NCBI GenBank assembly: GCA_046541875.1
Contig: JBKHCL010000005.1
Span: forward strand, 1-63,669
Direction: 5' to 3'
DNA length: 63,669 nt
Origin: Phycisphaerae bacterium
GTDB lineage: Bacteria; Planctomycetota; Phycisphaerae; SM23-33
The notes under the pieces are model-generated. The model saw only the letters and a list, made by a program, of their open reading frames with translations, was not told where the DNA came from and did not search any database. Shown one piece after another: positions 1 through 63,669 of this stretch (within the stretch, counting starts at the first letter, position 1; each line of letters begins with the position of its first letter). A program made the translations under genes and the position numbers.

Positions 1-71
1 GGGCGGTTTGACTTGCTTAAGCATCGCCCCGGGATGGCCGATGGAGGGCTTGGAGGCCCGCCTCGAGCGGG

Positions 72-890
72 ATGGAGGATGGGATGGACATCATGCGGAA
101 ACCCGCTTGGGGTGTCGTCTGCTCGCTGACGGTGCTGACGTTTGTCGGCTGCGCTGAAGAGCAACCGCACGCCCCGGCTGCCGTAATGCCCGCGGCGAGC
201 CCGGCCGAGATGTCGGCCGCCCTGGTGGACGTGCTCGGCGGACCGGTCGATCAACCGGACCTGCAGGCCTACGTGACCTCACTGGGACGACGACTCGCCG
301 CAGACTCGCCCGACCCACACCCGACACGCTTCGTTCTGGTTCGCTCCGCTCGGCTGAACGCCTTTGCCGCGCCCGACGGCAGGGTCGTGCTCTGTGCGGG
401 CCTGCTGGACGCCCTGCCCCGGGAGCGAGCGCTGGCGGCGGTGCTGGCACACGAAATCGGGCACGTTCGCGCCGGCCACGTCGGGGCGCTGCTGGAAGTG
501 CACCGATGCGAACTCTCGCCGGCCCGCCGAGGGGCACTGCAGTTTCTGGAGCGTCGCTTCACCCCCGCCCAGGAACACCAGGCCGACACGATCGCACTGC
601 ATCTTCTGTCGCGGGCGGGCATCGATCCGCGAGGGTTGGCCGAGGCCCTCACCGTCCTGCAGCAGCATCGGCAGCGCTGCCGGACGGCCGCACTATCCCG
701 GCCTGGCACGCACCCGCTGACGATGGACCGCATCCGCCGCATTCATCGGTTGACGGTTGCCCTGGACCCGGTGCGATTGGCCGAGCCACCCGAGCGCACA
801 CGAAAGCGGTTCCACGCGATGCAGCGTCGGCTGACCCTCTGGCGAAGCTCGGCCGACGCCCTCAAACGAAGAACCGCTTTGCGGGAGTAG
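72..890 (+). CDS. M48-family zinc metalloprotease, probable lipoprotein
   Basis: NAFAAPDG, LAAVLAHEIGH (HExxH), EHQAD and THP motifs; FVGC lipobox-like N-terminus; start could be a few codons later. Confidence 0.8.
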   Translation: MEDGMDIMRKPAWGVVCSLTVLTFVGCAEEQPHAPAAVMPAASPAEMSAALVDVLGGPVDQPDLQAYVTSLGRRLAADSPDPHPTRFVLVRSARLNAFAAPDGRVVLCAGLLDALPRERALAAVLAHEIGHVRAGHVGALLEVHRCELSPARRGALQFLERRFTPAQEHQADTIALHLLSRAGIDPRGLAEALTVLQQHRQRCRTAALSRPGTHPLTMDRIRRIHRLTVALDPVRLAEPPERTRKRFHAMQRRLTLWRSSADALKRRTALRE

Positions 891-908
891 CTCGTCTGGG
901 GGGAGGCG

Positions 909-1889
909 TCAGAACCGCCAACTCACCTGTGCCCCGACGTAGGCACCGTCGCGGAGTTTCACGCGGTTCACGTCGCGGTCGTCGTATTCCTCTTCCTCGT
1001 ACCAGTGTCGGTCGAACGCCCAGCCGCCGGAGAGATCCAGCGAGACGTTCTCCATCAGCTCGATCTTCACGCCGCCGCCGACACGCTTTTCGTAGTAGGT
1101 CAGCTTCCAGTCGTCGTCGGGGCGGTCGTAGCGGAAGAAGTGCTCGTTGTCCCACTCGAAGAGGCCGTAAATCTGCAGCGTGTCGGTCAGGTCGTAGCTG
1201 ACCTTCGCGTGGACGTTCCGCAGGACCATGTAGCGGGCCGAGACGGTAAGCTTCTCGATGAGCGTCCACCGAACCGACGAGAACGGGAAGCCGGCCACGA
1301 TATTGAGATCGTCATTGGGCACCCACTGGTAGGCCGCTCCGGGCAGCGGGATGTACGGCGCGAAGTCTCGCGTGTTGCTCCAGGCGAGAAAGCCCAGGAA
1401 GGCGTTTTTCTCACCGTGCGGAATGCGGATGAATCCGCGGGCCGAGACCGCCACTTCGTCGCCGCTGTGGAAGGGCTTGTCGGACGGCGAGCCCACCTCG
1501 ACGGTGGCGCCCCACAGCCAGTCGTTGTCCAGCTTCGCGCGGTAGCTGGTGCCCACGCGGATATCGTGCAGGCAGGAGGGGAACTCGTCACCGGTGTCGG
1601 GCAGCACAGCGGCCGTATCGATGTCCCAGGCGCCGTAGCTGGCGAACATCAGCCATTCCTGCCTCTGGTCCTGGTGCAGCGGGACCGAGACAGCCATCTC
1701 GTGGCGCATCATGCCCACTTCCTCGGACTGGTCCTTGGCGTCGCGGTCGCAGTAGCCGCGAAAGGTGTACGTGATATCGGTTTTCGCGTTGCCCAGCCGG
1801 GGGTTCAACCAGGATCGGGCGTCCTGGGCGAGAGCGGCGGAGGTCAGGCACAGCAACATCCCTGCAGCAACCAGTCGTTTGGCGTCCAT
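909..1889 (-). CDS. Outer-membrane beta-barrel protein (DUF6268-like)
   Basis: Signal peptide, alternating aromatic beta-strand pattern, C-terminal VSWRF (terminal Phe). Confidence 0.65.
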   Translation of the reverse strand: MDAKRLVAAGMLLCLTSAALAQDARSWLNPRLGNAKTDITYTFRGYCDRDAKDQSEEVGMMRHEMAVSVPLHQDQRQEWLMFASYGAWDIDTAAVLPDTGDEFPSCLHDIRVGTSYRAKLDNDWLWGATVEVGSPSDKPFHSGDEVAVSARGFIRIPHGEKNAFLGFLAWSNTRDFAPYIPLPGAAYQWVPNDDLNIVAGFPFSSVRWTLIEKLTVSARYMVLRNVHAKVSYDLTDTLQIYGLFEWDNEHFFRYDRPDDDWKLTYYEKRVGGGVKIELMENVSLDLSGGWAFDRHWYEEEEYDDRDVNRVKLRDGAYVGAQVSWRF

Positions 1890-1917
1890 GTGGGTCCTTT
1901 CGTTTCGTTGCGAGGAG

Positions 1918-2889
1918 TCAGTCCTTTTCCCTGTGTTCCGAGCCGCCGTAGCGATCCCGCAGGACCTTGGCGTAGGGCGAGTCGGGATACGTTCGGATGA
2001 GCCGGCGATACTTCCGGATGGCCGCCTTGCGGGCGCCGGCCTTTTCGAGTGCTTTGCCCGCGTGGTAGAGTTCCTCGATGGCCTGGCGACGACGGAGCTT
2101 TTCCAGTCCGGCCGCGAAGATCTCGTCGTCCCGCAGGATCAGCAGGTCTTCCAGGACGGCTCCGCCGGTGTCGGTGGCGGGGTAGCGATTCACGACGGCC
2201 TCCATCGCGTCGATGACCGTGAGCAGCTTCTCGCCCTCCAGCCGACGAATGACCTCGACGCGCGAGATCTCGGCCGGCGCGTTGGCATCCGGAGCGTTGG
2301 CGTCGTTCGGGTCGGAGTGGAGTTTCGATCGCGACTCACTGAGCTTTGCCCGCTGTGCGGACAGGATCTCGTTGGCGTCGGTCAGCATGATCGCGGCGAG
2401 TTTCTCGGGGTCGTAGTCGTCGCGGCGGGTGTCCTTGCGCATGCGGATGAATGCGGCGCGGGCCTTGTCGGCGCAGGGGAGCTTTCCGAACCGGGCGATG
2501 ATCGCGCGATACTCGCGGATCGCCTTTCGGCTGGAACCGGCGGTTTCGAGGTTCTCGGCTTGGACGAGCTGCTTTCGGCCGACGCGCTCGAGCTGCTCGT
2601 AGAGATCGAGCACCTTCCTGCGGAGTTCCCTGGTTATGGCGTTGGCGGCGGCCTTGTCGGTCTGAATGCGAGCCCGGCGGTAGCGGGCCTCTGCGAAGCT
2701 CTCCGTGGCGAGCTTGAGAAACTCACGAGCCCGCTTCGGGCTGCCCGCGGGGGAGTTGTCCTGAACGGCAGGGTCGATCGAGACGCGCCTGCCATCCTGG
2801 AGACTCTGCCCTTTGACGCGCACGCCCTGCCCGCTCGCAACGGCGACAGCCGTCATCAGGATCATCATCGCGGCTGTTGCTCGTGACAT
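1918..2889 (-). CDS. Exported helical/TPR-like hypothetical protein
   Basis: Start MSRATAAM with GGAG RBS; signal peptide; repeated 'KAIREYRAII..F / AAIRKYRRLI..YP' TPR-like helices. Confidence 0.6.
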   Translation of the reverse strand: MSRATAAMMILMTAVAVASGQGVRVKGQSLQDGRRVSIDPAVQDNSPAGSPKRAREFLKLATESFAEARYRRARIQTDKAAANAITRELRRKVLDLYEQLERVGRKQLVQAENLETAGSSRKAIREYRAIIARFGKLPCADKARAAFIRMRKDTRRDDYDPEKLAAIMLTDANEILSAQRAKLSESRSKLHSDPNDANAPDANAPAEISRVEVIRRLEGEKLLTVIDAMEAVVNRYPATDTGGAVLEDLLILRDDEIFAAGLEKLRRRQAIEELYHAGKALEKAGARKAAIRKYRRLIRTYPDSPYAKVLRDRYGGSEHREKD

Positions 2890-3030
2890 GGTTATCTCCC
2901 GGCCCGGCAGCCTGGTCGGTCGGCGACCGCTCGGGCCAAGCCTGGTTCTCTCGCGCAACGTCGACGGTCGGTCTGATCGCCCTGTTTTCTCATGATAGGC
3001 CGAATGCGCTGCCGCGGCGGCAGAATGTTT

Positions 3031-5472
3031 CTATCGCGCCTGCCGGAAGGCCGCCACCAACGAGCGGACCAGCTCACTGTCGTCCTCGGCCAACCGGCGG
3101 ATATTGCGGCGGAACGAGACCTGATCGTCGCTGCCGACGATCTCCACCAGACGAAGGCGGACATACGGCGAGGGATCGTCGAACGTCCCGCCCAGCAGCT
3201 TCTTTGTGGTGGGGTTGAGCTTCACGAACCGCAACGCGCCCAGCAGCTCAGCCCGCACGGCAAAGGAGGGCTGCTTGTCGGGGTCCAGCAGTTCGCGCAT
3301 CATCGACATCGCATAGCCGCTGAGCCACTGCTTGCGGACGCCCTCGGGCGCGCTGAGCTTGCCGGCGTCGACGCGTTGTGCCATCGCCAGCAGGCTCCCG
3401 GCGATGCGGGCCGACCGCATCCGTTTGGCTGTGTCCCCCCGCCGCATGTCCCGCACGATGTGGGCGACGAGATACAGGAACGAGTCCTTCGCCGTGGACC
3501 GCTTGGCGGTGGGGTACAGCTCCGCCAGCGGCCGACGGGTGACCTTGACCGGCGCGACCGGGACCGTCGGGAGCGGGGTGTACAGCTTCGTGGTGTCCTT
3601 CTTCTCGACAACGACGGGGTCCATGATCGCCTCGATGGTCAGCGTGATCGACTCCATCGGCCGACTCATCAACTCGCCCCGCAGAAGCCCGACGTTCACG
3701 TGCCCCCGCTGGGAGATCGACTCACCCGGCTGGAGGTATCGCGGGGAGGGCAGGGTGACCATCGGCAAGCGATCGAACGTGATTTTCTTGCCGGCCGGGT
3801 CTTCAAGGGAGACCCGCAAAGCGAAGGCCGGGCTCAGCAGGCCCCAGTTGCCCATCGGAATGGCCAGCTTGCCGGTGTTCTTCAGCGTGATGTCCACCTC
3901 GATATTCTCGGTGGGGAACGCCGCTTCACGCACGGGCTTGACCGTCACAGCCAGCATTTTCTCCGGCTGGGTCCAGGCGGGCAGATAGGTCTCGATGAGC
4001 TCCTTGACGTCCGCCTTGAGACGGTCGACCGACTCGCCGGGCGGAATCTCGGCGTCGTGCTTTTGAACCACTCTTCGCAGGTGCCGGAACGCCCAGCCGC
4101 GCCGCGTCATGCGCGCCGCCTGGCGCACCGCCTTGGCGGCGTCGCGGAGCTTGGACTCACCGTAGTAGTAGTCGGCCAAAAATGCGCTTGCCCAGACCGA
4201 GTTGGGCATCGCCTTGCGCAGGAGTTTCTCGCCGGCGTCCGCCTGGCCGTTCTTGATGCGCAGCATGCCCGCCAGTGCCTGGATGTCCGGGTTGTCGGTG
4301 TCGATCCGCTCGGAAATGCGGATAAACGGGGCCGCCGCGCTCCAGTTGTCCACGGTGATCGCGTGGAACATCGCGATCTGCCGGGCCACTTGGATGGACG
4401 TTTCCGCCTTTTCGGCGAGGGATTCATAATCGCTCGCGACGCTCTGAACCAGCTTGGCAGCGTTGGCATCGCTGCCGGCCAGGCGATAGGCCTCGATCAT
4501 CTGAACTCGCAGGTCCCACGGCTCGTGGATGTTCTTGACCATGAACACCGGCTCGTACCCGTCGAGGCGATCGGCGAAGGTCTTCACCACGCGGGTCGGC
4601 TCGTTGGCGTCGAGCATCGCCCCGGCGTAGTTCAGCACGTACTCCGTGGGCACATCGCCGCCGGAGGTCTTGCGCTGAGAGACCAGCCAGGCGTAGTCCA
4701 GAAACGCCAGCGCGTCGTCGTGGACGCCCTGGCTGCCCAGCGTGCCGCCCAGCGACCACGCCGCCTGGGCGCTCATCGGGTTGCCCCGGAGCATCTTGAC
4801 CTGGAGAGGAACCAGACGGGTCGGGTCGTTTTCGCCACGGATCCGGGCCAGTTCACTGATGGCTGTGGGGTTCAGCGGGTCCTGCTTCAGCGCCTCCTCC
4901 AAGGCTGAGGTCGCCGCCCGCTGGAGACCCTGCCGCGAAAGCAGCAACCCCTGGCGGGCCCTGGCCTCGGCGCGTAACGGCCGGGGAAGCCGGTCGCGCT
5001 GAGCGACGTCGGCGAGGAAGTCGTGACGGGCCTGGGCGCCCTGCATCAACACCAGGCTGCGGTCCAGCCAGCGCAGCCCCGCGGAGTAATCGTTCGGATC
5101 GGCCCGCAGGCAGAGCATTGCCTGGTAGGCCGCCTTCTGACGAAAGCCGGTGATCTCCATAAAATCCGCCAGCATGCGATGCACGCCGCAGTCGGTGGGG
5201 TCCAACTCCTCCGAAGCCATCGCCAGCAATGCCGCTCTGCTGCCGGGAACCTTCGCATCGGGGATCTGCAGGACCCCCCGCGCCGCCAGCCGAAACGACT
5301 CCGCCCCCAAGCCCTTCTCGCGCGAGACCTTCACGGTCAGCGGGCCATTGGCGTCGGGCGACAGGGGTTGGGCGACCGGGTCGTTCGGGGTGACCGGCCG
5401 GGACTCGACGTTCTGGGCGAACGCGACGTTCGCCAGGAGACACAAAGAGAGGACCACAGCAAGGCGTTTCAT
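3031..5472 (-). CDS. Large exported TPR protein with C-terminal HEAT-like repeats
   Basis: Start MKRLAVV with GGAG RBS; AFA signal-peptide cleavage site; TPR-like segments (ALKQDPLNPTA); HEAT-like 'DDPSPYVRLRLVE..LAEDDSELVR'. Confidence 0.65.
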   Translation of the reverse strand: MKRLAVVLSLCLLANVAFAQNVESRPVTPNDPVAQPLSPDANGPLTVKVSREKGLGAESFRLAARGVLQIPDAKVPGSRAALLAMASEELDPTDCGVHRMLADFMEITGFRQKAAYQAMLCLRADPNDYSAGLRWLDRSLVLMQGAQARHDFLADVAQRDRLPRPLRAEARARQGLLLSRQGLQRAATSALEEALKQDPLNPTAISELARIRGENDPTRLVPLQVKMLRGNPMSAQAAWSLGGTLGSQGVHDDALAFLDYAWLVSQRKTSGGDVPTEYVLNYAGAMLDANEPTRVVKTFADRLDGYEPVFMVKNIHEPWDLRVQMIEAYRLAGSDANAAKLVQSVASDYESLAEKAETSIQVARQIAMFHAITVDNWSAAAPFIRISERIDTDNPDIQALAGMLRIKNGQADAGEKLLRKAMPNSVWASAFLADYYYGESKLRDAAKAVRQAARMTRRGWAFRHLRRVVQKHDAEIPPGESVDRLKADVKELIETYLPAWTQPEKMLAVTVKPVREAAFPTENIEVDITLKNTGKLAIPMGNWGLLSPAFALRVSLEDPAGKKITFDRLPMVTLPSPRYLQPGESISQRGHVNVGLLRGELMSRPMESITLTIEAIMDPVVVEKKDTTKLYTPLPTVPVAPVKVTRRPLAELYPTAKRSTAKDSFLYLVAHIVRDMRRGDTAKRMRSARIAGSLLAMAQRVDAGKLSAPEGVRKQWLSGYAMSMMRELLDPDKQPSFAVRAELLGALRFVKLNPTTKKLLGGTFDDPSPYVRLRLVEIVGSDDQVSFRRNIRRLAEDDSELVRSLVAAFRQAR

Positions 5473-5636
5473 GAGTATGCTCCGAAATCCTGGTTGCCTG
5501 AGACTTGTCCACCGCGTGGCAGCCCGTTGCGTGGACATTCTGCTCCTGCACACGGACTGAAAGCTCGTTCCGCACGATGTAATGATACCATGGACGCGCT
5601 TCGCCCGCCCGTTCAAACCGCCAACGAAACCGATTG

Positions 5637-7052
5637 TCAGTTCGTCTTGCCCGCTTGGCGCTGGGCTGCCGGCGGACCGGCGGAGGGCGAAAGCTTCGTC
5701 AACCCCCACCACACCAGCAGGCCGGCTGCCAGCAGAATCATCGACGTGACCTGGTTATGCGTGAGCACCCCGCGGGTGATGTCGTGCGGGTTGTCCGCCC
5801 GGATCGATTCCAGCACGAACCGACTGATCGGGTAAAGAATCAGCATCAGCACGAACACCTGACCCTCCCGCCATCGAAGCCGATAGAACCCGCTGAGAAT
5901 CCCGGCGATCAGCAACGCGTTGATCAGCCCCAGCAGTTGGGCCGGCTGAACCGGCTCGGCGTGGGCTTCGTGGGCGATGGCGTACTGGCTGGCCTGGAGA
6001 AAGTCGTTGGCCGAGGCGGCTTCTTCGGGCCCGAGTCTCCCGTCGTTGTCGGTATCGAAGGTCGCCAGCATCCACGCCCGCCGCTGGCCGTAAAACGCCT
6101 TGAACTCCGGCAGCGTGATCTGCCCGTCCTGCCGGTGGGTTTGCACCCCGTCGAACAGCATCGCCTGGTCCCACGTCTCGCTGCCTCGCAGAACTCCGTC
6201 GGCCTTCCGGGCGGCCTGCTCCCATTCCGCCCGGGAGATCAGTCGGTCCTCGCCGGCGATCTTCGCGAACGCCTTTTCCAGGTCGGGCAGGGGCAGTTGA
6301 TAGGGTTCCACCTGGTCGGCGGTGAGCTTACCGTGATACATCCCCGGCGGGGTGAGCACGGGGATCGTCACGCGCCGCCCTTCGTGGTCGACCACACGCG
6401 GGCCGGCCAGCGGATTTACCAGCCGGGGGTCCACCTCGACGCGTCCTTCCCGCAGCTGCGCCGCGTATGGCGGGGAGGGACTTTCCATGCCCCGGGAGAA
6501 CGGCGAGTTTCCGTCGCCGAGGTTCACCAGCGGCTCGGAGTACATCGGGAAGTGGCTGGCGAGGGTCCATTCTTCGCTGCAGGCCCCGCCGTAGCAGCAG
6601 CCGTTGAGATAGCATCCGGCCCGGCCGAACGCCAGACCGATCATCATGCTGACCGCGAAGATATCCAGGAACCGGCGGATGGGCAGGCCCTTCAGGCGGA
6701 GGTAGCCCAGCACGAGCACCGTCGCCAGGATGACCCCGCCGAAGTAGATCAGCCCGCCGGAGGTGATATTGAGCATGCCCGCCCAGTCCACCGGACCGCC
6801 GGGGGGAAAATAGACGTCCGCTTTCTCGATGATGTAGGCGATTCGGGCGCCGAGCACGCCACCGATCAGGGCGAGAATACCCACCTGCGGACAATGTTCG
6901 GGGTCCTCGCCATTGCGACGGGCACGCCACTGGGCCAGGTAAATGCCCGTGAGAAACCCGAGCACGAGCATCAACCCATAGCCGTACACCCTCGGGGAGA
7001 TCGTCGTGCCGAACAGCTCGATCGTCCCGAAGTCGATAATGATCTGTCGCAT
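5637..7052 (-). CDS. lgt: Prolipoprotein diacylglyceryl transferase with large insertion
   Basis: YGLML, GARIAY, GGLIYFGG, GRAGCYLNGCCYG and Y-x3-RF-x2-E-x2-R motifs; 471 aa, much longer than typical Lgt. Confidence 0.85.
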   Translation of the reverse strand: MRQIIIDFGTIELFGTTISPRVYGYGLMLVLGFLTGIYLAQWRARRNGEDPEHCPQVGILALIGGVLGARIAYIIEKADVYFPPGGPVDWAGMLNITSGGLIYFGGVILATVLVLGYLRLKGLPIRRFLDIFAVSMMIGLAFGRAGCYLNGCCYGGACSEEWTLASHFPMYSEPLVNLGDGNSPFSRGMESPSPPYAAQLREGRVEVDPRLVNPLAGPRVVDHEGRRVTIPVLTPPGMYHGKLTADQVEPYQLPLPDLEKAFAKIAGEDRLISRAEWEQAARKADGVLRGSETWDQAMLFDGVQTHRQDGQITLPEFKAFYGQRRAWMLATFDTDNDGRLGPEEAASANDFLQASQYAIAHEAHAEPVQPAQLLGLINALLIAGILSGFYRLRWREGQVFVLMLILYPISRFVLESIRADNPHDITRGVLTHNQVTSMILLAAGLLVWWGLTKLSPSAGPPAAQRQAGKTN

Positions 7053-7069
7053 GCGGACGTCCCTGTCGG

Positions 7070-7429
7070 TCAGATCTGGTTGGTCACGCGGTTGTTGCCG
7101 TCGACCAGCGCGATTTTGGGGGTAAGTTCCGCCACCTCGTCCTCCGTGAAGTAGCCAAAGGCCATGATGATGACCTCGTCGCCCGGGGTTACCAGCCGGG
7201 CGGCCGCCCCGTTAATGCAGATGATGCCCGAACCTCGTTCGCCTTCCATGACGTAGGTCTCAAAGCGAGCGCCGTCGGTCATGTCGGCCACCAGGACGCA
7301 CTCCCCGGCCACCAGGCCGGTGGCGTCCATCAAATCGCGGTCGATGGTGATCGAACCGACATATTCGATCTTCGCCTCGGTCACGGTGGCACGGTGGATC
7401 TTTGCTCTCAACACTTTCAGTAACATCAT
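7070..7429 (-). CDS. panD: Aspartate 1-decarboxylase
   Basis: KIHRATVT, YVG-SITID autocleavage site, RFETY, INGAAARL. Confidence 0.97.
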   Translation of the reverse strand: MMLLKVLRAKIHRATVTEAKIEYVGSITIDRDLMDATGLVAGECVLVADMTDGARFETYVMEGERGSGIICINGAAARLVTPGDEVIIMAFGYFTEDEVAELTPKIALVDGNNRVTNQI

Positions 7430-7491
7430 TGTCCTCGATATCGTCTCGGCTGCCCCGAGGGGGTCAAAATCGCATTGTAGACCGGCGGGGC

Positions 7492-8337
7492 TCAGGCGTC
7501 CACCACGATGTTGTCGATGAGACGCGCACCATCAAGTTTCACCGCCAGCGCCAGCAGCGCTGAGCGAGTCTGTTCGGTGACGGGCCCGAGCGTCTCGGCG
7601 TCCCGCACGACGGCGTAGTCGATCTGCCCGTCCGGCACGCGCGCGGCGATCTGCTCGTGCAGCGTCGCCTCCGCCTTGCCGGCCCCGTCGCCGACCCGAA
7701 GACGGTCGGCCGCCGCCTGCAACGCCGCCTGCAACCCCCCCGCCTGCTGCCGGGCCGAGGGAGAGAGGTACTGGTTCCGCGAGGACATCGCCAGCCCGTC
7801 CGGCTCGCGCACCGTCGGGCAGACTTCGATCTCGACCGGCCAATTCAGGTCCATCGCCATCCGGCGAATCACCACGCTCTGCTGATAGTCCTTCGCGCCG
7901 AAGTACGCACGATCGGGCATGACGATGCCGAACAACTTGGCGACCACCGTGCAGACCCCGTCGAAATGCCCGGGTCGCGACGCACCGCACAGGATCTCGC
8001 TCACGCCGGAGACATGCACGGTGGTGGCGAACCCCTCGGGGTACATCTCCGCCGCCGAGGGCGCGAACACCACGTCCACCCCGCGATCCCGACAGCCGAC
8101 GGCGTCGGCATCCAGCGTGCGCGGGTACGATTCGTAGTCCTCGCCCGGGCCGAACTGTGTGGGGTTCACGAACACGCTGACCACCACGAAATCGCACCCC
8201 TCGCGGGCGGCATCGATGAGGCTGAAATGCCCTTCGTGCAGATTGCCCATCGTCGGAACGAAACCGATGCACTTGCCCGCCCGCCGAGCCGATGTGACCG
8301 CCGAGCGGACCTCCTGAATCGTGTGCACAATCTTCAT
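7492..8337 (-). CDS. panC: Pantoate--beta-alanine ligase
   Basis: GFVPTMGNLHEGH, FVNPTQF, RPGHF, FGAKDYQQ, AMSSRN, RLIDN; ATGA overlap with the upstream kinase. Confidence 0.97.
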   Translation of the reverse strand: MKIVHTIQEVRSAVTSARRAGKCIGFVPTMGNLHEGHFSLIDAAREGCDFVVVSVFVNPTQFGPGEDYESYPRTLDADAVGCRDRGVDVVFAPSAAEMYPEGFATTVHVSGVSEILCGASRPGHFDGVCTVVAKLFGIVMPDRAYFGAKDYQQSVVIRRMAMDLNWPVEIEVCPTVREPDGLAMSSRNQYLSPSARQQAGGLQAALQAAADRLRVGDGAGKAEATLHEQIAARVPDGQIDYAVVRDAETLGPVTEQTRSALLALAVKLDGARLIDNIVVDA

Positions 8338-8945
8338 CGTTTGCCTGTCTCCCCGGCCAGCATCGCCAATACGTGCGTTTCGATACGTTCGAGCACCTCG
8401 CCCTGGCGGAAGTCTTCGCCCGAGTCCACCCGCAGCCACGTCTTGGAGTCGGCCTGAGAGGCTCGCTCGTTGTAGGCGTCGCGCAGGTGCTGCAGGAACG
8501 CGTCGCCGAAGGTCCGTTCGAACCCCCGGCCGCGACGGGCGATCCGCCGGCGAAGCACATCCACCGGCGCGTCGAGATGGATGATCACCCCGGCAGTGAC
8601 TACCAGCCCGTCCACCTTGGCGGCGAGTTGCTCGTAGGTCTCCAGGTCGGCCCCGGTGAGTTTCGCGCGGGCGTATACGCGGTCCTGCAGGTAGCCGTAA
8701 TCGCTCACGACGATCCCGTCGGCGGGCCAATCGCAGGTGGCCAGTTGCTTCGCGCGGGACATCAGATAATACACCTGCGCAGGCAGGAGCGTATCGGGCT
8801 GACCCTGGTACGAGTCGGCCAGGAACGGGTTGCCCGCGAAGTCCTCGTAGATGACTTTCGCCCCCAGCCGACGCCCCAGCAGGTCGGCCAGCGTGGTCTT
8901 GCCCGACGCCGGCGGGCCGACGATGCTCACCAGCGACGCGCTCAT
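8334..8945 (-). CDS. Deoxynucleoside kinase family protein
   Basis: P-loop GPPASGKTT, NPFLADSY, RIARRGRGFE lid; typical folK-dNK-pan context. Confidence 0.85.
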   Translation of the reverse strand: MSASLVSIVGPPASGKTTLADLLGRRLGAKVIYEDFAGNPFLADSYQGQPDTLLPAQVYYLMSRAKQLATCDWPADGIVVSDYGYLQDRVYARAKLTGADLETYEQLAAKVDGLVVTAGVIIHLDAPVDVLRRRIARRGRGFERTFGDAFLQHLRDAYNERASQADSKTWLRVDSGEDFRQGEVLERIETHVLAMLAGETGKR

Positions 8946-9445
8946 GATTCGCCCTCGCCCGGAAGCTCAGCCAGCAGTTCGACGACCGTCTTGCCAAGGA
9001 TCGGGTGTCGCCACGCCGGGGCGAGTTCCACCAGCGGAGCCAGTACGAATCGCCGCTGGTGCATGCGCGGGTGAGGCACGATCAGCCGGGGCGGATCGTC
9101 GATAACTTCCTCGCCATAGAGCAGCAGGTCCAGGTCGCAGGTTCGCGGGCCGAAACGGACTTCATTCTCGCGATCCCTGCCGAGGTCGGCCTCGATGCCC
9201 TGCAGAACTGCCAGCAACTCATCGGCCTCCAGCGAGGTCTCCAGCACCGCCGCGGCGTTGGTGTAGGCGGGCTGGTCGGGCGGGCCTCCGACGGGTGCGG
9301 TCGTATGGAAGTTCGACCGCGCGGCGACCTTCACGCCGTCGGTTCGCTCGAGGCGTCTCAGCGCGTCTTCGAGCGTTTCACGCGGGCTTCCGACGGGCGA
9401 GGGGCGATTGGCCCCCAGCGCGATGATGGCGTCGGTTTTCGTCAT
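8942..9445 (-). CDS. folK: 2-amino-4-hydroxy-6-hydroxymethyldihydropteridine diphosphokinase
   Basis: IALGAN, FGPRTCDLDLL, PHPRMHQRRFVL. Confidence 0.95.
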   Translation of the reverse strand: MTKTDAIIALGANRPSPVGSPRETLEDALRRLERTDGVKVAARSNFHTTAPVGGPPDQPAYTNAAAVLETSLEADELLAVLQGIEADLGRDRENEVRFGPRTCDLDLLLYGEEVIDDPPRLIVPHPRMHQRRFVLAPLVELAPAWRHPILGKTVVELLAELPGEGES

Positions 9446-9481
9446 GCGCCCCAGTGTAGCAGGTCAACCCGTCGGCTGCAC

Positions 9482-11308
9482 TCAGCGCGATCCGAGTGTC
9501 ACGTTGAGCGTCTTGCTCTCCCCGTCGCGGCGGAGGGTTACCAGGACGGTTTGGCCGGGCTTGAACTTCCCCAGCGTCGCCCGCAGCGTGAACGCATCGG
9601 TCACGTCATGATCGCCGATGGCGGTGATAACGTCGCCGGCCTGCAAGCCCGCCTGGTCGGCCGGCCCGTCGGGCACGACGCGTCCGATCCCGAACCCCCC
9701 GGTCGCCCGGCCCGGCGCGACGCCAAGGTACACGTTCTTGCCCTTCCTGGGGGCCCGGTAGGCGATCGGCTCGTCGCGCGTGGCGACGGTCTTGAGAATG
9801 TCCCCCGCCAGCGAGAGCACACTCAACGCCCCGTCGGGGTTGATCTTCTCGATCGTGTCGCTGGGCCGGTGCAGGTCGCCGTGCATGCCCGTATTGAACG
9901 CCAGGACCGGGATCTTGGCGCGATAGAAGCTCGCGTGGTCGCTGGGCCCGGAGCCGGAGGACACGAGCTTCAGCTTCAGCGACGACCGCTTACCCGCCTC
10001 GGCGACGATCGTCCGCCATGCCTCCCCGCTGTCGACGCCCCAGACGTGAAGTCGGCCTTTGCGCACTCTGCCGATCATGTCAAAATTCAGCATCGCCGTT
10101 ACGTCGTTGGCGTCGATGCCCAACTCCCGCAGGTTGCTTACCATGTGCCCCGAGCCCACCAGCCCGCGTTCCTCGGCTGCGAAGGCGGCGAACACCATCG
10201 TCCGCCGGTCGCCCTTGTGCTTCGCGGCGTATCGCGCCATCCGCTCGGCCAGCACCATCACCCCGGCGGTCCCGCTGGCGTTGTCGTCGGCCCCGTGGAA
10301 AATCTGCTTCCTGCCGCCCGACTCGCGGCTGCCGAGATGGTCGTAGTGAGCGCCGATCACGACGACCTCCTCCTTGAGCTTGCCCGCCCCGGGCAGAACG
10401 CCCACGACGTTGTCGCACGCGACCGACGCCCGGCGGACCTTGAGCTCACCGGCGACCGTCACCCCCAGTGCAACGGGCCTGCCCGCTCCGGCGTCGGCAC
10501 GCTGTTTAAGCGCGTCGAAGTTCAACCCCTGCCGCTTGCACAACGCACGGAAACGATCCAGCGACAGCTGCAGAATCGGCATGCCGGAGCGACCCATCCG
10601 GGAGATCGTCTCGGGCAACGACGGGCCGTTGTCTTTGTTGTGTGCGGGCGGGTTGACGATGAGCACCGCAGCGGCCTTGTGTTTGCGGGCCAGGTCCAGC
10701 TTCGTGGAAAACCCCGCCGACCGCGTCCACATCCCATAGGCGGATCGCTTATCGGTCCAGAGGCTTTGGCCGTTGGCGTCGTGGGGCTCGTAGCGGAACA
10801 TCACCAGGACCTTGCCCTTCAGCTCGCCCTCCTTGACGCGTGCGTAGGAGTCGTAATCGCGGGCCTTGTTGACGGCCCCGTAGCCCACGAACACCGCCCC
10901 GCCCTGGAAGCGTGCCCCGCCGGTCAGCGGCAGCGGTCCGACGTCGCGGCCGGGCTTGAGGGTGTGGGTCTTCCCGTCGGCGTCGGTCAGGGCGACGTGG
11001 AATTTGGTGATCTTCCCCCCGATCGGACAGCGGAAGCCCTGGGTATACTTGTCCCCCACTGCGGGCTGGAGACCCACGTCCTTGAAATGGGCGATGATGA
11101 AGTCCCGCGCCTTGGCGATTCCCGCGCTGCCGGTGCCCCGCCCCTCAAACTCGTCGCCGGCGAGCTTGGCCACCAGCGCCTTGTACCGGGCGGCCTGCTC
11201 GGCTCGGGCGCCGTCGTCGATCGCCCGGACGGGCAACACCGCCATCGCCCCTGCCATCAGGGTTGCCAACGCGATCGTCCAGCGGCGCATAGTCCTTCGC
11301 TTGGTCAT
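9482..11308 (-). CDS. M28-family aminopeptidase with PA and C-terminal PDZ domains
   Basis: EGRGTG, FVGYG (PA), GAHYDHLG, GADDNASG, AEERGL, NFDMIG, SDHASF, PDZ 'GPADQAGLQAGDVI'; signal peptide. Confidence 0.9.
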   Translation of the reverse strand: MTKRRTMRRWTIALATLMAGAMAVLPVRAIDDGARAEQAARYKALVAKLAGDEFEGRGTGSAGIAKARDFIIAHFKDVGLQPAVGDKYTQGFRCPIGGKITKFHVALTDADGKTHTLKPGRDVGPLPLTGGARFQGGAVFVGYGAVNKARDYDSYARVKEGELKGKVLVMFRYEPHDANGQSLWTDKRSAYGMWTRSAGFSTKLDLARKHKAAAVLIVNPPAHNKDNGPSLPETISRMGRSGMPILQLSLDRFRALCKRQGLNFDALKQRADAGAGRPVALGVTVAGELKVRRASVACDNVVGVLPGAGKLKEEVVVIGAHYDHLGSRESGGRKQIFHGADDNASGTAGVMVLAERMARYAAKHKGDRRTMVFAAFAAEERGLVGSGHMVSNLRELGIDANDVTAMLNFDMIGRVRKGRLHVWGVDSGEAWRTIVAEAGKRSSLKLKLVSSGSGPSDHASFYRAKIPVLAFNTGMHGDLHRPSDTIEKINPDGALSVLSLAGDILKTVATRDEPIAYRAPRKGKNVYLGVAPGRATGGFGIGRVVPDGPADQAGLQAGDVITAIGDHDVTDAFTLRATLGKFKPGQTVLVTLRRDGESKTLNVTLGSR

Positions 11309-11524
11309 TCCGACACCTTCCAGATTGGGCGGCGCAGGCGGTCCGTTCTGTTCGATGGCACCGCCCTGGCCCCGCCGGATGTCCAGTTCTCCGTCCAGCT
11401 CCACCTGTAAGACCACCGGCGCGGGCTGCGGTTCCCGTTGCGTGGGAGAAATCCACAGCACCCCGGGGATGCCCGCCCACCTCGCCGACGGGCATGTCGC
11501 AGCAGAAAAGGAGGGCAGGCGGGC

Positions 11525-11941
11525 TCAGCGGGCGTTGTCGGGCCAATCGTTCTGCGACTCCCAGACCATCTCCAGCCGATCGATCGGCACGCGGACGTAG
11601 GCGCCGATGAGCGACTCGTCGTTGGTCCAGTTGGCGTCCTCCATCTGCAGCAGGCCGAAGTCGATGAGCACGGGCATGATCTGCCGCACGCGCCCCAGCC
11701 CGACGTAGGCCCACTTGCGGACGTGCTCGATCTGCCGCTTTTCCGACGGGTTTCCGCGGATCGCCTGGGTCCAGTCGAACCCGGCCTCGGTGACGTACTG
11801 GAACGTGACGCCCTCCACCAGCCCCGGCGTGACCCGGTTTCGGGAGGTCGAGATCCCGTCGCAGACGAAGTACGATTGGCCGTTGATGTAGATCTCGGCG
11901 AGTTGGCCGAGACCTTCGGTGTGTTCGAGTCGAATCTCCAT
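11525..11941 (-). CDS. Hypothetical protein (138 aa)
   Basis: Protein-like composition, AAGG upstream, fills an otherwise unexplained gap; no family recognised. Confidence 0.65.
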   Translation of the reverse strand: MEIRLEHTEGLGQLAEIYINGQSYFVCDGISTSRNRVTPGLVEGVTFQYVTEAGFDWTQAIRGNPSEKRQIEHVRKWAYVGLGRVRQIMPVLIDFGLLQMEDANWTNDESLIGAYVRVPIDRLEMVWESQNDWPDNAR

Positions 11942-12053
11942 GGCGCCTTTCCGCTCACGTTGCGTGTCTTGACGGCGGAAGGGTATCAGACCGGCCAGGC
12001 CATTGCGACGATCAGGGAGGAAAATCAGCCTCAGCGAGAGAGCAGTGGAGCGC

Positions 12054-12440
12054 TCAGGGTTCCTGGGAGTATTGCGGCAGGAGGATGGTGTCCGGGGGCT
12101 TCATCTCGGTGTAGTCTTCGGGCTGGCCGGCGAGGACGTCGAGAATAGCGTCGGTGATGCGATTGCCCGTGCGGTCCAGCCATCGACCCGTGCGACGGGC
12201 AGAGGTGCGGGCGCTGTCCCAGTTTTCGCGTCGCCGGACCTCACCGGCGAAGCGGACGGTGAAGTCTTCCATGTCGTATCCCCAGGACTCGTGAACGCCG
12301 GAGAGCATTGCCTCACCGGCGGTGTCCGGGCCATCGGGAAACAGGCCACACCCGCCCGCGGAGACCGCCAGCGAGAGCAGGCCGCCGGCCATGACGATCC
12401 ACCAGCCCAGCGGGATGTTTTTGATCAGAGGCTGTCGCAT
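12054..12440 (-). CDS. Hypothetical lipoprotein
   Basis: Start MRQPLIK with GGAG RBS; hydrophobic stretch ending in lipobox-like AGGC. Confidence 0.6.
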   Translation of the reverse strand: MRQPLIKNIPLGWWIVMAGGLLSLAVSAGGCGLFPDGPDTAGEAMLSGVHESWGYDMEDFTVRFAGEVRRRENWDSARTSARRTGRWLDRTGNRITDAILDVLAGQPEDYTEMKPPDTILLPQYSQEP

Positions 12441-12533
12441 CTGCGATGTCTCCGGAGAAAAGAGGCTGGGGCATGTACCGACCCGCCATCGCCCACGGCA
12501 GCTCAGCCACATACCCCAAGCTCCGACAATCGC

Positions 12534-12562
12534 ATATCGGCGGGACGGGCGTGGAAATTCGG
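12534..12562 (-). promoter_or_regulatory. FliA/sigma28-like promoter candidate
   Basis: CCGAATTT-N13-GCCGATAT on the minus strand upstream of 12054..12440; same -35 octamer and spacing as the 37700 copy. Confidence 0.5.
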
Positions 12563-12576
12563 CCCAAATCGAAGGC

Positions 12577-12620
12577 AAAAACATCGGCCGACGAGGGCAG
12601 GTTCGCCCCCCTCGGCCGAT
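12577..12620 (-). terminator. Intrinsic terminator after the oxidoreductase gene
   Basis: ATCGGCCGA/TCGGCCGAT stem followed by GTTTTT on the minus strand. Confidence 0.55.
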
Positions 12621-12658
12621 CGGGTCCGGCGTCTTCGGTTGTTTGCAGGCAGGCGGCG

Positions 12659-13732
12659 TTACCGGATGTTCACGGGCTTGCCGGTCTGGGCGGACTTGTA
12701 GATTCCGTTGATGATTTTCTGGGTGACGATGGCCTCGGAGGCCGGCACGCGGACGGGCCTGCCCTTGAGGATGTTGTTGCAGAAGTCGGCGACTTCCTTC
12801 TCGTGGGAGGACCAGTTGCACTTCTTGCCGTCCAGGTCGAGCATGTAGATGTCGGTCGGCGTGCAGTCGGTCAGATGGCCGAACTGCTCGATCTGAACAG
12901 CCAGCGGCGAGAGTCCCGCCCCGCCCCTGGTGCCTACGATGTCCTGGCCCTGTCGGCCATGGGGGAGGTTCACATTGAACGAGCACTCGATGCTCATCGT
13001 CGCGCCGTTCTCGAAGCGGACATACGCGCTGGCGAAGTCTTCCACGGTGTAGGTTTTGTGGTCCCACGGGCCGAAGCTGCCGAAATGCCCGGGCTTGTTG
13101 CCGATGGTGCGGTAGGTCGCCCCGGTGACGCTCACCGGTGCGGGGCAGCCCATCATCCACCAGGTCAGGTCGATCTGGTGGACGCCGATGTCGATCAGCC
13201 CGCCGCCGCCCTGCTCTTCCATCCGGCCGAACACGCCCCAACTGGGCACGCCCCGACGGCGGATCGCCTGGCAGCGGGCGTAGTAGACCTCGCCCAGGAC
13301 GTTCTCGTCCACCAGGTTGCGGACGAACTCCGCCTCGGGGCGGTAGCGGTGCATCAGCCCGATCTGCAGTTGGAGGTCGTGCTCGTCGGCGGTCTTGACC
13401 ATGCGTTTTGCCTCGGCGACGGTCATGGACATGGGCTTCTCGCAGAGCACGTGCTTGCCGGCTTTGAGGGCGTCGGTGGTCTGCTTGGCGTGGTACTTGT
13501 TCGGCGTGCAGATGCTGACGGCCTGGACGTCGTCGAGCTTGAGCATCTTTTTATAGTCTGTGAAGCAGCGGTCCTCGGGCACGTCCCACTGCTCGGCCCG
13601 CTTCTTGAGGTTCTCGGTGCTCACGTCGGCCAGCGCGACGATCTCGCCCAGCCCGCTCTTGGTGTAGCCGTTGTAGTGGGCGTTGGATATGCCGCCCGTT
13701 CCGATGATCCCAACCTTCAACTTCCTGGCCAT
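12659..13732 (-). CDS. Gfo/Idh/MocA family oxidoreductase
   Basis: VGIIGTGGIS Rossmann motif, GKHVLCEKPM, GGGLIDIGVH; AGGAAGGA RBS. Confidence 0.93.
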   Translation of the reverse strand: MARKLKVGIIGTGGISNAHYNGYTKSGLGEIVALADVSTENLKKRAEQWDVPEDRCFTDYKKMLKLDDVQAVSICTPNKYHAKQTTDALKAGKHVLCEKPMSMTVAEAKRMVKTADEHDLQLQIGLMHRYRPEAEFVRNLVDENVLGEVYYARCQAIRRRGVPSWGVFGRMEEQGGGGLIDIGVHQIDLTWWMMGCPAPVSVTGATYRTIGNKPGHFGSFGPWDHKTYTVEDFASAYVRFENGATMSIECSFNVNLPHGRQGQDIVGTRGGAGLSPLAVQIEQFGHLTDCTPTDIYMLDLDGKKCNWSSHEKEVADFCNNILKGRPVRVPASEAIVTQKIINGIYKSAQTGKPVNIR

Positions 13733-14028
13733 GGGGTCCTGCTCTTCCTTCCTGTACCTCGGGCGATGCGTCTGTTGTCGACGCGATGTGAGAAAACGGG
13801 ACCGCCGAGGGAAATCCCGTCCCCGAGGACCTTTGACCCCGGGGGATATCTTCTGCCTCCGGGCCGGCAGGAAACGCGCTGCGGCCCGCCTGCCGCCGAA
13901 CGGATGGTCGGCCCGGACGGAAGGGAACTTGCCCAATCGATCTACCCCGCCGCTGCGGGGTGTGCAAGGGTTTTTGCGGCGACTGCCCGAGATTTGCGCG
14001 AAATTCGATGAATCCGACACTTTTGCCG

Positions 14029-14057
14029 TTGACGCCCCCGTCGGCCGGGCCTATAGA
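14029..14057 (+). promoter_or_regulatory. sigma70-type promoter for the ABC exporter leader
   Basis: TTGACG-N17-TATAGA. Confidence 0.7.
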
Positions 14058-14110
14058 AGAGGTCGTCGGGCAGAGCTTGGCCGACCCCACGTATGCAGGA
14101 GCAGGCATCC

Positions 14111-14197
14111 ATGCGAATCGCGACCTTCCCTATTATGACGGTGAACCCGCAGTCGGGCGCCCTGCGCCACGACGCGCGCCCGGAGGTAAGCGACTGA
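14111..14197 (+). CDS. Putative 28-aa leader peptide (MRIATFPIMTVNPQSGALRHDARPEVSD)
   Basis: AGGAG RBS 9 nt before the ATG; lies between promoter and terminator; below the ORF-track length cutoff. Confidence 0.6.
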   Translation: MRIATFPIMTVNPQSGALRHDARPEVSD

Positions 14198-14225
14198 TTC
14201 GCACGCAAACGCACCGCGAATATTC

Positions 14226-14259
14226 AGGCCCGCTTGCCGAACGGTGAGCGGGCCTTTTT
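14226..14259 (+). terminator. Intrinsic terminator (attenuator) in the 5' leader of the ABC exporter operon
   Basis: AGGCCCGCTTGCC-GAAC-GGTGAGCGGGCCT 13-bp stem (2 G-U pairs) followed by TTTT, about 95 nt before the first structural gene. Confidence 0.75.
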
Positions 14260-14355
14260 CGTGCTTCCCCTTCCGGGAGCTATCGGGGCCCGCAGGCGAG
14301 CGAGCAACAGAGCGACTGAGATGTACTCGAAGGCCCCCGGACGGGGAAAAGACTC

Positions 14356-16248
14356 ATGGCCAGACGAACACACACATTATGGACCTTCATGAAGGGGCAC
14401 CGGCGACGGTACCTCCTGGCGATCGGTGCGCTGATCGTGGCGACGCTGATTTCCTACATGCCGCCGCTGGTGATCGGGGCGGTGATCGACAACGTCATCG
14501 ACGGCAAACCCCTGCGCGGACCCGAATGGCTGACGGGCCTCTTCGATGCCATCGGCGGACGGACCGTTCTCGGCAGCAACCTCTGGATCGGCGGGCTGGC
14601 GATCGTCGCGCTGATGGCCGGCAGCGGCGTGTTCCTGTACGTCAAGGGCAGGTACGCCGCCCACGCGGCGGAGGGTATCTCGCGCAACATCCGCGAGACC
14701 GTCTACAACCACCTGCAGAACCTGCCCGTCTCGTTCCACGACGAGTCGGACACCGGCGACCTGGTGCAGCGATGCACCTCGGACATCGACACGATCCACG
14801 TGTTCCTCTCGCTGCAGGTGGTCGAGATCGGGCGCGGGGCTGCGCTGATCGCCACAGCCCTTCCGATCATGCTGTACCTCAACGTGTGGATGACCGGCGT
14901 GTCGATGGTGCTGATTCCGGTGATCCTGATTTTCACGGTGTGGTTCTTCATTCAGGTGCGCGGCGCGTTCAAGCGGTCCGACGAGGCCGAGGGCAAGATG
15001 ACCGCACGTCTGCAGGAGAATCTCACGGGCATCCGCGTGGTGCGGGCGTTCGCGCGTCAGGAGCACGAGTGCGCGCTGTTCGCCCGGCGCAACGCCACCT
15101 GGCGCGACCTGGACTATCGCCTGATCCGCCTGCTGGGGGTGTACTGGTCGCTCTCGGACCTGCTGTGCTTCGCCCAGCGCGGACTGGTGCTGTTCGCCGG
15201 GGCGTGGCTGGTCAGTCGCGGGGAGATGAAGATCGGTCAGATGGTCGTGTTCTTCATGTTCGTGGACCGGTTCCTCTGGCCGATCCGTCGGCTGGGGCGG
15301 GTGCTGACCGATCTGGGCAAAGCCACCGTCTCGATCGACCGGCTCGGGGAAATCCTCGAAAACGAGCCCGAGACCACCACCGAAGGCGACGTGCCGGAGC
15401 TGGACGTCGCCGGGGAGATCGAGTTCCGCAACGTGAGCTTCGCATTCACCCCGACGGGCATGGGCGTGCGAAAGAGCGACGACGACACCCCGCCGTCGGA
15501 CGGGTCGCCCGATCGTGAATCCGACGCGCCGCCGGTGCTGCGCGATGTCTCCTTCCACGTCGAGCCCGGGGCGACACTGGCGATTCTCGGGCCTTCCGGC
15601 TCGGGCAAGAGCACGATCGTGAACCTGCTGCTTCGGCTGTACAACTACGAGCAGGGCGAGATCCTGCTGGACGGGCGCGAGCTGCACGAGCTGGACGCCC
15701 AGGCGGTTCGCAACCAGATCGGCGTGATCCTCCAGGAGCCGTTCCTGTATTCCCGTTCGGTTCGGGAGAACGTCAAGCTGGGTCGATCGGCGGCCAGCGA
15801 CGAGGAAATGATCGAAGCGACCACCGCCGCCTGCGTGCACGACTCGATCCAGTCGTTCGAGGAAGGGTACGACACGAAGGTCGGCGAGCGCGGCGTGACG
15901 CTCTCGGGCGGGCAGCGGCAGCGGGTGGCGCTCGCGCGGGCCATCCTGAACGATCCGCCCATCCTCGTGCTGGACGACGCCCTCTCCGCCGTCGATACGC
16001 GGACCGAGAAGATGGTCCTCGACGCCCTGCAGGACCGCCGAGGTCGACATACCACGTTGATCATCGCACACCGCATCTCGACGCTGATGCACGCCGACGA
16101 GATCATCGTGCTCGAACATGGCCGCGTTGTGCAGACCGGTTCGCACGAGCAGTTGCTCAATCAGCCGGGCCTGTACCGCCGGCTGTGGGACATTCAGAAC
16201 TCCCTGGAGGCCGACCTCGATGAGGACCTCCAGGCCGCCAATACCTGA
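14356..16248 (+). CDS. ABC exporter subunit (TMD-NBD), degenerate-site partner
   Basis: 6-TM domain, Walker A GPSGSGKS, LSGGQ, Walker B ILVLDD (Asp at the catalytic Glu position), AHR. Confidence 0.93.
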   Translation: MARRTHTLWTFMKGHRRRYLLAIGALIVATLISYMPPLVIGAVIDNVIDGKPLRGPEWLTGLFDAIGGRTVLGSNLWIGGLAIVALMAGSGVFLYVKGRYAAHAAEGISRNIRETVYNHLQNLPVSFHDESDTGDLVQRCTSDIDTIHVFLSLQVVEIGRGAALIATALPIMLYLNVWMTGVSMVLIPVILIFTVWFFIQVRGAFKRSDEAEGKMTARLQENLTGIRVVRAFARQEHECALFARRNATWRDLDYRLIRLLGVYWSLSDLLCFAQRGLVLFAGAWLVSRGEMKIGQMVVFFMFVDRFLWPIRRLGRVLTDLGKATVSIDRLGEILENEPETTTEGDVPELDVAGEIEFRNVSFAFTPTGMGVRKSDDDTPPSDGSPDRESDAPPVLRDVSFHVEPGATLAILGPSGSGKSTIVNLLLRLYNYEQGEILLDGRELHELDAQAVRNQIGVILQEPFLYSRSVRENVKLGRSAASDEEMIEATTAACVHDSIQSFEEGYDTKVGERGVTLSGGQRQRVALARAILNDPPILVLDDALSAVDTRTEKMVLDALQDRRGRHTTLIIAHRISTLMHADEIIVLEHGRVVQTGSHEQLLNQPGLYRRLWDIQNSLEADLDEDLQAANT

Positions 16249-16316
16249 CCACCGCCGACCGTGGCGCGGGCCCGAAGACGCCCGCATCGCAACCGTCGGC
16301 CGGAAGGACAGCAAGC

Positions 16317-18176
16317 ATGACCCAAGCTGCACTCGAACACGAAACCGACCAGCTGCCCCAGGGGCTGGACCTGCACCTGTGGAAGCGGATCTATCAGCTG
16401 GCGATGCCCCACAGACGAACGCTGCTGGCCCTGGCCGGTACGTCCATGCTGCTGGCGGCCACCGACGCCGCCATGACGCTCGTGCCCAAGTACGTCATCG
16501 ACACCCTCCGGGGCGAAACGGCAACCAGCAGCTTCTGGCCATGGATGTGGATGTACATCGCCCTGGCGGTGATGTTCAGCGTGTGCGTGTGGGCGTTCAT
16601 CTCGTTCGCCGGGAAAATCGCCACGCACGTCAGCCACGACATCCGCAAGGCGGGCTTCGAGAAGCTTCAGGATTTGAGCTTCTCCTACTTCGACACCCGA
16701 CCGGCCGGTTGGCTGATGGCCCGGATGACCAGCGACTGCAACAAGCTCTCGCGCATTCTCGCGTGGGGCACGCTGGAGATGGTCTGGGGGACGTGCTTCA
16801 CGCTGGGGCTGATCACCATCATGCTCCTGGTGGACTGGCGTCTTGCGCTGATCGTACTGAGCGTGGTCCCGGTCCTGGCGTGGGTGAGCGTGGTCTTCCA
16901 GCGGAGGATTCTCACCTCCTCCCGCCGCGTGCGGAAGAACAACTCCGAGATCACCGCCAACTTCAATGAGTCCATCAGCGGCGTGCGGACCACCAAAACA
17001 CTGGTTCGCGAACGGGCGAACTTCTCGGAGTTCCAGCACCTGACCTCCACGATGGAGACCAACTCCATCCGCAACGCCCTGTATACGGCGGTGTACCTGC
17101 CGATCGTCATCACGCTTGGTGCAATCGGCACGGGGCTGGCATTGTGGCGAGGCGGGGTGGACGTGCTGGGCGGAGGAATGACGCTGGGCAGCCTGGTGCT
17201 GTTTATCAACTGCTCGGCCCAACTGGTGTTCCCGGTGCAGGAACTGGCGCAGATGTTCGCCGAGCTGCAGGCCGCCCGCGCCGCGGCCGAGCGCGTGCTG
17301 GAGCTGCTGGACACCGAACCGGACATCCAGGACTCCCCGCAGGTGCAGGCCGCCATCACCACACACGCCGACGCCACCCGGAACAACCCCGCCCTGGCCG
17401 AAGATGGCGGACCCGCGCAGATCAACACGGTCGAGTTCCGTCACGTCCGCTTCGAGTACGTCCCCGGCGAGCCGGTGCTGAATGACTTCAGTCTCCGCGT
17501 GGGAGAGGGCGAAACCATCGCGCTGGTCGGGCCCACCGGCGGCGGAAAGAGCACCATCGTCTCGCTGCTGTGCCGGTTCTACGAACCCACCGCCGGGGAG
17601 ATCCTCCTGGACGGGGTGGACTACCGCAAACGCAGCCTCCACTGGCTGCAGTCGAACCTGGGCATCGTGCTCCAGTCGCCGCACCTGTTCAGCGGGACGG
17701 TGCGGGAGAACATCGCGTACGGCCGACCGGACGCCACGGAAGACGAAATCCGCCGGGCGGCTGAGCTGGTCAACGCCCATGAGTTCATCGTCGAACTCGA
17801 GGACGGCTACGATACGGAAGTGGGCGAGGGCGGGGGCAAGCTCTCGACCGGTCAGAAGCAACTGATCTCGTTCGCCCGGGCGGTGCTGGCCGATCCGCAG
17901 ATTTTCGTAATGGACGAGGCGACCTCATCGGTGGACACCGAGACCGAGCAACAGATCCAGGCGGGCATCGCCGAGGTCCTCCGCGGGCGGATCAGCTTCG
18001 TGATCGCCCACCGCCTTTCGACCATCCGCAAGGCCGACCGGATCCTGGTGATTCAGGACGGACGAATCGCCGAGTGCGGCTCGCACCGGGATCTGATCGC
18101 CCAGCGCGGCGAGTACTACCAGCTCTACACCCACCAGTTCAGCCAGGAACGCCAAGCAGACGCCCTGGGCGACTAG
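16317..18176 (+). CDS. ABC exporter subunit (TMD-NBD), heterodimer partner
   Basis: 6-TM domain, GPTGGGKS, non-canonical signature LSTGQ, FVMDE, AHR; the pair fits an asymmetric heterodimeric exporter. Confidence 0.93.
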   Translation: MTQAALEHETDQLPQGLDLHLWKRIYQLAMPHRRTLLALAGTSMLLAATDAAMTLVPKYVIDTLRGETATSSFWPWMWMYIALAVMFSVCVWAFISFAGKIATHVSHDIRKAGFEKLQDLSFSYFDTRPAGWLMARMTSDCNKLSRILAWGTLEMVWGTCFTLGLITIMLLVDWRLALIVLSVVPVLAWVSVVFQRRILTSSRRVRKNNSEITANFNESISGVRTTKTLVRERANFSEFQHLTSTMETNSIRNALYTAVYLPIVITLGAIGTGLALWRGGVDVLGGGMTLGSLVLFINCSAQLVFPVQELAQMFAELQAARAAAERVLELLDTEPDIQDSPQVQAAITTHADATRNNPALAEDGGPAQINTVEFRHVRFEYVPGEPVLNDFSLRVGEGETIALVGPTGGGKSTIVSLLCRFYEPTAGEILLDGVDYRKRSLHWLQSNLGIVLQSPHLFSGTVRENIAYGRPDATEDEIRRAAELVNAHEFIVELEDGYDTEVGEGGGKLSTGQKQLISFARAVLADPQIFVMDEATSSVDTETEQQIQAGIAEVLRGRISFVIAHRLSTIRKADRILVIQDGRIAECGSHRDLIAQRGEYYQLYTHQFSQERQADALGD

Positions 18177-18536
18177 AACACTCTCTTCCAACCCCGGTGG
18201 GGTGGGCTGCGCAACCGCCGGCCTGACGCATCAACGTTTTGCATCGCCCCTTTTACGGCACGTTTGCTTGTGTGCAGGAACGATTTTCGGTGTATTCTCG
18301 TTGGAAGATTGGCTGATGTGCGAACAATTCGCCCGAGCGACTTGCCGCATGCCGCACCAGTAATTCGGAATATCGGTCAGAACATGATGTTGTTCTTGTG
18401 CAAAGTCTCTGATCTCGGGTAGAATGAAGCATACTGAGGTGGTCGACTGTTCTCCCCGGAGGCGTCGACCAACGGTTCCACATCCATATTTGAGGTCGAC
18501 GTCCCCGCTGTTGTGGACGTCGGAAAAGAGGCTGTT

Positions 18537-19424
18537 ATGTACAGACGACCCTCCCGTCGGGCGTTCACCCTGATCGAGTTACTGGTGGTGATCGCGATCA
18601 TTGCCCTGCTCGTGTCCATCCTCCTGCCGTCGCTGAAGCAGGCCAAGGAGCAGGCAAAATCCGCCATCTGCCGGACCAATCTCAAGGGGATCGGTACGAT
18701 CATGGCCGAGTACGAGAGCGTCTACAACGCGCTGCCCGGCAGCTACATCAAGCACTCCGACGGCGGTCGATCGCAATGGACACACGCCCTGGCGGACGCC
18801 GACTCGATATCGAGCGACCTGATGAAAGACCCCGACAAGGAAAACATGCTGCCCGAGTCGTCCGTGCTGATCTGCCCCTCCTCCGACGAGACCATCCTCA
18901 CGGACGGCTGGGCGGGAGAAGGCCCCAACCAGGACCGCTCCTACTACGCCCGCAAGGCACGCGAACGACGATTCATCCTCGCCACCGAGAAGTACGGCGC
19001 CGGCGGCGATACCGACATGTGGGTTCACACCTCCTACGGCGCCAACGGCGGCAACTGGGAATCACGCCCTTTCTACAACCGCTGGGCGATGCCCCATCCA
19101 TGGATCGATGAGAACGGCAGGCGGACTCAGCACGCCAGGCTGCACAAGTTCCAGATCGCCCCGTCGCAGGTCATCAGCATTTTCGATGGCTGGTTCAACC
19201 ATGTCTCGGGGGCCGACTTCTTCAGCCTGCGCCACATTCAGCAGACGCGCATCAATGTGCTCTGCGCCGACGGCCATACCGAGTCGCTTCAGAACGAGGA
19301 AGTCAGCGCCATGAGCCCCCGAGGCTTCTACGGCGATAACGAGTTCTACGACCAGTCGCTTAAGCCCGGACACTACTTCGTCGAACCGTCCAACGCCCCG
19401 AAGAGCTGGCCTAAAGACTGGTAA
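18537..19424 (+). CDS. Prepilin-type N-terminal cleavage/methylation protein with H-X9-DG motif (DUF1559-like)
   Basis: AFTLIELLVVIAIIALLVSILLPSL..AKEQA..C.TNLK and C-terminal RH-x-NVLCADGH. Confidence 0.9.
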   Translation: MYRRPSRRAFTLIELLVVIAIIALLVSILLPSLKQAKEQAKSAICRTNLKGIGTIMAEYESVYNALPGSYIKHSDGGRSQWTHALADADSISSDLMKDPDKENMLPESSVLICPSSDETILTDGWAGEGPNQDRSYYARKARERRFILATEKYGAGGDTDMWVHTSYGANGGNWESRPFYNRWAMPHPWIDENGRRTQHARLHKFQIAPSQVISIFDGWFNHVSGADFFSLRHIQQTRINVLCADGHTESLQNEEVSAMSPRGFYGDNEFYDQSLKPGHYFVEPSNAPKSWPKDW

Positions 19425-19447
19425 GATTGTTCCAGAGCGTTCCTCCG

Positions 19448-19479
19448 GGGCCGGCGTCTGAACAGGCGTCGGCCCGTTT
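19448..19479 (+). terminator. Hairpin/terminator after the prepilin-like gene
   Basis: GGGCCGGCGTCTG-AA-CAGGCGTCGGCCC then GTTT. Confidence 0.5.
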
Positions 19480-19671
19480 CCTGCGCCGCCCGCCAGCCGC
19501 AACTCATCGAGCAGGCGGGGATTGGGGCTCAGTCACGATCAAGGCAATGGGGAATTCGATTCGACATTCAGAAAATCTGTATTTTATCCTTCAGTTGCGG
19601 GCGGAAGTTTCGATAGGGCGGTCCCGGACGACTTCGGTCGATCGCGTCCCCCGGACGCGAGGAGGTGGACC

Positions 19672-20412
19672 ATGATTGACAACATCAACTCACTACAGAA
19701 CAGCTTCGCGGCGACCAATCTGTTTCAGAAGTCGCCGGCCGACACGATCATCGAGACCCTGCGGGCGTCACGCGATGAAGACAACCCCGTTCGCGAGCAA
19801 ACGCCCCACGATCGGTCCTCGACGGTCTATCGCCGGCACGTGCAAGACCTCAACGAGCAGATCAACGAGCTCAACGTTGAGATGGGCAAAGTCGAGGTGG
19901 CCTCCAAGGCCGTCGATGATGTCAAAGACAGCCTCGTGCGCATGAAAGAGATCACCCAGGAACTCAACGAAGGCACGGTCAGCGAGGACAAGCGAACCGA
20001 CCTCACCGAGGAATTCCAGGCCCTCGCCGCCGGCGTCGACAAGATCGTGGACAAGACCGTCTCGGGCGACCAGGCCCTGCTGGACGGAGGCAATGAAGCG
20101 ATGGCCGACCTGCGAGCCGCCAAGGGGATGGCCCTGACCGACGACGCGGTGGGCAACATCGAACGCGCCCTGCAGGACACCGACCTGGCCCAAGACACCC
20201 TCGACGCCAAGCAGGACCGCATCGAGAAGTACCTCGACAAGCAGACGGCCAACTTGGCCGAGTACGAAGCCTCCGAAGAGAAGATCTCCTCTTACGACCA
20301 TGCTGACGACGTGGCTTCACGCAGCAAACAGTGGATGCAGGACAACGCCGTCACGTCCTATATGACGCAGGTCGGCGTGAACCCCGCCAGCGCATACTTC
20401 CTGCTGCAGTAA
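19672..20412 (+). CDS. Divergent flagellin-like protein
   Basis: GGAGG RBS; 'SLVRMKEI..NEGTVSEDKR..L.EEF..L...VDKIVDKT....ALLDGG' resembles the flagellin N-terminal helix; C-terminus 'QDRIE..EASEEKISSYDHA..QVGVNPASAYFLLQ' resembles the flagellin C-terminal D0. Confidence 0.6.
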   Translation: MIDNINSLQNSFAATNLFQKSPADTIIETLRASRDEDNPVREQTPHDRSSTVYRRHVQDLNEQINELNVEMGKVEVASKAVDDVKDSLVRMKEITQELNEGTVSEDKRTDLTEEFQALAAGVDKIVDKTVSGDQALLDGGNEAMADLRAAKGMALTDDAVGNIERALQDTDLAQDTLDAKQDRIEKYLDKQTANLAEYEASEEKISSYDHADDVASRSKQWMQDNAVTSYMTQVGVNPASAYFLLQ

Positions 20413-20448
20413 CGCAGCAGCCAACAGACCAGCATACAGACTCCCAAA

Positions 20449-20497
20449 CACCCAGGGCTCGGCCCCGCAACACCGGGCCCTGGGTGCGGTCTTTTTT
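20449..20497 (+). terminator. Intrinsic terminator after the flagellin-like gene
   Basis: CACCCAGGGCTCGG...CCGGGCCCTGGGTG stem, then TCTTTTTT. Confidence 0.65.
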
Positions 20498-20516
20498 GCG
20501 CAGGCCGTGAGACCTA

Positions 20517-20550
20517 TTCTGCCCGCAACAAGTTGCGGGCCCTACGGTTG
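20517..20550 (-). repeat. GTAG-type REP-like palindrome, copy 1
   Basis: Minus strand reads CAACCGTAGGGCCCGCAACTTGTTGCGGGCAGAA; 31/34 identical to 24003..24036 in inverted orientation. Confidence 0.7.
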
Positions 20551-20614
20551 ACGAAGTACGACGGGCATCTCGCCTCTCGAAGGAGACCCCGTTTGATCAT
20601 CCCGTCGGCCGATC

Positions 20615-23600
20615 TTACTTCGCCGTCTCCAGGTAGATGCTGGCCATGTCCACCCGATAGCCGGCGTATGGCCCTTCGTTGACGGTGAACCTCAGTGCGG
20701 TGTCGGCGGAGAGGTCTTTGAGGCGTACGGGGATCTCCACGATGTGCGCCTGGTTGTCGCCGGTGTAGGCCTTGGGCAGTTCCAGCGTGGTTTCGCCGAT
20801 GGTCACGCTTCCCTCACCGGTGGCCACCTTCTCCAGCACCACTCTCAGCCATGCCCGGCGGGCCTTGGCGAGCATCGCCCTGTCCAGTTCGATTCGCGTG
20901 GAGAGTGACTTGCCCGGCTTGACCTCCTTGAGAATGTCAGCCGAGAAAAACTGCTTCCGCGTTACCTGCGTCTTGGCGGCGACCTTGCCCTTCAGCGGCA
21001 GGGAGAACTTGCACGCCGACCGCTCCGGCAGCGTGATGGTCGTCGCCAGCGTCTTGCCGTCGGTCTTGTGCTTGCTGTCGGCCGTCCGGAGCTTCCACGT
21101 CTTCTTGTCCACCAGCATATCGGTCTGGGTGGCCGAGGCGAACTCCGTGTTGTCCGGCGCGTCGAGGCGGACGTTGATCGTCCGCGGCGTGCGGTGGTTG
21201 TTGAACACGAACACCACCATCGTCTGCCCGGGCTCGCGGGGCATGGCGTTGGGATCGGTCCCGTCGATGCTGGAAACGATCCACACGTTCCGCTCGGAGC
21301 TGGTGGTCTCAACCAGTCGGCCTCGGAGGTTCTTCATCTGCCCGTAAGCGATCTCGGTGGCCGTCGGCGTATGGTTGTTGTGGATCACCGTTCGCGAGGC
21401 CGCCTTGTCCGGCGTGACGTAGCAGCAGTAGAGACAATCGCGGAGGTTGTAGGTCATCCGCCGATACTCGCGCGACCGCCGGGCCTTTTCGGGCGTGTCG
21501 ATCGGTCCGCGGGCCGGGGCGTCCACCAGGTCGTTGGTCTCGGTGTTGTAGGAATGCAGCCATTTGTCGTGCTTCGTCACACCGTAAGCGGTGAGCACCT
21601 CGTAGGTGGCGTTCATGGAGGTGGTGTCGCCCTGGTAGTGGTGCTCGTGGATGCCGTCGATCCACTTGATGTTCCGGTCGATCGTGGGCTTGTACAGCAT
21701 GTCCCAGGCGGCCCAGTGGTCTTCGTTGTAGCGGAAGCCCCATCCGCCGATCACGCGGACCTCGGGGTAGGTCTCCTTGACGCCCTGGGCGATGGCTGAG
21801 AGCATCTGGTCGTACATCCAGCCGTTGCCTCGACCCGACCAGTACGAGAAGGCCGTCGGGTCGTACACCTGCCACTTGCCGTCCTTCCTGCGCCAGGTCA
21901 GGTGCGGGATCTTCAGCCCGTGCTTGGTGAACACCGGCCCGCCGACTTCCGCCTTCGAAACGTCATAGTAGTTCAGCTTGTAGTTCACCCGACTGCGCTC
22001 GGCCCAGTTGAGGTACGGCTCGTTCCAGAACTCCAGGACGGCCGGGAAGCGGTTCTCCTTGGCGTTTGCGGCGTAGCGTTTGCCCCAGGAGTTAAGGTTT
22101 TTCTTCCAATTCCCGTCACCGAGCAACTGGGCCGCCTGGAACCGCTCGCCGTAGCACTCGATGTAATACTGCTCGGTCGGCGGATTCGCGGGCATGGGCT
22201 TGAGATACGCCCCGAAGACGGTGTCCATCAGTCGCCGGTTGGTCTGCATGACGGCCATCCGTGGCGGGTCCTTCCGGCCGGTGAGTTGTTTCACCCGGGC
22301 TGCCAGCGCGTCCGGGAGCTTCACGTCCTTCCAGGTGGGCCAGTCACACAACGACGGGGATTTCAGCAGGTCGTTGAACATCCGCACGGCGTCCTTGGGC
22401 GTTTTGCGGGGCTTGTTCTCGGACCAGTGATGGAGCTTCGAGACGTTCTTGTTGCCCAGGAGCATCGCCACCCGCTTGGTTACCGGCGTGTCGCGACGGA
22501 CGATCACCTTCGCCAGACCGGCCAGGTCGGTGAAGTCGCCGCGCCCCAGCTGCGCCTGACGATGGCCGGGAATGCGTGGATACGACGGGGCGTAGAGATA
22601 CCGCTGTGTGCCCGGGCGATACTTCTGCGGCAGGTCCGGCGCGTAGCCGCCGAAGATCGGCGCCGGGATGACCTTGTGGCCGTTCACTGCCATCAGCTTG
22701 CCCGTGGCAGCCACCTCGGCCGGCTTGGTGCGGCGGGCGGGAAGATCCACCCACTGCAGCTTCGTGAGCGTGAAGTTCACCTCGCCCACGCCCAGCGGAT
22801 TCACCACGCCCACCGCCACGTGCGAGACGGCCGATCGGTCGAAGACGTAATCCTCGTCCATGTGGTTGCCCGGCGAGACCCACTCAGCCTCCACGAAATC
22901 CTCGAAGCGGACAACCACCTCGTTGTCCTTCGCGTTGAGCGGGACCGCCGACCGCACGTAGTACCAGCTTCCGTCCTGCTCGCGCATCCACAGCGTGACG
23001 TTCACATCCTTGCGGGGCTTGTCGGTGGTCACCTTCACTCTGACGCCCTCGTGGCTGGACAGGTCGACCTCCTTGCCCAGCTCGCAGATCGCCAGCCGAA
23101 CGTGATTCCAGTTCTCGCGGTCCTTGCCCATCTCGAACGAGAGCTTCACGCCGTTTTCCCAGGTGCCCATGTTCCAATGCCCCTTGCGAACGGGCAGTTG
23201 GAACGTGCCGCCCGCTTGACCATCGGACTTCCGGCCGTCCATCTTCGCGGTGAAGCTCCCGTCGAGCTTCCACAGGGCGCCCTGCGATCTGGGCTTGATC
23301 AGCCAGAAGCGGATGGGCTTCTCCTCGTCGCCGGTGTTGGCCTTCAGCGGCGATACCTTCGCGTCGAGTTCCACGGTAAGAGTGCGGGGCTTCTTGTCGG
23401 CGGGCACCCACTGGTCCGGACGGATGGTGACCTTGATCGTGCCGGCGATTCTCTTCTCGGTCACCGTCAGGCCGCCGGCATCCACGACGTGCTTGGCCTT
23501 GTTGTAGTCCAGCGCACTGGCGGACCCGGCCGTCCACTTCCCGTTGGCCCGGGTGATGGTGGCGGTGAGGTCGGCCCCGCCGCCGGAACTCTTGGGGACG

Positions 23601-23782
23601 GCCCCTTTCAGCGTGAGGTTCAACTGGAAGTTCTTCGGACTGATCTCCTGCACCGAGTCCTTCAGCGACAGGATATCGCCGGCTTTGCGGACCTCCGGGT
23701 TGGCGGCCTGCGATGCAGTCACAACCAGCAAAGTGGTGAGCGTGAGAGCGATTCGGCGAACGATTCTCTGCGATAGCGACAT
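20615..23782 (-). CDS. Large secreted glycoside-hydrolase-like protein (clan GH-A-like) with CBM/CIA30-like module
   Basis: Signal peptide; EFWNEP acid/base-like motif, GIHEHHY, YNTETN nucleophile-like motif; 'DLSSHEG..EQDGSWY..FEDF' galactose-binding-like module; 1055 aa. Confidence 0.6.
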   Translation of the reverse strand: MSLSQRIVRRIALTLTTLLVVTASQAANPEVRKAGDILSLKDSVQEISPKNFQLNLTLKGAVPKSSGGGADLTATITRANGKWTAGSASALDYNKAKHVVDAGGLTVTEKRIAGTIKVTIRPDQWVPADKKPRTLTVELDAKVSPLKANTGDEEKPIRFWLIKPRSQGALWKLDGSFTAKMDGRKSDGQAGGTFQLPVRKGHWNMGTWENGVKLSFEMGKDRENWNHVRLAICELGKEVDLSSHEGVRVKVTTDKPRKDVNVTLWMREQDGSWYYVRSAVPLNAKDNEVVVRFEDFVEAEWVSPGNHMDEDYVFDRSAVSHVAVGVVNPLGVGEVNFTLTKLQWVDLPARRTKPAEVAATGKLMAVNGHKVIPAPIFGGYAPDLPQKYRPGTQRYLYAPSYPRIPGHRQAQLGRGDFTDLAGLAKVIVRRDTPVTKRVAMLLGNKNVSKLHHWSENKPRKTPKDAVRMFNDLLKSPSLCDWPTWKDVKLPDALAARVKQLTGRKDPPRMAVMQTNRRLMDTVFGAYLKPMPANPPTEQYYIECYGERFQAAQLLGDGNWKKNLNSWGKRYAANAKENRFPAVLEFWNEPYLNWAERSRVNYKLNYYDVSKAEVGGPVFTKHGLKIPHLTWRRKDGKWQVYDPTAFSYWSGRGNGWMYDQMLSAIAQGVKETYPEVRVIGGWGFRYNEDHWAAWDMLYKPTIDRNIKWIDGIHEHHYQGDTTSMNATYEVLTAYGVTKHDKWLHSYNTETNDLVDAPARGPIDTPEKARRSREYRRMTYNLRDCLYCCYVTPDKAASRTVIHNNHTPTATEIAYGQMKNLRGRLVETTSSERNVWIVSSIDGTDPNAMPREPGQTMVVFVFNNHRTPRTINVRLDAPDNTEFASATQTDMLVDKKTWKLRTADSKHKTDGKTLATTITLPERSACKFSLPLKGKVAAKTQVTRKQFFSADILKEVKPGKSLSTRIELDRAMLAKARRAWLRVVLEKVATGEGSVTIGETTLELPKAYTGDNQAHIVEIPVRLKDLSADTALRFTVNEGPYAGYRVDMASIYLETAK

Positions 23783-24002
23783 GTCCCGATCCTTCCTGTG
23801 TGTGCCTCTGCGTGTCGTGACCAGCTCCCGTCGGAACAGGCCCATCATGAAACGCATTGGACCACACACCGGGCCGGGAAATCCAGCGTGTAGGGCCGGC
23901 CAACCACCGGAACCAAGCCCGGCGACTCAAAACAGGGAGATACGCCTTGCTCGCGTGAGTGTTTGGCATCGGGAGAACCGAGGTGGTTTGCCGGCGGAAC
24001 GA

Positions 24003-24036
24003 CAACCGTAGGGACCGCAACCCGTTGCGGGCAGAA
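24003..24036 (+). repeat. GTAG-type REP-like palindrome, copy 2
   Basis: CAACCGTAGGGACCGCAACCCGTTGCGGGCAGAA; inverted partner of 20517..20550. Confidence 0.7.
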
Positions 24037-24161
24037 CAACTTGCCGAAGGGCTCCGCGAACCGTGGGCATATCCGCCGGCTATTGCTCCTGCCCGGCGTT
24101 CTTCTGGTCCTTTTTTTCGGACGGGTACGAGCCCACCGGCGAACCCTTGGGCACCCAGCCG

Positions 24162-25523
24162 CTATGGCCGAACGCTTTTCTCCGGGAGCGTGAACTCGTC
24201 GCCGGTCTCTTCGATCCATTCGGCCAGACGGTCCTGGAGGCGATGGCGGACATCCCAGTAGCGTGAGTTGAACGCCAGGTTCCGCAGCTCGTAGGGATCG
24301 TCGTTGAGGTTATGCAGCATCCAGGGCTGACCCTCCAGGCAGACGTACTTCCAGCCGTCGGTGGTGACGATACCGCGCCACGGGCGATCCACGCTGTTGC
24401 CATGGCAGGTGGGAACCACGCTCTGGATGTAGGCCGAGTCGATCTCGGGAGCCTCCTTGCCGCCCATCGCAAAGCCGGAAAGGTCGCGGCCTTCCATCCA
24501 GTCGGGCACGTCCAGCCCGCACAGCCCCAGCGAGGTGGGGGCGTAGTCCACGTGATTCATCGGCACGCTCAGCCGCGGGCGCGGGTTGTAGTGCGTCTCT
24601 CCGCGGTTGATCACGCACGGAACGCGGATGGATTCCTCGTGCGGCGTCATCTTGGCGACCTGGCCGTGCGAGCCCATCATGTCGCCATGGTCGGAGAAGA
24701 AGATCACCCACGTGTCGTCGTCAATACCCGCGTCGCGCAGGGCCTGGCGCACTCGCCCGACGTTCCAGTCGAGGTTTTCGATCTGGGCGTAGTAGCCGGC
24801 AAGCTTGCGGCGAACCTCCCCCTGGAACCGCTCATCCGGCGGGACGTTCGGGCGCAACTGCAGTTCGGCCGGGTTGTGCAGCGCCATGTACTCCGGCGGC
24901 GCGATGTTCGGTCCGTGCGGCGGCTGAACGCTGAGCACCGCGAAGAACGGCTGATCGACGTCGGCCTGCTCGCCCTCGCTTCGCCGGCGGATGTAGTCCA
25001 CCAGCAGGTCGGTGAGACAGTCGGTTTCGTAGTCCGGGAGGCGTTGGTGGAAGGCGTCCTCGCCCTCGCCGCCATGGACCCAGCAGTCGTACTGGGAGTT
25101 GTTGTTGTCGTACCCGACCCACTCGTCGAACCCGCCACGACGGTGAGGCGGAACGATGTGCATCGCCGCCCGGCCGTCGCGTTCCTTGAACCCATCGACG
25201 TGCCACTTGCCGAAGTACCCGGTGTGGTAGCCGTTGTCTTTGAACGCGGTGGCCACCGTCGGCAGCGAGTCGTCCAGGGGATACTCGTGGCCGGGCACGG
25301 CGTTGTGGGGGTATCGGCTGGTGAGCAGCGATCCGCGGAACGGGCAGCACAGGGGCATGCCCGCGACCGCCCCGGTGAAGTGCGCGCCCGTGTCGGCCAT
25401 CCGGTCGATATTGGGCGTGTTCACGTTCGGGTCGTTCATGCACGAAAGGGCCTGGGCCCGGTGCTGATCGCCGAAGATCCAGATGACGTTGGGGCGTTTG
25501 GCGGTGGATTCACTCATGGACAA
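24162..25523 (-). CDS. Cys-type (formylglycine-dependent) sulfatase
   Basis: PNVIWIFGDQ, CCPFRGSLLTS (CxPxR), GYHTGYFGKWH, FSDHG, DPYEL. Confidence 0.93.
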   Translation of the reverse strand: MSMSESTAKRPNVIWIFGDQHRAQALSCMNDPNVNTPNIDRMADTGAHFTGAVAGMPLCCPFRGSLLTSRYPHNAVPGHEYPLDDSLPTVATAFKDNGYHTGYFGKWHVDGFKERDGRAAMHIVPPHRRGGFDEWVGYDNNNSQYDCWVHGGEGEDAFHQRLPDYETDCLTDLLVDYIRRRSEGEQADVDQPFFAVLSVQPPHGPNIAPPEYMALHNPAELQLRPNVPPDERFQGEVRRKLAGYYAQIENLDWNVGRVRQALRDAGIDDDTWVIFFSDHGDMMGSHGQVAKMTPHEESIRVPCVINRGETHYNPRPRLSVPMNHVDYAPTSLGLCGLDVPDWMEGRDLSGFAMGGKEAPEIDSAYIQSVVPTCHGNSVDRPWRGIVTTDGWKYVCLEGQPWMLHNLNDDPYELRNLAFNSRYWDVRHRLQDRLAEWIEETGDEFTLPEKSVRP

Positions 25524-25724
25524 TGCACTCCTCAGCGTAGGGACGGTTCGACAAAGTCACCGTTATTCTCCACCCGGCCGGAAGTGAATGCAAGGGCGAA
25601 TCAGGGGACGTGGGACCGACCCGCTGCAAGGCTGCCCGGGCTTGTGGCATTTCGACCGAACCTGCGAGGGAGAAACGGAGCAACCCGGCCGCCCACTATT
25701 CGCGGGCATTCACTGTGGGGGGTG

Positions 25725-26582
25725 CTACTTGCTGCGTCGTCGGTTGTGTTGGGGTCTGCCGTCGTCCTGGTCGTACGGGCCGCCCTCCTGCACGCGGCCA
25801 CACACTTCCAGGCGCTCGATGGACTGGGCCTTTCCGGTCATCGGGTCGACCGAGGCGATCACCCCGGAGAGTCTCGGATCGCCGGTGGCCACCTCGAAAT
25901 GCGTGGGCATGGAGGTGGTCAGGAAGCTCAGCACACGGTCTTTGCGTCGCCCCAGAACGCTGTCATACGGGCCGGTCATGCCCACGTCCGAAATGAAGGC
26001 AGTGCCCTTGTCCAACACGCGGTAGTCTGCCGTCGGCACGTGGGTGTGGGTTCCGAACACCACGCTCGCCCGGCCGTTGAGGTGCCACCCCATCGCGATT
26101 TTCTCGGAGGTCGCCTCGGCGTGGAAGTCGACCACGCGCATTTTCACGTCGTCGGCGGTTCGGCTGCAGAACTCATCGATCGCCGCCCAGGGCGAGTCGT
26201 TGGACCCCATGAACATCTGCCCCAGTACGCTGCAGACCGCCACGCGGTGCCGGCCGGACTTGGTGGGCACGATGGTCCATCGCTTGCCGGCCGCCGCCTT
26301 GGAAAGATTCATCGGGCGGACGATCTGCTCTGAGGTTTCGAGCATCTGGGTGATCTCGCGTTTGCGATACACATGATCGCCCAGCGTCACCACGTCCACC
26401 CCATATTTGAGGAGCTTATCGAAGATCTGCGGGGTAATCCCGCTGCCTCCGGCGGCGTTTTCGGCATTGCAGACGACCAGATCCAGCTCGTGCTCGTCGA
26501 TCAACCGTTTAAGATGGTCGGCCAGCACGCCTCGACCGGCTTTGCCGACGACGTCGCCGATGCACAGAATATTGACAGCCAT
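25725..26582 (-). CDS. ymdB: YmdB/TIGR00282 metallophosphoesterase
   Basis: GDVVG, NAENAAGG, DFHAEATSEK, GTHTH, DVGMTG. Confidence 0.92.
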   Translation of the reverse strand: MAVNILCIGDVVGKAGRGVLADHLKRLIDEHELDLVVCNAENAAGGSGITPQIFDKLLKYGVDVVTLGDHVYRKREITQMLETSEQIVRPMNLSKAAAGKRWTIVPTKSGRHRVAVCSVLGQMFMGSNDSPWAAIDEFCSRTADDVKMRVVDFHAEATSEKIAMGWHLNGRASVVFGTHTHVPTADYRVLDKGTAFISDVGMTGPYDSVLGRRKDRVLSFLTTSMPTHFEVATGDPRLSGVIASVDPMTGKAQSIERLEVCGRVQEGGPYDQDDGRPQHNRRRSK

Positions 26583-26679
26583 GGTCCTGCCGCTCTTTCC
26601 AGCCCCCGCTTTTGTGGCATTATAGGTTTGCCTGATCTCCGGGCGCAGAATTTAACTTCCGCGCCCCCCGAACCCGGCG

Positions 26680-27543
26680 CTATGCGAAGTCGCCGGCGGC
26701 GACGTACTCGCGAAACGCCGTCAGCAATCGACCGGTCACCGGTCCGGGCTTGCCGTTTCCGATGGGGTTGGCGTCCACGCTGGTGACGGCAATGACTTCG
26801 GCGGCTGTCCCGGTCAGGAAACACTCGTCGGCGGCCAGCAGTTCCTCGGGCGTGAAGGATTCCTCGCGCGTCTCGATGCCGAGCTTGTCGGCCAGTTCCA
26901 GCACGGTCTGGCGGGTGATCCCGTGAAGGATGTTGTCCGCCGACGGCGGAGTCTTCACCACCCCGTCGGTGACGATGAAGATATTGTCGGCCGTGCATTC
27001 GGCGACGTGGCCCATCTCGTTGAGCATGACGGCCTCGGCGAGTCCGGCGTCGATCGCCTCGATCTTGGCGAGGATGTTGTTGAGGTAGTTACAGCTTTTG
27101 ATGGACAGGTCCAGACTCGCCGCCCCGATGCGTCGGGTCTTGGCGATGATCACGCCCATGCCCTTTTCGTACATTTCCGGCGGGTACAGGGCGATGCTGG
27201 AAACGATGATGAACACCGACGGCGGCGCGCAGATCATGGGGTTCAATCCCAGCGTGCCGGCCCCGCGCGTGGCGACCATGCGGATGTAGCCGTCCACCTG
27301 CTCATTGGCGGCGATGGTCCGCTCCATCGCCTCGATGATCTCCTCGCGGGAGTAGGGAAGCGCCAGGCGGATCTTGCGGGCCGAGGCGTAGAAGCGGTCC
27401 ACGTGATCCCGGCAGCGGAAAATCCTGCCGCCGTAGATGCGGATGCCCTCGAACACACCATCGCCGTACAGCGTGCAGTGATCAAACACCGAGAGCTTCG
27501 CCTCGGACTCATCGACCAGTTGTCCGTCGATCCAGACCTTCAT
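26680..27543 (-). CDS. ilvE: Branched-chain amino acid aminotransferase
   Basis: YGDGVFEG, KSCNYLNN, EAVMLN, GITR, ADECFLTGTAAE. Confidence 0.95.
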   Translation of the reverse strand: MKVWIDGQLVDESEAKLSVFDHCTLYGDGVFEGIRIYGGRIFRCRDHVDRFYASARKIRLALPYSREEIIEAMERTIAANEQVDGYIRMVATRGAGTLGLNPMICAPPSVFIIVSSIALYPPEMYEKGMGVIIAKTRRIGAASLDLSIKSCNYLNNILAKIEAIDAGLAEAVMLNEMGHVAECTADNIFIVTDGVVKTPPSADNILHGITRQTVLELADKLGIETREESFTPEELLAADECFLTGTAAEVIAVTSVDANPIGNGKPGPVTGRLLTAFREYVAAGDFA

Positions 27544-27666
27544 GTCGTCTCCCATCGTTGCTCGACAACCCTGGATGATACCCCTGCCCGTTCCGTTCGG
27601 CAACGCCTCAGCGGGAATTCATCTTCCCCCCGGCCCGGTTTTTCATACAATTCCCGGAGGCAACCC

Positions 27667-27942
27667 ATGGCAAAAGAGAAACGAACCATCCGATTCAAGG
27701 GAAACGTCCAGGGCGTGGGCTTCCGGTACAATACCGTCCGCGCCGCCGACGGCTACGACGTGACCGGTTACGTCAAGAACCTCCCCGATGGCACGGTGGA
27801 ATGCGTCGCCGAGGGAGAGGCGAGGGAAATCGACGCCTTCGTGGACGAGGTCACCCAGCGTATGGGCCAACACATACGCGACACATCCCAGCAGACCAGC
27901 GAGGCGACGGGACGGTATGACTCGTTCGGAATCCGGTACTGA
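27667..27942 (+). CDS. acyP: Acylphosphatase
   Basis: GNVQGVGFR, GYVKNLPDGTVE; GGAGG RBS. Confidence 0.95.
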   Translation: MAKEKRTIRFKGNVQGVGFRYNTVRAADGYDVTGYVKNLPDGTVECVAEGEAREIDAFVDEVTQRMGQHIRDTSQQTSEATGRYDSFGIRY

Positions 27943-28915
27943 CTCGCCCGCCGGGGCGACCCGGCAGGAAGACACCTCGGAGGCGGTCCCGCTCAGCCCG
28001 GCCGGGGTGACCTGGCTGGGATTGGCCGTCAACGCCCTGCTGGGAGCGGCGAAAATCGCCGGTGGATTGATCTTCCATTCCCAGGCGATTCTCGCCGACG
28101 GCGTGCACAGCGCCACCGACCTGGTCACCGACGCCGCCGTCCTGACAGGCCTGAAATACTCGGACAATCCCGCCGACGGCTGTCACCCGTATGGCCACCG
28201 GCGGATCAGCACGCTCGTGGCGATGTTCGTGGGCCTGCTGCTGCTGGGGGCGGGCGCATGGATCGCCGTCGACTCGCTTCGAAAGCTCCAGGAACAGGAT
28301 CACGACCAGAAATCGCTCTGGCTGCCGCTGCTGCTGGCGCTGGGAACCATCCCGCTCAAGGAGATCCTCTTCCGCCTGACCCGACGGGTCGGCCGGCAGA
28401 GCGGGAACCTCTCGCTGAAGGCGAACGCATGGCATCACCGCTCGGACTGCTTTACCTCGCTGGCGGCGGCTGCGGGCATCGGCGGGGCGTGGATCGGCGG
28501 GGCGTCGTGGGCGTTCCTGGACCACGTGACAGCCGTCCTGCTTGTGGGGTTCCTGGCGTTGGCAGCGGTGCGCATCGTGTACGAGTCGGCCTCGGAGCTG
28601 ATCGACGCCTCGCCCGACGAGGACGTTCTGGACCAGATCCACGAGCTGATCGACGACACCCCCGGCGTGCAGGACTTCCACGCGGTGCGAGCCCGCGAGG
28701 TGGGCGGCCAACTGGAAATGGACATGCACGTGCTCGTGGAGCCCGACCTGACGGTGCGCGAGGGGCACGATATCGCCACCGCGGTCAAACGGAAGCTGAT
28801 GAACTCGTCGCTGAGCTTCGCCGAAGTGGTGGTGCACATCGAGCCGGCCGAGCCGACCGCCGGCCATCCTGCCGGCGACGTCGCTAGCGCCGCAAACCGG
28901 CGAGACCGCGATTGA
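27917..28915 (+). CDS. Cation diffusion facilitator (FieF-like)
   Basis: ADGVHSATD, HPYGH, NAWHHRSD, C-terminal VHIEP; start uncertain. Confidence 0.9.
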   Translation: MTRSESGTDSPAGATRQEDTSEAVPLSPAGVTWLGLAVNALLGAAKIAGGLIFHSQAILADGVHSATDLVTDAAVLTGLKYSDNPADGCHPYGHRRISTLVAMFVGLLLLGAGAWIAVDSLRKLQEQDHDQKSLWLPLLLALGTIPLKEILFRLTRRVGRQSGNLSLKANAWHHRSDCFTSLAAAAGIGGAWIGGASWAFLDHVTAVLLVGFLALAAVRIVYESASELIDASPDEDVLDQIHELIDDTPGVQDFHAVRAREVGGQLEMDMHVLVEPDLTVREGHDIATAVKRKLMNSSLSFAEVVVHIEPAEPTAGHPAGDVASAANRRDRD

Positions 28916-29690
28916 AGGGCTTCTCGGCGTCGAGGGCGGCGTGGATGAACGCGCGGAATCGGCTGGCGGCCGGGCCCCATTCCTCGTGAGCGTCCATTTC
29001 CGCCAGTGCGTCGGTCGAAGAGAGCCCCTTGCGGTAGAAGATCCGGAAGGCGTCCTTCACCTGGGCGCGATCCTCGTCCGAGACATCCGGCGCGCGTCGC
29101 AGGCCGACCATGTTCAACCCGGCGATGCGGGAGATCTCGGTGGCGATGGTGTAGGGGGGAGTGTGCATGGCCGCCCCGCTGAGCCCCTGGAGCATCACCC
29201 GCTCACCGACCCAGGTGAACTGGTGCACACACGCTCCGCCTGCCAGGACGGCCCCGCGTTTGACGGTGCAATGACCGGCGAGCATCACGCCGCCGGCGAG
29301 GACGACCTCGTCTTCCACGGTGGCGTCGTGTCCGGCATGCGAGCCGGCCATCCAGTAGGTCTTGTTGCCCACGCGGGTTGCACCGCCCGGGGTTGTCGCC
29401 CGGGAGATGGTGACGTTCTCGCGGAAGACGTTCTGATCGCCGATGTGGAGGTAGCTCTCGGTGTCGGGCGTGAATTTCAGGTCCTGAGGCCAGCCGCCCA
29501 GCGAGCAGAACGAATCCACCAGGTTTCCTTCTCCCAGCGTGGTGTACCGCCGGATGATGCTGTGCGACCGGACGACCGTGCCGGCGGCGAGCGCGACGTC
29601 TCGCTCGATCACGCAGAAGGGCCCGATCTCGACGTCGTCAGCCAGTTGTGCCTCACCATGTACGATCGCGGTGGGATGAATCCTGGGCAT
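28884..29690 (-). CDS. lpxA: Acyl-ACP--UDP-GlcNAc O-acyltransferase
   Basis: IHPTAIV hexapeptide repeats, PQDLKF, RENVTISR, HAGHD, VHQF, GLNMVGLRR; 3' end overlaps the CDF gene by 32 nt. Confidence 0.9.
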   Translation of the reverse strand: MPRIHPTAIVHGEAQLADDVEIGPFCVIERDVALAAGTVVRSHSIIRRYTTLGEGNLVDSFCSLGGWPQDLKFTPDTESYLHIGDQNVFRENVTISRATTPGGATRVGNKTYWMAGSHAGHDATVEDEVVLAGGVMLAGHCTVKRGAVLAGGACVHQFTWVGERVMLQGLSGAAMHTPPYTIATEISRIAGLNMVGLRRAPDVSDEDRAQVKDAFRIFYRKGLSSTDALAEMDAHEEWGPAASRFRAFIHAALDAEKPFNRGLAGLRR

Positions 29691-29875
29691 GGGTCGAATC
29701 CTTTCTATCGAGCGGGTATTGTATCAGCCGAGCTGGGCGAGGCGAGGGTTTTCGTCGAGCCCAAGGGCGACAAGTGTGTTTCGCCGGGGCCGCAAATCGC
29801 TATAATCGCGGATGAATCGTACCTGCTCCGCACCGGCCTGTCGCCTGGGGCTGGTTTCCGTAGACAGAGCATTGC

Positions 29876-30769
29876 ATGACCGACGCGCCACAGACAACCC
29901 TTCAAGAGCTTCTCTCCGACGCCCGGCAGCGGGTCAACGACGACCTGGGTCGATGGGTCGTCGAACCCGGCACGCCCGATTCGCTGGGCGACGCCCTGCG
30001 ATACTGCGTGCTGGACGTGGGCAAGCGGATCCGCCCGGCGATGGTCTACTTCGCCGCCCAGGCTGCCGGCGGATCGCCCGACGACGAACTTACCCGCCGC
30101 GCCGCGGTCGCCGTCGAACTGGTACACAACTACAGTCTCGTGCACGACGATTTGCCCGCGATGGACGACGACGCCCTGCGCCACGGGAAACCCACGGTGC
30201 ACGTGCGATATGGCCAGGCGATGGCCATCCTCGTTGGCGACGCCCTGCTGACGCGGGCGTTCGGCGTGCTGACCGAAACGGGCTCGCCGCGCGGCGGATT
30301 GCTGGCAGCCGAGTTGGCTGCCTCTGCCGGCGGAACGGGCATGATCGCCGGGCAGGTCGCGGACATGAACCTCTGCCAACTGCCCATCGGAGCCGACGGA
30401 CTGTGGTACATCCACCAGCGCAAGACGGCCGCCCTGCTGCAGGCAGCGGTGGGTCTGGGCGTACTCTCGGCCGGCGGCGACGAACCGACGCGGCTGGCGG
30501 TACGCGAATTCGCCCGCTGCCTGGGATTGGCCTACCAAGTGACCGACGACCTTCTGGATGTCACCGGCAACGTCGCGGACCTGGGCAAAACGCCCGGAAA
30601 AGACGCGATCGCCGGCAAGACCACCAGCGTAGAACAACTGGGCGTCGGGGGGGCACGCCGACGGGTCGAGCAACTCACCCGTCAGGCGTCGGACGCGCTG
30701 AAACCGCTGGGGAAAGCCTCGCAGGATCTGGCCCGATTGGCCGATCTGTTGATTGGAAGGACATACTGA
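29876..30769 (+). CDS. ispA: Polyprenyl (farnesyl/geranyl) diphosphate synthase
   Basis: GKRIRP, HDDLPAMDDD, GDALL, KTAAL, QVTDDLLD, GKTPGKD. Confidence 0.92.
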   Translation: MTDAPQTTLQELLSDARQRVNDDLGRWVVEPGTPDSLGDALRYCVLDVGKRIRPAMVYFAAQAAGGSPDDELTRRAAVAVELVHNYSLVHDDLPAMDDDALRHGKPTVHVRYGQAMAILVGDALLTRAFGVLTETGSPRGGLLAAELAASAGGTGMIAGQVADMNLCQLPIGADGLWYIHQRKTAALLQAAVGLGVLSAGGDEPTRLAVREFARCLGLAYQVTDDLLDVTGNVADLGKTPGKDAIAGKTTSVEQLGVGGARRRVEQLTRQASDALKPLGKASQDLARLADLLIGRTY

Positions 30770-30773
30770 CGCC

Positions 30774-32696
30774 ATGAGCGACACCCCCATACTGGATCGC
30801 ATCACCTCACCGCACCAGTTGCGACGACTCAGCCACGAGGATCTCGCCCGCCTGGCCGAAGAGATCCGCCAGCGGATCATCGCGACGGTCTCGCAGCGCG
30901 GCGGGCACCTCGCCAGCAACCTCGGGGTGGCCGAGCTGACCATCGCCCTGCACCACGTGTTCGACTTCCAGCAGGACCGCCTGCTCTGGGACGTCGGCCA
31001 CCAGTGCTACCCCCACAAGCTGCTCACCGGACGAGGCGACCGCTTCGACGCGCTTCGCCAGAAGGACGGGCTCAGCGGGTTCCCCGCCCCGACCGAGAGT
31101 GAGTACGACCTGTTCGCCACCGGTCACGCGGGGACGGCCATCTCGACGGCGGCCGGCCTCGCCTGGGCCGACCAGGCCTGCGAGACCGACTCGCACGTGG
31201 TATCCGTCGTGGGCGACGCGAGCATCGTCAACGGCCTGGCGTTCGAGGCGATCAACAACGTCTGCCTGCTGAACCGCCAGTTCCTGGTGATTCTCAACGA
31301 CAACTCGATGGCGATCGATCGCACGCACGGGGCGATGTCCCACGTGCTCGACCGGATCCGCATGACGCCCACCTACTCCGATCTGAAGCACTCTGCGGAG
31401 CACCTTCTGCGGAACCTGCCGCTGGGAGCGGAGATTTCCGAGGCGCTCAAGCATCTCCGCGAAGGGCTGCGCACGACCGTGTACGGAGATAAGGTCTTCG
31501 AGCCGCTGGGGCTGACTTACTTCGGGCCCTTCGACGGACACGACATCCCCCGACTGATCGAGGTGCTCCAGCGCGTCAAGACCATCGATCGCCCGGTGCT
31601 GCTGCATGTGCATACCGAGAAAGGTCGCGGCTGTGAGTACGCCGTGGAAGACCCCACCACGTTCCACAGCCCCTCGGCCTACACGCTGAAGAATGGCAAA
31701 GCCGTCTTCGCCAGCAAGACCTGGCCGACGTGGACCAATGCGTTCTCGAAGAAGCTCTGCGAGCTGGGCGAAGCCGACGAGCGGATCATCGCAATCACCG
31801 CAGCCATGCCCGATGGAACCGGACTGGTGGACTTCCGCGACAAGTTCCCGCAACGCTATATCGACGTGGGCATCTGCGAATCGCACGGCGTGGCGATGGC
31901 GGCGGGGATGGCCAAGGCCGGCCTGAAGCCCGTGGTGTCGATCTACTCGACGTTCCTGCAGCGGGCGTTCGACCAGGTCTTCCACGACGTGGCCTTCCAG
32001 AAGCTGCCCGTGGTGTTCTGCATGGACCGGGCCGGGCTGGTTGGCTCGGACGGCGCGGTGCATCACGGGGCGATGGACATCGCCATGCTTCGGAGCATAC
32101 CGGGCATGGTGCTGGCCGCCCCCGCCGACGGGCCCGAACTGTCGGCCGTCATGGACTTCGCCCTCGCCGGCGAGTCCCCGGTGGCCATCCGCTACCCGCG
32201 CGACGAAGTGCCCCGCGACATGCCCGGTGAGTGCGCCCCCTTCCAGCCGGGCGTTTCGCGCGTGCTGCGGGACGGCAAAGACGCCGCCTTCCTCTGCTAT
32301 GGCACGACGTGCGCTGCGGCGATGGAGGCCGCCGAGATGCTCTCCCAGCGCGGGATCGAAGTCGAGGTCCTCAACGCGCGATTCGCCAAACCGCTCGACG
32401 CGGTGGCCATCAGCCGACTGTTGCGGGACGGCAAACCCACGCTGGTGTGCGAAGACCACTCGCAGATCGGCGGGTTCGGGTCGGCCGTCCTGGAACTGGC
32501 CGCCGCCCGGGAGATCGACACAGGGCACGTTCAGTTGAGAGGCCTGCCGGACCGGTTCGTCGCCGCTGCCTCGCGCGAGCAGCAACTGGCGGAAGTCGGA
32601 CTGGACGCCACCTCACTGGCGGCAACGCTGCAGCGAATGGTGCAGGACCACCACGGCCCGACGGTGAAAGACTTTACCACGCCCAAGCGAGGCTGA
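30774..32696 (+). CDS. dxs: 1-deoxy-D-xylulose-5-phosphate synthase
   Basis: GGHLASNLG, WDVGHQ, GDAS..NDN, YSTFLQRAFDQ, DRAG, DGAVH, IRYPR. Confidence 0.97.
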   Translation: MSDTPILDRITSPHQLRRLSHEDLARLAEEIRQRIIATVSQRGGHLASNLGVAELTIALHHVFDFQQDRLLWDVGHQCYPHKLLTGRGDRFDALRQKDGLSGFPAPTESEYDLFATGHAGTAISTAAGLAWADQACETDSHVVSVVGDASIVNGLAFEAINNVCLLNRQFLVILNDNSMAIDRTHGAMSHVLDRIRMTPTYSDLKHSAEHLLRNLPLGAEISEALKHLREGLRTTVYGDKVFEPLGLTYFGPFDGHDIPRLIEVLQRVKTIDRPVLLHVHTEKGRGCEYAVEDPTTFHSPSAYTLKNGKAVFASKTWPTWTNAFSKKLCELGEADERIIAITAAMPDGTGLVDFRDKFPQRYIDVGICESHGVAMAAGMAKAGLKPVVSIYSTFLQRAFDQVFHDVAFQKLPVVFCMDRAGLVGSDGAVHHGAMDIAMLRSIPGMVLAAPADGPELSAVMDFALAGESPVAIRYPRDEVPRDMPGECAPFQPGVSRVLRDGKDAAFLCYGTTCAAAMEAAEMLSQRGIEVEVLNARFAKPLDAVAISRLLRDGKPTLVCEDHSQIGGFGSAVLELAAAREIDTGHVQLRGLPDRFVAAASREQQLAEVGLDATSLAATLQRMVQDHHGPTVKDFTTPKRG

Positions 32697-32751
32697 TCGC
32701 CGTCGCCCAGCCCCTGAGAACTCATACCGCCGGACGGGCCACCCGACCGGC

Positions 32752-34662
32752 TTAACTCTCCTGCTCGATCTCCTCGCCGAGGGCTTCCCACTCGTCCATC
32801 AGGTCCGCGAGAGACTGCTGGGCCTGGGCGTACTTCTCGCCGAGTTCGTGGATGCGGTCTACGTCGCCCTCCTCGCCGGCTTCGTTGATGCGGGCTGAGA
32901 GCGACTCGAGCGACTCCTCGGCGGCGGTGATCTCGCGCTCCAGCGACTCCATGCGCCGCCGTGCGCGCTGCCGTTCGCGGCGGTCTTTCCGGGTCTGCTG
33001 GTAGGCGGCTTTGCGTTGCTGCTTGGCCTTGGCTTGGGGGGTGGCGTCTTCGCCGGCGGTTCGGCCGTCATGCTTGGCTCGCCAGGCGAGGTAGGCATCC
33101 CAGCCGCCGGGGATCTCCTTCACCCGCCCGTCCAGCACATACCAGATGTCCGTGGCCAATCGCTCTACGAAGTAGCGGTCGTGACTGACGAAGAGGATCG
33201 TGCCCTCGAAGTTCTCCAGCGCCTCGCCCAGCACCTCGCGCGACGCGAGATCCAGGTGGTTGGTCGGCTCATCGAGCATCAGGACATTCGCCCCCAGCGC
33301 CGAGACCTGAGCGAGCATCACGCGGCTGCGCTGACCGCCCGAGAGTTCTTTGATGCGTTTGAGCGTCTGGTCGCCGCTGAAGTGGAACATCCCCAGCAGG
33401 TCGCGGGCGGCGTCGGTGCGCATGGTGTACGGCGGGCGGGTCAGCGAGTCCACCAGCGTTTCGTCGGGGCGCAGACTTTCGTGGGTCTGGGAGAGGTACC
33501 CGCGCACCGTGTTGGAGCCCATTTTCACCTCGCCACCCAGGGCAGGCAGATCGCCCAGCAGCGTCCGCAGCAGTGTAGTCTTCCCGCAGCCGTTGGCGCC
33601 GACGATGCCCACGCGCATCCCGCTGCGCACCTCCAGCTCACCGGCATCGACGATGACTTCGCCGGGATCATAGCCGGCTTTCAGGTCGGCCGTCCGCAGG
33701 ACCAGGTCGCCCGTGCGGGCGCCGGGCGTGAGGCGGACGTGGATGTTCTCATGGCGGCGGGGTTTGGGCTTGGCCTCGGTCTTGAGGAACCGTTCCAGCC
33801 GCGTGCGTCGGCCTTGGGCTTCCTTGGTGCGCTGCCCGGCGAGGTTGCGACGGATGAAGTCTTCGGTCTCGGCGATGTACTTCTGCTGGGTCTCCCACTC
33901 GCGCATCCGCTCGCGGTAGCGTTCCTCGCGTTTGGGCAGGTACTCGCTGTAACAGCCTCGATACGCCTCGACCTGTCCGAAGGCGACTTCCCAGGTGCGC
34001 GTGGTGACCTTGTCCAGGAAGTACCGGTCGTGCGAGACCAGCAGCAGCGTCTGGCGGCAGCCCTGCAGGAATCGCTCGAGCCACTCGACGTTGTCCATGT
34101 CCAGGTGGTTGGTGGGCTCGTCCAGCAGGAGCACGTCGGGTTCCTGCATGAGCAGCGCCGCCAGCATCGCGCGGCTGCACTGACCGCCGGAGAACTCGTC
34201 GAGTCGATCATTCCATCGCTCGGGGACAAACCCCAGCCCGGTCAGCACGGTTTTGGCGCGGTTCTCGTATTCGTATCCGCCGGCGGCTTCGAAGCGCGCC
34301 TGCAGTTGGCCGAACCGCTCGATGGCGGCGTCGGTGTCCAGTCGACCGGCCAATTCGTGCAGTTTGTGCTCCATTTCCAGCAGATCGGCGTGGCCTTCCA
34401 GCAGCGAGTCCCACAGCGTCTGGCCTGTCAGGCGGGGCGGGTCCTGCGGGAGGTAGCCGATGCGCAGATTCCCCCGCCGCTGCACGACGCCGTCGGTGGG
34501 TTCGATCAGGCCGGCAGCGATCTTCAGCAGCGTGGTCTTGCCCTCTCCGTTGGGACCCACCAGGCCCACCCGGTCGCCCGGGGCGAGGGTGAAACTCGCG
34601 TTTTTCAGCACGTCCAGTTGGCCGTAGCTTTGCGTGACGTGCTCGCCGACAATCAGGGACAT
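32752..34662 (-). CDS. ABC-F family ATPase (Uup/YheS-like)
   Basis: Two NBDs (GPNGEGKT, FSGGQ, LLDEPTNHLD; GANGCGKT, LSGGQ), no TM segments, C-terminal coiled coil. Confidence 0.93.
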   Translation of the reverse strand: MSLIVGEHVTQSYGQLDVLKNASFTLAPGDRVGLVGPNGEGKTTLLKIAAGLIEPTDGVVQRRGNLRIGYLPQDPPRLTGQTLWDSLLEGHADLLEMEHKLHELAGRLDTDAAIERFGQLQARFEAAGGYEYENRAKTVLTGLGFVPERWNDRLDEFSGGQCSRAMLAALLMQEPDVLLLDEPTNHLDMDNVEWLERFLQGCRQTLLLVSHDRYFLDKVTTRTWEVAFGQVEAYRGCYSEYLPKREERYRERMREWETQQKYIAETEDFIRRNLAGQRTKEAQGRRTRLERFLKTEAKPKPRRHENIHVRLTPGARTGDLVLRTADLKAGYDPGEVIVDAGELEVRSGMRVGIVGANGCGKTTLLRTLLGDLPALGGEVKMGSNTVRGYLSQTHESLRPDETLVDSLTRPPYTMRTDAARDLLGMFHFSGDQTLKRIKELSGGQRSRVMLAQVSALGANVLMLDEPTNHLDLASREVLGEALENFEGTILFVSHDRYFVERLATDIWYVLDGRVKEIPGGWDAYLAWRAKHDGRTAGEDATPQAKAKQQRKAAYQQTRKDRRERQRARRRMESLEREITAAEESLESLSARINEAGEEGDVDRIHELGEKYAQAQQSLADLMDEWEALGEEIEQES

Positions 34663-34919
34663 CTGCCTCTGCTCCTGTCTGGGGAAAGCATCCCAGCATA
34701 CCGTCTGGATGGGGCGGATGGTATGCTTCGGCGACGTTTGACGACCTCCAGGAAGCCCGTCACCGGGGCCGACGGCTGCAATTGATCCACAGCGGGTCAC
34801 TTATGAACCGCAAGATCCCCAAAAACGGCGACTTCTCCCCTACCGGGGTTTGGGCGATGTTGCTACAATGGAACTGTCAAGGGGTGGTCAGCCGACGCCC
34901 CGTTTGAATGGAGACTGTC

Positions 34920-36101
34920 ATGTCGCATTTCATTGGGGATGGACGGAGAATCGTTCGAGCTGCCCTTATGGTGGCCGGGATCTGGGCAGCCTTGGTGTGC
35001 CCGAAGGCAGCCGACGCGATGATCTTCACGGCGTCCCAGGACCCCTCGTACAACACCACCGCCCCCGACGGTGCCTACGCCAACAGCGGCTGGCGGGCTG
35101 TGGGAGCGTGGGGCCCCGGTGGGGGCATTGCCATTTCGCCCTATCACGTCCTGACGGCGAAACACTTCACCCCCGGCGGCGACACCTTCACACTGAACGG
35201 CCAATCGGTCACCGTGGCATCGATGACCAACGACGTGACTGACCTGCGCATTCTCACGCTGGATGAGCCGGTCGGTACGTGGGCGAGCCTGTATACCGGC
35301 AGCGACGAGGTGAACCAGGAATCAGTTGTCATCGGGCGAGGCCGACCGGTCGCCAGCGCCGTTTACGAGGGCGGCGAACTGAAAGGCTGGGAATGGGCCG
35401 CCAGAGACGGCGTCAAACGGTGGGGAACCAATATCGTCGACGGTACGTGGAACAGCGGTCAACTGCTGGGCATGGACTTCGACGAAAGCGGGACCGCCCA
35501 CGAAGCCGCATTCACCCAGTGGGACTCCGGCGGCGGGCAGTTCATCCAGGATACCGACGGGCAATGGAAGCTGGCTGGCGTGGTGTTCGCGGTGAATGGT
35601 CCCTACGATGTCGACGACGACCACGAAAACGGCAATGAGTTCAGTGCAGCCCTGTTCGACGAGGGCGGATTCTACGAGAAGACCTCCGAAACCTCCTGGG
35701 CGTATCGGGTGGATAAGCCATTCAATCTTCCACAGGATATGTACTCCACGCGCGTTTCGCCTCGGATCAGTTGGATCGACTCGATCATCTCAGGGGCCGA
35801 GCCGCTCGACGGGGACACGGACTTCGACGACGACGTGGACTATACCGACGCCTGGGCCTTGCTCAACGCCTACAAGGCGGAGGGCGATTGGACGTGGTTC
35901 AACGGCGACTTCAATCACGACGGCGTGGTCGACGAAGCCGACGCGGATATTCTCCTGGCCAACTACGGTACGGGCGTAGCCGGCGGGCTGGACTCCACGA
36001 GTATCGAATCGGCCCTGGCGAGCATGGACGGCATTCCCGAACCGACGACTCTCGCGCTGTTGGCCATCGGTGGCTGCGCTCTGCTCCGCCGTCGCCGCTG
36101 A
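34920..36101 (+). CDS. PEP-CTERM trypsin-like serine protease with dockerin-like Ca-binding domain
   Basis: VLTAKH and WDSGG catalytic motifs; GDTDFDDDVD..D and GDFNHDGVVD..D repeats; C-terminal IPEPTTLALLAIGGCALLRRRR. Confidence 0.85.
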   Translation: MSHFIGDGRRIVRAALMVAGIWAALVCPKAADAMIFTASQDPSYNTTAPDGAYANSGWRAVGAWGPGGGIAISPYHVLTAKHFTPGGDTFTLNGQSVTVASMTNDVTDLRILTLDEPVGTWASLYTGSDEVNQESVVIGRGRPVASAVYEGGELKGWEWAARDGVKRWGTNIVDGTWNSGQLLGMDFDESGTAHEAAFTQWDSGGGQFIQDTDGQWKLAGVVFAVNGPYDVDDDHENGNEFSAALFDEGGFYEKTSETSWAYRVDKPFNLPQDMYSTRVSPRISWIDSIISGAEPLDGDTDFDDDVDYTDAWALLNAYKAEGDWTWFNGDFNHDGVVDEADADILLANYGTGVAGGLDSTSIESALASMDGIPEPTTLALLAIGGCALLRRRR

Positions 36102-36270
36102 GTGCGGGCGTTTTCACTGCTCGCTTGATCTCCACGGGCCGGCGTCTCCGGATTGACCTCCCCGCTGGGGGCACATCTCCACACCGTTACGCAAGTCCTC
36201 GCTGCATCTGACCGATACGGCCAGCGGAGAGACTGAGATTCCCCAGAGCTCTCAAAAGGTCAGGTGCGAG

Positions 36271-37149
36271 ATGCGTAAAATGCTGCTTACCATTCTGGCT
36301 GGGGTTGTGTTGCTCGCGTGCGGGGGTTGCGGATCGCTCGCCAACAGCGGGCGCCTGTTGTCCACCTCGGACGAGATCACCGTCGGCTCGCGCATTCAAC
36401 CGGAATTCGAGCGGCTGCTGGGCGGCAAGGTAAAGGACGAGGCCGTCCAGCGTTACGTCCAGCGCGTCGGCCAACGGATCGCATCGGTGGCCGGTCGTCG
36501 CCTGCCGTACGAGTTCGCCGTGCTCCGCCCGGACGTACCCAACTACTTCGTGCTTCCTGGGGGGAAGATCTACCTCACCAAAGGCCTGCTGGCGATGCTG
36601 GAGGACGAGCGTCAACTGGCGGGAGTGCTGGCCAATGCCGTCGGCCACGCGTGCCACCGGCAGCCGGTCAAGGCGATCTTCAAGCGGATGAAGACAGGGA
36701 TGTACCTCGCCGTGGCGAAATTGGCCATCGAAGACCCCGACGAGAGCGGGTATCGCACGGCAATTCGACTGGCGAGGGAACTGATTCTTTCCGAGGCGAC
36801 CCGGCGCGACGAGATGCAGGCCGACGCATTGGCCGTCCAGTATCTCGCGCGGGCGGACTACTCGCCCTGGGGGCTGGCCCACGCCCAGCGGATGCTCTAC
36901 CAGCGATGCATCGATCAACCCAAAAAGATGACCAAACTGTATCAATCCCACCCGCTGACGTTCCGGCGGATGAAGCTCACAAAGGTGGCCGTCGAGATCG
37001 ATTACGCCTATTACGACCGCTCCCGTCCGAGTCCGACGCAGGACGACTACGCCGCCGTCCGCCGGAGCTTCCTGGGGGACGACGATCGGGTCGCGACGGA
37101 CACTCACGAACCGGCGCCCCAACCGGTGCTCGCGGAAAACGCGAACTGA
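36271..37149 (+). CDS. M48-family lipoprotein with degenerate zinc site
   Basis: PNYFVLPGGKIY, QLAGVLANAVGH (in place of HExxH), EMQAD, SHP; lipobox-like LACGGC. Confidence 0.75.
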   Translation: MRKMLLTILAGVVLLACGGCGSLANSGRLLSTSDEITVGSRIQPEFERLLGGKVKDEAVQRYVQRVGQRIASVAGRRLPYEFAVLRPDVPNYFVLPGGKIYLTKGLLAMLEDERQLAGVLANAVGHACHRQPVKAIFKRMKTGMYLAVAKLAIEDPDESGYRTAIRLARELILSEATRRDEMQADALAVQYLARADYSPWGLAHAQRMLYQRCIDQPKKMTKLYQSHPLTFRRMKLTKVAVEIDYAYYDRSRPSPTQDDYAAVRRSFLGDDDRVATDTHEPAPQPVLAENAN

Positions 37150-37171
37150 CCCGCCAAACCCCCGGGCGGCG

Positions 37172-37639
37172 TTACAGGTCCAGGTGGGACATGTAATCCA
37201 GGTTCGTCATGAGGTCCAGCAGCGACTGGGTACGATCGAGCGCAGCCGGGCTGGCGCCGGTCTGCTGCTGGGCCGAGAGGGTGTCTTCCAGGCTGGCCAG
37301 CAGGTCGAAGGGCTCGTCCTCGGGAACCGCCTCGCCGGTGAACGACTCGATGAGGCTGGCGTGGTTTCCGGTCAGCTCGGGCTGGAACGAGAGGTAGTTG
37401 TAGTTGTCGAAGGAAATCATCCCCTGCTGAAGCATCTGTTCGGCCAGGTGCGAGACCTCCTTGGGCGTGATGTTGCGGAGGTTGAACTGCGAAGCGATCC
37501 TCGCGGCCGGGGAGAAGCTCATCTCACTTGCGGGTCCGGGGGAGAAAGACTCCTCCCGCGGCCCTTGCACCGTCCTTCGCTGCTGCGTATAGCCGATACC
37601 ACCGAGTGCGTCGTAGTGACCGATGTTCTCAATACCCAT
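37172..37639 (-). CDS. Hypothetical protein, paralog of 37856..38440
   Basis: GGAGA RBS; shares FSPA..IAS...L..IT.KEV..LAE.....G.ISFD.YN.LSF.P.LT...EPFDLLASL...LL.LMTNL.YM with its neighbour. Confidence 0.75.
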   Translation of the reverse strand: MGIENIGHYDALGGIGYTQQRRTVQGPREESFSPGPASEMSFSPAARIASQFNLRNITPKEVSHLAEQMLQQGMISFDNYNYLSFQPELTGNHASLIESFTGEAVPEDEPFDLLASLEDTLSAQQQTGASPAALDRTQSLLDLMTNLDYMSHLDL

Positions 37640-37699
37640 GTGATCTCTCCGTCTCCACGAATCTCCCGCGCGCAGACACAGCGGGCGGTTTGCACTGGA

Positions 37700-37728
37700 A
37701 TATCGGAGCGCCCGGCCGGGAAATTCGG
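37700..37728 (-). promoter_or_regulatory. FliA/sigma28-like promoter candidate
   Basis: CCGAATTT-N13-TCCGATAT. Confidence 0.5.
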
Positions 37729-37855
37729 ACTTCGGGCTAAAGAAATCGCTTTTCGCTTCGAGAAGAATGGAGGGGCTGCGCGCAAATACCCCCTCAGCCG
37801 GCGAACCGACCAAGGGGGTGGGAAGAGGACACTGTCTCGGGAACGGCGTCCCTCC

Positions 37856-38440
37856 CTATAGGCCGAGATTCCCCATGTAATTCAGATTGGTCATCAGGTT
37901 CAGCAGGGAACGGGTTCGGAAAATGGCGGTCTCGCTGGCCTGGGCTTCCTCCTGGACCCGCAGTGTCTCCTTGAGACTTGCCAGCAGGTCGAAAGGCTCC
38001 GCCACGTCGCTTTCGCTGACAAACGGCGCGATCAGCTGGTTGTGGTCCTCGGTGAGCCTGGGCTCGAAGGACAGCGAGTTGTACGTATCAAACGAGATAA
38101 GCCCGCCGTCGAGAAGTTCCTCCGCCAGCACTCCCACTTCCTTGCGGGTGATGCTGGTGAGATCGTAGTGGGACGCGATATGCCCTGCCGGCGAGAAATC
38201 CACCTGGCACGCCGGCCCGGCTGCCCCGTCGGGATCCTTTCCCGGATTGTCGGCCTTGGAGCTTTTCTTGGCCTTGCCGGACTCCCGTGAGAGACCGGAC
38301 TTGGCGCCGGTCGATCCTTCGACCCGATCCCCGGAATGCGACTCGTACTGCCGGTCCTGATCCTTGCCGGCATCTCGGGCAAAGGCCAGGTATGCGGCTG
38401 CGTCTGATACTTCCTGCTGGCTAACGTGGTTGATTCCCAT
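37856..38440 (-). CDS. Hypothetical protein, paralog of 37172..37639
   Basis: GGGAG RBS; same C-terminal domain as the downstream gene. Confidence 0.75.
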   Translation of the reverse strand: MGINHVSQQEVSDAAAYLAFARDAGKDQDRQYESHSGDRVEGSTGAKSGLSRESGKAKKSSKADNPGKDPDGAAGPACQVDFSPAGHIASHYDLTSITRKEVGVLAEELLDGGLISFDTYNSLSFEPRLTEDHNQLIAPFVSESDVAEPFDLLASLKETLRVQEEAQASETAIFRTRSLLNLMTNLNYMGNLGL

Positions 38441-38535
38441 CTCATGTCTCCCTTTTCCAAAGGCCCCGCGCATGATTCACTGCGTTCAGGTGCTGTCGCT
38501 TGACGAAACCAAAAAGCCCTAGGGCTTTCACGGGT

Positions 38536-38564
38536 GTATCGGAAATGAGAGAAGATCAATTTTG
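38536..38564 (-). promoter_or_regulatory. FliA/sigma28-like promoter candidate
   Basis: CAAAATTG-N13-TCCGATAC in an AT-rich intergenic region. Confidence 0.45.
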
Positions 38565-38675
38565 AACTTCACTTAAAGAAAATACTGTTTTACGCGATAA
38601 GACTTTATGGGGTCTAAGATGCACTGGTTTCTACGGGGATCTTTGCGTTTTGTCGCACCTTTCAGGGCATTTTGA

Positions 38676-40580
<1,905 letters not shown>

Positions 40581-40618
40581 TCGCACTCCGCAACCACGCA
40601 GCAAGAAAGGACTCACCC

Positions 40619-40945
40619 ATGATTATGGTTCGAGCGATTGTCCGTCCCGAGAGGGTGGACGAAGTGATGGCCGCCCTGATGTACGCGGGGTTTCCGTCGG
40701 TCACGAAGATGGACGTTTACGGCCGCGGCAAGCAGCGCGGGATGAAGGTCGGCGAGATGACCTACGACGAACTGCCCAAAGAGCTGCTGATTACCGTCGT
40801 GCGGGACGAGGACCGGGACTTCGTCATCGAGACGATCATGAAGTCCGCCCGCACGGGCTCGAAGGGCAACTTCGGCGACGGGAAGATTTTCGTCTCGCAG
40901 GTCGACGAAGCCTACACCGTATCCACCGGAGCCGCCGGCCTTTAG
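40619..40945 (+). CDS. nifI1: PII-like nitrogenase regulator
   Basis: AIVRPE, GRGKQRG, YDELPK, GDGKIFVS; located between nifH and nifD. Confidence 0.92.
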   Translation: MIMVRAIVRPERVDEVMAALMYAGFPSVTKMDVYGRGKQRGMKVGEMTYDELPKELLITVVRDEDRDFVIETIMKSARTGSKGNFGDGKIFVSQVDEAYTVSTGAAGL

Positions 40946-40968
40946 ACGCGCCCCAAAGGAGCCCACCC

Positions 40969-41373
40969 ATGAAGGAAATCATCGCCATCGTGCGGATGAA
41001 CATGATGAACAAGACCAAGCGAGCACTCTCGGAGGCGGGAATCTCGTCGTTCACCGCCCGGAAGGTGATGGGGCGAGGGAAAGGCAAGGTCGACTACCTG
41101 CTGCTGAAGGGCGCCGAAGCCGGCTACGATGAGGCGATCAACCAGCTCGCCCCGGGCCCGAAGCTCATCCCCAAGCGCATGTTGACCATCGTGATTCCCG
41201 ACGAACTGGTCGAGAAGACCGTGGAAACCCTCATCCAGGTCAACCAGACCGGAAGCCCCGGCGACGGAAAAATCTTCGTCTCGCCGGTGCTCGATGCCCT
41301 CCGTGTCCGCACCGGTGAATCCGGAAACGAAGTGCTGGACGAAGCTCAAACCCCCGCCGCCCAGGAGGCGTAA
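40969..41373 (+). CDS. nifI2: PII-like nitrogenase regulator
   Basis: MKEIIAIVRMNMMNKTK, GRGKG, PKRM, NQTG.PGDGKIFV. Confidence 0.92.
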   Translation: MKEIIAIVRMNMMNKTKRALSEAGISSFTARKVMGRGKGKVDYLLLKGAEAGYDEAINQLAPGPKLIPKRMLTIVIPDELVEKTVETLIQVNQTGSPGDGKIFVSPVLDALRVRTGESGNEVLDEAQTPAAQEA

Positions 41374-41375
41374 CC

Positions 41376-43004
41376 ATGACACAACCACCAACCCCCGAAG
41401 ACATCAAGGAACAGATTCTCCAGTCCTACCCCGCCAAGGTCGCCCGCAAGCGCGCCGCCCAGATTGTCGTCAACGAGCCGACCGAGGACCGGGCCGTCCC
41501 CGAGATCAAGGCCAACACCCGCACGACCCCGGGCATCATCACGCAGCGTGGTTGTTGCTACGCCGGCTGCAAGGGCGTGGTGCTGGGCCCGACGCGCGAC
41601 ATCCTGAATCTCACGCACGGACCGATCGGCTGCGGGTATTACAGCTGGCTGACCCGCCGCAACCAGACCCGTCCGCCCAGCGACGACGACGAAAACTTCA
41701 TGACCTACTGCTTCTCCACGGACATGCAGGACCAGGAGATCATTTTCGGCGGCGAGAAGAAGCTCGCCCAGGCGATCCAGGAGGCGTATGACATTTTCAA
41801 GCCCAAGGCGATCGGCGTGTTCTCGACCTGCCCGGTGGGACTGATCGGCGACGACGTCCACCAGGTGACCCGCGAGATGAGCGAGAAGCTCGGGATCAAC
41901 TGCTTCGGGTTCTCCTGCGAGGGCTACAAGGGCGTGTCCCAGTCGGCCGGCCATCACATCGCGAACAACCAGTTGTTCAAGCACGTGATCGGCAAGGGCG
42001 AGTCGGACTCCACCGGCACGTTCCGCATCAATCTGCTGGGCGAGTACAACATCGGCGGCGACGCGTTTCTCATCGAGGACCTCCTGGAACGCTGCGGGAT
42101 CGAGCTGGTCGCCACCTTCAGCGGTAACAGTACCTACGACCAGTTCGCCTCCTCGCACGAGGCCGACCTGAACTGCGTGATGTGCCACCGCTCGATCAAC
42201 TACGTCGCGGACATGCTGGAGACCAAGTACGGGATCCCGTGGACGAAGGTGAACTTCATCGGCGCCGACGCCACCGCCAAGTCGCTGCGGAAGATCGCCA
42301 CGTACTTCGAGGATGATGGGCTCACCGAGCGCGTCGAGGCGGTGATCGAAGAAGAGCTCGCTGCCGTCCAGGCCGCCCGCGGCGAGGTGACCCCGCGTAC
42401 CGAAGGCAAGCTGGCGATGCTGTTCGTCGGCGGCAGCCGGGCGCACCACTACCAGGAGCTGTTCGCGGAGATCGGCATGCCCACGGTGGCGGCCGGCTAC
42501 GAGTTCGCCCATCGCGACGACTACGAAGGGCGCAACGTGCTCGACAGCATCACGGTCGACGCCGACTCGCGGAACATCGAGGAGCTCTCCGTCGAGGCCG
42601 ACCCCGAACACTACACCCCGCGCAAAACCCCCGAGCAGATCGAAGCGCTCAGGGCGGCCGGGATGGAATTCAACGACTACGAGGGCATGATGCCCGAGAT
42701 GCCCGCCGGAACGCTGGTGATCGACGATATCACCCAGCACGAGACCGAAATGCTCCTGGAGAAGTACAACCCGGCGATTTTCTGTGCGGGCATCAAGGAG
42801 AAGTACGCCATCCAGAAAAACGGCGTCCCCTGCCTGCAGTTGCACAGCTACGACTACGGCGGCCCGTTTGCCACCTTCCAGGGCGCGGTGAACTTCTACC
42901 ACACCGTTGCGGACATGGTGACCTCGCCCGTCTGGGGCCTGGTGACCGCTCCGTGGCAGCGGAAGCGTGAACCCGAGCTCACCGCCGAGCTCATCAGCGC
43001 CTGA
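41376..43004 (+). CDS. nifD: Nitrogenase MoFe protein alpha chain (group II)
   Basis: P-cluster Cys (RGCCY, IGCG, STCP), QSAGHH, FeMoco ligands MCHRS and QLHSY; group II insertion after HRDDYEGR. Confidence 0.98.
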   Translation: MTQPPTPEDIKEQILQSYPAKVARKRAAQIVVNEPTEDRAVPEIKANTRTTPGIITQRGCCYAGCKGVVLGPTRDILNLTHGPIGCGYYSWLTRRNQTRPPSDDDENFMTYCFSTDMQDQEIIFGGEKKLAQAIQEAYDIFKPKAIGVFSTCPVGLIGDDVHQVTREMSEKLGINCFGFSCEGYKGVSQSAGHHIANNQLFKHVIGKGESDSTGTFRINLLGEYNIGGDAFLIEDLLERCGIELVATFSGNSTYDQFASSHEADLNCVMCHRSINYVADMLETKYGIPWTKVNFIGADATAKSLRKIATYFEDDGLTERVEAVIEEELAAVQAARGEVTPRTEGKLAMLFVGGSRAHHYQELFAEIGMPTVAAGYEFAHRDDYEGRNVLDSITVDADSRNIEELSVEADPEHYTPRKTPEQIEALRAAGMEFNDYEGMMPEMPAGTLVIDDITQHETEMLLEKYNPAIFCAGIKEKYAIQKNGVPCLQLHSYDYGGPFATFQGAVNFYHTVADMVTSPVWGLVTAPWQRKREPELTAELISA

Positions 43005-43022
43005 CCCAAGGAGATACCCCCG

Positions 43023-44405
43023 ATGCTACTTCGACATACCACCGCCGAGATCGCCCCGCGCAAGGCACTGACCGTCAACCCGGCCAAGACCTGCCAGCCC
43101 GTCGGGGCGATGTACGCCGCCCTCGGTCTGCATGGCTGCCTGCCGCACAGCCACGGCTCGCAGGGATGCTGCGCCTACCACCGAAGCGCCCTGACCCGTC
43201 ACTACAAAGAGCCGGTGATGGCCGCCACCAGCTCCTTTACCGAGGGATCGAGCGTCTTCGGCGGACAGAGCAACCTGCTCCAGGCGATCAACAATATCTT
43301 CACCACCTACGACCCCGACGTGATCGCGGTGCACACCACCTGCCTCTCGGAGACCATCGGCGACGACATCCCGCAGATCGCCGCCAAGGCCCGCGAGAAA
43401 GGCACGATCCCCGAGGGCAAGTACGTCATCCACGCCAATACGCCCAGCTACGTCGGCTCGCACGTGACCGGGTTCGCCAACCAGGTGAAGGCATTCGTGG
43501 ACTACTTCGCCGAACCACTCGAACGAAAGCTGCGAACGGTGAACATCATCCCCGGCTGGGTCGAGCCGGCCGACATGCGCGAAATCAAGACCATCGCCTC
43601 GGCCATGGACGTCGGACACATCCTCTTCCCGGATACCTCCGACGTCCTGGACGCCCCGCAGGTGGGCACCCACGAGTTCTACCCGCCCGGCGGTGTGACC
43701 ATCCCTCAGCTGCGCAAAACCGGCGCTTCGTGCGCCACCATCGCCCTGGGTCCGACCGCCTCCGGGCCGGCCGCCGAGGCGCTGGACGCCAAGTGCAAAA
43801 CGCCCTGCCACATCCTGCCGCTGCCCATCGGTCTGCAGGCGACCGACCGCTTCATCGACCTGCTCCGCAGGGTCGCGGGCGTGGAAGTGCCCGATTCGCT
43901 CACCCGTCAACGCGGACAGCTGCTGGACATGATGATCGACACGCGCCAGTACCTCCAGGGCAAGCGCGTCGCGCTGTGGGGCGACCCGGACCAGCTCGTC
44001 TCGCTCACCCAGTTCCTGGCCGATCTGGGCATGGTGCCGGCCTACATCGTCACCGGCACGCCCGGGAAGATCTTCCTCGAGCGGATCGAGCGCGTCCTGG
44101 ATGGTCGATCGCCGGACGTGAAGGTCGGGCAGGGTGCCCAGGCCGACATGTTCCTGATGCACCAGTGGATCAAGGATGAACCGGTCGACCTGCTGATCGG
44201 CAACACGTACGGAAAGTACATCGCCCGCGACGAGGACATCCCGCTGGTCCGCCACGGGTTCCCCATCCTCGATCGCGTGGGACACCAGTACAACCCGTCG
44301 GTGGGCTATCGCGGAGCGATTCGCCTGCTCGAACAGATTCTCAACGTCCTGCAGGACCGCCTCGATCGCGACTGCCCCGAGGAATCATTCGAGCTCGTAC
44401 TGTAG
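43023..44405 (+). CDS. nifK: Nitrogenase MoFe protein beta chain
   Basis: NPAKTCQP, HGSQGC, TTCLSE, TPSY, GFPILDR. Confidence 0.97.
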   Translation: MLLRHTTAEIAPRKALTVNPAKTCQPVGAMYAALGLHGCLPHSHGSQGCCAYHRSALTRHYKEPVMAATSSFTEGSSVFGGQSNLLQAINNIFTTYDPDVIAVHTTCLSETIGDDIPQIAAKAREKGTIPEGKYVIHANTPSYVGSHVTGFANQVKAFVDYFAEPLERKLRTVNIIPGWVEPADMREIKTIASAMDVGHILFPDTSDVLDAPQVGTHEFYPPGGVTIPQLRKTGASCATIALGPTASGPAAEALDAKCKTPCHILPLPIGLQATDRFIDLLRRVAGVEVPDSLTRQRGQLLDMMIDTRQYLQGKRVALWGDPDQLVSLTQFLADLGMVPAYIVTGTPGKIFLERIERVLDGRSPDVKVGQGAQADMFLMHQWIKDEPVDLLIGNTYGKYIARDEDIPLVRHGFPILDRVGHQYNPSVGYRGAIRLLEQILNVLQDRLDRDCPEESFELVL

Positions 44406-44429
44406 CACCACTCACCCGATGGCTGGGGC

Positions 44430-44462
44430 GCCCGGCGCGTCGTGCGTAGCGACGCGCCGGGC
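44430..44462 (+). other. Perfect 13-bp GC hairpin between nifK and nifE
   Basis: GCCCGGCGCGTCG-TGCGTAG-CGACGCGCCGGGC, no U-tract. Confidence 0.7.
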
Positions 44463-44494
44463 TCACCCCCGCCCACCGACCGGAAGGCAGAACG

Positions 44495-45844
44495 ATGTCC
44501 GAAATCCTCCGACAACGTCGCGGGCAGATCCACCGGACCGGCAACGACACGCCGTTCGAGATGGAATGCGACAAGCACTCGCTGGCCGGCTCGGTCTCGC
44601 AGCGGGCGTGCGTGTTCTGCGGCTCGCGGGTGGTGCTCTACCCGGTGACCGACGCCCTGCACCTGGTTCACGGGCCCATCGGCTGCGCCGCTTACACGTG
44701 GGACATCCGCGGGGCCCTCTCCAGCGGTTCGGAACTGAACCGCATGAGCTTCTCGACCGACCTGCAGGTGCGGGACGTCATCTACGGCGGCGAGGAAAAA
44801 CTCCGCGCCGCCCTGCTGGAACTGATCGACGAATACAAACCAGCCGCCGCCTTCGTGTACGGCACGTGTATCGTGGGCATCATCGGCGACGACGTCGCCG
44901 CCGTCTGCAAGGACGTCGAAGCCCGCACGGGCATCCCGGTAATTCCGGTGCATTCCGAAGGGTTCAAGGGCACCAAGAAGACCGGCTACTCCGCCGCCTG
45001 CAGCGCCCTGTTTCGCCTGGTGGGCACCGCCGACGTCTCGGACGTCTCGCCGGTCAGCATCAACATCGTGGGCGATTTCAACCTCGCCGGCGAAACGTGG
45101 ATGCTCCGCGAATACTACGAGCGCATGGGCGTGCAGGTGGTCGCCACGATGACCGGCGATGCCCGCATCGATGACGTCCGCCGCTCCCACGGTGCCGCCC
45201 TCAACGTCGTCCAGTGTTCCGGATCGATGGCGGAGCTGGCCGAGATGATGAAAGCCGAGTACGGCATCCCCTACATCCGCGTGTCCTACTTCGGCATCGA
45301 GGACATGTCGGCCGCCCTGTACGAGGTGGCTGAGTTCTTCGACGACGAAGACATCCTCGCCCGCACCCGCCGGATCGTCCATGACGAAGTGAATCGCATT
45401 TGGCCGACGCTGAACGCCTACCGCGCCGCGTTGACCGGCAAGCGGGCCGCCATCTACACCGGCGGTGCGTTCAAGGCGTTCTCCCTGGTTCGCTCGCTGA
45501 GAACCCTGGGCATGAAGACGGTCCTCGCCGGCTCGCAGACGGGCAACCACGAAGACTACAACACCCTCCGCGATCTCTGCGACGACGGGACCGTACTGGT
45601 GGACGACACGAACCCGCTGGAACTGGCGAGGTTCATCCGCGAGCTGGAGGTGGACCTGTTCATCGGCGGGGTGAAAGAACGCCCCATCGCCTACAAGCTG
45701 GGCGTGGGCTTCTGCGACCACAACCACCAGCGCAAAGAAGCGCTCGCCGGCTACGAGGGCATGCTGAATTTCGCCCGCGAGGTTCACCGCACCGTGACCA
45801 GCCCCGTCTGGGCGTTGGCCGGTGGAAGGAGACGATCCTCATGA
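44495..45844 (+). CDS. nifE: FeMo-cofactor scaffold NifE
   Basis: SQRACVFCG, HGPIGC..YTWD.RG, GTC, NVVQCS. Confidence 0.95.
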   Translation: MSEILRQRRGQIHRTGNDTPFEMECDKHSLAGSVSQRACVFCGSRVVLYPVTDALHLVHGPIGCAAYTWDIRGALSSGSELNRMSFSTDLQVRDVIYGGEEKLRAALLELIDEYKPAAAFVYGTCIVGIIGDDVAAVCKDVEARTGIPVIPVHSEGFKGTKKTGYSAACSALFRLVGTADVSDVSPVSINIVGDFNLAGETWMLREYYERMGVQVVATMTGDARIDDVRRSHGAALNVVQCSGSMAELAEMMKAEYGIPYIRVSYFGIEDMSAALYEVAEFFDDEDILARTRRIVHDEVNRIWPTLNAYRAALTGKRAAIYTGGAFKAFSLVRSLRTLGMKTVLAGSQTGNHEDYNTLRDLCDDGTVLVDDTNPLELARFIRELEVDLFIGGVKERPIAYKLGVGFCDHNHQRKEALAGYEGMLNFAREVHRTVTSPVWALAGGRRRSS

Positions 45845-47214
45845 GCGCACCGCGACACCTCAAGCCCACCGGCAGAACCTTCGCCTCGACGCGAAACGCC
45901 TGCAAGCTCTGCACGCCCCTGGGTGCCTGCCTTGCCTTTCGCGGCGTGGAAGGCTGCGTGCCCTACCTCCACGGCTCGCAGGGGTGCGCCACCTACATCC
46001 GCCGGTATCTCATCAACCACTACAGGGAACCGGTGGACATCGCCTCGTCGAGCTTCAACGAGCAGGCCGCCATCTTCGGCGGCGCGGAGACCTTCGCCGT
46101 CGGGCTGGACAACGTCATCTCCGCCTATCGGCCCGGCGTGGTCGGTGTAGCCACCACCTGCCTCTCGGAGACCATCGGCGACGACGTCCGCATGTTTCTC
46201 CATGAGTATCTCGCCGACCACCGCCACGAGGAACTCCCCGAAATCGTCACCGTCTCCACGCCCAGCTATTCCGGTACGCACGCGGAGGGCTACTTCGCGA
46301 CGCTGCGGTCGCTGGTGGACCAACTCGCCCAGCCCGGAGAACACGACGACCACGTGAATCTGCTGACGGGCATGGTCTCACCGGCCGACCTGCGACACCT
46401 CAAGGAAATCCTGACCGACTTCCGCCTGCCGGCGATGCTCCTGCCGGACTACAGCGAAACGCTGGACGGATCGGCCTGGGACGAATACCACCGCATCCCC
46501 GCCGGGGGCACGCCGGTTTCGGACATCCGTGCCGCTGGCTGGGCGAGGGCGACCATCGAACTGGGGCAGTGCATGCCCGACTCGCTGTCGGCCGGTGCTC
46601 TGCTGCAAGACAAGCACGACGTACCGCGCATCTCCCTGCCCTGGCCGATCGGTGTGCGGGCGTGTGACCGGTTCTTCGAGACGCTCGCCGAATCGGCCCA
46701 ACGCGAGATCCCCCGGACCTACACCGACCGTCGAGGCCGATTGCTGGACGCCTACGTCGACGGACACAAATACGTCTGCGACGCCCGGGCCGGTGTGTTC
46801 GGCGAAGAGGACCTGGTCGTGGGCATCGTCTCGCTGCTTGCGGAAATCGGCGTCACCCCGGCCCTGTGCGTTTCGGGCGGGAGGTCCGGGTTGTTTCGTG
46901 CCCGCCTCGCCGAGGCCGCCCCCGACCTGATCGAGACAATCGCCATTCACGACGGGACCGACTTCGCGGACATGGAGGAAATCGCCGCCGGGATGGACCT
47001 GGACATCCTGGTCGGATCGAGCAAAGGCTACACGATGGCCCGTCGGCTGAAGCTGCCCCTGGTGCGCGTGGGCTTCCCCGTCCACGACCGCCTGGGAGGC
47101 CAGCGGATCAGGCACCTGGGCTATCGCGGAACGCAGGAACTGACCGACCGCATCGCCAACACGCTCATGCAGGTCAAACAGGACGAATCGCCCGTCGGAT
47201 ACACCTACATGTGA
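45841..47214 (+). CDS. nifN: FeMo-cofactor scaffold NifN
   Basis: NACKLCTPLGA, HGSQGCATY, TTCLSE, GFPVHDR; ATGA overlap with nifE. Confidence 0.93.
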   Translation: MSAPRHLKPTGRTFASTRNACKLCTPLGACLAFRGVEGCVPYLHGSQGCATYIRRYLINHYREPVDIASSSFNEQAAIFGGAETFAVGLDNVISAYRPGVVGVATTCLSETIGDDVRMFLHEYLADHRHEELPEIVTVSTPSYSGTHAEGYFATLRSLVDQLAQPGEHDDHVNLLTGMVSPADLRHLKEILTDFRLPAMLLPDYSETLDGSAWDEYHRIPAGGTPVSDIRAAGWARATIELGQCMPDSLSAGALLQDKHDVPRISLPWPIGVRACDRFFETLAESAQREIPRTYTDRRGRLLDAYVDGHKYVCDARAGVFGEEDLVVGIVSLLAEIGVTPALCVSGGRSGLFRARLAEAAPDLIETIAIHDGTDFADMEEIAAGMDLDILVGSSKGYTMARRLKLPLVRVGFPVHDRLGGQRIRHLGYRGTQELTDRIANTLMQVKQDESPVGYTYM

Positions 47215-47252
47215 CAACCCGGCCTCGCGCCGGTCAGGAAGAGGACCCAGCC

Positions 47253-48506
47253 ATGGACATCACAAGACACCCCTGCTTCAACGAGGACGCCAAGGGAAGC
47301 TTCGGGCGGGTGCACCTGCCCATCGCGCCGGCCTGCAACATCCAATGCCGGTTCTGCAACCGCAAGTACGACTGCCTCAACGAGTCGCGCCCGGGCGTGA
47401 CCAGCAAGGTCCTCTCGCCCCATCAGGCGATGCACTACCTGCGGAACGTCGTCCGGCGCGACCCGCGAATCAGCGTCGTGGGCATCGCCGGGCCCGGAGA
47501 CGCCTTCGCCACACCGGACACCACGCTGAAGACGCTCCGCCTGGTGCGGGCCGAGTTCCCCGAGATGCTCCTGTGCGTCGCCAGCAACGGCCTGAAGGTC
47601 GCCCCGCACGTCGAAGCGCTCAAAGAGGTCGAAACCAGTCACGTGACGATCACCGTCAACGCGGTGGATCCCGATATCGGCCAGGAGGTCTGCGCATGGG
47701 TTCGGCCGGGCAAGCGACCCGTCCGCGGACTCGCCGGCGCCGAGATGCTGCTGGACGCGCAGATCGCGGCGATCCGGGCCCTGAAGGCTGCCGACATCGT
47801 CGTGAAGATCAACACCATCATCATCCCCGGCGTGAACGATCACCACGTCGAGCAGATCGCCCGGACGGTGTCCAGCCTCGGGGCCGACCTGCTCAACTGC
47901 ATGCCCCTGGTGCCGGTGGAAGGAACCGTCTTCGAGAATACCGTCGCTCCCGGCTGCGCCGAACTGGCGGAGATCCGATCGACCGCCCGGACGTTTCTGC
48001 CACAGATGACCCACTGCACCCGCTGCCGCGCCGACGCCGCCGGCCTGCTGGGTTGCGGCTCGCCGGACGCGACGGCCGAGCTGCTCGCCGAATCCGCCGC
48101 CCAGCCGTTGAACCCCTCCGAGCACCGCCCGTACGTAGCCGTGACCAGTCACGAGGGCGTGCTGGTCAACCAGCATCTCGGCGAGGCCAGGCGCCTTCTG
48201 CTGTTCGAGCAGGACGCCGACCGCCTGGAGTTCGTCGAGGCCCGCCCTGCCCCGGCTGGGGGTGGCGGCGCGAGTCGCTGGGCACAACTGGCACAGACGC
48301 TCCACGACTGCCGGGCCATTCTCACCAGCGGCGCCGGCGAGTCGCCCGTCGGGATGTTGCGTGAGCAGGGCATCAAGGTGATCGTCGCGGAGGGCATTAT
48401 CCACGAACTGCTCGAGAACATTTACGCGGGCAAGGCGATCCGTTCCCCGCTTCGAGGTCATCGCTGCGGCGCGGGCTGCGCGGGCGATGGCACGGGCTGC
48501 GACTGA
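47253..48506 (+). CDS. nifB: Radical-SAM NifB with C-terminal NifX-like domain
   Basis: HPC, CNIQCRFC, ESRPG, AGPGD, TITVN, CTRCRADA; VNQHLGEA NifX-like domain. Confidence 0.97.
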   Translation: MDITRHPCFNEDAKGSFGRVHLPIAPACNIQCRFCNRKYDCLNESRPGVTSKVLSPHQAMHYLRNVVRRDPRISVVGIAGPGDAFATPDTTLKTLRLVRAEFPEMLLCVASNGLKVAPHVEALKEVETSHVTITVNAVDPDIGQEVCAWVRPGKRPVRGLAGAEMLLDAQIAAIRALKAADIVVKINTIIIPGVNDHHVEQIARTVSSLGADLLNCMPLVPVEGTVFENTVAPGCAELAEIRSTARTFLPQMTHCTRCRADAAGLLGCGSPDATAELLAESAAQPLNPSEHRPYVAVTSHEGVLVNQHLGEARRLLLFEQDADRLEFVEARPAPAGGGGASRWAQLAQTLHDCRAILTSGAGESPVGMLREQGIKVIVAEGIIHELLENIYAGKAIRSPLRGHRCGAGCAGDGTGCD

Positions 48507-48545
48507 GACGTTCATCCACCCCCGAACCCCAACAAGGAGACCGAC

Positions 48546-48848
48546 ATGGACAAGCCAGAGTACCATATTTTCGTGTGCAACAGCTTCCGCCTGAACGGCG
48601 CGCCCCAGGGCGTGTGCAACAGGAAAGGCGCCGTCGAGCTGCTGCAGATGCTCGAGAACGAGATCGTCGACCGCGACCTCAACGCGATGGTCTCCTCCAC
48701 CGGCTGTCTGAAGCTCTGCGAGAAGGGCCCGGTCGTAGTCGTCTATCCCCAAGGCTGGTGGTACGCCGAGGTGGACGAGGACAAGCTCGACGAGATCCTC
48801 GACGCCATGGAGGAAGGCAACCCCGCCGAGGAGTACCTGGTGGGATGA
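48546..48848 (+). CDS. Thioredoxin-like [2Fe-2S] ferredoxin (nif-associated)
   Basis: HIFVC..GVC..TGCLKLCEKGP..VYP..WY; AAGGAG RBS. Confidence 0.9.
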   Translation: MDKPEYHIFVCNSFRLNGAPQGVCNRKGAVELLQMLENEIVDRDLNAMVSSTGCLKLCEKGPVVVVYPQGWWYAEVDEDKLDEILDAMEEGNPAEEYLVG

Positions 48849-50350
48849 GTCGGATCGCAGCCATCCCGCTGGTGCTGATGCTGTGTGTCGCGCCCGGCTG
48901 CGACGACAGCAACGCCGGCAACGCCGGCGACGCCGGGCCGATCACCCTGTTCGCCGCAGCCTCCACGACCGGCGCGATCACGGACATCGCCCGCGCGTGG
49001 GAGAAACACACCGGCCTGTCGGTGCGTGTCAACACCGCTGCCTCGTCCACGCTGGCCAGGCAGATCCAGGCCGGCGCTCAGGCCGATGTCTACCTATCCG
49101 CCAACCCCAGGTGGATGGACGTCCTGCAGCAGGACCGGCGGATCCAGGCGGACACCCGTCGCGACATCCTCACCAACAGGCTTGCTGTCATCGCCCCGGT
49201 GAGCGGGACGCATCCGACGATCGACCTGTCCGCCCACGCGCCACCCGCCGTGGCCGGTCGATGGGCCATCGGCGACCCGACGCACGTTCCGGCGGGGATG
49301 TATGCCGGAAAGTCGCTCGGATCGCTGGGCTGGTGGGACGCCCTGAAAGACCGCCTCGCACCGGCGGCGTCGGTGCGGGCGGCGCTGCGATTCGTGGAAC
49401 AGGAACAATGCCCCATCGGCATCGTGTATTCCTCGGACGCAGCCACCTCCTCGAAAGTGCGTCGCTTAACGTTGCTGCCCGAGGACAGCCACTCGCCCAT
49501 CCGCTACCCGGCCGCCCTGTGCAAAGGAGCACACCCCAAAGCCGAGGCGCTGCTGGCGTTCCTCTCCAGCCCTGCCGCCCGGGAAATATGGCAACGGCAT
49601 GGGTTCTCGCCGATCAACGCCCCGCCCAGCGCCGCATCGGGCAATGTCGACCAGGCCGACCGGTCGGCCGCGATGGCGGCAGCCCTCTTGAGCGTGAAAG
49701 TCGCCCTGGGATGCGTGGCCATCGTGGCGGTCCCGGGCATCGCCGCCGGCTGGCTTCTCGCGCGTAAGCAATTCCCCGGCAAGGCGTTGCTGGATGCACT
49801 GGTTCACGCCCCGCTGGTCATGCCCCCCGTGGTGACGGGGTATCTGCTGCTGATGGTCTTCGGTGCCGGGGGACCCGTGGGTCGGTGGATGGACAACGCA
49901 CTGGGGATCTCGCCGGCCTTCACGTGGATGGCGGCGGTGCTGGCCTCGGCGGTGGTGAGCTTTCCCCTGCTGGTGCGATCGGTGCGGGTGGCGGTGGAGC
50001 TGGTGGACCATCGCCTGGAACAGGCCGGCGCGACGCTGGGCGCCTCGCCCTGGGTGGTCCTCCGGCGGGTCACGCTGCCGTTGGCGCTGCCCGGTGTGTT
50101 GGCTGGTCTGGTGCTGGCGTTCGCCCGGAGCATGGGCGAGTTCGGGGCGACGGCCACCTTCGCCGGCAACATCCCAGGCCAGACGCGAACGCTCCCGCTG
50201 GCCATCTTCACCGCCACCCAAGCACCCGGGGGCGACGAGGTCGCCATGACGCTGGCGGGCGTCTCTGTGCTGATTTCCGTACTCGCGCTGGTGGCCTCCG
50301 AGCTCGTCACGCGCCGCCTCCGCGCCCGGCTGGAGACCGCCCGTGCTTGA
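48845..50350 (+). CDS. modA: Fused molybdate-binding protein and permease (ModA-ModB)
   Basis: Lipobox-like APGC, FAAAST, ASSTLARQI, VPAGMY, VYSSD, IRYP, then in frame LSVKVA, PLVMPPVVTG, AFARSMGEFGAT, TLPLAI. Confidence 0.9.
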   Translation: MSRIAAIPLVLMLCVAPGCDDSNAGNAGDAGPITLFAAASTTGAITDIARAWEKHTGLSVRVNTAASSTLARQIQAGAQADVYLSANPRWMDVLQQDRRIQADTRRDILTNRLAVIAPVSGTHPTIDLSAHAPPAVAGRWAIGDPTHVPAGMYAGKSLGSLGWWDALKDRLAPAASVRAALRFVEQEQCPIGIVYSSDAATSSKVRRLTLLPEDSHSPIRYPAALCKGAHPKAEALLAFLSSPAAREIWQRHGFSPINAPPSAASGNVDQADRSAAMAAALLSVKVALGCVAIVAVPGIAAGWLLARKQFPGKALLDALVHAPLVMPPVVTGYLLLMVFGAGGPVGRWMDNALGISPAFTWMAAVLASAVVSFPLLVRSVRVAVELVDHRLEQAGATLGASPWVVLRRVTLPLALPGVLAGLVLAFARSMGEFGATATFAGNIPGQTRTLPLAIFTATQAPGGDEVAMTLAGVSVLISVLALVASELVTRRLRARLETARA

Positions 50351-51575
50351 GATCCACGCGCACATCCCCCGCGGCGAGCGGTTCGCCCTGTCGGTCAACG
50401 CCGAGATCGCTCAGCCCCTGGCGGGCATCTTCGGGCCATCGGGTGCGGGCAAGAGCACGCTGCTGGAAGCGATCGCCGGGCTCACCGCGCCGGCCGACGG
50501 CAGAATCGTGCTGAACGGACAGGTGCTGTTCGACGCGAACCGGCGCATCTGCCTGCCTCCCCATAAGCGCCGCCTTGGCGTGGTCTTCCAGGACGCCCGG
50601 CTGCTGCCGCACCTCAGCGCCCGCGACAACCTCGATTTCGGCCGACGCCTGCTGCCCAGGCGTGAGCGACGCTTCGACGTCGAGACCGTCGCCGACTGGC
50701 TGGACATCGGCCATCTTCTCAACCGACGCCCAGCCACACTCTCCGGCGGCGAGGCCCAGCGGGTCGCGCTGGGACGGGCGATTCTCACCAATCCGCGACT
50801 CCTGCTGCTGGACGAGCCCTTCACCGGGCAGGACGTCGCCCGTCGCCGTCGCATCCTGGGGCAACTGCGGGCCGTCCACGAACGAACCGGCATCCCCATG
50901 CTGCTGGTGAGTCACGACCTTCCGGACGTGCTCTGCCTGACCGATTGGCTGGTGCTGCTTAACGAAGGTCGACTCGTCGTCCAGGGGCGATACCTGGACC
51001 TGGTGTGCTCGTCGCGTCACGCGGGACTGTTGGCCGAGAGCGGGTTGGTCAACGTGCTTCCGCTGCGGGTGGTCCGCCACTGCCGCGGTGCCGGACAGAC
51101 GCTGCTGAGCTGGACCAAGGCCGCCCCGTTGCCCGATCGATCGGACGCCCGCCGGCGCCGGCGGTGGGTTCGCGGGCCGATGGACACGACACTCGCCCCG
51201 GGCGCTCGCGTGCAGGCCGCCCTCCGCAGCCGAGACATTGCCCTTGCGATGGCCCCGGCGGAATTCATCTCGATGCAGAACCAGTTTCCCGGTGTGATTG
51301 AGTCGGTCGGGCGCGTCGGATCGCGAACCGTCTGCGTGGTTGACGTGGGGGTGCGTCTGCTGGTAGAGATCACCCCACAGACCCGCATGGAGCTGGGGCT
51401 CGCGCCGGGGCGTCGGATCTGGTGTCTGTTCAAGACGCGGGCGCTGGAGCTGGGCAGCCCGTCGGCCGAGCCGGACCGCTGCACCGATGACGATCCGCCC
51501 GGCCAGGTCACCTCCGGCGATTCGTGGCAGCCCGGCGGCTGCACCTTTCCGCCAAGCCGATGGAGCCGATCGTGA
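50343..51575 (+). CDS. modC: Molybdate ABC ATPase with TOBE domains
   Basis: FGPSGAGKS, VFQDARL, LSGGE, LLDEP, ISMQN, LGLAPG..FK. Confidence 0.92.
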   Translation: MLEIHAHIPRGERFALSVNAEIAQPLAGIFGPSGAGKSTLLEAIAGLTAPADGRIVLNGQVLFDANRRICLPPHKRRLGVVFQDARLLPHLSARDNLDFGRRLLPRRERRFDVETVADWLDIGHLLNRRPATLSGGEAQRVALGRAILTNPRLLLLDEPFTGQDVARRRRILGQLRAVHERTGIPMLLVSHDLPDVLCLTDWLVLLNEGRLVVQGRYLDLVCSSRHAGLLAESGLVNVLPLRVVRHCRGAGQTLLSWTKAAPLPDRSDARRRRRWVRGPMDTTLAPGARVQAALRSRDIALAMAPAEFISMQNQFPGVIESVGRVGSRTVCVVDVGVRLLVEITPQTRMELGLAPGRRIWCLFKTRALELGSPSAEPDRCTDDDPPGQVTSGDSWQPGGCTFPPSRWSRS

Positions 51576-52276
51576 ACATTCTCTGCCTCACGCACGTGCC
51601 GTTCGAGGGCCCGGCCAATATCGCCGCCTGGGCCCGCGCCCGGGGACACGCGCTGCAGACGGTCCCCCTGTACGACAGCGCCGCCTCGCCCAACATCGAC
51701 GAGGCCGATTGGCTGGTCATCATGGGCGGGCCGATGAACGTCTACGAACACGACCGGCACCCTTGGCTGGCGGCGGAGAAGGACTGCCTGCGACGGGCGA
51801 TCGACGCGGGCAAGACGCTCGTGGGGGTCTGCCTGGGCGCCCAGTTGCTGGCCGACATCCTCGGCGGGCCGGTCACGCCCAACGCCCACAGCGAGATCGG
51901 CTGGTTCCCCGTCACGCGAACCGCCGGCGACGAAGAAACCGCCGTCTTCGAGAACCTGCCCGAGACCTTCGAGGCGTTCCACTGGCACGGGGATCGATTC
52001 GCCATTCCGCCCGGGGCGATCCATCTGGCAAGCAGCGAAGCATGCGACAACCAGGCGTTCCTCTGGGAAGATCGCGTCCTGGGGCTGCAGTGTCACCTGG
52101 ACTACACCGCCGAGAGCATCGTCGACATGCTCACCCACTGCGGCGACGGACTCACACCGGGGACGTTCGTGCAGACCCCCGCACAGATCGCACCGAGGCC
52201 CGAGCAGGTCTCCGCCACCCGCGGTCGGCTGTTCACCGTGCTGGACAATCTCGCCGCGATGAGATACCGGGCCTAG
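51572..52276 (+). CDS. Class I glutamine amidotransferase-like protein
   Basis: HVPFEGP, IMGGPM, GVCLGAQ, EIGW, WHGD, LQCHLD; GTGA overlap with the modC stop. Confidence 0.88.
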   Translation: MNILCLTHVPFEGPANIAAWARARGHALQTVPLYDSAASPNIDEADWLVIMGGPMNVYEHDRHPWLAAEKDCLRRAIDAGKTLVGVCLGAQLLADILGGPVTPNAHSEIGWFPVTRTAGDEETAVFENLPETFEAFHWHGDRFAIPPGAIHLASSEACDNQAFLWEDRVLGLQCHLDYTAESIVDMLTHCGDGLTPGTFVQTPAQIAPRPEQVSATRGRLFTVLDNLAAMRYRA

Positions 52277-52328
52277 TGTTCGGCCGGGCAGGTAAGACGG
52301 CCGACCTGCGCGTGGCCAGCCGTCGGCG

Positions 52329-53219
52329 TCAGTCCCGCTGCAGGCCTTCCTTCACCCGCCGGGCGACGGTGCGGAGATTCTCGATGTAGTTCCGGGCGAG
52401 CGGATCGATCTGCACGACCGCCCCGCCGATGGCCTCGGCGATGGTGCGGGCACTGCGGTCGGAAAACTGGGGATGCACGAAAATCACGCGGACCTTCTCG
52501 CTCTTGGCCCGTTCGATGAGTTCGGCCAGGCGCCGCGGGCCGGGCGATTTGCCCTGCTGCTCGATGGCCACCTGCTTGAGGCCGTACGCGTCGGCAAAGT
52601 AGGCAAAGGCCGGGTGAAACACCAGCAGCGTTCGCCCTTCCAGCCCTTCCAGCGATGCGGCAATCTCGCGGTCCAACTGCTCCAGCTCGCCGGTGAGCGT
52701 CCGGAGGTTCTCCTCGAACGTCGCTGCCCTGTCGGGGATGAGACGCTTGAGCTCCTCGGCGATCGTGCGGGCCTGGACGATCGCATTCCGCGGAGACATC
52801 CACACGTGCGGGTCGGCGTCCTGTTGGTGATCGTGGTCGTCGTGGTCATGGTGCCCGCCCTCCATGGCCAGGAGATCCAGCCCCTTGCGGGTATCGACGA
52901 TGGTCAGCTCCGCCTTCACCGAACGGAGCTTGGGCAAGAGCTGCTTCTCGAACGGCACACCGGTTCGGAAGTAGACATCAGCCTGGCCGAACTGCACCAT
53001 TTCGCGCTGGGTGGGCTCGTAGTGATGCGGTTCGTCGTTGGGTCCGACCAGCACGTGGAGGTCGACGGCATCGCCGGCAATCCGTTCGACGAGAAACGCC
53101 TGGGGCGGAACACTGACGAACACGGCCGGCCTGTCGTCCGACTCGTCGCGGGGGGCGTCGCAGCCGACGGCGAACACACACAAGGCCGAGATCAGCACAA
53201 CGGGCAGGAACAATCGCAT
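52329..53219 (-). CDS. Zn/Mn ABC substrate-binding lipoprotein (ZnuA/AdcA-like)
   Basis: AVGC lipobox, EPHHYEP, His-rich loop HHDHDDHDH, DPHVWMSP, HPAFAYF; CAGGAG RBS. Confidence 0.9.
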   Translation of the reverse strand: MRLFLPVVLISALCVFAVGCDAPRDESDDRPAVFVSVPPQAFLVERIAGDAVDLHVLVGPNDEPHHYEPTQREMVQFGQADVYFRTGVPFEKQLLPKLRSVKAELTIVDTRKGLDLLAMEGGHHDHDDHDHQQDADPHVWMSPRNAIVQARTIAEELKRLIPDRAATFEENLRTLTGELEQLDREIAASLEGLEGRTLLVFHPAFAYFADAYGLKQVAIEQQGKSPGPRRLAELIERAKSEKVRVIFVHPQFSDRSARTIAEAIGGAVVQIDPLARNYIENLRTVARRVKEGLQRD

Positions 53220-53374
53220 CGGGCACTCCTGGCGGGCGAAGAGTATCGGGTTTCCGGGCCGATCGATCAACGGGTCGGTCGGCTGGGATATTATAGCCCG
53301 CCGGGCGAGGCGCAGCGAGAACCCCGTCGGCGCAGGGGCGCCGACGGGGTGATTGGGTTGGTTGCAGCCGAGGT

Positions 53375-53740
53375 CTATTGGGCGTAGGTGGTCGGCTCTG
53401 CCGCCAGTTGCTGGAGGGCGGGCACAAGCCTGGCCAACTCGGCCTGGAGGGCGTCGAAATACTGGGGCGCCTGGCTGAGATCGCCGGATCGGCCGGCTGT
53501 CTCGATACTCAAAGCGGCCTCGAAGGCGCCCCGGGCGTTGAAATTGCCCACCGACCCCTTGAGGGAATGAGCGGCACGGGTGACGGCTTCGCTGTCGCCC
53601 TGCTCGATCGCTTCGGAGATCTGATCGCACAGGGAGCCATGCTCCTCGACGAACATATCTGCCAGCTCTGCCAGGAGTTCGACATCCCCTTCCACCCGCT
53701 GGAGGGCAGCAGCCAGATCGAATGGTTGATTCTCAGACAT
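53375..53740 (-). CDS. Stand-alone Hpt phosphotransfer protein
   Basis: GDVELL.EL, AHSLKGS; GGAGAGG RBS. Confidence 0.9.
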   Translation of the reverse strand: MSENQPFDLAAALQRVEGDVELLAELADMFVEEHGSLCDQISEAIEQGDSEAVTRAAHSLKGSVGNFNARGAFEAALSIETAGRSGDLSQAPQYFDALQAELARLVPALQQLAAEPTTYAQ

Positions 53741-53900
53741 AGTCTTCCTCTCCGGCGGCGGAGGCCACCGACGACGGCCAATGTACGCATTCCGGGCATA
53801 GTCTGAAATATGCATCGGCGGGATCGGCGGGGGGCATTAGCAGGAAATCGCAAACCGCCCGGTGCATTCAGACGCATGGGCAGGCGAGGCGACAGCGCGT

Positions 53901-53931
53901 GAAAACGGCCCGCCGCGGGGCAGGCCGTTTC
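53901..53931 (-). terminator. Terminator downstream of tRNA-Asp
   Basis: AAACGGCC/GGCCGTTT stem ending in TTTTC on the minus strand. Confidence 0.6.
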
Positions 53932-53938
53932 TGGGTAC

Positions 53939-54012
<74 letters not shown>

Positions 54013-54048
54013 AAGGTTCGCCGGGGACTTCTCTCCGGCGAGCAGAAT

Positions 54049-54076
54049 ACTATAGCTGCTATCGGCGAAATGTCAA
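54049..54076 (-). promoter_or_regulatory. sigma70 promoter of tRNA-Asp
   Basis: TTGACA-N16-TATAGT. Confidence 0.75.
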
Positions 54077-54096
54077 CCGTGTTTCGTGCTTCCGGG

Positions 54097-54139
54097 AAAA
54101 AAGCTGCCCCGCCGCGCGTAAACCCGGTCGGGGCGGAGC
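54097..54139 (-). terminator. Terminator after the small hypothetical gene
   Basis: GCCCCG/CGGGGC stem followed by GCTTTTTT on the minus strand. Confidence 0.45.
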
Positions 54140-54188
54140 ACTCGCCGACGGCCCGCTCGCTCTTAAGCCATGTAACTCACTGTTTCTG

Positions 54189-54539
54189 CTAGTGTAAGTC
54201 AAACAGCGTGGGATGATCGAGCAATTCGTCGCTCTGCTGGTCGGTCCCCTTGGCCGGTTCGAGATCTGCCGATTCGAGGACCACCGTGGCGACCGATTTC
54301 TGCTTGAGCGGCGCGTCGACGGCGACGAACTGCCCCTCGTCGCTCTGCCGGTGGACGTAGGGCGAATACTGCCGCTTCCGCGCGGGCCCGGCGTTCTCCT
54401 CGCAAATCGCCCGGCGGAGTTTGTTCATGTAGGCCGACAGGTCGTCCGAGTCGAACTCGGCGAGGAACCCCGGATCGGCCGAGGTGTTCATCGTGATGAT
54501 CTCGTCAATCATTTGCCGCTTGGTCATGATACCGTCCAT
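54189..54539 (-). CDS. Small hypothetical protein
   Basis: MTKRQMIDEI..N.SA.P.FLAEF..DDL.AY compact helical N-terminal domain plus low-complexity tail; start 54539 or 54527. Confidence 0.65.
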   Translation of the reverse strand: MDGIMTKRQMIDEIITMNTSADPGFLAEFDSDDLSAYMNKLRRAICEENAGPARKRQYSPYVHRQSDEGQFVAVDAPLKQKSVATVVLESADLEPAKGTDQQSDELLDHPTLFDLH

Positions 54540-54586
54540 GGATGAAATGGAATCCGGCCCGTCCCTGGGCACATCGTCTGCAAGAA

Positions 54587-54615
54587 GTATCGGCCGGTGC
54601 GGCGAGCAAACTTTA
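54587..54615 (-). promoter_or_regulatory. FliA/sigma28-like promoter candidate
   Basis: TAAAGTTT-N13-GCCGATAC: consensus sigma28 boxes with a 13-nt spacer. Confidence 0.6.
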
Positions 54616-54755
54616 GACGCGTCGTCCCGGGACGGTCAGGCCCGCCTCCGGGCCGATCGGGCGCGAATGAACTTCCGCGCCACAAGGCGGAACGAGGCTT
54701 GGTTCGCCCCCACCGCCGCCGGTATACTGACCTGCAGAGCGACCAGAGGAGACCC

Positions 54756-55622
54756 ATGGAATTCGACACCCAGCAGATCGAGTACGAGACCTTCTCGCCC
54801 GTTCAGCGAGCGGTCAAGGCGGCCATCGTCAATCCGTTCGCCAACTACGCGCCGGCCGGGTTCATCAAAGCCCTGCTGCGCTGGGGCGACAGCGAACTGG
54901 CCAAGGCCAGCTGGTCCGACCCGGGCGGCTGGCGGTCGATGGTGATCAGCTACAAGGGCGACCCGGAGAAACTCGCCGATCGCGTCCTGGTCGGTGCGGG
55001 AACCATCCCCACCGCCCTGCGAAACCGCAAACGTCTGGCGGCCCATCTGCTGGCAAAGCTCATCGACGTCCAGGACCGCGACCCGGTACACGTGCTGGGG
55101 CTCGGGGCCGGACCGGGCATGGTGATTACCCAGGCGATGACGATGGCCGAGAAACCCTCGCGGGCGACGATGGTGGATATCAGCTCCGACGCCTTCGAGT
55201 TCGGCAGACAGCACGCAGCCGAGCTGGGCCTGGAAGACCGCGTGCGGTTCATCGAATGTGACGTCCGCGACGTGGAGCAGTTCCTCGACTCGCCCCCGGA
55301 CATCGTCCAAATGCTCGGGATCTGCGAGTATCTCGACGACGAGCACATCGTCTCGATTGCCTCTGCTGCCGCCGACATCATGCCCGCCGGTCAGCCGATC
55401 GTGTTCAACAGCATCTCCCGCGCCCACGGGACCGACCGCTTCTTCCGACGGGTGTTCGGGCTGCACATGAACCATCGCAACCCCGAGAAGTTGCAGACGT
55501 TGATGCGCCGGGCGGGCTTTGACGATTTCGAGACCTTCGCCGAGCCGCTCGGGGTGTATCACGTCTGCGTGGGTCGGCGCACGGATCAGCCCGTTTCCCC
55601 CGCCGACAGCGGGCAGGAGTGA
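54756..55622 (+). CDS. Class I SAM-dependent methyltransferase-like protein
   Basis: VLGLGAGPG, VDIS, GICEY, VFN; GAGGAG RBS. Confidence 0.8.
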   Translation: MEFDTQQIEYETFSPVQRAVKAAIVNPFANYAPAGFIKALLRWGDSELAKASWSDPGGWRSMVISYKGDPEKLADRVLVGAGTIPTALRNRKRLAAHLLAKLIDVQDRDPVHVLGLGAGPGMVITQAMTMAEKPSRATMVDISSDAFEFGRQHAAELGLEDRVRFIECDVRDVEQFLDSPPDIVQMLGICEYLDDEHIVSIASAAADIMPAGQPIVFNSISRAHGTDRFFRRVFGLHMNHRNPEKLQTLMRRAGFDDFETFAEPLGVYHVCVGRRTDQPVSPADSGQE

Positions 55623-56971
55623 CCCACGCGATGGCTGAGATCACCCTCCCCTGGGGAGAGGAACAACTCACCGTGGACCTCCCCGAGCAGTGGGACGTCC
55701 GCCAGATCGCCGAGCCGGATCTCAGACCGGCCAGCGGCGATTGGCCGGTGCGCCTGGCCAGGGCGATCAGCCAACCCGACACGGGCCTGCCGTTGACCAA
55801 GCTCCTCCAGGCCCGGCGCAACGGGCGGGTGTGCATCCTCGTGGAGGACATCACCCGTCACAGCCCCCTGCCGGAAATCCTCGAACCGGTCCTGCGGGAA
55901 ATCAGCCATGCGGGGTTCCCACCCGAGCGGGTGGAGATTTTCTTCTGCACCGCGATGCGCCCGGCCATGACGGCAGAGCAGGCCGGCGAGAAACTCGGGG
56001 CGATCGCCGGGAATTGGCCTTGGCGGTCCAATCCGTGGCAGGACCCGTCGCGCTACGTGCGAATCGGCACGGTCGGCGGCGCGCCGGTGGCGATCGATCG
56101 CGACGTCGCCGCCGCCGATTTGCGCATCGTGGTCTCGTCGGTGAGTCCGCACCTCCAGGCCGGCTTCGGCGGCGGATTCAAGATGATGTTCCCGGGCTGC
56201 GCGTCGCTGGAGACCATTCGCACGCTGCACCGCCAGGGGCTGGGTCGGTCGGCCCGTCAGTTGGTGGGTCTGGGCGCATCGCGCAACCCGATGCGGGCGT
56301 TCATCGACGCCGCCGGCGGGCTGGTGGATCGCTTCGCCGGAAAGACCTTCGCCGTGCAGTACATTCTGGACACCGAGAACCTTCCGACGTTTCTCGCCGC
56401 GGGCAATCCCGCCGACACCCAGGAGATGCTCACCAAGCAGTGCGCCGTCTCCTGCGGGGTGGTCGTGCCCGAGCAGGCCGACATCGTCATCGCCGACGCA
56501 AGCCCGCGAGACTACGACCTGTGGCAGTCGTTCAAGAGCATCGCCCACGCCCAATGGGCCGCCCGACCCGGCGGGGTCATCCTCTGCGCGACACGCTGCG
56601 AGGCGGGCATGGACGATATGTCGCCGCCGAATTGGCCCCTGAGCCCGGCCTGGACGCGACGCGTGGTGCGCTGGCTGGGGGCCGAGTCGGTCAGCTCACT
56701 GGTGACGCGCCTCGTACCGTCCCTCGCCGGCGACGCCGCCTTATTCGTTCGGATGGGTCTCCAGGCGATCCACCGCAACCCGGTACTGTTCGTCTCGCCC
56801 CCGCTGGCCGAGCAGGGTCCGTTCCCCGCCGTCGAGATCCACGGGGAGTTCGCATCGGCCATCCGGTCCACGCGGCGGATTCTCGGCAAGGGCACCCAGC
56901 GCGTGGTGGTGTTCCCCCAAGGCGGGGTGACCTATCCCATTCCCCGCTCGTCGACCAGTCTCGCCCTTTAG
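55619..56971 (+). CDS. Lactate racemase (LarA)-family protein
   Basis: DITR, PHLQAGFGGGFK..PG, DL.QS.K, GGVIL..C..G; GTGA overlap with the methyltransferase (alternative ATG at 55631). Confidence 0.8.
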   Translation: MTHAMAEITLPWGEEQLTVDLPEQWDVRQIAEPDLRPASGDWPVRLARAISQPDTGLPLTKLLQARRNGRVCILVEDITRHSPLPEILEPVLREISHAGFPPERVEIFFCTAMRPAMTAEQAGEKLGAIAGNWPWRSNPWQDPSRYVRIGTVGGAPVAIDRDVAAADLRIVVSSVSPHLQAGFGGGFKMMFPGCASLETIRTLHRQGLGRSARQLVGLGASRNPMRAFIDAAGGLVDRFAGKTFAVQYILDTENLPTFLAAGNPADTQEMLTKQCAVSCGVVVPEQADIVIADASPRDYDLWQSFKSIAHAQWAARPGGVILCATRCEAGMDDMSPPNWPLSPAWTRRVVRWLGAESVSSLVTRLVPSLAGDAALFVRMGLQAIHRNPVLFVSPPLAEQGPFPAVEIHGEFASAIRSTRRILGKGTQRVVVFPQGGVTYPIPRSSTSLAL

Positions 56972-56985
56972 CGGGGCCGATGCGC

Positions 56986-57579
56986 TCAGCTGTGCGGATG
57001 GCTGCCCATCAGCAGGTTGATCGCCTCGGTCCGGGTAGCGAGGTTGCTTTTGAACAGGCCCCGCATCGCGGAGGTCACCATGCGCGAGCCGGGCTTCTTC
57101 ACGCCGCGGATCGTCATACAGGTGTGCTCCGCTTCGAGAATCACCGCGACCCCCTTGGCGTCGAGCTTTTCCATGAGCACGTCGGCGATCTCACACGTCA
57201 GGCGTTCCTGCACCTGGGGCCGACGGGCGAACCCCTCGACCACCCTCGCCAGCTTGCTGAGACCAAGTACCTTGCCTCGCGGTAGATACGCCAGATGGGC
57301 CTTGCCGATGAACGGCAGAAGATGGTGCTCGCACATCGAGAAGAACGACACGTCGCGCAAAACGACCATCTCGTCGTATTCCTCGTCGAAGAACACTTCC
57401 AGGTGACGGGCCGGCTCGTCCCACAGACCCGCGAACAGCTCGCGGTACATCCGGGCGACGCGCGAGGGCGTCTCCCGCAGCCCCTGGCGGTCGGGGTCTT
57501 CCCCGCAGGCGGCAAGAATGTCACGGACCGCCTTCTCGATGGCGGCAGTATCGATTTCGTGTTTGGCTTTGTCAGTCAT
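56986..57579 (-). CDS. folE: GTP cyclohydrolase I
   Basis: [39 protein letters not shown]. Confidence 0.97.
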
Positions 57580-57610
57580 GTCCTCTTCCCGATGGCAAAC
57601 GGATTTCCTC

Positions 57611-57638
57611 ATCGTAGCCGATCGAGCGGACTTGTCAA
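57611..57638 (-). promoter_or_regulatory. Internal sigma70-type promoter for folE
   Basis: TTGACA-N16-TACGAT overlapping the queG stop codon. Confidence 0.5.
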
Positions 57639-58669
57639 ACGGCATCGTCCACACCCAGCCGTCGAAGCGCCCATTCGACCTGCCGTCGAAGGCCCACTTC
57701 GCGTCGCCCGACAGCTCGGACCGCATCACCCAGCGACGCTTGGCCGCTGTTTCCTGCCGCAATGACCGCGTTGCGCAGCACCCGCTCGTACCCTGCGCGG
57801 CGAACCGGCGTCCCGGCGGTGATGCGCTCGAAGTCTTCCCGGCTCCAGGAGAGCACCTGCCGGATGGTCAGTGCGCCCAGCCCCCTCCGGGCACCCACCA
57901 GGGTGTCGTCGCCGATGGGCGGATCGGCATTTCGGCTGCAGGCTTCCTGGCAAGCATCGCAGCCGAAAATCCACAGCCCCATCGCCTCCCACTGCTCCTC
58001 GGGCACCTCCTCGGCGTCCTTGTTCAAGTAGCTGATGCACAGCGCAGCCTCGACCGTTCCGTCCGGTTGAAGCGCCCCGCTGGGACAGGCTCGAAGACAG
58101 GCGCCGCACCGGTCGCAGAGCGTCTCGATGGGCTCGTCGGGCTCCAGTGAAAGGTTCGTGACCACCTCGGCAAGCAGGACCCAACTGCCCAGCCCCGGCA
58201 CGTGAAGGCAGCCGTTGCTGCCGATCCAGCCCAACCCGGCCAACACCCCGAACGTCCGCTCCATGATGGGGGCGGAGTCCACCAGCGCCCGCCCCTGGAA
58301 CGACGGAAACTCCTCACCAAGCCGGTCCATCAGCGCGTGGCAGCGTTTTTTGAGGACCTTGTGATAGTCCCTGCCGTGGGCGTAGCGGGCGACGCGGGCC
58401 AAGGAGGAATGCTCGGGACGTTCATGGGCGTAGCTGGTGGCCAGGCAGATGACGTTGCGGGCCCCCTCCAGCAGCCGGGACGGGTCGGTACGCACCTCCA
58501 GGTGGCGCGGGAGGTAGTCCATATCGGCATGTCGGCCGGCACGGATCCAACTGCGCAGCCCCTCCACAACGTCGGCGGGGAGGGAGTCAATCGCGGCGAT
58601 GCCAACGCGGGCGAAGCCCACCTCCCGCGCGAGCTGCTTGACCAGAGCGGTTGCCTCGGCGGGGTCCAT
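57635..58669 (-). CDS. queG: Epoxyqueuosine reductase
   Basis: [50 protein letters not shown]. Confidence 0.92.
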
Positions 58670-58681
58670 GACAGGGCGAGG

Positions 58682-59875
58682 TTACTTGATCAGCCGAGGG
58701 GCGCCCAGGTTGACGTGGTCGGAGACGCCAAGCTTGTCCTGGCCGAAGTCCACGCGCAGGGTGAGCTTCTTGACGCCGTCGATTTTCACGCGGACGGTGG
58801 TGGGTTTGTCGCGTCCGGTGATGCGATACTCGGCGAGCTTCTTCCCGTCGCCCAGCACGATCAATTGCGCGTCGCCGTGCGGACGGACCTCGTCGTCGAT
58901 TCCCGCGATGGCGACGAACGTCTTGTACGAGCCATCGATTTCGTAAGTCAGTTCGCAGAAGCTGTGCAACCCCAGCCCGCGACGGTAGGTCGTCTTGTTC
59001 ATCCGCAGCGGCCGACCGCCGACCGAAAGGTTCTTCTTGTAGGGGAAGGACGTTCCGAAAAAGCCGTGTTCGGTCACCTTGGCGGGTTTGAGCTGGGTGA
59101 GGTCCTTGACGCTGTCGGAGATAAACTCCAGCTTGGCCACCAGCTTGCGATCGATTGTGCGGGCGGTGGTGTTCACGGGAGTGAGCTTCACGGAGTTGGC
59201 GTCCATGCGGATATCGGTAAACGCCACGCGCGTGCCGCCCTTGCCCACCAGAATGCCCGCCGGGCTGGGGGACTTCCGGGTCATCTTCGCGATCCGGATC
59301 AGCGTCACCTTGCCCAGGCCGATCTGCCGGTCGGCGTCGTTGAAGCGGAACGTGATCTTCCCGTCCTTGATGGACTTGAGCACGCCGGTCACACTCAGCC
59401 ATTTCTTCTCGGACTGCTCCACGAGCATGCGGTCCAGCGAGGCAGCCGACAGGCCCATCTGCTCGGCCCGCTTTTGAGTGTGCTTGGCGGAGCGACGCGT
59501 ATCGCCGGTGTAGATCTCCGAGACCGCGGCGATATCGAGCGTGACTTTCCCCAGCAGCTCGGTGGTCAGTGTGAGCTTGCCCTTGTCCATCGTCAGCGAT
59601 CGGGCATCGAACATCCCCCCGTCCCGCGTGACCACCACCGTGCGGCCCGGGCGCTCCAGGAGGTCCTTGCCCTCCTGGAGCACCACCTCGCCGAGATTCT
59701 TCCGCGAAACGGTGACGGCCTTCTCGGCAGTCCGCACGGTGACGTTCTCGGCGTCGATGGCGGACACCAGACCCTCGATGGTCCGGGAGTCGACGGTTTC
59801 GACGCTGCCGCCGCCCAGGGCGACAGCGCCGAGTACCGTAACGGTGATTGCGATGATCGCTGCTCGTTTCGTCAT
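58682..59875 (-). CDS. Exported NPCBM/NEW2-domain protein
   Basis: Signal peptide; C-terminal Y.RGLGLHS...F.A.AGIDD..GD...GDGK..L.LRVDFG..DHV. Confidence 0.8.
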   Translation of the reverse strand: MTKRAAIIAITVTVLGAVALGGGSVETVDSRTIEGLVSAIDAENVTVRTAEKAVTVSRKNLGEVVLQEGKDLLERPGRTVVVTRDGGMFDARSLTMDKGKLTLTTELLGKVTLDIAAVSEIYTGDTRRSAKHTQKRAEQMGLSAASLDRMLVEQSEKKWLSVTGVLKSIKDGKITFRFNDADRQIGLGKVTLIRIAKMTRKSPSPAGILVGKGGTRVAFTDIRMDANSVKLTPVNTTARTIDRKLVAKLEFISDSVKDLTQLKPAKVTEHGFFGTSFPYKKNLSVGGRPLRMNKTTYRRGLGLHSFCELTYEIDGSYKTFVAIAGIDDEVRPHGDAQLIVLGDGKKLAEYRITGRDKPTTVRVKIDGVKKLTLRVDFGQDKLGVSDHVNLGAPRLIK

Positions 59876-59881
59876 ATCAGG

Positions 59882-61207
59882 TCAGTCCACCTCAGCCAGC
59901 TTGGTGTGGTAATCCCGAACGCGGTTCTTGCCGACCTCGCTCTGGAACTTCTTGCTCAGCTCGTTGAGCTCTTCTCGCTTGCGGGGGGGCATGGTCGCCC
60001 AATCGCCGGACTCGGTAACGTCGCTGCGATCGTCGGCCCGGGCGGTGGGACGGTCGGCCATCCCGGACGGCAGATAGCTCGACTGGGCGGGCGAGGAGGG
60101 ATTCTCTCCCTGGGCCTTTCCGCCCTTGCCCTGGCCCTGCTTGCCTTTACCTTTGCCTTGCTGCTCACCCTCGCCCTCGCCCTTGCCTTTGCCCTGCTGC
60201 TGCTCACCCTCGCCCTCGCCTTGACTCTGACTGTCATCCTGATTTTGCTGTTTCTGCTCTTCCATGGTCTTGATGAGGTCTTCCAGGATGGCAGCGACCT
60301 CCTGCTCGCGCTGCTGGGTGGTCTGCCCGCTGTCGGCAGAGGCCAGACGGTCTTCGACTTCGGCCATTTTCCCGGCAATGGCGTTGAGGGGGTCCTTGTA
60401 GATCGCCTGGAGCTCCTCGAAACGCGAACGAATCCGCGTGACGGTCTTGCTCGGCAGTGTGACCTCGTAGTTCTGCAGCGTGAACTGGTACATCTGCATG
60501 GCGTAGTAGAATCGGCCCATCTCTTCGTACACGTTGGCGGCCTGCACGGCGGCCTCGGCGGCGAAGCTGATCCGGTCGGGCATGTTCACCAGCATGTCGC
60601 CGTACGCGTCGATCGCCTGCCACTGGCGACCGCTGCCGGCCAACGCCTCGGCGTAGAGGAAATGCTTGGCCGCGCTGAGATAGGTCGCCTTCTGGGAGTT
60701 GAGGTCTTTCTTCAAAACGGCGGCAGACTCTTTGTACTTCGTCTCGGCCACCTTGCCCTTGGCGTTGCGGGCTTCGACGATGAGCGCATATGCCTTGCCG
60801 AACGGCTCGTCGACGATGGAATAGGCCCGAAGGATCCGCTGGATGTTGTCGGTCTGGGTGTTGGCGGGGTCCTTGGAGAGCACCTCCAGCGCCTCGATGA
60901 CCTTCTTGCGGTCGGTGAGCACGTTGCCCTTGATGGCGACTTTCACCTGTGCACGTTCCTGCTCGAGTCGAAGCTCGATCGCCTTGCGGATCAGCGTGTC
61001 CCGCTGTTCAGGGCTCAGCGAACTGAACCAGTCTTCGATGGCGTCGTCGGCTGCCGCCCTGTCGGCCGGCGTTGCAGGCGGCGGATCGTCGCCGGCTGGG
61101 TCGTCCGCGACATCCTGTGCCGAGACGATCGTCGCACCGGTGAGCATGACGCTCAGGGCGGCGATGAGAATCCACGTCCATACGATGGTTGTGCTGCATT
61201 TATGCAT
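59882..61207 (-). CDS. Exported TPR/coiled-coil hypothetical protein with Gln/Gly-rich linker
   Basis: Signal peptide; TPR-like helices; QGEGEGEQQQGKGKG repeats; CAGGAG RBS. Confidence 0.75.
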   Translation of the reverse strand: MHKCSTTIVWTWILIAALSVMLTGATIVSAQDVADDPAGDDPPPATPADRAAADDAIEDWFSSLSPEQRDTLIRKAIELRLEQERAQVKVAIKGNVLTDRKKVIEALEVLSKDPANTQTDNIQRILRAYSIVDEPFGKAYALIVEARNAKGKVAETKYKESAAVLKKDLNSQKATYLSAAKHFLYAEALAGSGRQWQAIDAYGDMLVNMPDRISFAAEAAVQAANVYEEMGRFYYAMQMYQFTLQNYEVTLPSKTVTRIRSRFEELQAIYKDPLNAIAGKMAEVEDRLASADSGQTTQQREQEVAAILEDLIKTMEEQKQQNQDDSQSQGEGEGEQQQGKGKGEGEGEQQGKGKGKQGQGKGGKAQGENPSSPAQSSYLPSGMADRPTARADDRSDVTESGDWATMPPRKREELNELSKKFQSEVGKNRVRDYHTKLAEVD

Positions 61208-61264
61208 GGGTCTGCTCCTGAAATCGGGAGTCGATTTCGCTCCCTGTTTGTGTGAGCCGGGAAC

Positions 61265-62329
61265 CTATTGCTCCTCGTGTCGGCCGATACATTCGTGGTA
61301 CGAGCGGACCGCCTGGCGAAGCGTTCCGGTCGTCCCTTCTTCGGCCAACTCCAGGAGCTTCTCTTGGTCGCCCGGGTCCGGCTGCCCCCAGTCTTCCGGC
61401 GCCTCTTGCCCCCAAAGGGGCTCGGGGCCGGCCACGCTGGGCGTGGCAGGCACGTCCGGTTCGTTGCCGAGTGTTTCGAGCAACTCGGAAACGATCCCCG
61501 CCAGGTTCTGCTCGACGGCGGGCGAGTCGACCAATCCATCTGCCGGCATGACGCGCACATCCGCGGGTGTTTCGGGGGGCGAGTTCCCGTCGTCGGGGAG
61601 GCTCACCTCCAACTCGTGGATCTTGTGCATCAGCCGGTCGTGGTTGGCCGGGCTCAACGACGTACCATAGTTTCGCAACACGTAGCGGTACATCTGCAAG
61701 GCGTAACGCCTGCGGTCGAGCTGTTCGTACGTCAGTGCTGTCCCGGTCGCAGCCGACGACGCCAGACTGACCCGGTCGGGCATGTGTACCACCAGCCCGC
61801 CGTACGCTTCCAGGGCTCCGAGCTGATCCCCGCACTCGGCGAGGCAGGTGGCGTAGACATACAGCTTCGTCGCGCCGTACCAGCTCTGTTCCTGGAGGCT
61901 GATCAGTGATCGAAGTTCCTCGGCTGCTTCACGGTGATGCCCCTGCTCCACCAGCGAATGCACGCCGGCGAAGGCGGCGTCCACCTGGGCGAAGGCCTCG
62001 CAGATCCGCTCGATGTTGTCCTGCCGGGTGGTGGCGTTCTCCTCATCGAGAACCAGAATCGCCCGGGCGACATTCTCTTCGCTGTACAGGATATTGCGGC
62101 GGATCTCATCGACCACCTGCTCGCGTTCCACCTCGAGGTGGCGGGCAAGGGCCCGGCGGACCAGCTGCCGCGATTCCTCGGGGGAAATCGAGTCCAGCAG
62201 CTCATCGACCGATGGGGACGTGGGGGACGGTTCCGCGACGGCTTGCTCCTGCTCAGACGCAACGAGAGGCGAGACGCCGACCGCGAGCACCACTGCAATC
62301 CAGAGCATGTGCAAGCGATTCAGCCTCAC
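61265..62329 (-). CDS. Exported TPR hypothetical protein, paralog of 59882..61207
   Basis: Shares SPE...L.R.A....LE.ER.QV, DNI.RI, MPDR.S.A, YA.QMY...L.NY with the downstream gene; GTG start after GGCGGAG. Confidence 0.7.
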   Translation of the reverse strand: MRLNRLHMLWIAVVLAVGVSPLVASEQEQAVAEPSPTSPSVDELLDSISPEESRQLVRRALARHLEVEREQVVDEIRRNILYSEENVARAILVLDEENATTRQDNIERICEAFAQVDAAFAGVHSLVEQGHHREAAEELRSLISLQEQSWYGATKLYVYATCLAECGDQLGALEAYGGLVVHMPDRVSLASSAATGTALTYEQLDRRRYALQMYRYVLRNYGTSLSPANHDRLMHKIHELEVSLPDDGNSPPETPADVRVMPADGLVDSPAVEQNLAGIVSELLETLGNEPDVPATPSVAGPEPLWGQEAPEDWGQPDPGDQEKLLELAEEGTTGTLRQAVRSYHECIGRHEEQ

Positions 62330-62517
62330 GGCTCCGCCTTTCGCCGAGGTCAGCCTGTACGCAGGCCGACGGGAACTGCCCGAACATCCGATGATTATAT
62401 ATCGACATCCGCCGAATCCCAACCCCAAAGACTCGCTTTTTCCAGTCCCGGGGTCCCGGAACGGCCGGGGGCCTCATCGCCCGCCGGCCAATCGTCCGGT
62501 GTATTCCTGCTACCGTC

Positions 62518-63669
62518 TCAACGCTGCTTCTGCTTCTGCATCGCCTTGTGAAGCTCCTTGGCAAGCGTCCTGGCCTTTTTCTGACGCTTCGAGAGCTCCT
62601 GATGCTGCTGGGCGGAGGCCTCGGCCGGCAGCTGGCCGCTCTTGGCCTGGCGGTTGAGCGTGCGCGTCCTGCCGTTGACCTGCACCTGCATGGTCCACAG
62701 CAGCTTCAACTCCGCCACCGGGGGAACCAGCGGGGGCTTCTTGCCGCCGCCGCCACCGCCACCGCCGCCACCACCACCGCCGCCGCCCTGCTTCTTCTGG
62801 GTGCGTTCGGCGAGCGACTTGCGGATGGCGTCGATCATGTCCTGCAGCGAGCGTTCGACGTCCTGCTGAATCGTCTGCGTCAGCGGACCGGCATTCTCCT
62901 TGGCCAGGAGCTTCTGGGCCGTCTTGAGGTCGTCGTTGACCTCGCGAAGCATCTCGGGGAAGACCTTCGTGGACCCTTCCTTCACCAGAAGATCGCGGAC
63001 CTTGGAGACCTCCTCCGCCAGCCGACCCTCGTGGCCGGCGAGTTCGTTGGTAAGCTTGAGCCTCTCGGGTCGATCGTACGACCCGTCGTCGCTGCGCTTG
63101 GCGAACGTCTCGGTGGTTTCCTTCGAGACCACCTTCTGACGATCCAGGACCTTCTGGAGCATGGCGTCGATCTTGGCCAGTGCCTCGGCCTGGGCCATCT
63201 CCTGCTCCTGGGCGATGGCTTCTTCCAGCTCGGCCTCGGCTTCTTCCAGCTTGTCCATCGCGTCCTTCTGATCTTCGTTGGCGCCACCGGATTTGCCCTG
63301 GGAGAGCTTCCCGCCGGCCTGCGACATCGACTTGGAGGCAGACTTCATCGAGCTCTTGCCCGGCTGGGCGGTCTCGTCGGCCTTGTCCATGTCCTTGGCA
63401 GCGTCGTCGGTGTTCTTGGCGAGCTTGTCCTGGTCGTTGGCCTGGTCGTCGGTGGTCTTTTTGGCGTCCTCGACCTTCCGACGCATCAGTTGGGCGAGCT
63501 CGTACTGTTTCTCGGACAGCTCCTTGAGGGCGTCGATGGCGTCCTGTTGATCCTTCGTGGCGTCGGAGGGCTCCTGGTCGCCCAGTTTCTCAGCCGCCTT
63601 GGCCATCGCCTCGGCTGCATCCTCGGCGCCTTGGGGCTTCTCACCGCTCTTGCCGGACTCACCACTCTT
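62518..63669 (-). CDS. Long coiled-coil protein (DUF4175-like), 5' end outside the window
   Basis: Repetitive helical Q/K/A-rich sequence, open to the window edge; poly-Gly followed by PPLVPPVAELKLL. Confidence 0.7.
   Translation of the reverse strand, partial: KSGESGKSGEKPQGAEDAAEAMAKAAEKLGDQEPSDATKDQQDAIDALKELSEKQYELAQLMRRKVEDAKKTTDDQANDQDKLAKNTDDAAKDMDKADETAQPGKSSMKSASKSMSQAGGKLSQGKSGGANEDQKDAMDKLEEAEAELEEAIAQEQEMAQAEALAKIDAMLQKVLDRQKVVSKETTETFAKRSDDGSYDRPERLKLTNELAGHEGRLAEEVSKVRDLLVKEGSTKVFPEMLREVNDDLKTAQKLLAKENAGPLTQTIQQDVERSLQDMIDAIRKSLAERTQKKQGGGGGGGGGGGGGGGKKPPLVPPVAELKLLWTMQVQVNGRTRTLNRQAKSGQLPAEASAQQHQELSKRQKKARTLAKELHKAMQKQKQR
62743..62787 (-). repeat. 15-Gly homopolymer (GGC/GGT codons)
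   Basis: 45-nt (GCC/ACC)n run on the plus strand. Confidence 0.9.

Follow-up and report, generated by a model that had tools for sequence, protein, structure and literature searches.

The question raised by this locus is what controls the two ABC transporter genes that follow a 623-base intergenic region in the window (the whole 63,669-nucleotide stretch of Phycisphaerae DNA analyzed here), and whether the short open reading frame (ORF) and the hairpin in front of them take part in this control. The intergenic region is bordered on its upstream side by a Gfo/Idh/MocA-family oxidoreductase gene on the reverse strand (12659 to 13732; Pfam GFO_IDH_MocA, E = 7e-31, plus C-terminal domains), which is divergent and lies outside the attenuator element; a sequence check placed an in-frame ATG at 13732. 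On the forward strand, as are all features described below, lies the gene for half-transporter A (14356 to 16248), which combines a transmembrane domain and an ATPase (Pfam ABC_membrane, 4e-48; ABC_tran, 3e-34). By its motifs, half-transporter A carries Asp instead of the catalytic Glu that normally follows Walker B, together with an LSGGQ signature of canonical form. The gene for half-transporter B (16317 to 18176), assigned by Pfam, motifs and PDB matches, encodes the canonical Walker B Glu, and a search of its product for a canonical signature motif found none. In PDB comparisons, the closest solved bacterial heterodimers were TM287/288, TmrAB and BmrCD for half-transporter A, and TM288, TmrA and YheH/BmrD were matched by half-transporter B. 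None of the NCBIfam models reached its cutoff for the exporter (the best, MsbA, scored 394.5 bits versus 602). Judged from its motifs, the gene pair encodes a heterodimeric ABC exporter, as the original prediction had held, and one of its ATP sites is degenerate.

The 5′ part of the region contains the promoter, ribosome-binding site and leader that had been predicted. A putative sigma-70-type promoter occupies positions 14029 to 14057, with a −35 hexamer TTGACG (14029 to 14034), a 17-base spacer and a −10 hexamer TATAGA (14052 to 14057). Both hexamers were kept in all four same-genus sequences while their flanks diverged, and similar −35/17/−10 arrangements were seen by eye about 50 to 60 bases 5′ of the leaders at other loci. 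A consensus promoter scan of positions 12000 to 19000 called no promoter-like site; this one was passed over because its −10 hexamer ends in A, not T. The promoter is the weakest item among the features listed here. Transcription would start at about 14064, and a stem-loop at the 5′ end of the putative transcript (14065 to 14085) appeared in all predicted folds. The Shine-Dalgarno sequence AGGAG (14097 to 14101) is located 9 bases 5′ of the ATG of the leader ORF, and SD-like motifs precede the leader start by 7 to 9 bases at orthologous loci. The ORF (14111 to 14197) comprises 28 sense codons and a TGA at 14195 to 14197, begins with Met-Arg-Ile and contains a G+C-rich internal hairpin (14140 to 14180) in the predicted folds. 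As had been noted from the sequence, the peptide is not rich in any particular amino acid: any one residue accounts for at most 3 of the 28, and tandem repeats of one codon were looked for in the ORF and found to be absent. Codon usage was ordinary (24th percentile of 309 windows), and rare codons occurred only at positions 7, 8 and 26 and were not conserved in the same-genus genome G003; tuning by rare codons was thus rejected. Paralogous leaders were sought in the genome with an nhmmer profile, which matched only the leader itself (E = 1e-53), the next match having an E value of 0.3 or worse.

The leader is followed by an intrinsic terminator (14226 to 14259). Its hairpin (14226 to 14255) has 13 pairs, including two G-U pairs and a closing A-U pair, and runs into the U-tract TTTTT at 14255 to 14259. 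The stem starts 30 bases past the leader stop, and position 14255 is 100 bases before the ABC start. In a terminator scan this site, with 9 G-C pairs and a loop of 4, was the strongest of seven terminator-like sites between 12000 and 19000. Its predicted free energy of −25.6 kcal/mol (z = −6.24) was reached by none of 200 dinucleotide shuffles, which also served as the background for the antiterminator and the region 1:2 structure below; the 13-bp terminator of the original prediction is thus present and far more stable than shuffled sequence. Of 81 hairpin-plus-T-run sites of −22 kcal/mol or stronger, 37 lay within 160 bases past the end of a long same-strand open frame versus 15% of random positions, and the organism therefore appears to use such terminators, although the opposite-strand control gave 38 of 81, so that the test shows no strand specificity. 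The interval between the terminator and the ABC start holds an imperfect long hairpin (14264 to 14348) in the predicted fold, in which the C-rich 5′ side pairs with the G-rich stretch immediately before the ABC start codon. This hairpin, which is unlinked to the leader, may cover the ABC ribosome-binding site.

The 5′ arm of the terminator can also be engaged by the end of the leader. We distinguished four regions: region 1 at the leader start (14112 to 14128), the anti-antiterminator arm; region 2, made up of the last leader codons, the stop and 6 further bases (14182 to 14203), which can pair with region 1 or region 3; region 3, the antiterminator 3′ arm (14216 to 14238), which overlaps the terminator 5′ arm from 14226 on; and region 4, the terminator 3′ arm (14243 to 14255), which pairs with region 3. 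In the 2:3 pairing, region 2 provides the antiterminator 5′ arm (14185 to 14202), which overlies the last leader codons and the stop, as had been claimed. The pairings proposed earlier (14185 to 14192 with 14231 to 14238, extended by CTGA/TCAG at 14194 to 14197 and 14224 to 14227 and by TTCGC/GCGAA at 14198 to 14202 and 14216 to 14220) all occurred together in one predicted hairpin. This antiterminator (14185 to 14238) had a free energy of −22.9 kcal/mol (z = −3.26; 1 of 200 shuffles) and has positions 14226 to 14238 in common with the terminator. The region 1:2 structure (fold of 14108 to 14206) reached −39.3 kcal/mol (z = −2.13; 3 of 200 shuffles), and the duplex of region 1 with the stop region reached −20.8 kcal/mol, a value equaled or bettered by 7 of 500 shuffled region 1 sequences. 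The predicted pairing between the start and the end of the leader gives a four-region design like that of trp.

Folding of the transcript cut at 14242, which lacks the terminator 3′ arm, gave the antiterminator as the minimum-energy fold. When a ribosome was represented by masking the RNA around its P site, the antiterminator was kept with a probability of 0.73 to 0.75 for codons 1 to 16, fell to 0.19 at codon 20 and was removed (at most 0.02) from codon 22 to the stop. In the free RNA to 14242 its probability was only 0.45 because region 1 competes. Full equilibrium folds with ribosome masks returned a terminator probability of 0.99 in every ribosome state; therefore, the switch must be kinetic, beyond what folding programs show. 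The sequestration value of the window in the mask model was matched by 13 of 100 spacer shuffles and is not exceptional; G+C-rich RNA pairs readily.

The sequence features, the above-chance stability of the competing structures, their mutual exclusivity and their conservation were shown here. In our reading, the 5′ leader of the two-gene operon for the heterodimeric ABC exporter probably contains a transcription attenuator of the ribosome-dependent, leader-peptide type. We infer that the leader is translated, that transcription terminates at the U-tract and that the outcome depends on ribosome position. With no ribosome on the leader, regions 1 and 2 and regions 3 and 4 would pair, and the RNA would end at 14255 to 14259; in the model it is the pairing of region 1 with the antiterminator 5′ arm that would give termination without a loaded ribosome. 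A ribosome keeping pace to the last codons or the stop would cover region 2, so that 3:4 could pair and transcription would end. A ribosome held in about the first 16 codons, the start codon included, would mask region 1 and leave region 2 free to pair with region 3 while region 4 is still to be transcribed; terminator formation would then be blocked and the exporter genes would be transcribed. The original prediction had likewise expected termination from a finishing ribosome and read-through from an earlier stall, and the constrained folds, the stabilities, the conservation within the genus and the recurrence of the layout agree with this modeled outcome. RNA data comprised three metatranscriptome runs and three runs of unrecorded kind, each with 10 to 19% of the words. 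Four of these runs gave assembled contigs of relatives, 90 to 99% alike, that were uninformative on leader translation and on RNA starts, ends and levels. One RNA-library contig of a relative spans 14011 to 14459 and crosses the terminator; it starts 5′ of the −35 hexamer, so it may be DNA or another transcript.

Conservation was followed in three same-genus genomes, G002, G003 and G001, whose half-transporter A proteins are 97, 92 and 74% identical to that of the window. The alignment of their leaders, a check put forward in the original prediction, agreed with it: promoter hexamers, SD, ATG, TGA, reading frame and terminator were kept in all three, and the leader of G001, the most distant genome, differs in length by 6 nucleotides, in frame. 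In G002 and G003, codons 1 to 4, codons 19 to 28 with the stop and the terminator were invariant, while the changed codons among codons 5 to 18 were mostly nonsynonymous (1 of 1 in G002 and 5 of 7 in G003). The peptide drifts, and so selection acts on the RNA and the open frame rather than on the peptide. Region 2 was unchanged in 3 of 3 close genomes and, in the more distant G001, kept 24 of 33 positions. Only G001 supplies variation for a covariation comparison within the genus; its terminator carries a compensatory change from GG/CC to AA/UU at the stem base. G001 also has an antiterminator of its own (10 of 12 arm bases; −27.7 kcal/mol; z = −3.17), which overlaps the stop codon.

Beyond the genus, 10 of 19 orthologous loci carried an SD-preceded short ORF starting with Met-Arg-Ile or a close variant of it, followed by terminator hairpins; these 10 loci represent six genera (five planctomycete genera besides that of the window) in two families, and the other 9 loci lacked such a leader. 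We then considered a wider homologue set, made up of 107 loci whose upstream sequence extended over 250 bases or more. A terminator within 300 bases upstream was found in the sense orientation at 43 loci versus 6 in antisense, and a terminator together with an SD-ORF (8 to 50 codons, ending at most 110 bases before the terminator) was found at 34 versus 0. In L001, L003, L004, L010, L015, L006, L039, L049 and L076, the stop-codon region is a pairing partner of the terminator 5′ arm. The duplex between start region and stop region was better than with shuffled region 1 (5% level) in 10 of 22 loci, and in 13 of 17 loci the mask model gave an arm sequestration at least 0.10 higher for a start-stalled than for a stop-positioned ribosome. 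Loci with this layout come from Planctomycetota, Verrucomicrobiota, Gammaproteobacteria and Clostridia; a similar layout was seen by eye at one locus in Myxococcota, and Acidobacteriota loci have related hairpins without a U-tract. In the cross-genus alignment A4 (10 sequences), the paired segments of the antiterminator were shifted in register between lineages, and because of these shifts no column-wise covariation of the antiterminator was countable across genera. A metagenome scan for relatives returned 14 loci, all 37 to 51% identical and none near the genus. A filter intended to remove terminators of upstream genes proved unreliable: it flagged 10 of 39 loci, including the window, because long spurious frames abound in G+C-rich DNA.

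These data bear on three other explanations. Met-Arg-Ile, its Arg and Ile encoded by varying codons, recurs in leaders of Planctomycetota and Acidobacteriota, several leaders have Arg-x-Arg, a candidate macrolide arrest motif, near the N terminus, and read-through in the mask model needs a stall in the first part of the ORF. All of this would suit a drug-specific arrest-peptide sensor of the erm, cat or msr type, in which N-terminal residues and one compound class stall the ribosome at a defined early codon. Such a sensor would be a special case of the attenuator and not generic rate sensing, and we consider it unlikely. Pairing between the start and stop regions is present in most loci, and a changed codon goes with a matching change on the partner strand (the window has an A-U pair where L015 has G-C); therefore, RNA constraint explains much of the N-terminal conservation. 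The remaining peptide drifts freely, even within the genus, and the leaders of other lineages have no common motif.

It could also be argued that the ribosome is uninvolved and the short ORF incidental, as 28-codon open frames are common by chance at 65% G+C, and that the element is a riboswitch or protein-binding leader. The parts that are invariant within the genus are indeed RNA elements, not the peptide, and the stable internal hairpin at 14140 to 14180 has no assigned role. We regard a ligand- or protein-sensing attenuator as quite improbable, however, since SD, ATG and frame are kept (including the in-frame 6-nucleotide difference in G001), SD-ORFs just before terminators are confined to the sense orientation (34 of 107 versus 0 of 107), the stop codon lies in or beside the antiterminator arm in several lineages, and the sequence between the arms is unconserved between genera, unlike a ligand pocket. 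Rfam 15 gave no match at gathering score; the seven matches obtained over 13500 to 14600 (E up to 10) were all far below it, the best score being that of Cupriavidus-1 (21.8 bits versus 45.5) and the lowest E value that of Bp2_287 (0.086; 19.1 bits versus 70). Finally, promoter, ORF and strong terminator together amount to a short but complete transcription unit (about 195 bases), which might represent an independent small gene or small RNA with a constitutive terminator, the exporter being expressed from elsewhere or by unregulated leak-through. This is very improbable: the peptide is unconserved and single copy in the genome, the unit always immediately precedes genes of this exporter family in the same orientation, and a competing hairpin of above-chance stability on the terminator arm would be useless for a plain terminator. 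The interval from 14260 to 14355 contains no TTG-containing −35-like hexamer on reading of the sequence, and the scan called no promoter there. We regard the element as a real, conserved and probably ribosome-sensing attenuator of an already known kind, with an SD-ORF between promoter and structural gene, an intrinsic terminator and an antiterminator on the terminator arm.

Several known systems resemble this attenuator in part. The leaders of vmlR, msrD and erm (ABC-F and rRNA-methylase genes) contain short ORFs that sense ribosome stalling, several of them by transcription attenuation; these genes protect or modify the ribosome and do not export, and many of the leaders rely on an arrest peptide of defined sequence. 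Leaders of the erm type mask the ribosome-binding site and thereby regulate translation, whereas the regulated hairpin in the present case is a terminator situated roughly 100 bases 5′ of the gene. Translational attenuation of the erm/cat type was rejected, as the regulated hairpin reaches only to 14255, leaving 100 bases to the ABC start, and carries a U-tract. In the Gram-negative Pseudomonas aeruginosa, stalling on the PA5471.1 leader upstream of armZ relieves termination and induces an efflux pump; the direct target of that leader is a regulator of an RND pump and not an ABC exporter.

The nearest counterpart is the bmrB leader of Bacillus subtilis (Reilman et al. 2014, PMC4191407), which, according to the parts of the study considered here, controls bmrCD through equivalent structures: terminator, antiterminator and anti-antiterminator. 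Lincomycin, chloramphenicol and erythromycin induce bmrCD, and induction is lost upon ribosome methylation by ErmC (same parts of PMC4191407). Both systems have a promoter-proximal leader (translated in bmrB, predicted here) with the same three structures, and in both, efficient leader translation favors termination and slowed translation favors read-through, although here this is only modeled (PMC4191407, in part). Downstream of both lies a heterodimeric ABC exporter in which one of the ATP sites is degenerate, and the PDB matches include YheI/YheH. As far as the bmrB account considered here goes, the leader has 28 codons here versus 53; the terminator lies 30 bases past the stop, whereas in bmrB the terminator and its alternatives lie inside the ORF, of which only the antiterminator 5′ arm is part here; and codon usage is ordinary, whereas rare codons tune bmrB (PMC4191407). 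The bmrB system belongs to a different phylum, and BmrC and BmrD are only distantly related to the exporter (phmmer, 1e-80 and 1e-92, below TM287/288). In patAB of Streptococcus pneumoniae, a Firmicute, a 5′-leader terminator hairpin likewise limits a heterodimeric ABC exporter, according to the part of the source covered (PMC4319486). The trpL, hisL and pheL attenuators share the four-region logic of 1:2 plus 3:4 versus 2:3, with ribosome position deciding, as outlined in the sections considered of PMC4191407. In contrast to them, the leader studied here has no regulatory codon run (no residue exceeding 3 of 28) and is followed by an exporter, not a biosynthetic operon; an amino-acid biosynthetic attenuator of the trpL/hisL type was rejected because a codon cluster for a regulating amino acid is absent. 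The "ABC-leaders" reported by Naville and Gautheret (2010, PMC2965389) likewise precede operons for ABC transporters, a multidrug export operon in lactobacilli among them, and are predicted to form a terminator or an antiterminator; in the portion of that paper considered here they are described as possible ligand-sensing elements, in which they differ, and the string "Planctomycet" occurs 0 times.

The peptide has no visible signal; therefore, the element most likely responds in a general way to translation that is slowed or arrested, for example by ribosome-targeting compounds, and induces the exporter. The lack of conservation of the leader peptide sequence likewise favors generic sensing of slow or stalled translation. 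We infer the nature of the inducing signal, drug sensing included. Exporter-inducing leader-peptide attenuators have been worked out mainly in Firmicutes, and the mechanism is already known from Bacillus; what is new is this planctomycete example. A search of the open-access literature found no planctomycete case of such an attenuator, in agreement, within that scope, with the earlier remark that none had been described in Planctomycetota. The element is thus a well-supported candidate in a phylum with few characterized regulatory RNAs, and our evidence places the same layout beside this exporter family in several phyla. If confirmed, the attenuator would identify such exporters in environmental bacteria as a response that translation inhibitors can induce, would offer a small natural device for sensing stalled ribosomes in G+C-rich hosts and would illustrate that apparent conservation of a leader peptide (Met-Arg-Ile) can largely stem from RNA pairing. 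More tentatively, and with considerable doubt, one might propose an old and widespread coupling in which one subfamily of heterodimeric ABC exporters lies behind a three-state ribosome sensor (none, stalled, finished). That sensor might, just as tentatively, consist of the start-to-stop leader pairing and a stop-embedded copy of the terminator 3′ arm. If this were true, the native role of the subfamily across bacteria would be a response to arrested translation, and bmrBCD would be only its best-known example.

An intergenic region of 623 bases separates a divergently transcribed Gfo/Idh/MocA oxidoreductase gene (minus strand, 12659-13732) from a pair of ABC half-transporter genes (chain A, 14356-16248; chain B, 16317-18176); all three were assigned by Pfam. 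The promoter TTGACG-N17-TATAGA, AGGAG motif, 28-codon open reading frame (ORF) and 13-pair terminator that the original prediction had placed there were all located by reading the sequence: a -35 hexamer TTGACG at 14029-14034 and, after a 17-base spacer, a -10 hexamer TATAGA at 14052-14057; a Shine-Dalgarno (SD) sequence AGGAG at 14097-14101; a leader ORF of 28 codons running from the ATG at 14111 to the TGA at 14195-14197; and a hairpin at 14226-14255 with 13 pairs followed by five T. A consensus scan ranked this hairpin first among terminator-like sites in 12000-19000 and called no promoter in the same interval, the final base of the second hexamer being A. Terminators of the hairpin-plus-T-run kind appear to be in use in this organism: of 81 strong sites, 37 lie just past the end of a long open frame, versus 15% of random positions, the opposite-strand figure being equally high. 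A second hairpin with a T-run (13931-13971, plus strand, -17.9 kcal/mol) was observed some 60 bases before the -35 hexamer; the surrounding stretch shows partial conservation across the four same-genus sequences. This hairpin could act as an insulator for the leader promoter or form part of the control region of the divergent gene.

In chain A, Asp replaces the catalytic Glu after Walker B and the signature is canonical; chain B has the canonical Glu and lacks a canonical signature. These motifs match the pattern of heterodimeric exporters in which one ATP site is degenerate. Among solved bacterial heterodimers, the nearest were TM287/288, TmrAB, BmrCD (YheI/YheH) and another ABC transporter entry (7ocy), and none of the NCBIfam models reached its cut-off with the exporter proteins. 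Downstream of the exporter (18513-19424, plus strand), a gene combines a prepilin-type N-terminal methylation motif with a DUF1559 domain, as is typical of Planctomycetota.

Each RNA fold was compared with 200 dinucleotide-preserving shuffles. None was as stable as the terminator (-25.6 kcal/mol, z -6.24), and only one matched the antiterminator hairpin (14183-14240, -22.9 kcal/mol, z -3.26), for which all of the predicted complementarities (14185-14192/14231-14238, 14194-14197/14224-14227 and 14198-14202/14216-14220) were present. A structure not part of the original prediction joins the leader start (14112-14128) to the leader end and stop codon (14182-14203); it reached -39.3 kcal/mol (z -2.13, 3/200 shuffles as stable), and the duplex of these two segments alone (-20.8 kcal/mol) was equalled by 7 of 500 shuffled start regions. 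With this pairing, the leader comprises four regions (1, 14112-14128; 2, 14182-14203; 3, 14216-14238; 4, terminator 3' arm, 14243-14255) in the classical arrangement of 1:2 plus 3:4 versus 2:3. The leader was single-copy in the genome, and an Rfam search yielded no family match, its seven weak matches all falling far below their gathering scores. An SD-like GGAGG at 14183-14187, 7 bases before the leader stop, is kept in all four same-genus sequences and pairs with CCUUCC of region 1 in the predicted fold; it might also slow the terminating ribosome. A G-run stands immediately 5' of the stop codon in L010, L015 and L006 (L-numbers denote orthologous or homologous exporter loci). Between the terminator and the chain A start, a long imperfect hairpin (14264-14348) is predicted to pair a C-rich stretch just 3' of the terminator with a G-rich stretch immediately before the start codon; among the same-genus genomes, G002 and G003 keep both runs, with less clear retention in G001. 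According to the fold, this hairpin may mask the chain A ribosome-binding site, adding a translational layer.

At equilibrium the terminator always won (probability 0.99), as expected since the switch would be kinetic. For a transcript cut at 14242, where the terminator's 3' arm has yet to be made, the antiterminator was the minimum-energy fold. On this cut transcript, a ribosome was represented by masking 30 bases around the P site. The antiterminator probability was 0.73 to 0.75 with the P site at codons 1 to 16, 0.59 at codon 18, 0.19 at codon 20 and 0.02 or less from codon 22 to the stop; in free RNA it was 0.45, owing to competition from region 1 for pairing with region 2. In this model, termination would be favored with no ribosome or a finished one and read-through with a ribosome held early. 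The modeling agrees with the proposed interpretation as an attenuator, in which an early ribosome would preserve the antiterminator and a late one would abolish it. Across 17 loci, arm sequestration was at least 0.10 higher with a start-stalled than with a stop-positioned ribosome in 13, the exceptions being L010 (reversed) and three ties; 8 of the 17 passed a shuffle control at a threshold of 5/100 or fewer, which the window failed (13/100).

The orthologous operon was found in three other genomes of the genus (chain A identities of 97, 92 and 74%). Promoter hexamers, SD, ATG, TGA and terminator aligned in all three, much of the intergenic region being unalignable in the most distant, G001. 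In G002 and G003, codons 1 to 4 and 19 to 28, the stop codon, the spacer and the terminator were invariant or differed by one base; within codons 5 to 18, codon changes were non-synonymous in 1 of 1 (G002) and 5 of 7 (G003) cases. The G001 leader frame is 26 codons long and so differs by 6 nt in frame, its terminator stem base carries a compensatory change from GG/CC to AA/UU, and it has its own antiterminator overlapping the stop (-27.7 kcal/mol, z -3.17, 10 of 12 arm bases). Since frame and RNA arms were kept and the peptide changed, selection acts on the open frame and the arms, not on the peptide. RNA-derived material on the locus consisted of contigs of relatives only. A contig of a relative (run X4) joins the leader at codon 8 (window 14132), with different bases before it and the same first three codons, and adds another natural variant of the leader's variable middle.

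Within the genus, frame, SD, start and stop held up in the leader alignment; between lineages, shifts of the paired segments precluded a column-wise count of covariation. The design itself recurred: the terminator 5' arm pairs with the stop-codon region in nine loci (arm counts of 10/13 in L001, L003 and L010; 10/12 in L004; 10/11 in L015; 8/9 in L006; 8/10 in L039; 13/14 in L049; 7/10 in L076). Z-scores were -3.1, -2.7, -3.2, -2.8 and -3.3 for L001, L003, L004, L039 and L049 and were not significant in L010, L015, L006 and L076. An additional hairpin passes on the same choice in L008, L013, L054 and L078. Two tandem hairpins were seen in the planctomycete leaders of L015, L006, L008, L013, L039 and L049; the U-tract of the first hairpin is often poor, and this hairpin's 3' arm is able to pair with the second one's 5' arm, which would make them a relay version of the switch. 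The start-region:stop-region duplex outperformed shuffles at the 5% level in 10 of the 22 loci (about one expected by chance). The Arg codon is CGA in the window and CGG in L015, with a matching difference at its partner base in the post-stop segment; this suggests that the recurrent Met-Arg-Ile start reflects, at least in part, a constraint on the RNA.

Conservation in orthologs was not confined to the genus. Forty relatives yielded 19 orthologous loci (window counted); an SD-preceded short ORF starting Met-Arg-Ile or close was present in 10, from six genera and two families, and absent from 9; a T-run terminator lay within 160 bases of the ABC start in 11, one of them weak. A broader scan, using seven aligned chain A proteins, gave 80 loci from many phyla, and a metagenome scan 14 more. 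In the 107 loci with 250 or more bases of upstream sequence, a terminator (energy of -11 kcal/mol or better, at least four T) lay no more than 300 bases upstream in 43 on the sense and 6 on the antisense strand; combined with an SD-ORF (8 to 50 codons, ending at most 110 bases before the terminator), the counts were 34 and 0. The set includes three near-duplicates; without these and L002, 39 of 103 loci have a sense terminator. Some of these terminators may be a property of upstream genes, as in L073, where the terminator belongs to a tRNA gene; in both L073 and L009 (genome G018), the exporter gene's immediate upstream neighbor is a tRNA gene instead of a leader ORF. Carriers of the terminator layout include Phycisphaerae, Opitutaceae, Pseudomonadales and Clostridia; a similar ORF and terminator were seen by eye in the Nannocystaceae locus L084, which was not picked up by the automated SD-ORF screen. 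Past the first residues, the leader peptides have no motif in common. In the Acidobacteriota loci L036 and L072, a Met-Arg-Ile leader of 25 codons precedes a G+C-rich hairpin without a U-tract, which either is not an intrinsic terminator or terminates without one. In Clostridia, SD-ORFs of 20 to 45 codons precede homologous exporters (L042, L046, L056, L070), and two tandem terminators with near-identical stems were read by eye in L042, L046, L056 and L065. By eye, L042 also has an 8-base palindrome at the leader start and again near its end, the end copy being complementary to the 5' arm and loop of the first terminator; the start-to-end and end-to-terminator logic would be the same as in the window.

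The element is thus most likely, on the folding model, a ribosome-dependent transcription attenuator of the ABC exporter. Leader translation slowed or arrested early, start codon included, would switch the exporter on; normal translation, or no ribosome loaded on the leader, would leave it off. Leader codon usage is ordinary (24th percentile of 309 windows), and together with the drifting peptide this is consistent with generic sensing of slowed or arrested translation. The closest worked example is bmrB-bmrCD of Bacillus subtilis, for which the source describes a terminator, antiterminator and anti-antiterminator, induction by lincomycin, chloramphenicol and erythromycin, and loss of induction upon ErmC methylation of the ribosome (PMC4191407). 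Unlike bmrB, the window leader is shorter, has its terminator outside the ORF, lacks rare-codon tuning and belongs to a different phylum, and the exporter proteins are only distant relatives of BmrC/BmrD. No planctomycete attenuator of this kind was found in searches of the open-access literature, and Planctomycetes has no occurrence in Naville and Gautheret 2010. The original observation is confirmed and its interpretation supported; comparative evidence indicates that the element is real and conserved and belongs to an already known kind of attenuator; the spread of its layout across phyla is the most interesting lead.
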